A stretch of 64,000 nt of DNA from the human T2T-CHM13v2.0 reference genome, Homo sapiens. The DNA is taken from assembly GCF_009914755.1 (NCBI RefSeq), contig NC_060926.1; one strand, 5' to 3'. Positions within the stretch are counted from its first letter, which is position 1; every line of letters begins with the position of its first letter. Shown in pieces: positions 1 through 64,000 of this stretch. A program made the translations under genes and the position numbers. The notes under the pieces were generated by a model, which had not been told where the DNA came from, ran no database searches, and saw nothing but the letters and a program-made list of their open reading frames with translations.

Positions 1-483
1 GCCGGCCTGAACTCCTCTGTCGGGGATTATACGAGCAGTTTTGTGACCATTTTAAACATTTCTCACATACTTTTGGCTTTGTGGAAACACATCTCCTCTC
101 TTTATATTCACATCTGTTTCCCATGTTAGAATATAAACATATTCAAGAAGTATACAGAAATCCTTTTCTATACTTCCATGTATTTAAGATTTGAATGCAT
201 TCACTTGCAGGCACCAAGTGTACTTTAGGAAGGCACAGTTGATTCTTTTTTGGTGAAAAGTATGTACATTAGTGTTTCCTAAGAAGAATGTGCAAGGAGG
301 AATGTAGGAAATGAGCCTTTCTCTTGCCATGTGGGGCTCAGAGTAATAGTAAACATGTTGTCACTTTTAGCCGAAAAACAAAAACATATGAGAGATGATG
401 GTGAAGGGATGACTTCAGAATGTGTTATCTGAGGTTTTTATTTTATTCCCCAACTCCCATACACACATGCATGGGTGCACATG

Positions 484-486
<3 letters not shown>

Positions 487-518
<32 letters not shown>
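487..518. repeat. (AC)n microsatellite, ~16 units
   Basis: Uninterrupted acacac run read directly. Confidence 0.95.
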
Positions 519-522
<4 letters not shown>

Positions 523-772
523 AAACACACACCTGAGCTGCACGTGCAAAGCTGCGGAGAAAAATTTGGGTGATTGGGTTGGTGGGTCTTTGGAATCCAG
601 GAAATGAGGGCTGAGGATTCTGGAATTCTGTGGGATCCATGTGGGCCTTTCCTGAGAGTCGGGGAGAAATGTGATCTTGCTTGACAGGGCCAGACGTAGG
701 GTCTCTGTTGGACACTGACTTTGGCTGCAGATTCTCCACAAGTGATGCTGAAAGAAGGCTGGGATGTCTGTA

Positions 773-792
773 GGACATGCTTAGACTAGTTG
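773..792. promoter_or_regulatory. Candidate p53-family response element
   Basis: GGACATGCTT+AGACTAGTTG: two RRRCWWGYYY half-sites, no spacer, one terminal mismatch. Motif only. Confidence 0.4.
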
Positions 793-2639
793 ACCTGAGA
801 GGTGCTCTGGTATAATTAAGGAAAAAGACCATGGCTCAAAGAGAAAGAAGGTGTTTTTTCATGAAATGTTAGCAAAGCTGAGAATGGCTGGAGATGGACA
901 GGGCAGTGTGGAGGGGCCGGCAGGGTACTGGGGAGATGGGAGATGCTCACATGGAGGCTGTCCAAAGGGGGCTTAGATGGAGAGCTCCTGGATGCTGTGT
1001 AAACACCAAGTCCTGTCAAGATACACATCACCAAGTCAGTGGCTGCTGCAGAATGCATCTTGTGCCTTCACCACTTCAGAGTCAGCTTTTGGGGAGAAGG
1101 TGACCCTGGGCCCCTGCTCTTGGTCACCTCTCCTGTCCTTTCCTTCCTTGACCCCCATGCAAGCCTGCTCAGTCCTTTGTCTCTGGGGAGATCACATGAG
1201 TACACGACTGTTGTCCAAACTGGGACCTTCTAGGGACAGCAAGGGAGGCATGATGAACTATGACGTGAGACCGCAGCAGGAGCTGGACCCTCTCAGGCAA
1301 ATACGCAGCCACTGATTTTTGCTCCAACGTGAGTTGACTCCAGTATTTTAATCTTTCACTGGAATTTTTCTTTTATAGATTTTCTTCATATTACTGCAAT
1401 TTTAGGAATTAGAGAAAAGATGAAAAGATATGTTTGGTGACATAGAAATTCCCTCTATTCCTTAGAAGACAAAAGAATAATTTCCCTAGCTCTATCATGT
1501 ATTTATGATATGATTTGCGGAAATTCCTACAAACTTTCTGTAGCTCTATTTCTTCATTTGCATAAGGCAGTAATAATACTGAATGATACTAACAAGAAAA
1601 GTTGTGAATATTTCATGAGAAAATTCATGATGAAGGGGCTTTGCCAAATGTAAAATAGCTCCTAAACGTCTATTGTTTTCGTCATCGTAGCTGTCATCAT
1701 TATCAGCTTCTAACTCTAATGAAAGCTAAGGGACACTCTGAAACTACATGCTGAATTATTGATCTCTGTTCATATTCATTTTTAATGTCATCAAATTGTT
1801 GATAATATAACATTTAACCCTTCTAAACTTCACTTGAACAAAGGGTAACAGGGAGGTGTGAGTTCAGAAAAGAGTGGGCACCCAACATAGACTGACTTAC
1901 AATGAAATCCACATTCCAATATTTATGAGGCATGAACATTTTCCAAAGAGTGACATGGGAAAATTTGTTTTCTTGATTTTATATGTTCAGCGCTCCAAAA
2001 TCTAACATGGCAACAGGGTAAGTGTGGGGGCATCATTGAATGAACATGCATGAAAATGCATTTACAATCTCAAATCTCAAAATACGACATGATGAAGTTG
2101 CAAATGGGCAATTGATTCTCAATTATAGAAAGCGTTGGAGAGATTTTCTTTTGTGCTTTTAGAATAGCAGAGTGGAGGAGAGGTCCTGGGAACAAACACT
2201 GCAGGAGGAGGTCTGTCCTGGGAATCTACATCAACCCACACTTTACGACCAGGGGAAGTGATCTCAGACTTCTGGGTGTCACGAGGAAACTGGCTGAGCT
2301 AGATTCTCTCTAATATTCTTTCTAACACTGTAGCATCTTGTGATTATTCAAGAAAGGAAACACGATTAAACGTAGAGCAAAACACAGCTTAAAACCCCAT
2401 TTACCATCACGTTCTTGAGTGACTGAGGAGGGAAGGAGAGCCTCTCCATTGTACGCTCCTCTTTCATGTCTTAATGATGATAATGTGACGATGATTATGT
2501 TGATAAAACATGCTGAGAAAACCTTTTTGTGTATAGAATAAAATGTTTTCTATGGCATTTTTCTTTCCCAGTGAGAATTGATTTGAATCATGATGCCTTA
2601 CACACAATTTCCTTATCTGTAAAATAGTCATAAGAATGA

Positions 2640-2830
2640 GATGAGAGATTTGGAGTCAAATAGAACTAGTTTCTATCTGCCAGACAGAACTCTGCCAAAT
2701 TCTAGAAAGTATCCTTATTTTCTCCATCTGTAAAATGAGATGAATACCTTATCGTGGAGCGCAATGTGTGATATTATGTGCAGAGCACTTAACTGGACGC
2801 CTGGAACACGGTGAGGCTTCAGGCCACGCA
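2640..2830 (+). mobile_element. MIR SINE relic
   Basis: MIR core ttttctccatctgtaaaatgagatga, then agagcacttaac...gcctggaacacggtgagg. Boundaries approximate. Confidence 0.7.
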
Positions 2831-3248
2831 TGCTTCCTTCATTCAAACTGGCACTCACTGCGGCACACCGGCCCTTTTTGAGCACCTGGGTGCAAAGACA
2901 AAATGAACAGTCATTGCTTTTGCTTTCGGAAATCTTAAAGGCTAGTGTAAGGATATTAATTAAATAATGACACTAAGTTATGAAGTCTTCTCTGATAAAG
3001 TTGTATTTGATATAAAATCTGAAATAAAAGAACTAATAAAGTTGATGTGGAGAAAGAATATGAATAGCTCTGCATGCAAGCAGAATAGGAGGTGCAAAGA
3101 TGCGGGGCAGGAGGTGACCTTGGGCAGGATGACTGAGGCACAGTGAACAAAGGGTAAGTAGCAAGTGACAAGGCTGCCTATGCCTGAACCATGGGTGTGG
3201 TTCAAGTATGTTCCTGCTCTGTTAAAGAAAGCAGGGAATGAGCTAGCT

Positions 3249-3527
3249 CAGGGATTGGTAAGGTTTTTCTGCACATGGCCAGGTAATACATATTTTAGGT
3301 TTTGCAGACAATGGTCCTGGTAAAAACTATTCAACTCTGCCATTGCAGCATGAAGCAACCTCAGATGATACATCAACGGGTGGGTGGGGCAGTGTTCCAA
3401 AAAGCTGAATCTTGAATTTCTGATAATTTTCACATGTCAAGAATTACTGGTCTTCTCTTGACTTTTCCCAACCATTTGAAAATATAAAAATTATTCTTAG
3501 CTCACAGTCTATAGTTTGCTAAACTGA
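3249..3527 (+). mobile_element. MER58B-like hAT-Charlie MITE
   Basis: Starts cagggattggtaa; internal ctattcaactctgccattgcagcatgaagca and caaccatttgaaaatataaaaattattcttagctc; ends tagtttgctaaactg. Confidence 0.8.
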
Positions 3528-5449
3528 GCCAACTAATTGTTGGATTTTTTTCTCTAAGCATTTCATGTTATGTCCAAGACACGCCGAGGACATAGGTGGG
3601 AGTGGTAGGGGTGAGTACATACCAGTGCCAGCCTCCACTGTGCCTGCAATCTAAGCTCTGACCTAGCCAAAAAGTCTGAAAGAATTAACAACTGGCTAAT
3701 TGAATGAAAAAGTGAATCAAATATGAACTGAATGAATGAATGAAGTGAGTGGTTATAGGAAAGAAAGTCTGCCTGCGTCCTAGGAGCAGGTGAACTGGAT
3801 TCACCTTACCCATCTTCTTGCACTTACATTTGCTGGACAGTTTTTACAAGAAAAGCCTCACTTTGCATAGATAATTAGAAACATTTTGTGACTTAAGAGA
3901 GAAGAGAGGCTGGCCTGAATGTTATTATGGAGCATGGGGACATGAAAAAGGATCCAAAAAAAAAGGCTGCTGGTCTGTGCTGGGAGAGGCATCTTCCAAT
4001 CCCCCCAAAACTGAGTTCAGCCAAGTTGGCGTATGCAAAAGCTTCACCATTTTATCTTTCAAAGAAGAAACACGTCAGGGTAAAAACAAGAAGCCTAGCG
4101 GTTAAAGATAAACGGAAAGAAAACACACAATTGCTCTTAGTCTGTCATTTCCCCCACAGAGTAGTAAATAAGAGCTTTGATACATAAAAGCAGTTATCAA
4201 ACAGTAACAAATTAGTTCTTCACCATCTGTGATCCACGAGAGGGGGTGACAGTTTTAGTGCAAGATTTTAAAATATGAAATCAACGATTTATGAACTGGG
4301 TTCAGAGTCTCCGTGTCTACCCGGCCTCTTCAAGCACAGCCACAAGAAAGCACTAAGGTTTTCAGCTAACAAAAGCCATCAGTGGTGGCTCCTCTCTTTA
4401 AAATAGGCTAATTACTGCCTGACATTTGTAAACAAGATGTTTCCTTCCATACTGCAGCTCACCATACTCAACATGCTTTCTGTTCCTTTAGAGAAACCAG
4501 CTTCACACAAAAGGCTGGTTATCAAAAGACCCTCAAGGCACAGGAAGTGCCGCTCCCTGGCTACCTTGATCTGAGATCTGGCCAGATGCTCCTTGATCAG
4601 CCTGGATACTGCGGTGCCCCAAGTCTTGCTCTTGGGCTCCTCAGTAATGCTACTGGAACCCACCACCTTCCTGTCAATCAAGCCAGGCATCCTCAGTTCT
4701 CCAGGATCATCTGTGTTGCTTGGCTGTGGCTGACTTCAGGCAGGGCCCAGGCAGGCTTGACCAAGCAGTGGGTCTCCCAGGTGGCAGGGAGCACCTCATC
4801 CCCCTCTTTCTCCCCTATCCTACCTGAATCTTCCCTGGAGAAATCAAAGGGTACCAGACCCTGATCCTCAACCAGGGTTGGACCCGCAGTGCCGCCTTCA
4901 TCTTACCTCATCCTGTTATGTGAGTCACTTCTGAGAAGGGTTGCATGTCCTCAAAGGAGCTCTTGATTCCTACTTTGGGATCTGGGCATAGAGTTTATAA
5001 ATGAAAGTATATGGTTTTCCAGAAACCGAGGGGGAGAAAACACCACGGGATGTTCAATCTAATGCCTCTTCTGTAAGACATTTCCTCCCTCCATGAGTTA
5101 TTGTAGATTTCCAGTACAGCTCCTTGCCTCTATCTCTTGCTCTCCTCCTCCTCTTATTTCTTCTTTGTTCTTTTTGCCCAGTGGGAGCAGCATGAAAGTA
5201 AGTAAATAACAATTTATGACATTTGCTATTTACTATAACATTATAATAAGAAAAGAACCAGGTTTGCAATCAGAAAGAGAGTGGTGTTCAAGTCTTGCCT
5301 TGGTTATCACCTCAGTGTGTGTAGCCAGGGAGTGACTCCAATGTTCTTTGCCTCCATTTTCTTGTCTGTAAAATAGGAATGGTCAAATAGATCGAATGAG
5401 GGCATATATATGAGCATGGTTATTACATGCCTGGCACATAGAAAGTGTT

Positions 5450-5984
5450 TGTGTTAGTCCGTTCTTGCATTACTATAAAGAACTACCTGAGACTAGGTAA
5501 TTTGTAAAGAAAAAAAGTTTAATTGGCTTATGGTTCCCCAGGCTCTAGAAGAGGCCTGGCTGTGGAGGCCTCAGGAAAGTTACAATCATGGAAGAAGGCA
5601 AAGGGAAGGCAGGCATGTCCTACCCGCTGGAGCAGGAGGAAGAGAGAGGAAGAGAGAACGGGGGAGGTGAGGAAGAGAGAGCAGGGGGAGGTGAGGAAGA
5701 GAGAGCAGGGGGAGGTGAGGAAGAGAGAGCAGGGGGAGGTGAGGAAGAGAGAGCAGGGGGAGGTGAGGAAGAGAGAGCAGGGGAGGTGAGGAAGAGAGAG
5801 CAGGGGGAGGTACGACACACTTTTAAACAGGCAGAGCTCATGAGAACTCACTCACTATCATGAGAACAACAAGGGGGAAATCTGCCCCTGTGATCCAGTG
5901 GCTTCCCACCAAGCCCCTCCTCCAACGCTGATGATTGTAATTTGACATGAGATTTGAGTGGGGCCACAAATCTAAACCATATCA
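5450..5984 (-). mobile_element. MSTA/MSTB-like ERVL-MaLR solo LTR
   Basis: tgtgttagtccgttcttgcattactataaagaactacctgagact ... aaaccatatca. Perfect 5-bp TSD GTGTT at 5445-5449 and 5985-5989. Confidence 0.9.
5660..5811 (+). repeat. 24-bp G-rich minisatellite inside the MST LTR
   Basis: Unit gggggaggtgaggaagagagagca, 6 full copies (one 23 bp) plus a partial copy. Confidence 0.95.
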
Positions 5985-6172
5985 GTGTTCAAAAAATATG
6001 TAAGCTAAATTTGGTTGGACAATGAGAGCCTATTTCATGTGGGCAGGTGACTTAATCTCTCTGAAGTTCAAGGGAGATCCTGTAAATGGGACCCTTTTAC
6101 AAACTGCAAAGTGCTATACAAGCAAAAAACAGCATGACCACTCTGCTAAGTCATCATGATACCTTGCAGTAT

Positions 6173-6935
6173 TGATACGGAAGCGGGGCAGGGAAGTGCT
6201 GGGAAGGGAAGGGCATGGTCCCTGGCTAGGGCTCCACCCCTGGGCCTGTGCCCATTGACCTAGGTGAGGACAGGCACTCCTGTTTTCGATCCCAAATGTT
6301 GCATTTCCCAAGACCAGCGTGGCCCACCACAGCCCCAACCTGTGCCTATAAAAACCCCAAGACCCTAGCAGGCAGAGACACAAGTAGCTGGGCATCAAAA
6401 GGACGCCGGTGGAAGAGCACACCGACTGACGCCGGCAGGCCATTGACCGGCAAAACAATGCGGAGTTTGGCCGGGGCAGGCAGAGGAAAACCTGGGCAGC
6501 TGAGCAGCTCGACTCCAGGGAAGAACCACCTTCACCTTCCCACTCCATCTCCCTTCTGCCTCCCCCATCTGCTGAGAGCTACTTCCATTCAATAAAACCT
6601 TGCACTCATTCTCCAAGCCCACGTATGATCCGATTCTTCTGGTACAGGAAGGCAAGAAACCCCAGGATACAGAAAGCCCCCTGTCCTTGGGATTGAACGG
6701 TTAAACACAAGCCACCCAAGGATGGCTAAGCTGAAAGAGCACCCTGTAACACACACACCCCCCCTGGGGATTCAGGAAAGGGAAACATTCATCACTAGAC
6801 ACTGCTGTGGGGTCACCCCACAGCCTGACCATTTGTATGCTCCCCTAGAGGTTTGTGCAGTGGGGCACTGAGGAAGCTAGCCACTCCCCCTGTCACACAC
6901 CCTGCCTGGGGGACAAGGGAACTTTTACTGTTTCA
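6173..6935 (+). mobile_element. LTR1-family ERV1 solo LTR
   Basis: TG...CA termini (tgatacggaag...ctgtttca), gggaagtgctgggaagggaagggc head, TATAAAA at 6347-6353, AATAAA at 6591-6596, 4-bp flanks GTAT/ATAT. Confidence 0.85.
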
Positions 6936-7559
6936 ATATCAATGAGAGGTCCATATCTGACAGTTACTAAGGCCATTTCTTACAGCTTTATCAGCTGATG
7001 GACCCAAATGCACATTGGTGATGACTTGTAAAATTCCTTAAGAGGTTTGTGACACTATGACTTCTCCACATGGGGACTTGCAATGATTTGTTCTTTGACC
7101 ACTGCTTGGCCAGGTGCTGGCTATAGAGATATTCCTATGCTGACTGGTTTACACACAATCAGACTATTGGAAGAGGCCTGATTTTCAGAAACTCTGTCTG
7201 GAAACTGGCTGGCTGCAAATCCAGCACAAAGTGTACTTTTCTTCCTCAGCTCTGAAATTAAAGGGTATATCTGTTATTTATTTACAATATTTATTTTGTA
7301 CTAACATAATTCAAACCAAATCAAACTCAAACCCAGAAACAATAGCCTGATGAATTTTTAAAGAAACTTTCCAAAATAAGTCAATGTTCTTGGCTTGGGT
7401 TACGTTTGAGAAGTTTCCACCCCTTAGGAAGAGTTTTGACTTGTTTCTTTGCTTTGTGAATGTTAGAAGGCATTTGGTAAAAGCCATTACATGGGGGATC
7501 CCATTGCCTCAAATTGGAGATGCTGCTGACATCTAAAAATTTAGAGAAATGAATCATAA

Positions 7560-7760
7560 TGAGAGTTATTTATTAGGCACTTAATAGTTTATTATATGCC
7601 TGGCACCAGGTTATACATGATTAAAATATTTTAACTCTAATGTTATTATCTCTGTTTTACAGATGTAGGAACTGAGATTCAGATAAATTTTATAACTTGT
7701 GTTAGATCATACCATAATTGAGGCAAAAATAAAACCGAAACATTTCTACTTCACATCCCA
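7560..7760 (-). mobile_element. MIR relic
   Basis: ttattatctctgttttacagatgtaggaactgagattcaga is the reverse MIR core. Confidence 0.7.
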
Positions 7761-8521
7761 TGCCCTTTTAAAGACTACACCAAAAAACTGTTAGAGTTAA
7801 TAAATGAATTTGGTAGAGTTGCAGCATACAGAATCACCATACAAAAATAAATTAGTCCTATACACACTAAAACAAACTATCCAAAAAATAAATTAAGAAA
7901 ACAAGCCCATTGAAGATAGCATCAAAAAAATAATAATAAAGTACTTAGGAATACATTTAACCAAGATGGTGAAACATCTGTGCACTGAAAGCTATAAAAC
8001 AATAAAAGAAATTGAAAACAAAAACGAATAAATGGAAAGATATTCTGTATTCATGGATCAGAAAAATCAATACTGTAAAAATGTCCATACTATGCAATGG
8101 AATCTATACATAAATAATCTCTATCAAAATTTCAATGACATTTTTAAATAGAAAAAAAATCCTAAAATTCATATGGAACCACAAAAGACCCCAAGTAGGT
8201 AAAACAATCTTGAGAAGGAAGAAAAAGCTGAAGGTATCACACTTCCTGCTTTCAAATTATATTACAAAGCTATTGTAATCAAAACAGTGTGGTATTTGCA
8301 TAATGACAGACACATAGACTAATGGAACAGAATAGAAAGCTCAGAAATAAATCCAGGCGTATATAGTCCACTAATCTTCCACAAAGACACCAAGAATAAA
8401 CAATAGAGAAAGGATCATCTTTCAGCAAATAATGTTGGGAAGCTAGATATCCACATGCAAAAGAATAAAGTTGCAATTTTATGCCATACACAAAAATAAA
8501 CATAAAATGAATTTAAGACAT

Positions 8522-8765
8522 ACCTGCCCTTTCTTTTCCTGATACCCTCCCCTCATTCCTGAACTGCAGGAAACTGAGCCCCTCCATGCTTTTGTGACCT
8601 CATCACTGGCTGTGTTTATTTGATGGTTGATTTTGCTGTACCTGGAACCTCCTTTCCCATTTTCTAATCATTTTGTAAGGCATGCTGACTCTTTTCTCTT
8701 CCCTTCTCCTTTCCCTGGGAAAATACGATGAAAAAAGGCTGATTGGTACTGAAAGGAAAAAGAAA
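8522..8765 (+). pseudogene. 5'-truncated processed retrocopy of an mRNA 3'UTR (from memory HDGF-like; unverified)
   Basis: Non-L1 insert that splits L1 at ...ttaagac|atgtaagatctgaaa. It ends in a decayed A tail (gaaaggaaaaagaaaga) and has a degenerate aaagact-type duplication on both sides. Confidence 0.55.
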
Positions 8766-9536
8766 GAGTTGTATGTAAGATCTGAAATTGCAAAATTTTT
8801 AGAAGAAAAAATAAGGAAAAAGCTTCTTGACAGTGGTCTTGGCAGTGACTTTTTGTATATGGCACCAAAAGCACAAGTAACAATAGCAAAAATAAACAAG
8901 TGAGACTCCATCAAACTAAAAAGTTTCTGCACAGCCAAGGAAACAATCAGCAAAATGGAAAGGCAACCCACAGAATGGGAGAAAATATTTGCAAACAATA
9001 CATCTAATAAGGGGTTAATATTGAAAATATGTAAGAAACTCATACAACTCAACAGCAAGAAAAACAACCTGGTTAAAAAACAGGCAAAGGACACGAATAT
9101 ACCTTTTTTCACACAATACATACAAATGACCAGCAGTTATATGGAAAGGTGCTCAGCATCACTATTCACCAGGAAATGTAAATCAAACCACAGTGATGTG
9201 TCACCTCACTCCTGTTGGGATGGGTGTTATCAAAAAATCAAAAGGTAATACATGTTAGAGAGGGTGTGGAGTCATAGGAACCCTTATATATTGCTTGTAA
9301 GAATTTAAATTGATACAGACATTATGGAAAACAGTATGGACATTCCTCAAAAAATTAAAAATAGAACTACGCCATGATCCATCAATTCCACTTTTGAGTA
9401 TGCATTCAAAGAAAATGAAATCAGTAGCTAGAGAAGATGTCTGCAGCTCCACATTCATTATAGCATGATTGACTATAGCCAAAATATGGAGAAAATCTAA
9501 GTATCTGTGAACAGATTAATAGATTAAAAATGTGAT

Positions 9537-9559
9537 ACACACACACACACACACACACA
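9537..9559. repeat. (AC)n microsatellite within L1
   Basis: Read directly. Confidence 0.9.
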
Positions 9560-9826
9560 TACATATATGTCATGGAATATTATTGAACCTTAGAAAAGAA
9601 GGAAATCCTGACGTTTTGCAACAACACTGTTGAACCTGGAAGATGTTGTACTAGGTGAAATAAGCCAGACACAGAAAGACAAATACTGCATCATATCACG
9701 TCTATGTGGAACCTAAACAACTTGACTTCTTGGAAACAGAAAGTAGGATGGTTACCAGGGGTTAGGGGACAGGAGAAATGGGGAGATATTTATCAAAAGG
9801 GCACACACTTTAGGTTATAAGATAAG

Positions 9827-10114
9827 GGTCGGGCACGGCAATGCATGCCTGTAATCCCAACACTTTGGGAAGCTGATATGAGAGGATCTCTTGAGTCCAG
9901 GAGTTCAAGACAAGCCTGGGCAACATAATGAGATCCCATCTCTACAAGTTTTTTTTTTTAAATTAGCTGGTCATGGTGGTATGAACCTATAGGCCCAGTT
10001 GCTCCAGAAGCTGAGGCAGGAGGATCATTTCAGTTCAGGAGTTTGAGTCTGCAGTGAGCTGTGATCGTGCCACTGCAGTCCAGCCTGGTCAATAGAGAGA
10101 AACCTCGTCTCAGA

Positions 10115-10161
<47 letters not shown>
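9827..10161 (+). mobile_element. AluJ with (TAAA)n tail
   Basis: J-type features gaggatctcttgagtccaggagttcaaga and gtgagctgtgatcgtgcc. TSD aagataag/aagatgag; (TAAA)n at ~10115-10161. Confidence 0.9.
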
Positions 10162-11059
10162 AAGATGAGCACTACCTAGAGTTCTAATGTATGGCAGGTA
10201 ACTACAGTAAATAATAATGTATTATGTACTTGAAATTTGTTAACAGAGTAGATTTCAAGTATTCTCACTGCAAACAAATGGTAACTATGTGAGGTTATAC
10301 ATATATTTATTAGCTAGATTTGGCAACCATTTCACAACATATACTTATATCAAAACATCAGATTGTACACCTTAAATATATACAATTTTAATTGCCAATT
10401 AAACCTCAATAAAGCTTAAAAATGGAACAAAAGGAGTTCTTTCCACTCATCTTCATCACCCTTCCGTCCCTCATGCACACATGTGTTAACATCTTGTTTT
10501 CCTTTTCTTTTTTCCCCCTCATGTATTTCCTAATGAATATTTTCAGTTAGCCCCAGTAGACACTGTGAAGTAGTCAAGGTTCTTCCCAGGGACACTGTTC
10601 TTTTCCCAGTAAATAATTGGGCACCATCTTGCCTGTCTTTAATATACTTTTCATTCAGATGTATTTACATCAGCCTTCAGCATGCTACATGCATCTGAGA
10701 AAATTCATTGAATAAGGTATTATATAACCAATTATTATATGTAAGGGAATTATTTTCATCATAATCCCAAATCAACATCCCAACTAAAAAGTCCATTCAG
10801 AACCATGAGAAATGCATTGTGTGAATGAAACAAGTGAAGAAATGAAAATGGAAAATATGATTCAAATATGATTCAAATATAAACACTACTTCACTTAAAA
10901 CCCAGCAGAACCTCATTCTCACTTCTAAACTAACTCATTTTCACTTTGCTCCTGTGGTTACTAAGAGACATGATTTATTGTAAAGTGTATCTCGGGGCTG
11001 CTTCCTGAGCCAGAAAGAGAAGTTGTCTTTGACATTCCTTCCCCCTCATCCTACCTTGA

Positions 11060-11790
11060 ATTAAATACCAGACCTGTCGATTCTACTCCTCTACAAGGGT
11101 CCACTTCTCTCTGCTGTCACTACCCCAATCCCCACTTGAATTCCCGTGTAGCCAGTTGATAGACTCCGCTTCCACTCCAATCCAGACTCCCCGTAGCAGC
11201 ATAAGCGAGCCTTCTAAAACACATCTGGACACGTTGCCCCTGCAGGAAACTCTTTAGTGGCTTCCCCTTGCTCTTAGGTCATGTTGAATCCATGAGAAGG
11301 GCCCCCAGGTTCTTTCTCACCTAGCCTCTACCTCCGTTGCAAACTTCATCTCTCGCTGCACACTACCCCAACCCTCTAAGTTTTAGCCAGAATGAGCTTC
11401 CTTCCTTCTTTTTTCCCTTTCTCTTTCTCTTCATTCCCTCCCTTCCTCTCTCTTCCTTCATCCTTCCTTCCTTCAATTTTTGTCAGAGCAGAATGTGTCT
11501 CTTGCCTTTTCCTTCGGCCTGGGTTAGCCACGCCTCCTAAAGACCTAGCCAGCTGAGATGCAGCTTCCAAGCTCTGGACTCGAGGTGTCCTTCTCTGGGG
11601 AGCCTTCCCTGTCCCCTCCTCTAGTGAGGTGAGACACTGTGGGCCTTCTCTGTCACAGCATCTGCCTCACGTGATGGCCATTGCTTGTTTGGTTGCTTGT
11701 CTTCCCCGCAGACCCAAAAACTCCATGAGACAAGGCTCTGTGGCTTTCTCACCATCAGAGTACTACATCTACCTGTAGGAACAAATGGAT
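11060..11790 (+). mobile_element. L2 LINE 3' relic
   Basis: L2-typical motifs ttctaaaacacatctggacacgttgcccc, tggcttccccttgctcttagg, gagccttccctg, actccatgagacaagg. Boundaries approximate. Confidence 0.6.
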
Positions 11791-11934
11791 TTTAAATGCA
11801 TAATACCATTCATAAAAATGCAATGTGCTATCTAACTTGAAGGTACACCACCAGCAACCCCAGGGAATTTGGGATGGAGCTAGAATCAGAGCCCTTCTCT
11901 TGAGACTCCTCATTCAATACTCTTGTAAGTTCGG

Positions 11935-12140
11935 GTTAAAGAAAGGAGCCTGTCATCTCGGATTGAGTCTCAGCAGCATCATATTCAAGCCAAGTGACTT
12001 TAATCAAATAACTCCTTAAGCCTCTGTTTCCTTGTCTGTAAAATGGGGGTAATAATATTCACCTTGTCTAGCTCTTAGTGATGCAAGGGGGATCTATTGA
12101 GATAATATGAAAAAGCATTATAAATTTCAAAATGCTTTAA
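11935..12140 (+). mobile_element. MIR relic
   Basis: aagcctctgtttccttgtctgtaaaatgggggtaataata core. Confidence 0.8.
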
Positions 12141-12745
12141 ACAGGTAGATATATATTGGTTAGAGAAATAAAAAGAGAAAATACCAGCAGCCCCCACTCT
12201 ATGCAATAATAGCTAACACTTAGCATGTGCCAAGGACTGCTGCACCTCCAGCCTCCTCTTCCTTCCAACCACCCCAGGCTAATGAGGTGTCTTCATGCCT
12301 ACAGCAGTGTGGAGGAAGAAAACTGATGGGAAGAGCTCAAGTTTTCATAGACCCACACTTGCATGGCAGGAAACCAATACAAAAACAGCCCAGCAGACAT
12401 CTTGCTAAGTTGCCATGTTGAAGAGCAGTGATGGTCATTACGGTAATGGAACAGCAGTGGATTAGATTCCTGGGGCTGCCATAACAAATCGTCACAAACT
12501 AAGTGGCTCAAAACAACAGAAATGCATTCTCTCACAGTTCTGGAGGCCAGAAGTCTGAAATCAGGGTGTTGGCTGGGAACTTGGGGAGAATCGGTTCCTC
12601 ATCTCTTCTGGCTTCCAGTGGTTGCCAGCAATTCTTGGCATGCCTTGGCATGTAGTGGCATCAGCTCAGTCTCTGCCTCTGTCTTCACTTGGTATTCTCT
12701 CTCTCTCTCGCCTGTCTCTGCTTTCACTTCTTATAAGGACACAGG

Positions 12746-12756
12746 TGATTAGATTA
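12746..12756 (-). promoter_or_regulatory. Perfect DUX4 consensus TAATCTAATCA in a MaLR LTR
   Basis: + strand reads tgattagatta. Motif only. Confidence 0.5.
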
Positions 12757-12836
12757 GTACCCACCCTAATCCAGTATGACTTCATCTTAACTAAACACAT
12801 CTGCAAAATCACTACTGTACTTCCAAATAAGATCAC

Positions 12837-13193
12837 TGCTATGGACTGAATTGTGTCCTCCCAAAAGTCGTATTTTGAATCCCTAACCCTGTTGTGACTG
12901 TATTTAGAGACAAGGCCCAAGGAGGTTATTAAGATTTAATGAGATTGTAAACATGGAGCCTTGACCCTGTAGTGCTGGTGCCCTTAGAAGAAAAAGAAAT
13001 GCCAGAGCTCTTTCTCTCTGCCATGTGAGGACACAGCAAGAAGGCGGCCATCTGCAGCCCTAGGAGAGAGCCTTCACCAGAACCCAAGCCTGGTACTGTA
13101 CTTCCAGTCTCCAGAACTATGAGAAGTAAATATCTGTTGTTTAAGTCACCTAGTTTGTGGCATTTTGTTATGCAGCCAGAACAAACTAATACA
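12837..13193 (+). mobile_element. MLT1A/MSTD-like solo LTR, nested
   Basis: tgctatggactgaattgtgtcc...acaaactaataca. Perfect TSD ATCAC at 12832-12836 and 13194-13198. Confidence 0.88.
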
Positions 13194-13215
13194 ATCACAT
13201 TCTAAGATTCCCAGT

Positions 13216-13669
13216 TGTCATAGTTAATACTGAGTGTCAACTTGATTGGACTGAAGCATGCAAAGTATTGTTCCTGGGTGTGTCTGTGAGGTTGTTGCCA
13301 AAGGAGGTTAACGTTTGAGTCAGTGGACTGGAAAGGCAGACTTACCCTCAGTCTAGGTGGGCACCATCTAATCAATTGCCAGCTTGGCCAGAATAAAAAC
13401 AGGCAGAAGAATGTGAAAAGGCTAGACTGGCTTAGCCTCCCAACCTACATCTTTCTCCCATGCTGGATGCTTGCTGCCCTAGAACATCGGACTCCAGGTT
13501 CTTCAGCTTTGGGACTCAGACTGGCTTCCTTGCTCCTCAGCTTGCAGATGGCTTATTGTGGGACCTCACCTCCTTGTGATCCTGTGAGTCAATACTCCTT
13601 AATAAACTCCCCTTTATATATACATCTATCCTATTAGTTCTGTCCCTCTAGAGAACCCTGACGAATACA
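13216..13669 (+). mobile_element. MLT2A1/MLT2A2 (HERV-L) solo LTR, nested
   Basis: tgtcatagttaatactgagtgtcaacttgattgg...ccctctagagaaccctgacgaataca. Perfect TSD CCAGT at 13211-13215 and 13670-13674. Confidence 0.92.
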
Positions 13670-14869
13670 CCAGTGAACATGCATTTTGGGAGACATTAGT
13701 CCCCCCAGTGGTGTTGGTGAACTCCACTAGCTTTTCTTCTTCAGATACTTTGTTTAAGAAGGCAGAGAAGACAGTAGGTTATTTATAATGATCTTCATTG
13801 ATATTTGGAATGGAAAGCCTCATTTATCAGAAAAAGTACTTTACAAGGGCTTCCTTGTTTCTCAGTAATGAAAGACAGATGAGAAATCTATGTAATAATG
13901 AGAATAATGGTTATTCTTATTATTATAGTTCAACTGATTTGGGGGATAAGATTTGGTTTAGAAACGTTTGCCTTTCATGTGTTTGCAGTTTTGCTGGTTT
14001 GGAAATGTTATTTTTGTTGAAGTCTAGTGCTGCTGCCTCTGCACATGCACTCATTATCCCATTCTTGAATGGACATATGGCACAGAAAGTTTAGAAAATA
14101 CTGCCCAATTTGTCTAAATACCAATTCATGGCCTCATTCACCATGGGGCCCATTGTGCTGGGAGAACACAGCTGTATAACCTTATCAACACTGGCCAGAG
14201 GAGTGCCCATGAGTTCAAATGCTAATCCAAAGCCTATATTTGCCTTGGCACAAGGTTGCTGCACACTTGGAATGTGCAGGTTGGTGAGGGACTTTGAAAT
14301 GGTTGGAAGACAGAAGGTGAGAAAGAGGGTGTTCCTATATCCCTGATCCCTATCTAATTTCAAAACCTGTGGCCAACTTTCCTATGCCAAGAAATTGGAA
14401 ATGAGTATTTTTTTCTGAAATCTTTCTTTCCCATTCCCAGCTGATTCCCATAGCTCTTATTTCCAAGGTACAATAATCAGAAAATTACTGAACTAATATT
14501 TTCCTCCAAGATGAAAGTGGTGTTCTTTTCTTAAATCCTATCTCCCATGCATCTGGGGAAGAGGAGAACAAACACAGATAAATCACGTCCAGAACTGCCT
14601 GCTTTTCATCCCAGATCTGCAGAAACTGGGGACTGTGGAGCATTCAGTCAATTTAATGAATGAGTCACTTCTAGCAAACAGTATGTGACAAAGCACTAGA
14701 ATAATATAGAAAGACCTCCTCTCCTTAGGAATTTATTAATTCAATCAGTGAACATTAATTGAGCATTTTCTACATGCCAGTGACTATGGTCTCCAAGAAA
14801 AGATTGAAACCATCATTCTACCAGTAAAGGAGCTTGTAATTATGGGAGGAACACACAGCTTTATTCTTT

Positions 14870-15010
14870 ACTACCTCTATAACCTGGGGCAATTTACTTA
14901 ACTTTCTGAGCCTCAGTTTTCAAATCCATACAATCAAGATATCGATAATAATGATAATAATAACAACAGTGTAGTACAGAATTGTTATGAAGATTGAATG
15001 GATTAAAATT
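14870..15010 (+). mobile_element. MIR relic
   Basis: ggggcaatttacttaactttctgagcctcagtttt and gttatgaagattgaatg. Confidence 0.75.
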
Positions 15011-15127
15011 AAAATAGCAGGTAGGACAGTTTCTGGAGAAGGAGTAGGAAGGCCCATTGGGGGAATACATGGCATATAATATCCCACTAAAGGTATAATT
15101 GTGCTCAGGCAAACATGATGACAAAAA

Positions 15128-15183
15128 GTAGGATGGTGCAAAAGTAAATGGCAAAAATCACAATTACTTTTGTACCAACCTAA
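15128..15183. mobile_element. Internally deleted MADE1 (Hsmar1 mariner MITE)
   Basis: taggatggtgcaaaagtaa ... atggcaaaaatcacaattacttttgtaccaacctaa matches the Hsmar1 terminal inverted repeats (TIRs); followed by TA. Confidence 0.85.
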
Positions 15184-18100
15184 TAAAAGCAGAAGGTTTC
15201 TATAAGGACATGAGATGCAACTGAACCCAATATTATCGCAAGAGTCGACCTGGGCGTAGGGCATCTGCGAACAGGCCTCAGGGTGGTCCCACTGATTCAC
15301 AGCCTCAGACGACCTGTGCTTCCTCACCTCTAAACTCATCTGTGTCCATGCTTCCAGAATGTCCAGCATGCATTAGGGGCCCTCAACTTGGAACCCTGTC
15401 TGCTGTCTGAATGTTTTATCACAAACATGTTTGCTTATGTGTTACTTTTTAATAAAGAGGATGTGCTACTGACGTCTCTGGGTCATTTCCAGCTCAAATG
15501 CACTTTATTGTCCTTGTCAGTAATGGCATTTAGTTCCCATTTCCACTCATATAAAACATAGCTGGTTTGTGTGTGAGGTTGGGGATAGAAAATGGGAGAA
15601 GCGTGCTGCAGGAGTCCGAGGACCAGCTCTTCTCTCTGGCTCCCCTCCTCGTGATAGATGCTGTCTCATCCTAGGGAACAAAAGGGATTTGTTTTGTTTT
15701 GTTTTGTTTCTTTCTGAGATGCTGTATCAGCCAAGAAACAGGGACCAGAAAACGTCAAGAGCCACCATGGTGTCAGCAGTCAAGGCCTCAGCAGGGCACG
15801 TGTTACACAGCGTGCTGTCATGGGTCACAGTCTCCTTGGATGGGGAGCCTCCCAAGAGCTGGTGCTGTATTCATCGGAGGCCCAGAATGTGAGTCCTGCA
15901 GAACACCTGACATGTGGCAGGTGTCTGGTAAATGCCTAAGGGACAAGCGATGCCAGATGCCAGGGGCCGAGTAGAGGTCTGGGATGTGGGAGGCAACTGG
16001 CCTGTCCAGGCAGAGCTGGGCTTGAGAACAGGGTCTCAAGCTGCTACCTGAGAGTAGAGGTTACTCTTGGACAGATGCCACCCTGGCTCACTGCAGGGCT
16101 CACCCCGGCCCAGAGCCCTGAGCAGAGGGCATCCACGTTGTGACAGTGTGATCTGCTCCTCCCAAGAAAGGCAGGCTTGCTCTGAGGGCATGGAAGGCCC
16201 CAGGGCTTGCAGCTTCAGAAGCCAGGAGGAAAAGTTTACCTCCCCCAGTTTCAGAGGGGCCCCTTCTACTTCACCCCCCTTCAAGGGAGATGTGAAGAAC
16301 GTCCAGTGTTCTCAAGTCCACCCCTTCACCTCCTATGAGATGCTTGAGAGAACAGCACAACTTTCAGGTGTGCAAGTCTATGTTACAGAGTAAACAATGA
16401 AAATATTCCCATTAATTGTGAAGGGAAAGAAGAGGAGCGACGAGGGAAGATTCCGGGTCTATGACTGGCTCTGCCATCAACTTCCTGTGTATTTGGGGAG
16501 AATCATTCAACCTTTGTGGGCCCATCTCTCCATCTATCAACGGTGAAAGCCACCTGGATGGTGTACGAGGCAGCTTCAGTTCTGGTTTCCTGTGCTCTAC
16601 TCCCCAACATGTGATCATCTTCCCAAAGATGTCTGCTGGTGACTCGCGCCATCCCTCTCCATATTTCTCTGCAGTTCACTACCTGGGGCTTTGACCCAGA
16701 AACTCTAATATGTAAATGCTTCATTTTTTCATCCTCCAACAGATGTGCTTATCTGGTTCAGCTCTAATTGCAACTAAGAAGAGCCATGGCAAGTTCAGTA
16801 CATTCTGTTTCTGCTTCAGAAATACCTGGTAGTATTTCAAATGCAAAATTACAAAGAATTCAGACATCAAAGTGGCCAAACCATGTGTCCTGTATTACTA
16901 GCCTATGTTCTCTGTATCTACTCAGTGATTGGGTTTTAAAAATTGGTTGTAGTTTCTGTGGATTGCAGTAAAAAGCTGAAGATTACCTAAAATTGGGATG
17001 GTTTGTATTTAGTTGCTAAAGAAAGTCCTCCTTAACAGAATAGAATAATTACAAACAGCTCTTTGCTGTTATTTCTTTTTCAAAGACTGTTTAACTCTTA
17101 ATAACTTTATTCAGTTTTAAGCCCTAAGCAAGAACACATGGAACAATTAATAATATTTATCTGTGAAATGAGCTTTCTCCCATGCAACCAATACTTTGAA
17201 CATATAATTTGTATGACATACAGTTTTCCCTAACCTAAAATTGGAAAACCCTTTAGCTAGTACACCAAAATGTCTGAGCTGGAGAAGTTTTCATTAATTT
17301 GCACAAGCAAGCATGTACCAATTCTTGTTTGGATTAAATTATTTATAACTCTAATGGAAAAGTGGGAGGAGACCTACTCCATTTCTTCAAATCCCTTTGC
17401 ATCCAACTTACATTTCTAAGACCTTTCAGAACATGTAATATAATCCTTAAGAGTAGGAAGCTGGTAAATCAAGGTAATAATTTCTCTCCAACTCAACTGA
17501 TTTCATAGTAAATATGGACTCTTACTATTCTCTTGGCTTTGGCTGCCATGTTTATGTATATATTTCTTCAACTCCGGCAGTACTTTTATTCTCACCAATA
17601 AGTTTATGTCCATTTCTTGAATCCTTTATGTAAAAGGATATAGCATCTTCTTCACATACAGAAGGAGAGAGTTTCCAACAGTTATTTGGAAAGATTAGCT
17701 CAGTCACCTAGGCAGGGGGATTGTGTCTCTCCCATCCTCTCCTCTCAGATCTTTATAGGAATAAATATAGGGTCTTCCATTTACTGCTTCCAAAAGCTCA
17801 TGCTTTCCTTTCCTTTGATGGTATTTCAGCCTTGCCTTCAGTCCCCTTCACTTCCATTTGAATGAGATGGATTTCGTCATTCTCCCCAAGCTCACTTTCC
17901 CACAAAATTCTCAGTTAATGATTCCTCAGATTTTATCCTATCACTCTTGGTTTTCTTCTCCCTTTATCCCAGCCACAGAAAATCCTATGTTCATCCAAAC
18001 CAATCAAGAGCACCTACTTCAATGTTGATGTGTTAGACACATTTGGAGTTAGTCACTCATCCCCAGTCTTTTCCCACTCTACCTTTCAGACCTGGTAATG

Positions 18101-18654
18101 CCTGCATGTTCTATGAATTTCCACCTGCTCCCTGCAGTCAAGTTCATTTCTGCAAATAAGCTAGTGAAACACTGTTCACCACCAACTCTGTGTTCTCGGA
18201 TGTGCAACTTTCTGATTTTCTTATTTTGCCTTTTTCTTCATATTCTCTTACCCAGTTACTAAGGATTTTTGTGGTTCCTTTTATCATTTGACATACACCT
18301 TTGGAATGGTCTCATTTCTTTGTTGAGCTGGGTAAGAGATGAGGAGGAGAAATGTTCTATCTTCTTTTCTTCATCGAGATCCAATTCACTCAAAATACAT
18401 TCCTGTAGCTAATAAATGATCATTCTCTCAAGTTGATGATCTCATGTGTGTTCCAGAGTTTGCCATATTTGCAGCATTAGACTCAAAATACTAAAAATTT
18501 AAAAAACATAAATACAAAACCCAGTACATGGAAGAAAGGTCTTCTACGCACTGGGTTTTGAAATATGCAACATAAGCCAAGAAATGTGTCCAAGTCATTA
18601 TATTCTTAATTGTCATGCTTCTTATTGTACACTCTCCACATTTTGAGAATTAAA

Positions 18655-18970
18655 GTCACTCATTCTTTCCACAAATATTTACTAAGCAATTGCTAAAATT
18701 TGCACAGTGTGCCGGGTATCAGAGATGCAAAGATAGAACCCTCAAGGAAGACCCGGAAGTCATGGCTTGTAACTAATGATTGCAATGCAATATGTCACTC
18801 CACTCATGGAAGCACTTAATAGGGTTACTGGAACACAGCCAACGTGCTCAGAGGTGTCAAGGAGTAATACATGAAGGTGGCCAGACTTGGACTGAGACTC
18901 CCTGGACAAACAGGAGTTGACTGGATGTACAAGTGAATAAAGGCATGAAAGGCAAGATAAAAGGCATAAA
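18655..18970 (-). mobile_element. L2 3' relic
   Basis: cattctttccacaaatatttactaagca...ccctcaaggaag is the reverse L2 3' end. Confidence 0.6.
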
Positions 18971-19439
18971 ATCACTCAAATCATATCAACCCAGCAAACC
19001 AGCATCCTGAAACCAGATTTCCCAAATGTCTCTATAGTGATATGGTGACGGACAGGATGCTCAGATAACTAATGAGCTGCATGTTCAGTTTACTTAGGTT
19101 CAGTTTATGTCAATGCTAAAACCAGGTCACTGGATTCCTGCCTCTGGCTTCTTTTCACGTTCCTGAAAATTACATTGAATAAACAATAGACCTTTGGAAT
19201 CTCTGTGCTGCTCATGTTAGTCACTTTAGTTGCATTAATACTTTTCTCATTGGGTATTTATGATACTGAAATATTAGATATCCCAGATCCTATCTAAGAG
19301 AAATAAGCTAAAACACACCAAAAGCTGAAGAATTGCTTTTGCTCCCTATATATATGTTTTTCCACATTTTGCATATTCTTTCATTGTTTCAACATTCAGC
19401 CCTTCTCAGTGAGGATACTGTTGGTGAGTCACAGAAGTC

Positions 19440-19650
19440 CTTCTTCCTGGTTCCAGTTCTAACCACCCCTTCCTGGCCTTGTGATGGAGCCATGTCACTT
19501 CATCTCCTTAAACTTCTGTTCTATCAACTCTAAGATGGAAACAATAATAGTAGCTCCCCCATGGTGATTTTTGGGGGTACAACCTGAGTTTATCCATGTG
19601 AAACTCTTTGAATTGTACCTGAAACTTAGAAAGTGCCCAATAAATGTTGT
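19440..19650 (+). mobile_element. MIR relic
   Basis: gttccagttctaaccacc...aataatagtagct...aaagtgcccaataaatgtt. Confidence 0.65.
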
Positions 19651-19899
19651 ATGTGATTTTTGTTTTCTTTATTAAAACAAACAATGTGGATTTACTTTTT
19701 TGAGACTAAAATGCTTCATATTAACTTCAGACTTTATGGGTAGGGAGTTATTATAAACTTTAAATGATCTGATACTAGTGCCCAAGGGACATTCTGGTTT
19801 CACCCAAGTGAAGATTGTTAATCCTTGCCTTCCCTGACTTCATCTCACTCCCAGGTCTTCTGCCCTGGATAACGAAGGGCTCATTCTATCAAGGGCACT

Positions 19900-20523
19900 T
19901 CTGCGGCTTCTCCTTCCAGTGCCAACCAACTCACTGACTAACTGGGTATCCTACAGTTCAATTCCATCCTGACACTAAATACCCAAAGTTAGGCTCCAAG
20001 TTCCACGAGACTGCCCTCACACCAGACACCAGCCATAAATGGGATGTCCAGGTCACCCACACTCTGCCGGCCAACTACAAATTCAGGGTTGCCCACAACC
20101 CCCTCTTTAGGTTTGATAACTTTCTAGAATGACTTGCAGAACTAAGAAAAAGAGCTTTACTTATGTTTATCAGTTGATTGTAAAGGATACCACCCAGAAA
20201 CAGCCAGGCGGAAGAGCCTCACAGGACAAGGTCGGCAGAGGGCACAGAGTTTCCAGTTCTCTGCAGAGGTGCCACCTGCCCGGTACCTCAGTGTGCTCCC
20301 CAGTCTGGAAGGTCCCTGAAGCCTGTTGTTCAGGGGTTTTATGAAGGTTCTACTGCCATTGGTGACTGAATTCAATTTCTCATCCTGAAGCTATCTGACC
20401 CCCTTTTATTTCTCTAAAAGTCCTCTCACCAGAATCTCCAAGACAGTAAATTCCAAGGATTTTAGGACCTCTGTGTCAGGAACCAGGGAAAAAGACCAAA
20501 TACTTATTTTCTACTGAACCACA
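19900..20523 (-). mobile_element. MER21-family (MER21B/C) LTR
   Basis: ctgggtatcctacagttcaattc, gactgccctcac, aggtttgataactttctagaatgacttgcagaact, ccagggaaaaagaccaaatacttattt. Confidence 0.8.
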
Positions 20524-22789
20524 AGGGCCTCAGCTTTAAAGCTGTGCTGGCCCTGTCCAGGCTGACCTGATGCATGAAGCATGGAGAGGAATCCAGGGCA
20601 GGCCACAGTACAGATATCTCAGCCCCGTGCTACCCTGGCAGAGCCATGCCACCTGGGACACAGCACTTATCTGCCTGGCCATGTGCCAACCACAGAGACC
20701 AGCCACAGCCATCGTGCATCCGTGCTCCTTTCCTGGGAACTTTGTATGCATAGACACTGTGCTGTGATTACACAGGAACTATTGCTAATCCTCCCCACAG
20801 CTCAGCTGGGCGACGGTGGTTATCCTGACCTCAGCGATGGAAAGAAAGGGATTCAGACAGGGGAGCTTCTAGTCAAGGACACCCTGCTAGGGTGTGAGGG
20901 TCAGCTTTCTGCCAGCAAAACATTTCTGTCTCACTGGCAGCACAGAGACACAGCAGCAGTTTCCACAGGTAACCTTTGGGGGACAGTCACACGCCTTCCC
21001 TGGGACCCCTCCACATTCCCTCTCCGTCGGATGTTGTCAGATACCACCTCTACCCCCTCTCCCAGAGTTTATCCTCATTCCCATTTTCTCATGAAACTTT
21101 AAGTCCTAACTGCAGTTGAATAAACAACAGCAAGAATTTTAATCGTGCAGAACATGATTGAGCCAGGTGTTGATTTCTTTTGGATGAGCAAGGTTTTTCC
21201 AGAATGAGTGTGCCTTCTTCCACCTTCCCTGTGATCTACCTGGTGGACTGACCCCTGGGGTTGCCCGGGCAGCAGGTCTCTCCCACAGCAGCCCCCAAGC
21301 TTGTCCTGGCCAGTGCACATCCTAACTCACGCAGCCTTGTGGGGGCTGACCATCTGTCTGCTTCAGGCCTGCAAATATCCACTTCATCAGCTCTTTCATC
21401 TGGCTGATTATTTTGAAGCATTTTTTAATTCAAAAATCCAGTGGAGGCCTCTTATTCCCTTCCAAACTCACCAAAATCCTAAGAGTCCTCCTTTCAGCAA
21501 TGGGCCTGCCCCTGCCTGCCCAGGTTCTGTAACACCTAGGCCACAGTGCCCAAAGGTCCCTTTTCCTCAGAGTTTGTTTTCTGGCTCCAAGTCCTGGGGC
21601 CTATTTTACAAGTAACATCTTGTCTGTCTCCTAAGCTTTCTGTAAATGTTCACATGTTCTGGGATAAAAGTTACATTTTTCCCCCAGCAGGTACTAGAAA
21701 AGCTAAAGTTCAGAAACATTGAAATCTCTCCTGTGCCTCCTTGGTCATTTCTAATCTTATCCAGGCAGGAACAGAGATTGTTGCTGCATCCGTAACAGAC
21801 ACTAATTAGTCTGAGCTAGAAGCTGGAGATTATTTGAAAAGAAAGCATAAGTGTAATTGTACCAGGCAATCACTACTCAAGCAACTGGTCGTCAATAACC
21901 AATATGCATTTCCTGCCAATACTCTCCTCTCAGGACAGAATGGATTCCTAGGACGCGTGCTCTATCCATGCTGGCAACTCACCCCCTCCCACTGCCTTTA
22001 TCCTGGAGCTTTCTGAGGCTCCCTCCACCCAGGACAGCCCCACGGATGCTGCCAAACCCCTGTCCCAGCTCCTGCTGTCAGCAGGGAGGGGACCTGGTTG
22101 AGGGCAGGTCTCACTTTATTTTTGTCCAGATCTTAGAACATCGTGATACACCTTGACAACTACACATGCTGGCATGAATCCACGTAATTCAACTTAGGAT
22201 GTTTTCATACCACTAAATACATTTTCTCTCTGGTCCTGAAAGGATGTGAAGCAATTTCATCAAAGGAACAAAGTCAGGTGGAGATAAAGTTTTAATGAAG
22301 TAGGGGTAGAAAATTAGAAACAAGAAAAAGAGCAGGAAGCCACACAGAAAACAGCAAGGGTTTCACTTTAGCATGCTGTCCTTGCTTTGTTTGTGCTTTA
22401 AGTGACAGATTCCTCACAAAAACAAAACAAAACAAAAAAACCCAGCCATTTATAAAAACAAATGCAGTTTGATGTAAAATTGTCAAGAAGGTGCGCGTTC
22501 AGGCTGTCAGTTTCACTTCTATGATGCTGAATGTAAGAAATGGCTTTTCAAATGTATTGCCAAAACAGTTTTGGCTACTCAGGTTGGTTGTTTTCTTCTT
22601 TCTGATCTTGCATGCCATGCAAAATTTTGTGTGTGTGTGTGTTTCCCCCTGGCAGCCAGGAAGCCCAGAACTAAATCTCATGTTTGTTTGCAGCAACTAT
22701 GCTAGGACCATTTAGTATTCATTGTGTCTTTCCTCCTTGCTATGGTCTGATTTGATTAAGGGACAAGGTTACTGCATGTTTAGACCGTC

Positions 22790-23280
22790 TTAAGAATGCT
22801 TTGGGGAGCATATAACAAAATAACTGACCAGCTGTGACTTAAGCACAAAGACATTTAATTATTTCATGGGAAATAAGGACCGGATAGAGTTGGTAGCAGA
22901 GTTGGTTCCGAAGCTCAACAAACTTGACCCAAGTTGTTTCTCCTTCCTGTTCCTTTGTCCCAGTACTGTCAGGAATGTCTCCTCTCAAAGTCACAGCTGT
23001 TGTGGCTTCTAATACCTTATTCTCACTGAGCAGCTCTGAGTGAGACGAAGAAGGGCTGGAGCCATAACGCCTTCTCCTCCAGTGCCTCCCTCTGTTATCA
23101 GGGAGCAAAATCTTTCCCCAAAGTCCCTAAGAAGAGCTCTTCTCACATCCCACGGGCCCAAATCCCATCACACCATGAGAATGGATGGGAAAGCGTAAGA
23201 CAGCCAGGACTGCCTTAGTCCAACCATAACTCATCCCCTGGGCTAAGTAGTGAGTGACCATCTGGCAGGAAAACGAGAAT
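22790..23280 (-). mobile_element. Old MLT1 (J/K/L-like) LTR
   Basis: gacttaagcacaaagacattt, aaaatctttccccaaagtccc, ccttagtccaaccataactcatcccctgggct. Boundaries approximate. Confidence 0.6.
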
Positions 23281-23319
23281 ATACCACGCAGAGGAGGAAA
23301 AGTTCCAATTAAAGTGTAT

Positions 23320-23530
23320 ATGGTACTTATTACAAGTTAGAAGTAATTACAAGCATTTGCATTTACCAATTTTTTAATTCATTCAACAACTCTCTGAAGT
23401 GTTATTTTATTTTAATCTCCAATTCAGGGACCAGGAAACAGAGATAGGTTAGACAATGTGTCCAAAGCCACACAGCTAAAGAGTGGTTGAGCTGGAACTG
23501 AAACCCAGGCCACCATGTGCCATGTGGTCT
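23320..23530 (-). mobile_element. MIR relic
   Basis: aggaaacagagataggttagacaatgtgtccaaagccacacagcta...gagctggaactgaaacccaggc. Confidence 0.75.
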
Positions 23531-23902
23531 CGCTGTATACATTCATTCTCTTTTATGGAAGGAAGTGCCAATACAGATGTTTTAGAAATGCTGATTCTCA
23601 TAGTTTGGCTTTTGAGAGACCGAAACTAGATAGAAGATATGAAGGCATAACCTGGGATTGCTGTATAAAGACTTTAATAGGACCCAATTCTTTATAGAAG
23701 GGGCAGCATCTGTAAAGATGGGCTTTTAGAGCTGACTAACCTGAGTAATTATCAAGTACCATTTCTGCAATGTGTAGATGAGAAGACTTCTCTAGAAATG
23801 GAAGCACCTTGTGCACACCTCATAAACTGACAGAGCTGGGGTTAGGGTAGAGTTTTTGTCTACCAACTATTCTGAATACATATGATTAATACTTTTTCTT
23901 TC

Positions 23903-24215
<313 letters not shown>

Positions 24216-25465
24216 CTATATTCTCCAAAAGCTGCCATTTTCTTCCCCATTTTAACCACAGACGATGTGAATGGACAAAGCCCGTATTGCAATTCATGTA
24301 GCGGAGGGTAGCTGTGTGTGAAGCAGTGAGGGCCTGGGGAAATAACACTATGGTTCCCTGGGTACCATTAGCCCAGATCTCATCCAGCAATGGCCTGTGC
24401 ATGATTAGAAACCGAGCTCACTGTGACAATGTACTAAATAAGAATTAAAAACAAATAAAGCATTGCCTGGGTTCTACTCTTGGCTACTCACAACCTCTTG
24501 GAGCCTCAGTGTTTAATTTGTACAATGAGATTGTTATATCTCTTAAGATTTGTGAAGAATCAAGGAGATAATATGCATAAAAGCATTTTTTAACTATAGA
24601 GAAAGTCACCTATTCACTTCCATTATTTTTACATATTATTACACAAATATAGGCTCTGGAAATCCCTTAAATATTTTCTAAATCAGCATGGAGATTTTAG
24701 GATTTTACTAATTGAAATACAATTGGTCAAATGCTCCAAGTTGGAAGCAGTTCGCCAATGGCAATGGCAATGAAAAGATGTCAGGGCTGATACCTTCTGA
24801 CGAAAGCACCTCCCCAATACCAGTGGGTCTTCAGTGGCATTGGCCTTACTAGCAGCAGATGTCATCAGGTCCTTTGTAGGTGATGATACAGTGGAACCTA
24901 GAGAGTTCACCCACCTTTGTAAAGAGCAGAGCCCATGGCTATGTGCAGGATGCTGAACCTTCTCTAAAGCTTCAGAAGCTGAGTGCCTACCTTGGGAAGA
25001 ATTCTAGGGCTTGTTTCAACTGGATTATTTTACTGAATTCATTCAGAATCTTCTTAGTCTAATATCAGCAGCAAAGCTAGATATAGGCAGAACAGCACTG
25101 CCCCAGAAAAGAACAAGACAGCCAATCTCAATAGTGAGTTCTTTAGCTAGAATTCATTGAGTACCATGTGCCAGGAAATGTGTTCAGTGTAATAACAAAA
25201 TGATCTCTTCTTACAGAAAAATAGCATGAACAGTTCCCTCCCTCTTGATACTTTCTCTAGACCATTGAAATGTAAAAATACAAGAAAGAATTTGGTAGTA
25301 GAAAGAACCCTGGATGGGTGGAAGTCTGGAGATGGCATTTCTGTTTCTGGCTGTATCAGTGACAATGTGGCCTGGTTGGTATTGGGAAAGACCCTTTTCT
25401 GGGCCTTGAATCCTTCATTTATAAAACAATGAGACCTGATAAACTCACTTTAAGACCCCCCCAGT

Positions 25466-25650
25466 GGATAGCATTAGGAGATATATCTAATGTAAATGAC
25501 GAGTTAATGGGTGCAGCACACCAACATGGCACATGTATAAGTATGTAACAAACCTGCACGTTGTGTACATGTACCCTAGAACTTAAAGTATAATAAAAAA
25601 AAAAAAGAAAAAGAAGAAAAAAAAACTATAATAATCCTAAAAAAAAAAAA
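25466..25650 (+). mobile_element. Very short 5'-truncated L1PA3/PA4-like 3' end with a double A tail
   Basis: gatagcattaggagatata...gtaccctagaacttaaagtataata, then A tail. TSD aaga(C)nartg on both sides; inserted into a MIR-like relic. Confidence 0.92.
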
Positions 25651-26194
25651 GACCCCCCCCCCGCCCCCCCCCAATGCTGACCTTCTCTGAAACTAGCTCC
25701 TGAAAAGAGAGGTTTGGTTTTCGGCTCCTTGAAAGAAAAAAGAAGAAAAAAAAAAACAAACGAACCCAGTGCAGGGAGGGGCATGCCACAGGAAAGCAGA
25801 ATCTGCTTCTGCCACTGGCCTTGCTGGTGACAATGAAGATGTTCCCTCTTCATGTGCCAAACCAGCTTGTCACAGATAGAGCGTGGTGTGAGCCAGCTTC
25901 TCCATAGACTCCTGGCTCCTGCCCATCGGCTCAGAAGGAGCGCAGCTACTGGGGAGAGCAGCTCATGACTCAAAATCACGTCCTGCTGCTAATGCAGCAA
26001 GACCTCCATCCAAAGGCAACAGTGTCATTAGGGGACCCTGGAGCTTGTCTTAATCAATAGGGACAAGATTTCCACATGATTTCTATCCCTTGAGAAATTT
26101 TCAGTGGCGCCAATGCTGCCTATTATTTAAGGCACAAGTGTTTCCTCATCTGCAAACATCAGCTTATATCATGCTTAAGCCTATTGGCTTGTGC

Positions 26195-26372
26195 ATGTTC
26201 ATGCAAGCACACACATGCTCAGGCGTGTAAACACATATACACACACTCCTGCACGCACACACGTTCATGCATGCACACACACACATTCATGCATGCACAC
26301 ACACACACAGATTCAGGCATGTGCACACATATATACACACTCATGCATACACACACATACGCCCACACTCAC
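26195..26372. repeat. Degenerate (CA)/(CATG)-rich simple repeat
   Basis: Read directly; it accounts for the His/Thr-rich ORFs. Confidence 0.85.
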
Positions 26373-27100
26373 TGAACAATGCCAGCTATTGTCTCTGGAC
26401 TGATTGATGACACACCAAGTCCTTCATCCTACAGTCTTTGACTTATGCATTGATGAATTCTGGTGACTGGTGACTACACGAAGAAGATCTACTAGGTAAC
26501 TTATTCTTTATTTGGCCTCAATTTCCACTTATATGAAGCAGAAAAAAACAAAAATAAGTACATATCTGGGTGCTAGAAATTTTCACTTTAAATATTAAAG
26601 AATATATGTGTCCCCAGAGTTAAAATATTATAAATCTAAAATAGAATCCTAAAGATTGACGGGCTCATATTGAAGGCACCTGATTTTTAAAATCTATTTA
26701 TACAACTAATTGTACAAGTCAACGATGTTAAAACATAATAAAGACTAAGTTAGCCCTTTAAGTGATTACATTTTCATATACTTTCATGTTGCTAAAACTG
26801 AAATGCTAGTCTGGTTAACCTGCTAGGTTTTCGCTACTAGTCAACAAACTGGAACATGATAGGTGGTTAAACCAAACCCAAACCAAACATAAATCAAAAC
26901 TCTTTGATTCCTGGTCACTGTTAAAGGTCAAATGTCTCCTTATAGCAACAAGCATACATCTGTATTGAAGTAGCAGGCAGAGAGCTTGCTGACTGTGATT
27001 TCAGCTGCTTTAGGGGGTATAATTCTTTTAAGACAAACTGCACTACACAGTATTATCATCAGGATTCCAAAGTGCAAGGAGACCTCCTTGAGTTTGGCCT

Positions 27101-27118
27101 TGACCAGCAGGTGGCAAC
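27101..27118 (+). promoter_or_regulatory. Candidate CTCF site
   Basis: tgACCAGCAGGTGGCAac fits the core CCASYAGRKGGCR. Motif only. Confidence 0.5.
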
Positions 27119-27239
27119 AAGCATGGAGATGGGTTTCTGTTTGGGTTGGCGACTTGTTTGGTTTATGTTTCTTTGAGTTGAGTTTGCTTAAATGAGGGAG
27201 GATCATGGTGGAGATACCATATGTAATGACAAGGACAGC

Positions 27240-27400
27240 AGCCTTAGAAGGCAGATGCCATTATTGTTCCCATTTCACAGGTGAGAATATTTAAACTTAG
27301 GAATCTAAGTACTTTCCCAAAGACACTAGTCTGGTCAGTAATAGAGTGGATCTGTGAATCCAGCTTTGCCTCACATGCCCAATCTCTTGCTCTTGGGCAT
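27240..27400 (-). mobile_element. MIR relic
   Basis: attattgttcccatttcacaggtgaga...aagtactttcccaaagacac. Confidence 0.7.
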
Positions 27401-27728
27401 GACTCAGTTCCCTGGAGCACATTATAGCATTTCATGCCTCTAGCCAGGCCTGGGCTGTGCTGCTTTGACTGGTTAGAACACCCATGGCCTATTTATCTGC
27501 TATTCTTCAAAGCCCAAGTCATATATACTCTTTTTCACTTAAATGTCTCTGGTGGCCTCAGACAGAATTATCTGTTTCCCCATTTATGTTCCCATAGACT
27601 ATTGTGAGTCCTCATCATTTGTCTGGAACGTGAGGCGGGTAGAAGTGAGTGCCATGGAATGAAGTTGCTATGTTAAGATCAGAAAAGGAAGGGATTTCTA
27701 CACCATGGTAAATAACTTACTGTGTAAT

Positions 27729-28410
<682 letters not shown>

Positions 28411-28537
28411 CTGTAGTAAAATGAGCATGCAGGATGGATTGTAAACCAGAAAATACCATGGTCACACAGTACCAACAGGTATTCCCAATTTTAAAAGAGA
28501 AAACTACACTTTTTATTGTTATTTATTTATACAATTA

Positions 28538-28647
28538 CAAGCATCAACAAACATTTCTGTAAAGAACCAGAGGATACATATTTCAGGCTTGGATGCAGAT
28601 CCACAGTTTCTGTCTGTGGGCTGCAGGCCGTGGTTTGCCAACCACAG
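28538..28647 (+). mobile_element. MER58A-like MITE remnant
   Basis: caaacatttctgtaaagaaccaga ... gccgtggtttgccaacc. Confidence 0.6.
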
Positions 28648-31147
28648 TATAATAAAATAGACTTTCAAAAGAAACTTATAATTTCTCAAACACTTTTGTT
28701 TGCTGGGTAGACATCCAAATAATTCTTTTTGCAAGAAATTGATTTAGGTATCATTTTATTGCAGATATAACTGATTAGACACATATGCAAATAACTGTAA
28801 ACAGTGTGATTTAGCCTCCTTGTGAGGGAAATACACTAAGAACCCATTGCTGTTAACGCATAGACCAATGCATGTGTATTAAGAATCTCTCAAATCTCAA
28901 AATTGACGTTTCAGGGGAGCCTCAACTCCCAGGGGGCTCAGCCTCATTCTATAGAAGTCACCAACCCATTATCAAAGCCTCACGCTAGTATCATTTTATA
29001 AAAATAGACAAGAGAAAACAAGATCCCACATGGGAAATGCTGCCGCCACAAGAATGTGATCGCCTCTGTCTCTGTTACCTTCTATCTAAAAGCAGATATT
29101 GCTGTGGGATCTTTTTCAAAAACTTCTCATTTCACATGAATGTTTCCCCCAAGCGCCCTCTATTTTCAGCAAATCTCAAGGATGTTTTGCTTGCCTTGGG
29201 TCAAAGAATCACTCTGACTTGTGTAAATGAAACATTGACCAGGAAAAAGGGAACTGATTTTTATTTGTCGCTTTAAGGCAGACATTGAACTAGACCTTTT
29301 GTCTTTATTCAGGTTTGTATCCTGCCCAACAACTTATTGCGGTCATCACTCTTCCCCTGAATTTATAGATAATGAATTTGAGCCTCAAAGACTTTCCAGG
29401 CCACACATCTGGTGTAACAGCTGGGTATAAGATTTAAACCCAAATCATATATTCCAAGGTATATATCTGTTTTACCCCATCAGATTTTTTCTTTCTTACG
29501 CTTAGTGCTTTTATCAGAGCTCCTCTCCCATCCAAAGCAACCCCTTATCTCTGAAGCAGAATCACTGTCTGCAGGTTTCACATTAACGTGGATTCCTCCT
29601 TCCCTTCTTCTCCAGCAAAGCATCCTGAGTAGAGGGGGCTCGCAGAAGGAAGCAGAAGAGGCGCTCCTCTGGTGGCTCTCCAAAGTGCACAGAGCTGGGA
29701 TATGGCAGGGATGGGGGAGGCTGGGGGACCAGGGGGTCAGGCAGCTGAAACTGATGAGGCAGCCCACCAGCTATGTCAACAGAGCAGGGCGCCGGAGTGT
29801 TGGAGCCCTGGGGCTGATGGAGCCCTGGGCTGCGAGCCTGCCCACAGAGCCGCCAAGTCTAGACTCCAGATGTGTGTTCACCGCTACCCAGCCAAGTCAG
29901 ATCCAGCGGGTAAATATTCCTACCAGATGACAGTGGGCTCAGTTACAGCAGTGATGACAAAAGACAAAAATAGGAACAGAGTGAATACCAGGCACTGCTG
30001 CTGCTCCTTGGGGGAGACAAACACACACTCACACACACACGTGCACACACACACTACATACCTCTCCAAGACGCTATTACGGCAGTAAATCGTATATGTT
30101 CTTATATTTTCTTGCTAAGTCGAAATAGTTCCAAGATGAATTGAAGGCTATTTAAGTAAATTAAACACTTAAAATGAGCTGAAATTGGGTGCATGAAAAG
30201 GACACAAGCAATTTACCTTCTGATTTTTAATCTTTTGAGAGATAGAGAGCTGAGAAAAAGACAGAAAGCAAGTTTTTAAGAAATTGTTTTAGAATACAGA
30301 GCAATGAAATGTTCATTTGTTTGGAGAGTTGAGAGTTGCACAATTTTAAAGAGACTCAAGATAAAACTGCATAATAAAAATCTAAAAATAGATCTGTCTT
30401 CCAGCTTTCTTCAGGCCAAATGTTTATCACTATCTCCCACACCAGCCCTACCCAGAGAGTCATCAACTGTGTCACCTCGATTACAGCTAGTTCTGATGAC
30501 GTCATAGGCTGATTTCAAAATGTGGCTTTCAAAATCTGCCTCGAGCAATTGCAGGGAAAGAACATAGGTTTTCAATAATTCCCGAGTTGTAATATCTCTT
30601 TGCTTAAAATATACTGACACCTGGTAGGAGGTAAGGTTTCACTTCCTTGTGAAATTACAGCCTTCCATATATCAGAGACAGCAGCTGAAAATGAATGAAA
30701 TGCTAGAATTTTTTATGAACTCCCTCACTCCATTCACAGTATCCCAGGAGACATTTAGGTAATATTATAGACATCGACACTTTCACTGTTCTCTTACTTT
30801 ACTTCTTGAGAGGATAGGATTTTATTTGGGGGGAAAATAGACCCAGAACTGGAGTCTAGATCATCCCCTTTAGATTAAAAAAAAGGGTGACCCCTGACAA
30901 CCAGGGAAGGCAATTACTACTGACCAATTAACCACCACTTTCCAGACACTTCACTTACTTTATCCCCTGTAATTTTCACAAGCAGCCCGAGAAGTTAAGT
31001 ATATTATAGAATAAACAATTTCCACAGAGTCACAGAGATGGTCCGTACAGAGCTGGGATTTGAACTCATTCTGCCTGAATCCAAATGGAAATCTAACATA
31101 TGCTGGGGAAAGGATCTGGGTAGAATGACAGGCTCCAGTGATACTGA

Positions 31148-31867
<720 letters not shown>

Positions 31868-32554
31868 TAAATGTAAATTTTCTCATATAATTTGATGAGT
31901 CCATAAAGTATAAAATCTTTCCATTCATTTTCAGATGAAAAATAAAACTATATCTGCCGGATTTGCTTGAAGGAAAAATTAACAATACATTGAATCTCAG
32001 CTAAAAACAAACAAACTCAATAGTATATCATAGATTCAGTACAATCATAGGTCCTCTGACCACAGCTGGCTACATCATTGACTTAAACTTCATAAAAGCA
32101 CCCAATTTAAATCTGTAATAATGTATCTGAGTCCTTCTCTTATCTCAAGGTCATTATAATACAGCCTCATTTCTTATTATATCACATCAGAGTCTCTAAA
32201 ATTCAAACTATTTAAATTTTATTTTATAGTCTATACATATAATTTTTATTATTTATTATTCAATTTTTTTATTGATTGGATACTTAATGAAAGGAAGTAC
32301 ATGCTACCCACTTTTCCTTTATTTTTGAAACAGAAAATTTGAGTCACCCAAAGAGGTGAGAAAGATATGGAGGCTGTCCAGATGGTTCTGTCCTTGGCCT
32401 TTTTTCTCTGCTTTCACATCATCCAAGATTCCATTCACTGTCATCATTTCAGCCACCTCTGCTATGTAGTAAATGTTCCTGATTGTGCCTTTGGCTGTAG
32501 ATATGTGTGACAGTTCCACCCTTCACCCCAGGAGGGACAAACCAGGCTTTGCCC

Positions 32555-32675
32555 CTTCCTTCCAATGACCCTCACTCCTTCCTCTCCTCCTCCCCTGGCT
32601 TCCCCTTGCCCTCCTCTCTCTTCTCCTCCATCCTTCTTTTCCTCCTCCCTCTGCTCCCCCTCCTCCTCCTCCTCT
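32555..32675. repeat. CT-rich / (CCT)n low-complexity tract
   Basis: Read directly. Confidence 0.85.
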
Positions 32676-32927
32676 GAATTCTCTAAGGACAGCAAAGCCA
32701 AAGCTGGCTACCCTTCTCTCTTGCTCCACTCATCTAATCAGTTTCCAAACCACACACCCTGCCTCCTCTCTGCCCCCTGACCCGCCTTTCTCCTTCCCTG
32801 TGCCATCACTCAGGTAGAGGCTCACTGTTCTCCTGGGGTCTATACTACTTACTTTACACTGTTCTGCCCATTTCCTGCCTTTCTGCATTCCTTTTGCTTG
32901 ACATTCTCCTGTAATTGGCTTTCTATT

Positions 32928-33301
32928 TGTTATGGATGGCATGTGTGTGTGTCCTCCACAAATTCATATGTCAAAACCCTAAGCTCTAATGGGATGGTAT
33001 TAGAAGGTGGGGGCATTGAGAGGCGATGGGTTCTGAGGTTGGGGACCTCGTGGTGGATGTGTGCCCCCATAAGGAGAGACAGGAGAGAGCTTGCTTCCTT
33101 TCTCTTTACTGCCTCTACCATGTGAGGATACAAGGAAAAGAAGGCCATCTTCAAACCAGGAAGCAGACCCACCACACATTGAATCTGTCAGGACTTTGAT
33201 CTTAGCCTTCCCAGCCTCCAAAGCTGTGAGAAATCAATGTCTGTCATTCAAGCCACCCAATCTATGGTAATTCATTATAGCAGCCCAAACTGACTAAGAC
33301 A
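32928..33301 (+). mobile_element. MLT1A-like solo LTR inserted into L2
   Basis: tgttatggatggcatgtgtg...aaattcatatgtcaaaaccctaa...gcagcccaaactgactaagaca. Confidence 0.85.
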
Positions 33302-33800
33302 TCATTGTTCTTCCTACAAAGGAAACGCACTTCATATGGCTTTTAGGCTTTGTATGCACCAGCCCAGCCTCATCTCCTGTCCCAGTGGCCAAGCTGCAGT
33401 CAGAGGACCTTCTTTTTGTCCCTTGCACTTGTATGATTTTGCCTCCACAGAGATTTTGTTCATGCTGTTCCCTCTGCCTGCATTGTCCTTCCCTTCAATT
33501 TGGCCTTGGCAATTACTGCTCATCTGTCAGCTCTTGCTTAATTGCTAATGCAACGAGGAACATGTTTCCTATGCTCTCTGGCTAGACCAAGCTGTCATGG
33601 TGCTATGGGGGTCTCCTCAGTCATCTAAGTTGCAGCTTTTCATGTATCCATGTTATTTGATTTATGTCTGTCTCCCTCATGATATTATAAACTACGTGAG
33701 GGCAGAGAACTTATCTGGCTTTGCTGGCCGTTGTAGCTACTGTTCCTAGCACATGTTCTAATAGATGAATAAATGATCAATAAATATTTGTGGACAGAAG
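33302..33800 (+). mobile_element. L2 3' relic
   Basis: catgctgttccctctgcctg, tataaactacgtgagggcagaga, caataaatatttgtgga. Confidence 0.65.
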
Positions 33801-33831
33801 GAAAGAAAGATGGTAAATGAAAAAGAGGGAG

Positions 33832-34364
33832 GTTTATTAGTTTTCTATTGCTGTCTAACCAATTACTGTAGACACAGTGGCTTAAAGCAACACAGACTCA
33901 TCATCTCAGTTTCCATGGGTCAGGACTCTGGCACGTGTTCGCTGGATACTCGGGTCAGCATCTCACAGGGCCAAAGGCAAGGGCTCAGCCAGCTTCGTCC
34001 TGTTGTGGAGACTGACCAAAGAAAGATTTGCTTTCTTGCTAAAGGTCAGCTGGTGGCCAGAGCTCATGGAGGCTGAGTTCAGTTCCTTGCCAGGTGACCC
34101 CACCCATAGACCCTCTTACTTTTCCAATTACTCTACTTCAGAAAGGGTCATTTTAAGCCTCCTTAAGGGACCACCTGATCAAATCAGGCACACCTGGATA
34201 ATCTACCTTTTGATTGACTCAAAGTCACCTGATCAGTAAAGTAATCACAGGAGTGATAACACCATCTTCACGGGCTCTGCGGGCAATCCAAAGAGGGGGT
34301 CACGGGAGACATGCACCTCCAGAAAATGAGATCTTGGGGAACGTCTTGGAACTCTGCTGCCCAC
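33832..34364 (-). mobile_element. MLT1E/F-like LTR
   Basis: ttagttttctattgctg...agtggcttaaagcaacac...ccatgggtcagga...ggataatctacctttt...ggagtgataacaccatc. Confidence 0.75.
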
Positions 34365-36214
34365 AGAAGGACGTGAGTTGTGGCAACCAGACAGGTGAAC
34401 ATCATTGCTCCTCAAGGTAGGATGTTGGTTAGAATAACAGACTTTCAGAACTTTGCCACATGCTGGTTGAGAAATGTTGAATAAGTTAGAACCTTTCAAA
34501 GTCTTCATTTCCAAATACATATGATTATAATAGCAATAACATCTTCTTCAGGAGTTTCTATGAAAGATTAAATGTCTTCAGCCACAAAATGCTTTGAGCG
34601 GTATCCCTGGGACATAGGACATATCCATGAGAGGGACCTATCTCTGTTGGGATTCTTACATGGCTTTTGGGAACAATGGATCCAGGATTTGAAATGCAGA
34701 TTTTTCCCGGAATACCTAGAACATATGGTCTCCAAAATTAGAGAGGCAACATCCAATCAGCAATATATTTCTGTGGGAAAAAATCCCCTTGGAGACAGGA
34801 AGCTAAAGAGAAGACCAAAAAAAAAAAAAAAAAAACAAAATCAAATCCAGGCCTGGTAGTTACCTATTTCATTAAGGAGCATTTACACCTTCCTTAATCA
34901 AAGAGTTTTTAAATGTTATTTGAGAGAAAATTATATTATTTTATAAGTTTTGAGTAATACACATAGCAAGTGGAGCTAAATAAAAGAGACTTTGAACTGA
35001 CTGCCTGTTTTTATTTTGTTTTACACCAAGTTATCTGCTCCTAAATCAAAGTTAATAATATTTCCCACTTAAAATGCCCCCAACATCCTACCGTAGTTAT
35101 TTCTCATGTTTCAAACTCCCATTCTTGCTGATGAGGGCTTTCTTTTCTATCTAATTTATTTGGATTCTGTTCTCTCCAGTATAATGTAGGAACTTCCCAC
35201 AGAGTTGATGAGATCACTTCCTGCTGCCTCAGCACAGGGCTGGAGCTGAGTCAGGCCGGCCAGGCCACCCATCGCAAAGGCTGTCATTAGGACTGATTGT
35301 CAGAGATAATGTAAAGCCTTAGGAAATGTCACTGACACCCAGAAAATGGGAGCGGAAACCTACCTTGTAGCACCATCCGCTTATACCCTGTGATTCCACC
35401 GAAACGTCCTCCTGATCTACGGCTCTCACCTCCTTCCTATCAGCTTTCCTTGCTGGTGACAGAATGGTACCTGCACCCTGGAGGAGAACCCTCACAGGCC
35501 ATGCTTGGTCCCTGGGGTTTGGGGGCAGCTTGGGCTCATAAAGAGAAACGATGTGGAGGGAGAAGCCTTAGTCTTAACCTCTGGCATTGCCACTTGCTGG
35601 CACCATCTGTTCCTTCGCCTCCGTGGGCTCTGGTTTCTGCTTCTGCACCCCTGCAATGGGACAGTCCCAGCACCTGCCATATTTATCTCCCGTCTCTGTT
35701 GTTTGTGGAATCAGATGTTGGATGGGACTTTCTCCGCTTGTGAAATCGGGTTAGAATCTGGAATGGGAGCTTCACGCCATTTCCATAATTTCTGCAAGTC
35801 CTCCCACCTCAATGCCTCTGCCCCCAGTTCTGTGCTCATTCATTCTATTCAGCTGCATCTTTTAATCCAACGCCCTTTGGCATTTCAGCCTCACAATTTT
35901 ACTAAAGGTGTGGGTGCTGTTTGGAAGCATCACATCCTATATCATATAGTCTCTGCTATTTGGTAAATTGCACCCCTTTCCTCTAAGTCTTCCTGCAGTC
36001 GAGTCTTCTAGGGAGTGATGTACAATTCCCCAGGCTGGGGCTTTTCCCAGGCCAGCAGGCAGCCCACATAGCCTGCCCTGCCTTCAGGAGAACTTCAGTG
36101 GATGGAATAGTCTCCGTCTCATAATAGTAGGGTCTAGTGAGTTATTATTATATTAAGGTCTTTGGGAGCACTTTGATACTGGTGAAGTAAATAACAAATG
36201 TCAGGTATAATTAG

Positions 36215-36449
36215 TGCCTTAGACCATTTGAGCTGCTATGCAAAATAGCACAGACTGAGTGGCTGATAAATCACAGAAATTTATTTCCTATACTTCTAAA
36301 GGCTGGGAAGCCCAAAATCAAGGTGCTTTGAGATTCAGTGTCTAGTGAGGGCCTGCTTTCGGATCCTTAGATGGTACTTTCTTGATGTGATCTCATATGG
36401 TAGAAGGGGTGTGGGATCTTGCTGAGCCTCTTTTATTCAGACCATAGCA
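36215..36449 (-). mobile_element. Internally deleted MSTD/MLT1A-like LTR
   Basis: ttagaccatttgagctgctat...cagaaatttattt...ggctgggaagccc...attcagaccatagca. Flanks attag/attca. Confidence 0.75.
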
Positions 36450-36959
36450 ATTCACATTATTTTGAACATCATGGGGCATAAAAACTTCTGCAAGCACAAC
36501 CGAATGGAATCTGCAGCAAGTCTTAGTGATGGCTGGCCTCATGGCAGAAATCAAACCTTCATGTTAAATGGGCATCTTTTAACTAAAGACATCACACTGT
36601 GGAGGTATGATCCATAAATATGCAAGCGCTGCAGCCATAACTCCGTTCACCTTGCAAAAGCAAAAATCCAATTATAAGTTGGGTCCAGAACCAGACCAGA
36701 AAGGATGGCTTGGTGAATGGCAACACAGTTTCATTGAAAAATAAAGCCAAGCATGTGTTGGATTACTTCTTTCTGTCTATTCTATCAGTACCATGAAAAG
36801 CAGGTTGAGTAAATATTTATTAATCAGTCTCTTGGAAATATTTTACTATTCTTTTTTCTAATATTATATGAATGAGAAAATGCATACAAAATGATATAAA
36901 GAAATAAAGAAAAATATAAACAATAACAATGCACCTAAAACCAGCTGAAGAAACAAAAT

Positions 36960-37170
36960 ATTGCCAACAGAGTCGAAGCCCACTTTCAACCAATTCTTCC
37001 CCCACCTCTCTCTTCTACCTTCCCCAGGGATAAGCTCCCAGAGGTAACCACTGGCTTGAACTGGATTTTTATCATTTCCATGGTTTTCTTTGTATCTTTT
37101 CTTATTTGTTTCCTCAACTTTTCCTACATATGCATGTGCTCCTAAGCTATATTTCCACATTTCTGTATTG
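36960..37170 (-). mobile_element. L1ME-like 3' fragment
   Basis: cccagaggtaaccact...tttatcatttccatggttttcttt. Confidence 0.5.
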
Positions 37171-37237
37171 GAGGGCTTTCTAACCACTGTCCTGGGGCAC
37201 ACTGGTGTGCCTGGAACGACTTACAAGCTGCCAAGCA

Positions 37238-37590
37238 CCTTAGTCAGCCAAGGGCTCCATAACAAAGTGCCATGGACTGGGGATGTCAACAAGAGATGTT
37301 ATTTTCTCACAGCTCTGGAGGCTGGAAGGCTGAGATCAAGGTGTCCACAAGGTTGGATTCCTCAGTCTTTTCTCCCTGGCTTAGATATGGTACCTTCTGG
37401 CTGTGTTCTTGCATGGCTTTGTCTCTGTGCACCTGCATCCCTGTTCCTTCCCCTTCTCATAAGGACACTAGTGGTATTAAAGTCCCACCTTTGTGATCTC
37501 ATTACAGGATCTATCTCTAAAAACTGTCATGTTGGGGATTTGGGCTTCAGCATATGAATTTGGAGGGACACAATTCAGTCCACAGTGTCA
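37238..37590 (-). mobile_element. MLT1A0/MLT1B-like LTR
   Basis: ccataacaaagtgccat...ttctcacagctctggaggctggaag...catatgaatttggagggacacaattcagtcc. Confidence 0.8.
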
Positions 37591-38779
37591 TGTTAGTCAT
37601 CTTTTCTGCCTTCCACAATCTTGCTGATTTATAAATAAGCAAACCTGAAACAACGTTTCATGAAATCACCGCCCTTGAGACACAGAAGAACAGCTTGGCA
37701 CATTTGCCCACCCTCCACCGCCCTGGCCGCATTTTTCAGAACTCAAGACTCAGAATTTCTTTGGGGAGCTTCTCTGATTTTTCACATTCCCTGTAAGAAT
37801 ATACTTGGATGATATTCTTGGATATGAGCTTGGTTTCTCTTCAATGGAAATTCAATGCCCGCTTTTTTCATCCTGATCATTCACAAGAATAATGAGTATA
37901 TGAGGGAGAACAGAGAGACTCTTTCTTATTTAAAGTCTCAACCTGTTTGGTGTACATCTCTCTAGCAGAATCTCTGGAATGTGGAACCTCCTGGTCCATG
38001 CAGATCAAATGTCGTTACCAGTTTAAAAACAAATTAGTCCATAATAACTCTTCTGAACCTGCCCTCAAGCAGCCCAAGCCCCTCAAACTAAGAAAGCCAG
38101 TGACAAGCACTACGTTTCGGGCAGTCGCTCCATTGTCCTCCCCAGAGGAGCTCCACCAACACTGACAGCTCAGGGCTAACTTATTCTCCAGGAATTATCC
38201 CAATTGCCTGCAATGCAACACAGCTGCCTCTGCAGGAGACCCTTTCCCTTTCCACAGGGACAGCCTCCATCCTGTGCAAAGAGCGGAAAGGTCTGGCCTC
38301 CTGGCCTCCAGATAGAACAACACTGAGTTCAGAACTCCCTGTGGGATCTGTGAGGCTTTTGCATTAACTACATTTCACTTAAACTCTTTCATTTGTTCAA
38401 TTGTCCTCATTTCACTCCTCCATAGAGGCACGCTGCCATCAACTCCCTGACTCAGATTTCTATCTGTATCTGCTGCCTGAGGAACCTGACTTAGAGCAGC
38501 AGGTGCCAGGCCTGGTCTCAGGAATTTGACTCTAAAATGGAATTCTGGAACTGGGCAGCCTTTCGGCCGACAGGCAGTGAAGACCCCGTCACTAGGAGCC
38601 AGGGACAGAAGCATGAAGAGCCCCAGCATGCTGCACTGCAATTGTCCGTTTCACAGTCACGAACTAGGAAGGGACACTCAGCAGGGCATGCACAGGGCGC
38701 GAGGCCCCACACATTTGAGAAATTCAAGGGATAGGATAATTCTGAGGACGTGAAACTCCAATGACCATTGCTGAATGTT

Positions 38780-39900
38780 ATTGATACTTTGGGGCAGAAA
38801 ATTTGAGATTTAGGTCCAGAAGTTCATTGTCAGTGTGGCAGAGCTCCAGTGGAAGTAGAATCTCCACTTCAGCAAAGTTACTACCACGCCAAGATTAGAT
38901 CCCTATTTGGGAAGTTGGGTGCTGAGATTTGGGGCTGGAGCACAGACATCAGTGCTTCTGAAAATTTCACGCCCCTTCATCTGTCCAAACCTATGGGTGA
39001 GCAGAAGTAACCCACTCCTCTCTGCTAAGATCTGGTGACCACTGCCTTACAAGAGAATGAGAGCCAGAACCACTTCCTCCCTATCCCTCACCCCTACTTA
39101 AGACCTATCCCACCAGCTCTCCTAGCTACCAGGTCAACACTTACGTCTCAGCACAATATGGCTGGGAACATGTTGGGCCTGCTGAAAAGGAGAAGGACTG
39201 TTCCCCAAAAGAGCTGCAAGCCCTTACCAACATGTATCAGCAGGAGCTGGGAGAGTGGAGCCTGAAGGCCTGGGATCAAGGTCAAGGTGAGACATAGGAG
39301 GACAAGGGCAAAATCTCCTGTGATCAAGGGTTGAGCATGCAGGCTAGGGCCATGGGGGAGGATGCTAACACACTGTGGAGGCACTGGGAAGCCAGGAGAA
39401 AGCACCAGCCTATACTAAGTGAGGCAGAAATCTCAGAACATCTCAGACATGAAAAAAGAAATCAAAAGTCTCAGAGAAATGGGGTTGCTGGCACTAATGT
39501 GTTATAGAAGACCACTTGATTTTAACAGGGAGGAGTGGAATACCAGCCAATTAAGCATCACAAGAGAGCATGGAGGCTGTTTTCCAAAGCAAGAAGGAAT
39601 GTCCTGTTGAATAGAGCATCAGTTTCACGGGAAAACTCAGTGCGGCTGCTTTCTACAAGTCAAGACCGACAGTAGGAATGCTGATACAGAACTGTGTCCC
39701 CTGATATCCATAACACAATAGGATTCCCCAAAATCAAAAGCCAGGTGGCAATGCTTGATCATTAAAAGGAAGGTGGGTGCAATGATTGTAATGATTGGCA
39801 GGGTGGTATCCAGGGACCCTGGCCCACAGTTAGCTGTGGAGATGCTGAACCTGACATTCCCGAGGGCAAGAGAGATGGGCAGCCAGTGAGTCAGCAGGCA
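38780..39900 (+). mobile_element. ERVL-class (HERV16/ERVL-like) internal gag remnant, frameshifted
   Basis: Peptides across frames EKDCSPKELQALTNMYQQELGEW, LREMGLL, QVAMLDH*KEGG, PEGKRDGQP resemble ERVL gag motifs from memory. No flanking LTR recognised. Confidence 0.65.
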
Positions 39901-39949
39901 AAGAGATGGAGTTAGTTTATGTGGTACTGTATTGTTCAAGAGGAGGAGA

Positions 39950-40960
39950 AAAGCACTTGTTAATATAGATCAATTAAGTAGTAGTGTTACAATTCTTAGG
40001 GTAGCCACTAAATGAATGCAAGAAAGAAGGGGAAAAGAAGCATAGATAGATAGAAAGCACAAAATAATATAAATATATCTGTAATTTCATTTAATATAAA
40101 TGAACTAAATGACCCAGCAGAAAGCTAAAAAATGCCACAGAGTGAAAAAAACAAAATCCAAATATAATCTATACATATAAATCATATCTTAAACAAAATG
40201 TATAGAACTGTCAAAAGTAAAAAGAAAGAAAAGCACAGACCATGCAACCATCAACCAAAAGAAACCTAGTATATTAGATATAATACATTTTGAGCAAAAC
40301 TCACTCATAAAGAGGATCAAATCACAACAATGGAACATTAAAGTCACCCAGAAGATAAAAAGCTATTCTAAATTTATATGCAGTCAATAATATAGTCACA
40401 AAATACGTAAGACAAAAATTGCTACCACTACAAGGAAAAATAGAAAAATTCACCATCATATTAAAACTTTTGGCACAACTCTCTCATTACTGATTGATTC
40501 AAGCAGACCAAAACAACAACAACAACAAACAAACAAAGTGGAATATAGAGATTTAAAGAACTTGATTAATAAACTTGACTTATAAGTACATAGAATGTTA
40601 TCTCCCAAACTACAGAATACAGGGACTTTTAAAGCACACCAAAGACAGTAACAAAAATTAACTATATACTGGATCATAAACAAATAATGACCAGTTTTTA
40701 AAAGAGTGAATTTATAGTGAGTGTGCCCTCTGATGGCAATGCAATTATGATAGAAGTCAAAATGAACAAAGAAAAGATAATTATAAAATACATATATGTT
40801 TAGAAATTAAGAATTCCATTTATAAATAATCCGTGAGCCTATGGAGAAATCATAACTCATAACGGAAATTAGAAAATATTTTTAAATGAAATGTTAAAAA
40901 ATACATTTTAGAATTTGTGGGATCTTTTTCTAAATACATATGTTTAAAAAGAAAAATATC
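39950..40960 (+). mobile_element. Old L1M ORF2 endonuclease-region fragment
   Basis: aatataaatgaactaaat, ctaaatttatatgcagtcaataa, agaaaaattcaccatcata, ggaaattagaaaatatttt. Confidence 0.75.
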
Positions 40961-41734
40961 ATAGGTTAGCTCCCACTTATAACTGAGAACATATAATGTT
41001 TTGTTTTCCTTTCCTGAGTTACTTCACTCAGAATAATGGCCTCCAATTCCATCCAGGTTGCTGCAAATGGCATTATTTCATTCCTTTGTATGGCTGAGTA
41101 GTGTTCCATGATGTGTACACACACACACACACACACACATGCATATATATATATCATATATGATATATACCTTATATATAATATATGTAATATATCATAT
41201 ATGATATATATGTAATATAAATATATATGTATGTAATCTATATCATATATGATATATATAAAAATATCTCTCTATATAATATACATTATACATTATATAT
41301 ACATATAAACATATATGATATAAAATATAGCTTAGCCCTCACTTATAAGTATAGATCATATATATCATATATCATATATATCATATAAATCATATATCAT
41401 TTATAGATTATAAATATATATAATATATCATATATATTTATATATGATATATATATATATCACAACTTTTTTATCCACTCATTGATTGATGGGCATTTGG
41501 GATGGTTTTATATTTTTGCAATTGTGATTTGTGCTGCTGTAAACATGCATGTGTCTTTTTTGTATAATGACTTCTTTTCTTCTGGGTAGAAAGTAATGGG
41601 ATTGCTGGATCAAACAGTAGGCCTACTTTTAGTTCTTTAAGTAATCTCCACACTGCTTTTCATAGTGTTTGTACTAGTTTACAATCCCACCAGCAGTGTA
41701 AAAGTGTTCCCTTTTCACCACATCCATGCCAACA
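40961..41734 (-). mobile_element. L1PB-like ORF2 C-terminal fragment without 3'UTR or poly(A)
   Basis: Peptides [20 protein letters not shown] and FAATWMELEAIILSEVTQERKTKHYMFSVISGS* are the L1 ORF2 C-terminus. Confidence 0.88.
41117..41460. repeat. (CA)n followed by a long AT-rich (TA)n-like tract
   Basis: Read directly. Confidence 0.95.
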
Positions 41735-41799
41735 GAAAACCATTTCTTAAACAACCCCTACATTATAGGGAAAAAATGGGTTATATTAAATTTAGGAGC

Positions 41800-42070
41800 T
41801 AGCCATGCCTTTGTCCCAGCTCTAACACAGCTCCTTCTAGAAGCTTCCTCTGACTCCTCTGAGCATCTTAATGCTTGCTGTTTTGATCCCAGATCCTAAT
41901 ACCACCCTTATAACGTTGTACCGTTGTCTTATAATTTTCACACCTGTCAATTACACTGAACTTTGAGTTTCCTCATAGCAGAAACTCTGTCTTATTGGTC
42001 TTTATCCTCTGAAACTTAGCAAACTGCCTGCCACCTGGAGGATGCACAATAAATGGATGATGAGTTGTTA
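41800..42070 (+). mobile_element. L2 3' relic
   Basis: ctttgagtttcctcatagcagaaactctgtctta...cttagcaaactgcctg...caataaatggatga. Confidence 0.65.
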
Positions 42071-42785
42071 AATGCAAGAGTGCACCTACTGATGACGTTG
42101 CATTTATCTGCTCATCTTACAGGGCATTACTAAGAGTTTAAGATAGTCTTTCCTGCACTTGTAATGAGAAGCTCTCCTTTCAGACTCCCTTCTACATGAT
42201 GCGAAAGGCAGAATGTGTACAAAAATCCAGAGCAAAGTTTGCTAACAGAGTCCACTGCTGTTCACCAAGTCTTTGTGTTGGAATGCTTCTAGTGAAAACA
42301 CAAATGTAGTTTATAGAAAAATGTGCCTTTATGTTGAAATCCTCCAGGTTTTCGTGGAAGTGGTTCGGCTGGGCACACAGCATGCACTGAAATCTCCTGT
42401 GAACTGCTTGAGCACTACTGGATTGTTGCATTTAATTGGGCAACAGCTGGTGATAATTTTCTGTGTATGGAGTGAGGGATTTAGTGACTGATTCACTCTT
42501 TGCATTGTGTTTCATTATCTTCATTTTTGTCCTTTCAGCTTTTGTAATGGGCTATAAAGGAGTGTGAGGCAGAGAGGAACTGAGAACCTGACATGAAGCA
42601 GAGTCCTGAGATTTGCAAGCTGGGCACCATGCGCTGTTTCTTCAGGAAAAGCTTTTGTTAGCAAGTGCACAGACTCCCAATGCTTGCCTTAAAGAAACGT
42701 CTGAGATTCACTTAATTCAATGCCATCCTTCTCAGCTGGTGAAACAGAGGCGCAGAGAGGCAAAGAGGCCTACCTGTGATCACCC

Positions 42786-42823
42786 AGCAAGCCAGTTGCT
42801 GAGCAAGCCAGTTGCTGAGCAAG
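42786..42823. repeat. Perfect 16-bp tandem duplication inside a MIR relic
   Basis: agcaagccagttgctg x2, then agcaag. Confidence 0.9.
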
Positions 42824-45595
42824 GATTCAGGTCTAAGCCTACCTCCAGCTCTGTGTTCTTTCCCCGGTACTATAGTCTCTCCCTCCACCCCCTTCAACTG
42901 TCTTTCTCAAACATTACTCCCACCCACTCCATCCTTGATCAAGCTATGAGAAGGTCTGAGAAAAGGGCAGAGCTGTGACCTGCGATGTTTGACCTTTGAA
43001 GTCCTCTAGCTCTTCTTGAGTGACTTCAGTAGAAGTCTGAAAACAAAACAGAACACCAAAATCCCTAAGCGCAGTAGGAATCCTCTCCTCCTGAGAATCA
43101 ATTAGTGATTGTTGTAAAGCATTACACAAATGTTGTACTATTATTGGACAATCATCTGGCATGTGCTGGCTGAGCATGCTAATAGGAACCTGGATAGTCC
43201 TAAGAAACGGCTTGTCAATCTACAAGATACCCAAGAGAAAAGGAAGTTCAAAGTTGAAGTCGTTAGAGAAAGAACAGTAGCTTCTCATCATTAGAGGGTA
43301 ATGGCACTCAAAGGCTCTGTTATCCTACCCACTAGGCCCCTGGTTCCAGGCAAGTAGGCTTGGCCCTGACCGCCTTACTCTATCCTTTTGTGTTATCTGA
43401 AATTCTATGTCACTTCAAGTAATTTATGGAAACTGGCAAGGGATGGATGAATGGATGGATGGATGACAAACAGGCAAAGAGATAGAAAGATAATAAAAAC
43501 AGATGTTATATAAAAACTGTGAAGAAACAGCTGGTTTCTGCAGGGGACAGGATGCACCCTGCCTCAAGTCTCCTGAGCTGCCACTTGCACCTGGAGTGTT
43601 TTTTCTTGGCTCCTGGTGACGGACAGGGAGACAGGGCTTTCCTGCTGTCTTGTCTGCAGACAGTGATGGTGGCAGGAGGTGGATATGACAGGAGACCTTG
43701 ATTCCCTGCCTTGTCTTCCTCTGCATCTGCCAGGGAGCAGGGAACGGCACATGGACACAAGCGATGGGAGTTTCTTGCCTGTGCGTCCAGCTGTTCAGGC
43801 ATCAAGGCAAATGTAAATGCACCACAGCAAACATGTCACATGGCAGCTGCCATCCCTCAGTTCGCCCTTGGCCAGTCTCTGAGGAAAGAACACAACCTTG
43901 GGCAGAAACAAGGAGAGAGAACAACAAGGAAAGCTCAGGAGGCTGTGTTACCAAAGAGGAGCTGCCAGCCATTGTTCCATGGAGAGTGGCCTCAGTTTGG
44001 AATAATGCCAGGGAATGGTTCAGCAGCCTGGATGGAGTGAATGGAAGGAAAATAAATGTACCTTTTGTTGAATGACAGATATGACATGTATGTCATCAGA
44101 CAAAAGAAAAAGAGCCAGAAATAAGACAAAATGTGGCCAGGAAAAGCTTACTTCTGAGTAATTGATATTTCTTTTATGGACAGTGTGAATCTTCAACTGT
44201 AGGCTTTCCCTTTTTGCTTTGGTTGCCAGGGAGCCCATGCTTTAATTTTCAATTCAACTTCACTAAGCAAGTAACACCTTATGGAATAAATTCCTATAAC
44301 TAACTTTCCCTCTGGTTTTATCATACCATTTTATCTATATTTTCTCACATATTGACTTAAAACATCCATCTACATATTGCTATTTTATTGCATTATAGTC
44401 TCACAAGCTGCATCAAAAAATTTTTGGAACAAAGCAAGGCAGGAATATATGCATGTAGGCCAGCAAGATTTGAAAATAAAAAAAAGCATTAATGAGTGTT
44501 CTAAATGCAACTGGAACCCAAAAATAGGGCATGAGAAGGAGAGCATGGGGTGCCAAGACACTTTTATCCTCTTCCCAGTTGAGTGACCAGATGCCTGCAG
44601 CATTGAACTGATTATCTCATCTCCCCTGAACCCAGTTTCACCAAGGGTAAAAAGGGAAGAGTTGTTTAGATTGTCAATAGGATCCCTACCAAATATAATC
44701 ATTTATTATTTGAAGTTTGTACAGCTTGTGTTCACCTCCCAGGAAGAGGGTTGGACTTGGGAGAGGAGTTTAGGGCCAAAGCGTGCCACCCTGCAATTGA
44801 GACACTGCTTGAGGAAGGAGGCACTGAAGGCTGACTGAGGAGTAAATAGAGGTTCCAAGGACTCTGTTATTTAAATGAGGTAAGAGTTGGCTTGGGAATT
44901 GGCAATTGAAAAGTGGAGAGAGAAGAATTTGAATTTCCACTTTGTTGAACTCAAAAGAAGAAAAAGGACTTTGCTAAGGCAGGACATAAAGGGGGCTGAG
45001 GGCATGCGGCTCAAACCCCAGGGCTTGGGAGAAGTATGGCTAGAGAGAGGAACCACATTCCTGATGGCTCCTCACAATGGTGACCTTTGAGAAATCCCAA
45101 ATGGAAGTCAAGGACAGCCGCCATATGTCCTGACAAGCGCAAGATGATTATAGGTTCAGGAATGCAATTTAGAACCAGGCCACAGGGATGGGTGGAGCCT
45201 GCCTTGGCGAGAGTGGAGGACTCCAATTGTGTTCCATTAGGGCCGCCCAAATGCATGCCATACATTCACTCATGGCGATGGAGCTCGGTAATGTGTTCAA
45301 TATTCTCCAACATCGTGGTCACATCAGTGGAGCATACTGGCTCCTATGTGGCTGGAAAATGCCAGAACATGGGCAGAGAAGGCTAACATCTTAACCCTGA
45401 TTCTTTGTGGAAACATCAAAGATCCATTCTGGATCTTAATAAGTGGAATCCAGTAAAAATTTGGTGAAACCTGATCTTACTGCCTTGTTTGGTCAGAAAA
45501 TCTGGGATTTCTGCAAATTGGTTGATTAGGACAAATACATACCAACATTTCTGACCTCAGAGCCAATAACCACTCTGTCAATCAAGCAGTAGGTT

Positions 45596-45713
45596 TGTGT
45601 GTGTGTGTGCATGTATGTGTGTGAGGGTGTATGTGTATGTGCATGTGTGTATATGTGTGTGTGTATGTATGTGTGTGCATGTAAGTGCATGTTTGTGTGT
45701 ACATGTGTGTATG
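45596..45713. repeat. Degenerate (TG)n simple repeat
   Basis: Read directly. Confidence 0.9.
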
Positions 45714-47507
45714 CCCGTGCTGTGTGCCATCTCTGCATTATTGTGCCTTACCCTATAAACACAATATATCATTGTTTCTCTTAAATTGCTTTATCCTATG
45801 AGTGGGCCACCCAACCCAATGTCTGTGTGGCCCATGGCGGGGTCTAAAGAAAGAAAGATGAATGTCTGTCTCCTGAGACACATAGATTTTTAGAAAGACA
45901 ACGTCATGTGCAGATGTTTGAAGCAATAGAAAGAACAGAGATATGGAACAAAACAGAGCTGCCTTCAATCCCAGCTGCTCCCAAGCAGCGGGTCCCTAGA
46001 GTAGCCTGGACAGCTACCTGGGACTTCACTTACCTACATGTAAAATGGCAGGAAAGCCCTGCCCCGCAAGTGCTGTGCAGAGCGAGTGCAGCACTGTCTG
46101 TGGAGGGCTCCCGGTGCTTAGCAAGCCTCCTTACATCCTTCTTCCCTGTCCTGCCCATTCTCTGCTGATAGGAGCCTGGCCAGTCAGGAGCATGGTCCAG
46201 CTTTCTCAACTATGTCATCCCTGTGGAATCAATGGGAGTGTGGAATGAAGGGAGACGTAGTTAAGGAGCCGGGAGATGCTGGGAGTGACCTTATTGCCAG
46301 CCCTCGGCAGATGTTCCTCAGTGATAAGTCACGTATGGAATAAGAATGGCCTATCACACTCCCCACTCCAGCATAGTCTGAGACTATGGGACAGTCCTGA
46401 GTTAGCCTGGCATTGACCCCAGAGGGAAGACCCTGCCCAGAGGCTCCACTTTCCTGGTGCCCTTGTAGGGAGGGGCCAGGCCATGGGGGGACTCCTCGGG
46501 TGTCACTGGCACAAAGACCAGAGGCCCGGGTGCTTCTCATCTGCCAGGAGGGAAGCACCGGGGGCTGAAGATTTGACCTGTGAGGATGCTGAGGCCTCCA
46601 GGAGAGTCCTCCAGCCCAGGCCCGGCTCTGACACTGTGGGACCAGAGGAGAACTGGAGGCTCTCAGCCCCCAGACGTATGCCTTCTCCCCACCAGCTTCT
46701 GCTCGTTTCCACAGTGCAGGGGCCCTCCGAGCCTGAGTGTGGAGCCCCCAGCCTGGGAGTCAAGCTGCAACCTCCCCTTCCCAATAACCACCCCTGCGGC
46801 CATGCCTGCCCTGTGATGAGGGGTGTGCAGCCTGGCGTGTAGAATTTTAGAAAGACACTACCGTGGGGTGACACCAGTGCCATGGTTCCTCCTTGGGATG
46901 AGCTGATGCACGCCTCAGAGGAGACTTAGGGCTGGTTGGTTAGGGAATTCTGGAGTCATGGGGACTCAGAGCTTAGAAAGTGGAGAAGATGGAGTGGGCT
47001 CCCAGTGGGCCCAGCCTCACATGTTTGCCTCATCAGGTGAGGAGGGGCATAGTGGGAGAAGCTGGAGTGGGATTCTCTAAAACGCAGGGCCCAGAATAGG
47101 GGACTGTCTTACCTGGGCCAAAGGAATGTACTCTTCAAACCAGGCAGCACCAAAGAGCAAAAGCTGAGACAAGAAAGTGAAATAAGAGCTGAAGGAATGA
47201 GGGAGCCTGAGAGGCTGTCAGGAGGATCTTAATGCAGCATGGAAGTCATCATAACTCCATGGAGAGGGGCACTCATGCACCTGCCCATGCGTTTGAGACT
47301 CAGCAACATTTGGATACACTGTTGAGTGAGGAACAAGGACACAAGAAGACCACACTGATGCTCCTGGGCATCATCTGGGCTACATTTTGGAGATTCAGGA
47401 TGGCTTGGACCTTGCCATGGGGTTGCCCAAGAAAAACTCATCACACTTTAACAATTCACTGCTCTCTGAAAAAAATGAATATGGCGCCATGTGAGCCACC
47501 ATAACGT

Positions 47508-47547
47508 CTGCAGTAGGGAGAAAACTATTTTTTTCTCCCTACTGCAG
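47508..47547. repeat. Perfect 17-bp inverted repeat with a 6-nt loop
   Basis: ctgcagtagggagaaaa-ctattt-ttttctccctactgcag. Confidence 0.95.
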
Positions 47548-49008
47548 GAACATGTCTGCTAAACCTGCTTGTGATTTTAAAATGTGGGAACCAGTTTAAA
47601 GTCAGGGATAGAACTTAGTATTAGAAACATGTGTAACCCAGGCAGCCTCTGGCTGTTCACCCCACAATCCACCTGCAAGACATTGGGGAGCGTCTCCTTA
47701 GCAAAGCAGTGACCCAGAAAGGTGAGGTCCTGTCTGTCTTGAGAGTATGTGCTTCATGAGTGCTTTCTCAGCCCCAAAGACCTCCAAAAATTGCAGATTA
47801 AGTGAAATATACATTTTGTAGCAAAGACTTTACTTTCCAAAGTTTTGGAAACTTGACTACTTCCTGCCAAATTAGAGATATATTAAATCCAGTAGGGTGT
47901 GCCATGTAAGTGTCCTGGTCAAATAATTTTAAAAAGTTTCCAATACCCAACAAAGATAAAATGCCCTCAAATTATTGTCTCAGATCTGTTGGAATCAATG
48001 TTGCTGACAGTCACAAGCCATTTATCAAAACTGGTTAGTAATCTTTTCTTTGGCTGGATTTTCTTTTCCATCACAACAGTGATGAGCAGATCTTGATTAA
48101 GACAGAATGGTCCACACGCATAATAACCTTAGATTTTTTTTAAGTATTTGGCAAATGTCAAAGCAAAGAATAACTTGAACAATTCTATAAAAAATGTGTT
48201 CCTGTGGTCATGTTCATATCCTTCCAGTTATAGGAAAATGAAACAAAGAAAAACATTTAGCCTTCTCAAGTTACCGTAGTTTTGAACTGACTTAATTTTC
48301 CAAGCCTGTTAAGAAAAATTCTTAGAAGATTGAAATATGTCAGTATACATATCCATGTGCATGTAGGACTTTATGTGAACTAAATTATCTACTCAGTAAA
48401 CAAATATTGGCAACTCACATGGGATAGACACTTGACTAGGTGCTAAGGCAACTATCCTAGTCACACAGGAGAGAAGGCATGATTCCAAGGAAAGATAATG
48501 GGCTCGGAGCTGGAACAGTTTTTGTGACCAGGGACACGTGACTCAAGCTCTCTGGGCCTCAGTTTCTGGATGGTATGAGACATCAGTTATCATAGAGTGT
48601 CACTGGGAGAGAGAAGATAATAACCATAGATGCTTCACGAAGACAGGAATTACCTTGACCACCATTGCTTTCTCAGTCCTTACACAAATTCCAGTTAGCT
48701 CTCCTCTTCTGTTGGGAGCCTAGAATTCGATCAGAAGCTGTGGGAGAGCAGAATGTTCTCAGCTTTGCTACAATCTACAATCTTTTTATATTAAAAGCCG
48801 AGCTTCATCTGTATGATTGTAAAACCTTGGCGGGGGGTGGGGAACTCATTAACCCTTTCCTCAAGAAATCTAAAAATACATATATCTGCTTGTTTTATGT
48901 CTTTTGGTTTCAACCTAGAACAGAACATAAAACAAGCTTTAGGGTGACATGAATTGAGAAGGAGCAGAGACACTGGCAAGTATGAAGCTGAAGGGATCCA
49001 TGCGTGCA

Positions 49009-49351
49009 TGATATGGTTTGGCTGTGTCCCCACCCAAATCTCATCTTCAATTCCCACGTGTTGTAAGAGAGACCAAGTGGGAGGTAATTGAATCATGGGG
49101 GCAGATCTTTCCTGTGCTGTTCTCATGATAGTGAATAAACCTCACGAGATCTGATGGTTTTAAAAAGGGGAGTTTCCCTGAACAAGCCCTCTTCTCTGGT
49201 CTGCAGCCGTGTGAGACGTGCCTTTCACCTTCCACCATGATTGTGAGACCTCCCCAGCCACTTGGAACTGTGAGTCCAATAAATCTCTTTCATTTGTAAA
49301 TTGCCCAGTCTCAGGTATGTCTTTATCAGCAGATGAAAACAGACCAACACA
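49009..49351 (+). mobile_element. THE1 (THE1A-like) solo LTR
   Basis: tgatatggtttggctgtgtccccacccaaatctcatctt...gtatgtctttatcagcag...accaacaca. DUX4-type TAATTGAATCA at 49085-49095. Confidence 0.92.
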
Positions 49352-49786
49352 GTGAGATTCTGAGGGCCTGAACTTAGGCAGTTTGGGAAGTGAAAAATAA
49401 ATAGGCAAATCCTCGAGCTATGAGGTGATAGCTCATAGTTAACTTTGTCATACATTAGGGACAGAAAAGAGGAAGTGTGTCCAAGGGGCTGGCACACGGA
49501 AGAGTGAGCCACAAGGCAGGAAGTTCCTTAGAGGTGATGGGGGAGCTCCCTCATAGGCAGGAAATTACTATTTTGATTTTTGCCATTAGTTTTCAAGATG
49601 AGGCACCCCATACCTTGTGCATCTGAAGCTCCCCGCCACCAGCACAGCAGAGTAAATGTCCAGCTCTAAGAATCGGGGTGCACAGCCTAAACTGGAAACT
49701 ACAAGCATGACATTACTTCAAATCTTTTCTTCTTTAAAAAAAAAAGTCTAGATCGGTGTATTCTATATATACGTGTGTGGGTAGGG

Positions 49787-49787
<1 letters not shown>

Positions 49788-49827
<40 letters not shown>
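49788..49827. repeat. Compound (GT)n(AT)n microsatellite
   Basis: Read directly. Confidence 0.92.
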
Positions 49828-52800
49828 AAATTAAGACATATGTATATATATGTCTTAATTTAAAATTAGTGGCATTGCATTTCCCCCAAATTAAAGCAAA
49901 TTTGACTCTCTATGAAGTCACGCTGCGTGTTTTCTGTAATTGCAAGGGTCTTGCAGGGACAGTGCGCATGCAGCTCCCTGGTGAGAGGCAGACCATGGAC
50001 AGTTGAGAGGGGATGCAGATGAGATAGGGGTGCAGGTGGGGTGGGAAGCAATGAGACCAGTTGGCTAGGAGAGTTCGGGGCAGAATGGCCATATGCAGAG
50101 GTCCCGGTTCAGGCAGCCTGGGAAGCTCAGAGAGGGTCACCAGATGGCTCTGGAAATAAAGGGCAATGGTAGCAAGTGTTGACACTTGAGGAAAGCTCAG
50201 AGAGGGTGACCAGATGACCTTGAGGAGTGAGGACAAGTTGGGCAGTGTGTCTCCCAGAGACAGAATGAAGGGCTGGATGGAAGTGAGGACAGATGCATGT
50301 GACTTGTTTGAGCCACTTAAATTCAGAAGTTATGGGAGGTGACTGTCAGGCACAGAGGGGTAAGTGGAGGCACTGGCAGTGTAAGCCCAAAGCTGCCTGA
50401 AGTCTGAGGTTCAGGACACCAGGGAAAAGCAGGAAGGACACAGCACCCAGGCTGAGAGTGCCTCACAAGATGGGGAGAAATGTCACATCTTGGGCAGCTG
50501 CAGAGAGAATGGGCCCCCAGGAAGACTGTGTTTGGCTCATGGAATCATCCAGCAAATACCATGCCAGCCCCATGCTGGGTGCAGCTAATGTGGGTGAGGA
50601 CCAGAGCCAGGAAACCAACAATGAGTGACACAGCAGAGAGGCAAAGGGGTTGGGCAACCCCGAGAAAGAAAACCCAGGCAGCCGGGAAGAGGGTTTGAGC
50701 CATCTAGAGAATAGTGGACGTCCTTTGATGTCCAGTGAAACCCTGGGTATCCCCTCCATGCCTTCCCACCACCTCTACTCTCCGCTGGCCTCTCAGGTCT
50801 CCTGGAAGCACAGAAGGAAGAACCCCAGTCGCAGAGGCGTCCTTCTGTTGAGCACTGACCACGGGCTGCCTCACCCAGCTGAACCCCCTCGACAAGTCCA
50901 CCAGGGAGCTGCTGATGGTATCTCTGCTTTCCAGTGAGGGAGCTGAGGCTACCCAAGATTCAGAAATTTCACTGGGGTCCCAGTGAACAGAGGCACAGAA
51001 ATGAGACCTAATTTGTCCCAGAGTCTGACTCCATCCTTCAGTTAACACTCTGCATACTACTCAGTTTGATCTTGAGGCTTTGAAAGGAGCCCTCCGTTGT
51101 AGCCTTTCAGGTACTTCATTGAGGTTTCATGACTGGCTGCATGGCTGTGCCTATAAGGTTCGATCCATTACCTAGATGCATGTGTGCAGGTCTGCAGAGG
51201 TATCCTTGTCTGTGGATTTGCGTCACTCCAAATCGGCAGTAACACAAGGCAAGAAACAGCCTCCCCCACGTGATACATTCCAACCAATTTTTACAAACCG
51301 AAGCCTCTGTCTCCTGGCTTGCAGATGTTTTCACCAGTGTCGTATTTTATTTTCATGCAAACCTGGATGTTTCTAGGTAGGATTTGCACTCTCTGGTTCC
51401 TGTCCCCACTATGCTACCTGCAGCAACTTCCCGCAATGCTGCCACTCTCCGTGCTCTGAAGGCATCTGAGTTGATTACCCATGATTACATTAATATCAAT
51501 GGATTCATGACCATTTTTGTTGCATACTTAATACAACTTAAAACAAGATCTTCCAGATCAAAAGGGTCCTCGTCCAAGTAAAGGAGGATAGTGATGACCT
51601 GTGTACCATGATTTTGCAAAAGTTAGACCAGACAGAATTGCCTGTGGTGGTTTTCTCAATAATATACATATGAGCCACAATTAAGAAAGCTGCATGTCAG
51701 CTGATGCTAAAACAAACAGAATACTCCCCCCAAATAAGCCATGATAATAGGTACAATTTTAGAATTTCACTGAACTTATATTTTATAATGAGTGGAGGGA
51801 GAATTATCTGACAGAATGGCCTCTGAGGAGAGTTTGTTGTTAGAATTAATGTTTCTTTAAAAAAAAAAAAGAAAAAAAAACAACTTTGCAAATCTAGAAC
51901 TATGAAGATAAAAATTTGTTTACCCCTCTAACTAGCTTTTGGCGCAATGAGCAAACCACACACTATTTGGGACTTTCAGGAAATGTGGGGAGTGAGGTGA
52001 TGGCAGACTGAAGACCTCCCTTTGCCCAGCTGTGTTCTGATACCTGGAAGGGATCTGCAAGTAAGAGTAGAATCAAAATGCAGATGTAAAACCAATCCTG
52101 TCTTCCAGGTGGGAGGAATAATGTTATTAAAGCATCAGCTACATCCTGGTCATCAGCACACGTGGCCTCAGCTGCTTCCACAGCAGGTCTGTGGAGCTTC
52201 CTGATCCTGCCCTTACACAGCACATGGAGGAGCAAAGGGTGGGCACAAGTCTAGCTTGTGGCGGAGCAGGGTTGCAATCCGGCCCTGCTTGGAAGCCACA
52301 CCCCACGTTCTCACCATCTACGTCCCCAATTCTATTTTGAGCCACTTTGCAATTTCCCATAACTTTGAACTGCCTCCAGAGAACTGCACCTGAGATTCAC
52401 CCCCTAGCAATGATGAGCGGAATAGTCACCGTGAGTCCAAGGAGTTTCACCACGTGTGCTGGACACCTTCGCCATGGCCCTCCTCTCTATGTACCCTGGA
52501 ATGCACAGCTCTGCATGCAGGGTGAGAATGGAAAGTGAGCCCAGATGGAAGCAGTTACTAAGAAGACCAGGACTTCAAGTGTCAGCTCTCAGCCAAGCAC
52601 AGACCAGCCATGTGTGCAGTTTGCTGTGTTTGTAAACCCAATGCTTTGGAATTGGAGGCAGCTGTGAAGACAGAGTGGGATCAGAACCCCTAGAGTACAC
52701 CGTGGAGGACACACATGGCCTTAGAGAGCCATAGCCAAGGGTGGTCTGTGCTACTGTGGGTCCCTCTCCCAGCCACAAATCAGAGACTATTCAATTCTAG

Positions 52801-52919
52801 AGACCCTCCCCATGAATCATCATCCCTTTGTTCAAAAGGCAGAGTCTTTCAGGTAGAGCTTTTCAGGTGGAGGCTGGTGAAAAGTGGAGCTGTGTATCTT
52901 CGTCCATTCTTCCAGGCAA

Positions 52920-53129
52920 CAGTAATCCACTGGATTAAGGTCATGGGGTCGCCAAGGCTCCTCTTAGCGGCTACTTTCTCTGGAGTCCAGCCCTGACCAT
53001 CCATCAGTGCAGACCCAGATGCTTCAGTAATCCACTGGGTTAAAGTCGTGGGGTCGCCAAACCTCCTCTCAGAGGCTGCTTTCTCTGGAGTCCAGCCCTG
53101 ACCCTCCACCGGTGCAGACCCAGATGCTT
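52920..53129. repeat. 105-bp tandem duplication, 2 copies, ~90% identical
   Basis: cagtaatccactgg...gcagacccagatgctt at 52920-53024 and 53025-53129; 11 mismatches counted by eye, no indels. Confidence 0.92.
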
Positions 53130-53319
53130 CTGTTGCCCTCATTGTACTCAAGACGGGCCCTCATCAAAGCCAGCCTTGGCACACCCTAAGAGTGTGTTCA
53201 CACCTCTTTCCTGTCCACCCTGAGTACCCCTTGTCAGCAGAGACGAGGACTGTTCATGTCTCATCCTCAGAAATAGATGTCCTCCCTGGAGCAGGATCCT
53301 TGCTCAGTCAATGCTTGCC

Positions 53320-53792
53320 GTTACGGAAGCCCCCGCGATGCCCACCTCCCACTTTCATGCCTTCCCACGACCTGCTCCCCTTGAGTCTAGGAGAGCTCCA
53401 TGACCAGCTTCTGGTGACTGTCACCATGGCCAAGTGTTGGGACATCACTTCAAAGATAAGGTTATAAGAAGATTATGACTCCGTTGGGAAGCGGCACTCT
53501 CATTCTCTCTCTCTCTCTCTTTCTCACTCAAACCTCGCTCCAGGAGAAGCAAACTACCACGTTGTGAGCAGCCCTCCGGAGATGCCCATGTAACACTAAA
53601 CTGCTGCCTCCGACAACATCCCTGAGGACCCGAGGCCTGTCAACCACGAGGGTGCACCTGGTCCTCCACAGCCTGAACCAAAGCTCGAGTCTCCCCAACC
53701 CCTGGCCACACAAACTGCGAGGCAATAAGTGTTCAATGCTTTCAGGCACTGGGTGCTAGGATAATAGGTTAGGCAGCCTGAGATAACTACTG
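53320..53792 (+). mobile_element. MLT1F-like LTR
   Basis: ctccccttgagt, gggacatcacttcaaagataaggttataa, ccacgttgtgagcagccct, ggcagcctgagataacta. Confidence 0.75.
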
Positions 53793-53919
53793 CCCACGTA
53801 TCAAGAAATGGTGTGGATATACTGAGTGTCCCACTTTATGGTCTGGAAATGTGTCCCCACTTGTGGCTCTCCAGTGCTCCCGTGCTGAGATTGACGGGAA
53901 GTCTAGGATTACTCCTGTC

Positions 53920-54480
53920 CTCTGGGTTCCCTGGCCGGGCTGTCACGCTCTGGGCTGGGTCCCCTGGCCGCGCCATCACACTCTAGCCGGGTCCCCCGGC
54001 TGCGCCGTCACACTCTAGCCAGGTTCCCCGGCTGCACCGTCACACTCTAGCTGGGTCCCCCGGCTGCGCCGTCACACTCTAGCCGGGTCCCCCGGCTGCA
54101 CCGTCACACTCTGGGCTGGGTCCCCCGGTGGCACCATCGTACTCTGGACTGGGTCCCCCGGCTGCGCCATCATACTCTGGGCTGGTTCCCCCGGCGGCGC
54201 CATCATACTCTGGACTGGGTCCCCTGGCTGCACCGTCACACTCTAGCCGGATTACCCAGTGGCACCATCACACTCTGGGCTGGGTCCCCTGGCCACACCG
54301 TCACACTCTGGGCTGGGTCCCTTGACCACGCCACCCCACTCTGGGCTGGTCCCCCGGCCGCGCCACCCCACTCTGGGCTGGTCCCCCGGCTGCGCCATCA
54401 CACTCTGGGCTGGGTCCCCTGGCCACACCGTCACACTCTGGGCTGGGTCCCCTGGCCACACCGTCACACTCTGGGCTGGC
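53920..54480. repeat. GC/CpG-rich 32-33-bp minisatellite (VNTR), 16 full units plus partial flanks
   Basis: Consensus ctctgggctgggtcccc(c/t)ggc(c/t)gcgcc(a/g)tcaca. Unit starts at 53948, 53981, 54013, 54045, 54077, 54109, 54142, 54175, 54208, 54241, 54273, 54306, 54339, 54371, 54403, 54436, 54469. Confidence 0.95.
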
Positions 54481-57454
54481 TGGGCTTGTTCCTGATTATT
54501 GCTGGAGCCAAAACCCAGGGAGGCACACTGAGGTCCAGCTTCTCTGCCACAGCTGCAGGAGCTGGCTCCAGGGGACAGAGGGAGGGCTGAGACCGGGCAG
54601 CGCGCAGGACCATGGTCTCCTCTACCGCCTCCAGGATCTCCTTTCTCACAGGCAAATCCTAAGCCTGGTTCCTACCCATGAGAATCTGAGCTCAGGTGGA
54701 TCCAAGAAACATGGACTCCACGTGACTCGGTCATGGCACAGCAGAGAGCCACTGAGCCAGAAGCCACTGAACCCCAGACAGCACAGCCCTGGCTCCCCCT
54801 GGCCCGTCCCAGCTGCCCCCTCTGATATGTGGAGCTCGGGGAAGAGGCTCATCCCTCCAGCTGGCTAGGAACCTGCTCAGTGATTTCGGTCCCACCTCAC
54901 AGCCTTTTGGATTTAATCACTCTGACGGCCTGAGGGTGGACCCTGCACTAAAAGGCTGGAATTGGGCCACTTCCCCAGGAAAACTGCCTCATAGACCCAG
55001 AATCACCTGTCCCCCTCGACCCTTCACGGGGGTGCTGGAGCAGCCCATGGCCCCAGCTCTTCCTCTGAAGAGACTTAACTTTGGGGGCATCACTGCCCTT
55101 CCCTGCCTCCCTGGCCAAGGCCAAGCAAGGCAGAAGGAGCTATGACGTGGCCTGAGCCACAGCAGCAGAGAAGGCGTGGCCCAGGGTGAGGAGCAGCTGT
55201 GAACGTGGCTAGACAATAGGATGAGGATCCTCGAGAACCTGAAGAGGAGGCTGGAAAAGGCATCTGTGGCTGATTTGCAAGAGCCTTGAATTTCACTCTA
55301 AATAAAGCTTTGGGGGATTAGCCTGTGGGCAGCCAGTTGTCATTGGAGGAACTAAAGGCAGAACCTGTCCAGGTCAGAGGTGTCTGGAGGTGATCATTCT
55401 TAATAATGTCCACCCAGTGATTATTTGTGAAGAATCTACTTTGCTCCTAGCCTGTCACAAGAAAGCTAAAAGCATAACCAAGTGTAGTTTCTGTGTGGAT
55501 TAAACTGGCAGATGTCTCAGTGGCTCAGGCCCTGCAGAAGAACCTCTTTGCGTGCGAACTCATTTATTATGTGGTCATTACTGTCCCATATCAGTTTGGA
55601 ACATATAGTTCTTTGTTACCAATTTCTCAATATGCTATCTACCTGCCTAAGTGCTATAGAGTTGTATTTTGTCAATTAGGAAGTGTTTTGTGATAAAAAC
55701 TTCTTACTGATTCAAACTGGCACCTCTTCCCTAACTCTGACATCCAAACCCCTTTTATTATGAATGAAAAGTGTTTAAGTGCCTTAAAAGAATATTCTAC
55801 ATTCAGAGGATTGGCTCTGTGTAGAGGCAGCATGGCCTATTCCATAAAGCCCTGAACATCTACAGTTTCCAGCCCCAGTGCTAACAGGGTGCTTGAATTT
55901 GGAGATTTTGCTTAACCTACCTGAATCTCAGCATCCTTATTCAAATCAGGAACAATAATCATCTCTACTCTCTGGGGACTCAGATGGCAAGTTTAAGGCT
56001 GACGAGAAGGTCTGAGTTCTTAAAGACGCCCCTCGTCTGTCTCTGAGGGGAGTCGTGAGGACACACTGAGGATACGGAATTCTGTCAGAATGCTAACATG
56101 AACCAATGGTTTGATTAGCCCGAAGCCTCATCATGGTGATCTCTTTCTAAGCCACTTCTGTTCTGTGGGTTCCTCAACCCACAAGTTCTATACTGAGAAC
56201 CCATCAATACCATTGTTCCAAATGCCTTCTGGTCTTTTCATGGAGAACCTGTAATGTCATGAGTCAAGGATGTGCTCATTGGAATTAAGGAATGGAACTG
56301 GGTCCTTGGTGTTCCTGGGGAAAGAATGATGGAGGACTGTCAAATTCAGTGAAAAGGTCAGCATGGATGTAAGCATGCGAAGATTCCCTAAGTCCCAGCT
56401 CAAATGAATGGGCGGAATGTCACCTACTGAAGGGGACAGACAGCTGTGTCAAATGACACAAAGGGCTGAGAAACAAACGCACACGTTTTATTCAGCTATT
56501 TTGGAGTGATGAGAAAATCCATTTACTTGACACTGAAATGTTAGAATCCCACAATTTATGTTTGTTGTTATGTCATCCGTTTTTATTTTGTTCCCCTAAT
56601 TCATTTGCTCACCCATTTAATAACTGGGTCATGTACTTCCATGTACTGAGCATCTCCTATAGGCAGGCAATGTGTTCGGCCTGCAGTCATAGCAGTGGGA
56701 CAGCTTTCATCCTCAGGGCAAGCAGAGGAGGATGGTGGTTACTGCCTCCCAGGGAAGGAGGTCTGCTCACCTAATGCCCACAGCTGCAAGGAAGGCTGTA
56801 TTCATCACCGTTCAGCTCAGCACAGACCCACGTGGAACCTGCTTCATTGCAAAGATTATATTTAACGACTCCTCTGCCTCTATGTCTGCAAGCATTGCTA
56901 TGATTTAAGTCATGCTCTGACAGCCTCGGGAACTTGCCAGTCCCAAGCAGAGCTGCATCTTGCCAGCTTGCCAGGTGCCCCTTGCCTCTAACCCATTGCT
57001 CCAGCTGGATGAAGCCACTCTTGGTCCAAGATGGGGCTTGCACCACTGGGCTGTAGCACGGTTTGTTGTGACTTGTGACAGCCTCAAACAGAAACCAGGA
57101 ACACTGAATCACTTTCTCTGTCAAGCTGCACTGAGAGTCACATACACCCTGAGTTATCAGCCTGCCTGAGAATGTTCCAGAATGTTGGAGGTGAAAGCAG
57201 GCCTCCAGTGACTAATGGCTGAGATGGCATTCTCCAGAAGGATCTACATGTCAAGGGCAGAATTCTTCATTCCTCCAAGCAACTGCAACGATGGTGAAAA
57301 TAATAAAACAAGAACAGCAGCAGAAATAGCAACAAGTCCTATCACTATTACTGTGTCATTTACAGCTACTTCCAAAGCAGATCAGTTACAGAAGATCCAT
57401 TTGGGAGGTGAAGGAAATACAGAGAGCTGGGGAAGGAGCAGCCGCCCAGCTAGG

Positions 57455-57700
57455 TGTCCTGTTGGTTTTCCGAGCTGTCCTAGCAAAGTGTGACAAACAG
57501 AGTGGCTTAAACATCAGGAACTTACTCTCTCACAGATCCAGAGGACAGAAGCCCAAAAGCAAAGTGTCAGCAGGGCCGCACTTCCTCTGAAGCCTCTGAG
57601 AGAGGGGCCTTCTAGCCTCCTCCTGCTCATGGTACCCCAGGCCTCCCTTGGCTTGTGACCACATCACTCGATGCTGTCTCCATGGTCACCTGATGTCTGC
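57455..57700 (-). mobile_element. Partial MLT1B/C/D-like LTR
   Basis: caaacagagtggcttaaacatcaggaacttactctctcacag...gtgtcagcagggccgcacttcctctgaag. Confidence 0.75.
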
Positions 57701-58182
57701 CCTCAGAACATGAAGCTCAAAGAAGCCCCCAAGACTCAGAGTAAGTAGCACAAGTAAGTCTTCCTCAGAGCCACACCTGCACTGACCCCAAGAACCCCCT
57801 TAGCCTGCACAAGAACGTGTCTCAGTACACACTCCAGCCCTACCTGCCCCCGACGAGACACCCTCCCTGTTAATTACAGAACTGAAGAATATCCAAGGCC
57901 ACCTCTCCCAATCTTCAGACTTCCATGATGATCCAGTGAGCCCCAAAGTCGCAGCAGTGAGCCCAGGTTTCACAGACAGGAGACAGAGGGCTGAGGGGGG
58001 GAGCAGAACAGCCATTCTCTGCAGGGCAGCACGGCCCCTCTGGACGTTGCCCATCAAATCCCGACAGCAGCTCAGAAAACTGCCAGCTCAGCCGCACAGG
58101 TGAGGATGCTGACCAGAAACCTGCATTGCATTTGACCACTTTTAGTCACTAGAAAATGATTATTAGAAAATGTGGTTAACCA

Positions 58183-58789
<607 letters not shown>

Positions 58790-58829
58790 AAAACGTAGTT
58801 AATCATTTGGGAAAAAAATAATAAAGCTG

Positions 58830-59615
58830 TATCCTTTCCTCATCCTTTTTAACAAAATAAATTTCATATGGAATTAAGCAATAACGTAAAAAACATACAT
58901 TAAAATTATTCCTAAAAATCTGGGTGAATGTGCTTATAATTTTGTGGTATAAAAAGACATGGTATGTTATCATGGCTAGAAACATATTTTAGGAAAAGAT
59001 TTATAAGTTTGAATATATGTTTTTTTATTCTACATAGTCAAAAAACACAACAAAAAAGCTTAAAGAAAAATGACTATTGGAAAAAGTAATCGTCATAAAA
59101 AGATAATATTCTTAATATGCCATGAGTGCTTTAAAAGTAACAAGATAAATATTTTCAAAAAGATGAATAATTCCTGAAGAAAATAATAATTACACAGACA
59201 ATAAATGTGTAAAAAGATTTTTAACCTCTCTTTTAATTAAAGAAATACAATTCAAATAATATATTTGTATATATCAGAGAAAGTCTTAACAATGCTGGAA
59301 GAGGATTCAAAACATCGACACCTTTATGAACCATTACTGCAAGTCTGGGGGTCTGTTTATAAAATTATATCAGTGTTTAAAACATGTATATCACATGGCC
59401 CAATGATTTTATTATGTGCATTTATCCCTTTATGTTTAAAAATATTTACTGTAATGCTATTAGGGAAGAAGTAAATAAAAGAAACAGAAACATTAACAAC
59501 TGAAATGTCCATCAATAATGGAATTAAAAAATTATGGCATATTCCTCATTTATGAGGTAGAAAGCAACTAATAAAAATAATAATATGAATCTATGTTCAT
59601 GGATATGGAACAAGC
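58830..59615 (+). mobile_element. Highly decayed L1ME-like ORF2 3' fragments
   Basis: A-rich; ggaaaaagtaat, taattaaagaaatacaattcaaa, aaatgtccatcaataatggaat, aaattatggcatattc. Confidence 0.6.
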
Positions 59616-59619
59616 TTAA

Positions 59620-60040
59620 CTGTGTTAATTAGGTTAATGCACAAAATTTTGGTGATTTAAGAAGATAGAAATTTATTTTTCACTCATACAAACTCAATAG
59701 AAGAAGTGCAGGAGTGGGAGCTTCCCTCCACACGGCCCTGTGGGCCCCAGCTTTCCAGAGGCCCGTCACCCTCACCATATGGCTCTTGGGACATGCAGAA
59801 TGAATATCTGCCCAGCAAATAGGAGAAAGGAGAGGAAAAGGAGAGGGTCACGGGGGCGATTGTTATGTAATGGGCCTAGAAGTAACATGCAGCATCTTGA
59901 CCCACAATTCGTCAACCAGAACTCAGTCCCGGGGACCCAGCTAGACACAAAGTGCTGAGAAAACAGCCCCTGACTTGGCAGGCTGCTTCTCCTCTGTGGC
60001 TCCACTTTATTTGAAAGGGAGGGGAGGGATTGAATGACGG
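59620..60040 (-). mobile_element. Old MLT1 (H/I/J-like) LTR
   Basis: gatttaagaagatagaaatttatttttcactca...ccagaactcagtc...tgctgagaaaacagccc. Confidence 0.6.
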
Positions 60041-60839
60041 TGGAAAGGAAGGCATCTCTGCCCCAGCAGAACATATCATTGACTGAAAGGGCACAGCTAA
60101 GAGGACTGCATCTGCTATGGAGCCATTCTGGGAAAGTCTGGGACAGGCACACACACATATCCAAAGCCTCTCTCATGTCAGGGGTTTAGATAGTGAATTT
60201 GCCTAGTGAGAGCTGCCTTGTTATCCAAATCTACTTGGTTCCAGGTTGGGAAAGACAGGGAGGGACACCAGCCATAGCTCAAAAATGATCTGCATCTATA
60301 AGGTTTTTTGAGTGTGCTTAGCATGGGTTTGGATGTGTGCGAGTGTTCGTGCAAACGGAAAATCTAGAACAATGATCGCCGTGTGCTTAACAGTAGTTAT
60401 ACCTATGAAATAAGATTTAGGGTTGGTTTTTACTCCTTTCTTTTAAGTTTTCATATACAAAAAAAAATGCCCTCATATTTGACACAGTAATTTGATATTC
60501 AGGGGGAAAAAGCAATTAACACTATATTTATTTGGGGTGGGGCTCAAGTGATCCTCTTGCCCCAGCCTCCTGAGTAGCTGGAACTGCAGCACCATGCCCA
60601 GTTTCTCTCTTCCTTTTTTCTTTCTTTTATTTTTGTTTATGATGATGAAGGTTTAGACAAGCTTCAACGCCAATAGAAGGAGAGGTTGAAAAGAGAATAA
60701 GTTTCCTTGGTAAGTGGGGAGAGACGGTACAAAATCAGAAGAATGACCACTCTTAAATATAATGGGAAAGGAGGAGAAATAACGATGCTTATAAAAGTAA
60801 ATGCTAGAGTTTGTTGTGAATTCATTGAGGAGACTGCAT

Positions 60840-61225
60840 CACTCAGCATAGGCTAAGTGTTTTAACAGTAATCCCTCAATGTCACTGGCTTCTCCTAATA
60901 GTCTTTTTGTTGTTATTTTCTTGGCTCTCATCACAGTTGGTTGTTGGGACTGGAGGTGTTGGACATCACAGTGTTCCATCCAGGGCTCCGGGACCCTTTT
61001 ATCTAGAGCTGGAGCTCCACAAGCCTCTGGGGCCCCCAGAACTCTTCCTTGGATCTGCTAAATCCAGTTCAAGTAACACTTGAAAATGGCATTCATCACT
61101 TCTGCCTACAACTGCACTGGCCAAAACCCAGTCATTTGCTGCAAGAGTACTAGGAATGTTTTCTAGCTGTGGACCCAGGAAGAGAGGGCGCACAGATGTT
61201 GGTGAGCACTTGCTTTCTCTGTTAA
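60840..61225 (-). mobile_element. MLT1J-like LTR
   Basis: catcacttctgcctacaactgcactggccaaaacccagtca...ctagctgtggacccaggaagaga...tggtgagcact. Confidence 0.65.
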
Positions 61226-61760
61226 AGAGAAAAAGAATTTTATTATTGTTATTGCTGCTCCTGTATTGATTTTGATAATAATTGGACATAGGTTAACTTT
61301 ATGACCTGAACAGCAGGCTCTCAGTAAATCTTTGAGGAAGGAAAAAAGGAGAAGGAGGGACAGAAGGATTGAGGAAGAGAGAAAAGGCTGTTTTTATAGC
61401 CCCAAAGCTGGTTTTTTACACAGGTATAGAAAACGCCTGCTTAATTGGTGTGATTTGAGCAGGGGTCTTTTTATAAATTTCTATATCAAAATGAAAACCC
61501 ACTTATAGCAGTTACCATCTCCACTCTGAAAAATGAAGTCAGCCGATCCAAAATTGAAGCCTACCAGAAAGATGCTTTAGTTATGGGTCAGTAAGAAGGT
61601 ACCAGAAGCCAGAAGGACATCTGATCTACCTCACACACACACAAACAAGCACTGGTGTTCAGAGTTACAACTTTTATGCCCTTTGGGGTCCCATTTAGCT
61701 TTTTGCTTTACTTTCCATTCACTCACTTACTCACTCACTCATTCATTCATTCATCATTCA

Positions 61761-61908
61761 TGCCCTGATGGCATCTCAGAATCAAATATTATTAGTGTTC
61801 TAGTATTCCCCATAAAGATATAGGTTTTGGCCAAAGAGTGTCTGGTTAGTGCATTTCCATCTAGGGTAACAAAGCTGGTTTACTTATGATAATAGAGCAA
61901 CTTGTTCC
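61761..61908 (+). repeat. Left arm of a ~145-bp inverted duplication
   Basis: Reverse complement of 63376-63518 at ~87% identity. Confidence 0.92.
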
Positions 61909-62982
61909 TCACCCTAAATTATGCAGCAATATGTGGATGAGTCTACAAGGCTCAATATCTTACCAAAAATTTGTAGTGTCAGTCTGAACTGGTATTTACA
62001 AATGAAGAGATGTTATTAGTGGAGCAATTTCATTAAATGAATATTGTGCCAAATTATCTCAAATTTATAAGATAACACTTAAAACAATTTTATGGAAAAT
62101 CGCTTCCAAAATTATGCCCTTATGAAATGCACACACTAATAACACACCACAAGGACACATAAATTATATAAGAGTCATATCCTTTTGCAGTTGCATACAT
62201 TGAATAATGTGATGTTTTTGCAAGAGCAAAAAGTATACTATGTTATTAAAACATACTGGCATTTTAAAATGTTACATTAAAATCACCATAGACAACTAGA
62301 AGATACAGAGGCACTAAAGACATAGTGTTTTGAGCAAGATGAGATTTGTTCCCCCTTTAAAGGGGAAAATAAAAATGCAAGACCACATATATAAAGAGAA
62401 TGAGATGAGCTTCAAATAGGAACTAAGAAGAGAAAGTCCCACCTGTAGCTATTTTGTAAAGTTTGCTACACTGAAATGAATCAAATCATCAAAAGTGTGA
62501 AGAATTCAGTTATTTAGCAATAACATGGAAACATCTCTTTCCATGAACTCCTAGGAATTGTGATGACTATGCCAATGGGAGAGATGAGAACCACTCATAA
62601 GGCTGAAAATGATGAGTCAACACCCCACTTGTTCAGAGAGCCCAGCCATGTGGAACGGCCCACAGTTCCATTCATGCACCACGCTGTTGTGTACATGTTC
62701 CCATATCCTACTTCTGTAGATTACAATTCTTCTGCTGCAAATACCTTTCCTTCTTGCCTCTCATTCTCTTCTTCTTTGGATCCTCTGGTGAGCCCAACTT
62801 CATCTTTCAAGATTTGGCTTTGGAGTAAAATCACTATGAAGACTTTCTTGACCCGAATTACCGCTTCCCCATTTGGCTCCTCATGCATCCCCTTCAGGAT
62901 ACTTGTTGGTTTCTGCATTACCTCTTCACTAGGCTATAGCTGTCTTCATCATCACTGTGAACCTAAGCCTCAGCATTACTAC

Positions 62983-63332
62983 CGTATCAGTCTGTTCTCA
63001 TACTGCTAATAAAGACATACTGGAGACTGAGTAATTTATAAAGGAAAGAAGTTTAATGGACTCACCATTCCACATGGCTGGGGAGGCCTCACAATCATGG
63101 CAGGAGACGAAGGAAGAGCAAAGGTTTGTCCTACATGGCACCAGGCAAGGTAACTCCACTTTATAAAACCATCAGATCTCATGAGACTTATTCACTATCA
63201 AGAGAAGAGCACAGGAAAGACCAAACCCTATGATTCAATTACCTCCCACTGGGTCCCTCCCATGACACATGGGAATTGTGGTAGCTACAATTGAAGGTGA
63301 GATTTGGGTGGGAACATGGCCAAAGCATATCA
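62983..63332 (-). mobile_element. THE1B/THE1C solo LTR
   Basis: gtatcagtctgttctcatactgctaataaagacata...gagatttgggtggg...catatca. Perfect TSD ACTAC at 62978-62982 and 63333-63337; DUX4-type tgattcaatta at 63231-63241. Confidence 0.92.
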
Positions 63333-63375
63333 ACTACTAACACAGATGGGTGCATATTTGTTGAACAGTGAAAGG

Positions 63376-63518
63376 GGAACAATTTTGCTGTATTGTCATA
63401 AGTAAGCCAGTTTTGTTTCCCTAGATTGAGATGCACTAACCACACACTCTTTGGCCATAACCTTTGCATGGAATACTAGGACACTAATAATGTTTGATTC
63501 TGAGAAGCCATCAAGGCA
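63376..63518 (-). repeat. Right arm of a ~145-bp inverted duplication
   Basis: Reverse complement of 61761-61908. Confidence 0.92.
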
Positions 63519-63904
63519 GGAGCCTGTATCAAAATGAATAATGATTTGGCAGTAAGGTAACCTAGAATTGTGTGGTGGCTTGGCCATTTGGTAGTTGTTT
63601 TGTGGCTTTGGACAAGATTTGGTACTTCAATAATCCTTAGCATCCTCATTGATAATATGAGGATCATGGAATGGGATTGGACGACAAAGGCTTCTTGGAG
63701 CATAAAATCCATTATTCCTGATCAACTTTAGTTATATATTATACTAAATATATAACTAAATATATTTATTTAGTTATATATTATTCTATCTTTTTTATGT
63801 CTAAGGTCTATATATCCTAGCTCTTCAAATATATTGCAAAGTCATCTAAGACATGGTATGGACCATCTTTTCATTAATTTTGCAAAGCATTTAGACAGGC
63901 TTCT

Positions 63905-64000
63905 GTATTAAGGGCTATGACTGTAGAGCCCAGAGGCCTGTGTTCAGTCCTGGCTCCAACATTTACAGTTTTTAGGTCCTTGGGAAATTTACATTTCTTC
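63905..64000 (+). mobile_element. MIR 5' part, running off the window
   Basis: ctgtagagcccagaggcctgtgttcagtcctggctccaacatttac...ccttgggaaatttac. Confidence 0.7.

What the first reader, a model, noticed from the sequence alone, without database searches (positions are those of the whole stretch)
61761..63518. Hidden ~145-bp inverted duplication of apparently unique sequence around a 1.47-kb spacer
Seen: 61761-61908 (tgccctgatggcatctcagaatcaaatattattagtg...ggccaaagagtgtctggttagtgcat...ctagggtaacaaagctggtttacttatgataatagagcaacttgttcc) is the reverse complement of 63376-63518. By eye there are ~18 substitutions in ~142 aligned bases, plus a 6-nt and a 1-nt indel. I do not recognise the arms as Alu, L1, L2, MIR, MaLR or MER sequence. 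The spacer holds an L2 relic and a THE1 LTR with its own TSD. The right arm contains an acceptor-like ttttgtttccctag (ending 63424), with a donor-like aag|gtaacc near 63557. Inference: candidates are (a) long TIRs of an uncatalogued DNA transposon or foldback element, (b) the scar of a template-switch inversion that could support recurrent inversion of the spacer, or (c) a long-range RNA duplex (ADAR substrate, endo-siRNA source or splicing regulator) if transcribed.
Basis: partly seen in the sequence, partly recalled or inferred. Interest (0 to 1): 0.8.

Follow-up and report, generated by a model that had tools for sequence, protein, structure and literature searches.

The report
Old two-copy inverted duplication, LINC00299 intron
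A stretch of about 150-210 bases occurs twice, in opposite orientations about 1.4 kb apart and nowhere else in this human genome; it is most likely the decayed scar of an old local copying or inversion error, not a mobile element.

Summary
Core arms 61758-61908 and 63376-63521 are reverse complements: 126 matches, 19 mismatches, a 6-nt and a 1-nt indel, 86.9% identity. Weaker homology extends to 61726-61935 and 63341-63556.

Each arm finds only itself and its partner in the 3.1-Gb assembly. Two core patterns show no excess of near-matches over controls, and the near-matches do not extend.

The transposon reading fails four tests:
- no other copies in the genome;
- no target-site duplication at three candidate ends;
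- no protein-family hit in the spacer;
- the spacer holds a repeat (62003-62331) that looks much older than the arms.

The high-copy LTR at 62983-63332 and its 5-bp duplication are confirmed. The L2 relic is not.

Best reading: a fixed local inverted duplication, tens of millions of years old. It arose either as a templated inverted insertion or as an inversion of the spacer with one duplicated breakpoint. Only outgroup genomes can decide, and none is held here.

The arms could form a strong RNA duplex, but nothing suggests selection for it. Recurrent inversion now is unlikely: the longest identical tract is 14 nt. Interest is low.

The parts
61758..61908 (.). Left arm, well-supported core (151 nt)
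   Evidence: It is 86.9% identical to the reverse complement of 63376-63521. In the genome it finds only itself and the right arm.
63376..63521 (.). Right arm, well-supported core (146 nt)
   Evidence: In the genome it finds only itself and the left arm.
61909..61935 (.). Inner extension of the left arm. It pairs with 63341-63375 at lower identity, with 4-nt indels.
   Evidence: 12 of 2000 shuffles reach the score. Homology stops here even with the LTR removed.
63341..63375 (.). Inner extension of the right arm. It begins 4 nt after the right copy of the LTR's target-site duplication.
61726..61757 (.). Possible outer extension of the left arm. It consists of a (CACT)n/(CATT)n tetranucleotide run and pairs weakly with 63522-63556.
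   Evidence: 147 of 2000 shuffles reach the score, so this extension is doubtful.
63522..63556 (.). Possible outer extension of the right arm
   Evidence: Doubtful, as for the left side.
61936..63340 (.). Single-copy spacer (1405 nt; 1050 nt without the LTR and one copy of its target-site duplication)
   Evidence: There is no inverted or direct homology to the flanks. Rfam gives no hit above a family's gathering score. Pfam gives none above its cut-off.
62003..62331 (.). Copy of an old, unnamed interspersed repeat inside the spacer
   Evidence: Five other genome places match at 70-77%, or 65-75% by sensitive blastn. Those copies are 61-66% alike among themselves, so the repeat looks older than the arms. 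None of the 5 loci carries arm-like sequence.
62983..63332 (-). Solo LTR of a high-copy family (THE1/MaLR by recall, orientation by recall). It is flanked by the 5-bp duplication ACTAC at 62978-62982 and 63333-63337.
   Evidence: 6780 first-look candidates, and 39 of 39 scored non-self matches at 82-84%. One search shows the duplication.

Best explanation
The two arms are paralogous copies of one ancestrally unique stretch of about 150-210 nt. They were made once, by a local rearrangement, in a primate ancestor. They have drifted apart neutrally since, by about 7% per arm. They are not the ends of a mobile element, and they are not two copies of an interspersed repeat.

Two routes give exactly this picture and cannot be told apart from one genome:
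1. A templated inverted insertion. The growing strand, or a resected break end, switched to the complementary strand 1.1-1.4 kb away, copied about 200 nt, and switched back. My odds are about 45%.
2. An inversion of the spacer in which one breakpoint was staggered or replicated twice, leaving that breakpoint's sequence at both ends in inverted orientation. This is the dupINV/INVdup type, or the staggered-break model. My odds are about 35%.

Shown: two copies only, in inverted orientation, with this divergence, no target-site duplication, and a spacer that holds older sequence. Inferred: the mechanism, the age, and neutrality.

The pair lies in an intron of LINC00299 (hub annotation). If transcribed it would fold into a long imperfect duplex, as a by-product.
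For: The inverted homology is real and far above chance.

There are only two copies in the genome:
- Each arm used as query gives 2 first-look candidates, both scored: itself and its partner.
- A 26-nt core pattern with up to 3 mismatches gives the 2 arms plus 1 hit, against 0 in the control. That hit does not extend: score 19 against a shuffle maximum of 22.
- A second, 25-nt pattern gives 6 hits against 11 in the control. The 4 extra hits score 19-22, against 98 between the arms.
- A sequence model of the arms finds only the arms in the window.

The same genome search does detect repeats at 70-77% identity.

The spacer contains a repeat whose copies are only 61-77% alike. It therefore looks older than the 87%-identical arms, so the spacer was probably already there when the copy was made.

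Mismatches are spread evenly (longest identical run 14 nt). Transitions roughly equal transversions (9:10), there are no CpGs, and several indels are present. This fits neutral decay without recent gene conversion.

Precedent from papers (passages read):
- Inverted duplications of ancestrally unique sequence at inversion breakpoints have a median length of 321 bp and a minimum of 46 bp. Duplicates average about 88% identity. In 12 inversions the duplication comes from one breakpoint only (PMC1885836).
- CNV-flanked inversion classes dupINV and INVdup, and interspersed duplications, are recognised in human structural variation (PMC5338099).
Against: No outgroup genome could be consulted. The single-copy ancestral state, the age and the orientation of the spacer are therefore all inferred.

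No curated repeat library (Dfam/RepeatMasker) was available. A very old, very diverged, low-copy family (under about 65-70% identity) could escape the genome search, whose first look is heuristic.

No microhomology or other junction signature can be read after about 13% divergence and a microsatellite expansion at the left outer edge.

The argument that the spacer is older than the arms assumes neutral clocks and no gene conversion between the arms.
Confidence: 0.8

Rival explanations
1. The arms are the long terminal inverted repeats of a single surviving copy of an uncatalogued DNA transposon or foldback element, with the spacer as its interior.
For: The geometry fits: long inverted ends around 1.1-1.4 kb. 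The arms match no repeat I could model.
Against: There is no other copy of either arm in 3.1 Gb. No direct repeat flanks any of three candidate end pairs. No protein-family hit reaches its cut-off among 7 open frames. The interior holds a repeat older than the arms, and the other five copies of that repeat have no arm-like flanks within about 1.5 kb.
Confidence: 0.03
2. The arms are two independent insertions of an old, low-copy or highly diverged interspersed repeat that happen to lie in opposite orientation.
For: No curated repeat library was available, so this cannot be excluded formally. By eye I suspected L2-tail-like and MIR-like stretches at the arm edges. A 12-nt word at 63354-63365 matches my L2-tail profile (E 0.3).
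Against: Independent copies of an old family should be no more alike than the family average. Yet these two are 87% identical, and nothing else in the genome reaches even about 70%. Pattern searches show no excess over controls. My MIR and L2-tail profiles detect other copies in the window at E down to 1e-9 or 1e-10, but nothing in the arms.
Confidence: 0.07
3. The duplication is ancient, and the arms have stayed alike because a long-range RNA duplex or a paired regulatory element in the LINC00299 locus is under selection.
For: A strong predicted duplex forms on either strand: -230.2 and -211.8 kcal/mol, against about -91 for shuffled partners. The locus lies inside an annotated lncRNA intron (hub table).
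Against: 19 mismatches and three or more indels are spread evenly. Only 2 of the 19 mismatch columns remain G-U pairs on the annotated minus strand, against 7 on the plus strand. There is no Rfam match in the arms. The arms overlap no RefSeq functional element (hub table).
Confidence: 0.05
4. The arms were once adjacent, as a fold-back palindrome made at a hairpin-capped break, and the spacer grew later by insertions.
For: The LTR in the spacer is an insertion with its own duplication. Fold-back inverted duplications with short spacers are described (PMC3907307; search listing and start of abstract only).
Against: Without the LTR, 1050 nt of spacer remain. This includes a repeat copy that looks older than the arms and about 700 nt with no detectable repeat identity.
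Confidence: 0.05

Closest known systems
Inverted duplications at inversion breakpoints (staggered-break model; Ranz et al. 2007, PMC1885836; passages read)
   Same: Both are inverted copies of ancestrally unique, non-repetitive sequence bracketing a segment. The size falls within the reported range (46 bp to about 1.9 kb, median 321 bp). The duplicates have decayed to about 88% identity. The one-sided case, with only one breakpoint's sequence duplicated, is described.
   Different: The described cases are Drosophila inversions of cytological size. Here the bracketed segment is only 1.05-1.4 kb, in a primate. That the spacer is actually inverted relative to the ancestor is untested.
Complex structural-variant classes dupINV/INVdup and inverted interspersed duplication in human genomes (Collins et al. 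2017, PMC5338099; passages read)
   Same: The end product is the same: an inversion with a flanking duplication, or a nearby inverted extra copy.
   Different: Those are polymorphic or de novo variants, mostly kilobases to megabases long, found by read pairs. This one is apparently fixed and old, and its duplicated part is only about 150-210 nt.
Short-range template-switch mutations and microinversions in great apes (PMC7954356, listing and start of abstract only; PMC8755829, passages read)
   Same: A replication or repair switch to the complementary strand nearby creates or uses inverted repeats.
   Different: The events described there are tens of nucleotides long (microinversions of 17-33 nt, flanking repeats of 3-75 nt). 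Here about 200 nt were copied across more than 1 kb.
Inverted Alu pairs as intronic dsRNA and ADAR substrates (general knowledge, recalled)
   Same: Two inverted homologous stretches about 1-2 kb apart in an intron, able to form a long imperfect duplex.
   Different: The arms are not a dispersed repeat, so the duplex has only one possible partner. No editing data were seen.

Membership tests
DNA transposon / foldback element with long TIRs | Multiple copies of the termini in the genome | tested here: not met
   Only the 2 arms were found. Pattern searches show no excess over controls. The near-matches do not extend.
DNA transposon / foldback element with long TIRs | Target-site duplication directly outside the TIRs | tested here: not met
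   The flanks at end pairs 61726/63556, 61758/63521 and 61761/63518 share no direct repeat.
DNA transposon / foldback element with long TIRs | Interior of the same age as the termini, or transposase remnants | tested here: not met
   The interior holds an older repeat whose copies are 61-77% alike, against 87% between the arms. Pfam gives nothing above its cut-off on 7 open frames.
Independent copies of a known interspersed repeat (Alu, L1, L2, MIR, MaLR) | Similarity to the family's other genomic copies or its consensus | tested here: inconclusive
   No genomic relatives were found. Home-made MIR and L2-tail profiles do not hit the arms. No Dfam/RepeatMasker was available, so very diverged families cannot be excluded.
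Inversion-associated inverted duplication (staggered break / dupINV) | Inverted copies of otherwise unique sequence at both ends of a segment | tested here: met
Inversion-associated inverted duplication (staggered break / dupINV) | The bracketed segment is inverted relative to the ancestral order | not testable with these tools
   No outgroup genome is held. No old repeat spans a junction that could show the ancestral continuity.
Inversion-associated inverted duplication (staggered break / dupINV) | A second inverted pair from the other breakpoint (two-sided form only) | tested here: not met
   For 61936-62135 vs the reverse complement of 63557-63756, 938 of 1000 shuffles reach the score. For 61520-61725 vs the reverse complement of the sequence left of the right arm, 116 of 1000 do. 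The one-sided form remains possible (PMC1885836).
Templated inverted insertion by template switching (FoSTeS/MMBIR type) | The source lies nearby on the complementary strand, and the copy is inserted in inverted orientation | tested here: met
   The arms are 1405 nt apart and inverted.
Templated inverted insertion by template switching (FoSTeS/MMBIR type) | Microhomology at the two junctions, and an empty site in outgroups | tested here: inconclusive
   The junctions are blurred by divergence and by a tetranucleotide run at 61726-57. Outgroups are not available.
Segmental duplication (conventional definition, recalled: at least 1 kb and at least 90% identity) | Length and identity thresholds | tested here: not met
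   The arms are 151-210 nt long and 77-87% identical.
Long intramolecular dsRNA / ADAR substrate | Both arms in one transcript, a long duplex, and observed A-to-I editing | not testable with these tools
   Only the duplex is predicted. Intron membership rests on the hub's gene table. No expression or editing data were seen.

The most novel reading that the evidence does not exclude
The pair is an old duplication kept by selection as the one-partner stem of a long-range RNA duplex that loops out about 1.4 kb of the LINC00299 primary transcript. In that role it would serve as a specific ADAR or Dicer substrate, or as a processing signal. It would be a non-repeat counterpart of inverted Alu pairs.
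Probability: 0.04. Interest if true: 0.55.

Novelty: new member of a known kind. Interest (0 to 1): 0.15.

Why it matters
On its own it matters little. It is one more fossil of local template switching or micro-inversion in a lncRNA intron, with no sign of function.

It is a clean example, with unique sequence and exactly two copies, of a class that repeat annotation does not label. If outgroups show the spacer flipped, it documents a fixed 1-kb inversion with a duplicated breakpoint in the primate lineage. Events of that size are hard to find.

It also marks a place where a transcript could form a duplex with a single defined partner. That could be checked cheaply against public editing data.

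Tried and rejected
1. L2 and MIR by eye. I thought the inner 35 nt of the right arm were an L2 3' tail and the right flank a MIR, which would have shown which arm is the original.
- I fetched 30 of the 214 genomic loci that carry a recalled MIR core motif, and 25 of 25 that carry a recalled L2-tail motif, and built profiles from them.
- The profiles found other copies in the window: 8 MIR hits at E<1e-4, and 4 L2-tail hits at E<1e-6.
- In the arms and spacer they found only a 12-nt word (63354-63365, E 0.3) and the tetranucleotide run at 61742-61753. I dropped the idea.
- The first L2 profile was contaminated with high-copy (Alu-like, name recalled) sequence upstream, so it served only as a rough check.

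2. Further homology behind the LTR. With the LTR removed in a script, no homology continues past 61935/63341. The observed score of 12 equals the shuffle mean of 12.0, and in the restricted test 935 of 2000 shuffles reach the score. That excision kept one base too many on each side. Correct coordinates were established and used.

3. A second inverted pair from the other breakpoint: none found.

4. Profile-level search of the whole genome. A DNA alignment and a sequence model were not accepted for this genome. Only single-sequence and pattern searches could be run there, so relatives below about 65-70% identity remain untested. The model was run on the window only.

6. Rfam. Two matches, both below the gathering scores, to archaeal-type C/D snoRNA families in the spacer (E 0.068 and 0.27). 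I took them as chance.

7. Pfam. Two matches below cut-off (E 0.041 and 0.53). I took them as chance.

8. A literature search on LINC00299 (listing only, 12 of 130 papers). Nothing in the titles or abstract starts listed bears on this site.

Full report
**What is there**

The window's last 2.3 kb contains a genuine inverted repeat. The repeat finder gives two ungapped blocks: 61822-61900 vs 63385-63463 (79 nt, 89%) and 61758-61809 vs 63470-63521 (52 nt, 90%).

Aligned globally, the core arms 61758-61908 and 63376-63521 have 126 matches, 19 mismatches and 7 gap columns (a 6-nt and a 1-nt indel). Identity is 86.9% and the K2P distance 0.144. There are 9 transitions and 10 transversions, no CpG in either arm, and GC of 0.38 and 0.40.

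With sensitive scoring the homology runs from 61726-61935 to 63341-63556 (224 columns, 76.8%, E 2.8e-35).
- The inner extension is credible: 12 of 2000 shuffles reach its score.
- The outer extension is doubtful: 147 of 2000 do. On the left it consists of a tetranucleotide run.
- Past these limits nothing is homologous, even with the LTR cut out. There is also no second inverted pair.

The signal is far above chance. The arm-to-arm local score is 98. The maximum for 150 random windows, each compared with its own downstream 2 kb, is 42 and the mean 13. Of the 6 inverted pairs within 5 kb in the whole window, the strongest other pair coincides with high-copy matches seen. I did not classify all five.

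**Copy number**

- Each arm, used as a query against the 3.1-Gb assembly, produced two first-look candidates, both scored: itself and the other arm (83%, E about 1e-35).
- The same tool detects repeats at 70-77% identity when they exist and thousands of LTR copies.
- A 26-place core pattern with up to 3 mismatches hit the two arms plus one place on another chromosome, against 0 in the control. That place does not extend: score 19 against a shuffle maximum of 22.
- A second, 25-place pattern gave 6 hits against 11 in the control. The four extra places score 19-22, which is the pattern itself.
- A sequence model of the arms finds only the arms in the window.
- A profile-level search of the whole genome was not possible. 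Relatives below roughly 65-70% identity are therefore not excluded.

**The spacer (61936-63340, 1405 nt)**

The LTR is confirmed.
- 62983-63332 belongs to a family with at least 6780 first-look candidates.
- 39 of 39 scored non-self matches are 82-84% identical, and most span the whole query.
- ACTAC lies on both sides, at 62978-62982 and 63333-63337.
- The name THE1 and the minus orientation come from my memory of the family.

62003-62331 is a copy of an unnamed old repeat.
- Five other places match at 70-77%, or 65-75% by sensitive blastn.
- Those copies are 61-66% alike among themselves.
- None of the five loci carries arm-like sequence within about 1.5 kb.

Profiles that I built from genomic MIR and L2-tail copies find other copies in the window but nothing significant in the arms or spacer.

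Rfam gives only two chance-level matches in the spacer and none in the arms. Pfam gives nothing above its cut-off on 7 open frames.

**What it is**

A transposon with long TIRs is contradicted on four counts.
- There are no further copies.
- No target-site duplication lies at any of three candidate end pairs.
- There is no transposase trace.
- The interior includes a repeat that looks much older than the arms.

Two independent copies of an old repeat would not be 87% alike while nothing else in the genome reaches 70%.

What remains is a single local event that copied about 150-210 nt of unique sequence into inverted orientation 1.05-1.4 kb away. Two routes give this product:
- a templated inverted insertion, made by two template switches with about 200 nt of synthesis on the complementary strand;
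- an inversion of the spacer in which one breakpoint's sequence ends up at both ends (staggered break, or two switches with about 1.3-1.6 kb of synthesis).

I put these at about 45% and 35%. They cannot be separated without an outgroup. No old repeat spans a junction, and the junctions are too decayed to read microhomology.

Both routes have precedent in passages I read.
- Ranz et al. describe inverted duplications of unique sequence at inversion breakpoints. They report a median length of 321 bp, a minimum of 46 bp, about 88% identity, and one-sided cases (PMC1885836).
- Collins et al. list dupINV, INVdup and interspersed duplications among human complex variants (PMC5338099).
- Short-range template switching and microinversions in apes act at a smaller scale (PMC8755829, passages; PMC7954356 and PMC2621351, listing only).

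**Age (inference)**

- 0.144 substitutions per site between the arms means about 0.072 per arm.
- The LTR differs by 16-18% from its closest relatives, so it carries a similar or somewhat larger load.
- With recalled primate neutral rates this puts the duplication at tens of millions of years, roughly 35-65 My, near the time the LTR family was active.
- Even spacing of mismatches, with a longest identical run of 14 nt, argues against recent gene conversion.

**Consequences**

- Recurrent inversion. Homologous recombination is said to need 50-250 bp of homology (PMC8755829, passage). The arms now share no identical tract longer than 14 nt, so recurrent flipping today is unlikely. It may have been possible soon after the event.
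- RNA duplex. The arms would form a strong duplex in RNA of either strand: -230.2 kcal/mol on plus and -211.8 on minus, against about -91 for shuffled partners. The site lies in a LINC00299 intron on the minus strand (hub table).
- Pairing constraint. Only 2 of the 19 mismatch columns stay paired as G-U on the minus strand, against 7 on the plus strand. That is not significant and gives no hint of constraint.
- No expression, editing or small-RNA data could be consulted. A search on LINC00299 returned nothing bearing on this site among the 12 titles and abstract starts listed, out of 130 papers.

**Verdict**

Of the interpretations, (b) is supported in its structural part, (a) is rejected, and (c) is possible but unsupported. 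This is a new example of a known kind of rearrangement scar, of low interest unless outgroups or editing data show otherwise.

Noticed in passing
window 63747-63782: An AT-only quasi-palindrome with a 16-bp stem and a 4-nt loop (34 of 36 self-complementary) lies about 190 nt right of the right arm. Its DNA fold is -10.9 kcal/mol, z = -4.66, and 0 of 200 shuffles fold as well. Such AT-rich hairpins are known fork-stalling and break sites, so it could have been the trigger of the rearrangement. This is speculation.
   Followed up: partly
window 63333-63341: The LTR's insertion site lies only 4 nt from the inner limit of detectable homology in the right arm: the duplication is at 63333-63337 and the homology starts at 63341. 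This may be coincidence. Alternatively, the breakpoint of the duplication fell at the LTR edge, or the LTR integrated at the arm boundary.
   Followed up: no
window 61700-61757: A tetranucleotide run, (CACT)n then (CATT)n, sits exactly at the outer edge of the left arm. The right arm has only a short related word at the matching place. This looks like microsatellite growth after the duplication, or filler at the junction.
   Followed up: partly
window 62003-62331; loci L005-L009: An unnamed old interspersed repeat of about 300 nt. The genome search returned only five relatives, at 70-77% identity. I could not name the family without a repeat library.
   Followed up: partly
window 62524-63009 (+): A 161-codon stop-free frame runs through the spacer into the LTR. 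Pfam gives only a chance-level match (E 0.041, 14 bits against a cut-off of 27).
   Followed up: yes
window 27889-28200 vs 31399-31716: This is the strongest inverted pair of the window (80.4% over 321 columns, 3.2 kb apart). Both members coincide with high-copy, Alu-like (name recalled) matches. It is an ordinary inverted repeat pair, also inside the region before LINC00299's annotated end.
   Followed up: no
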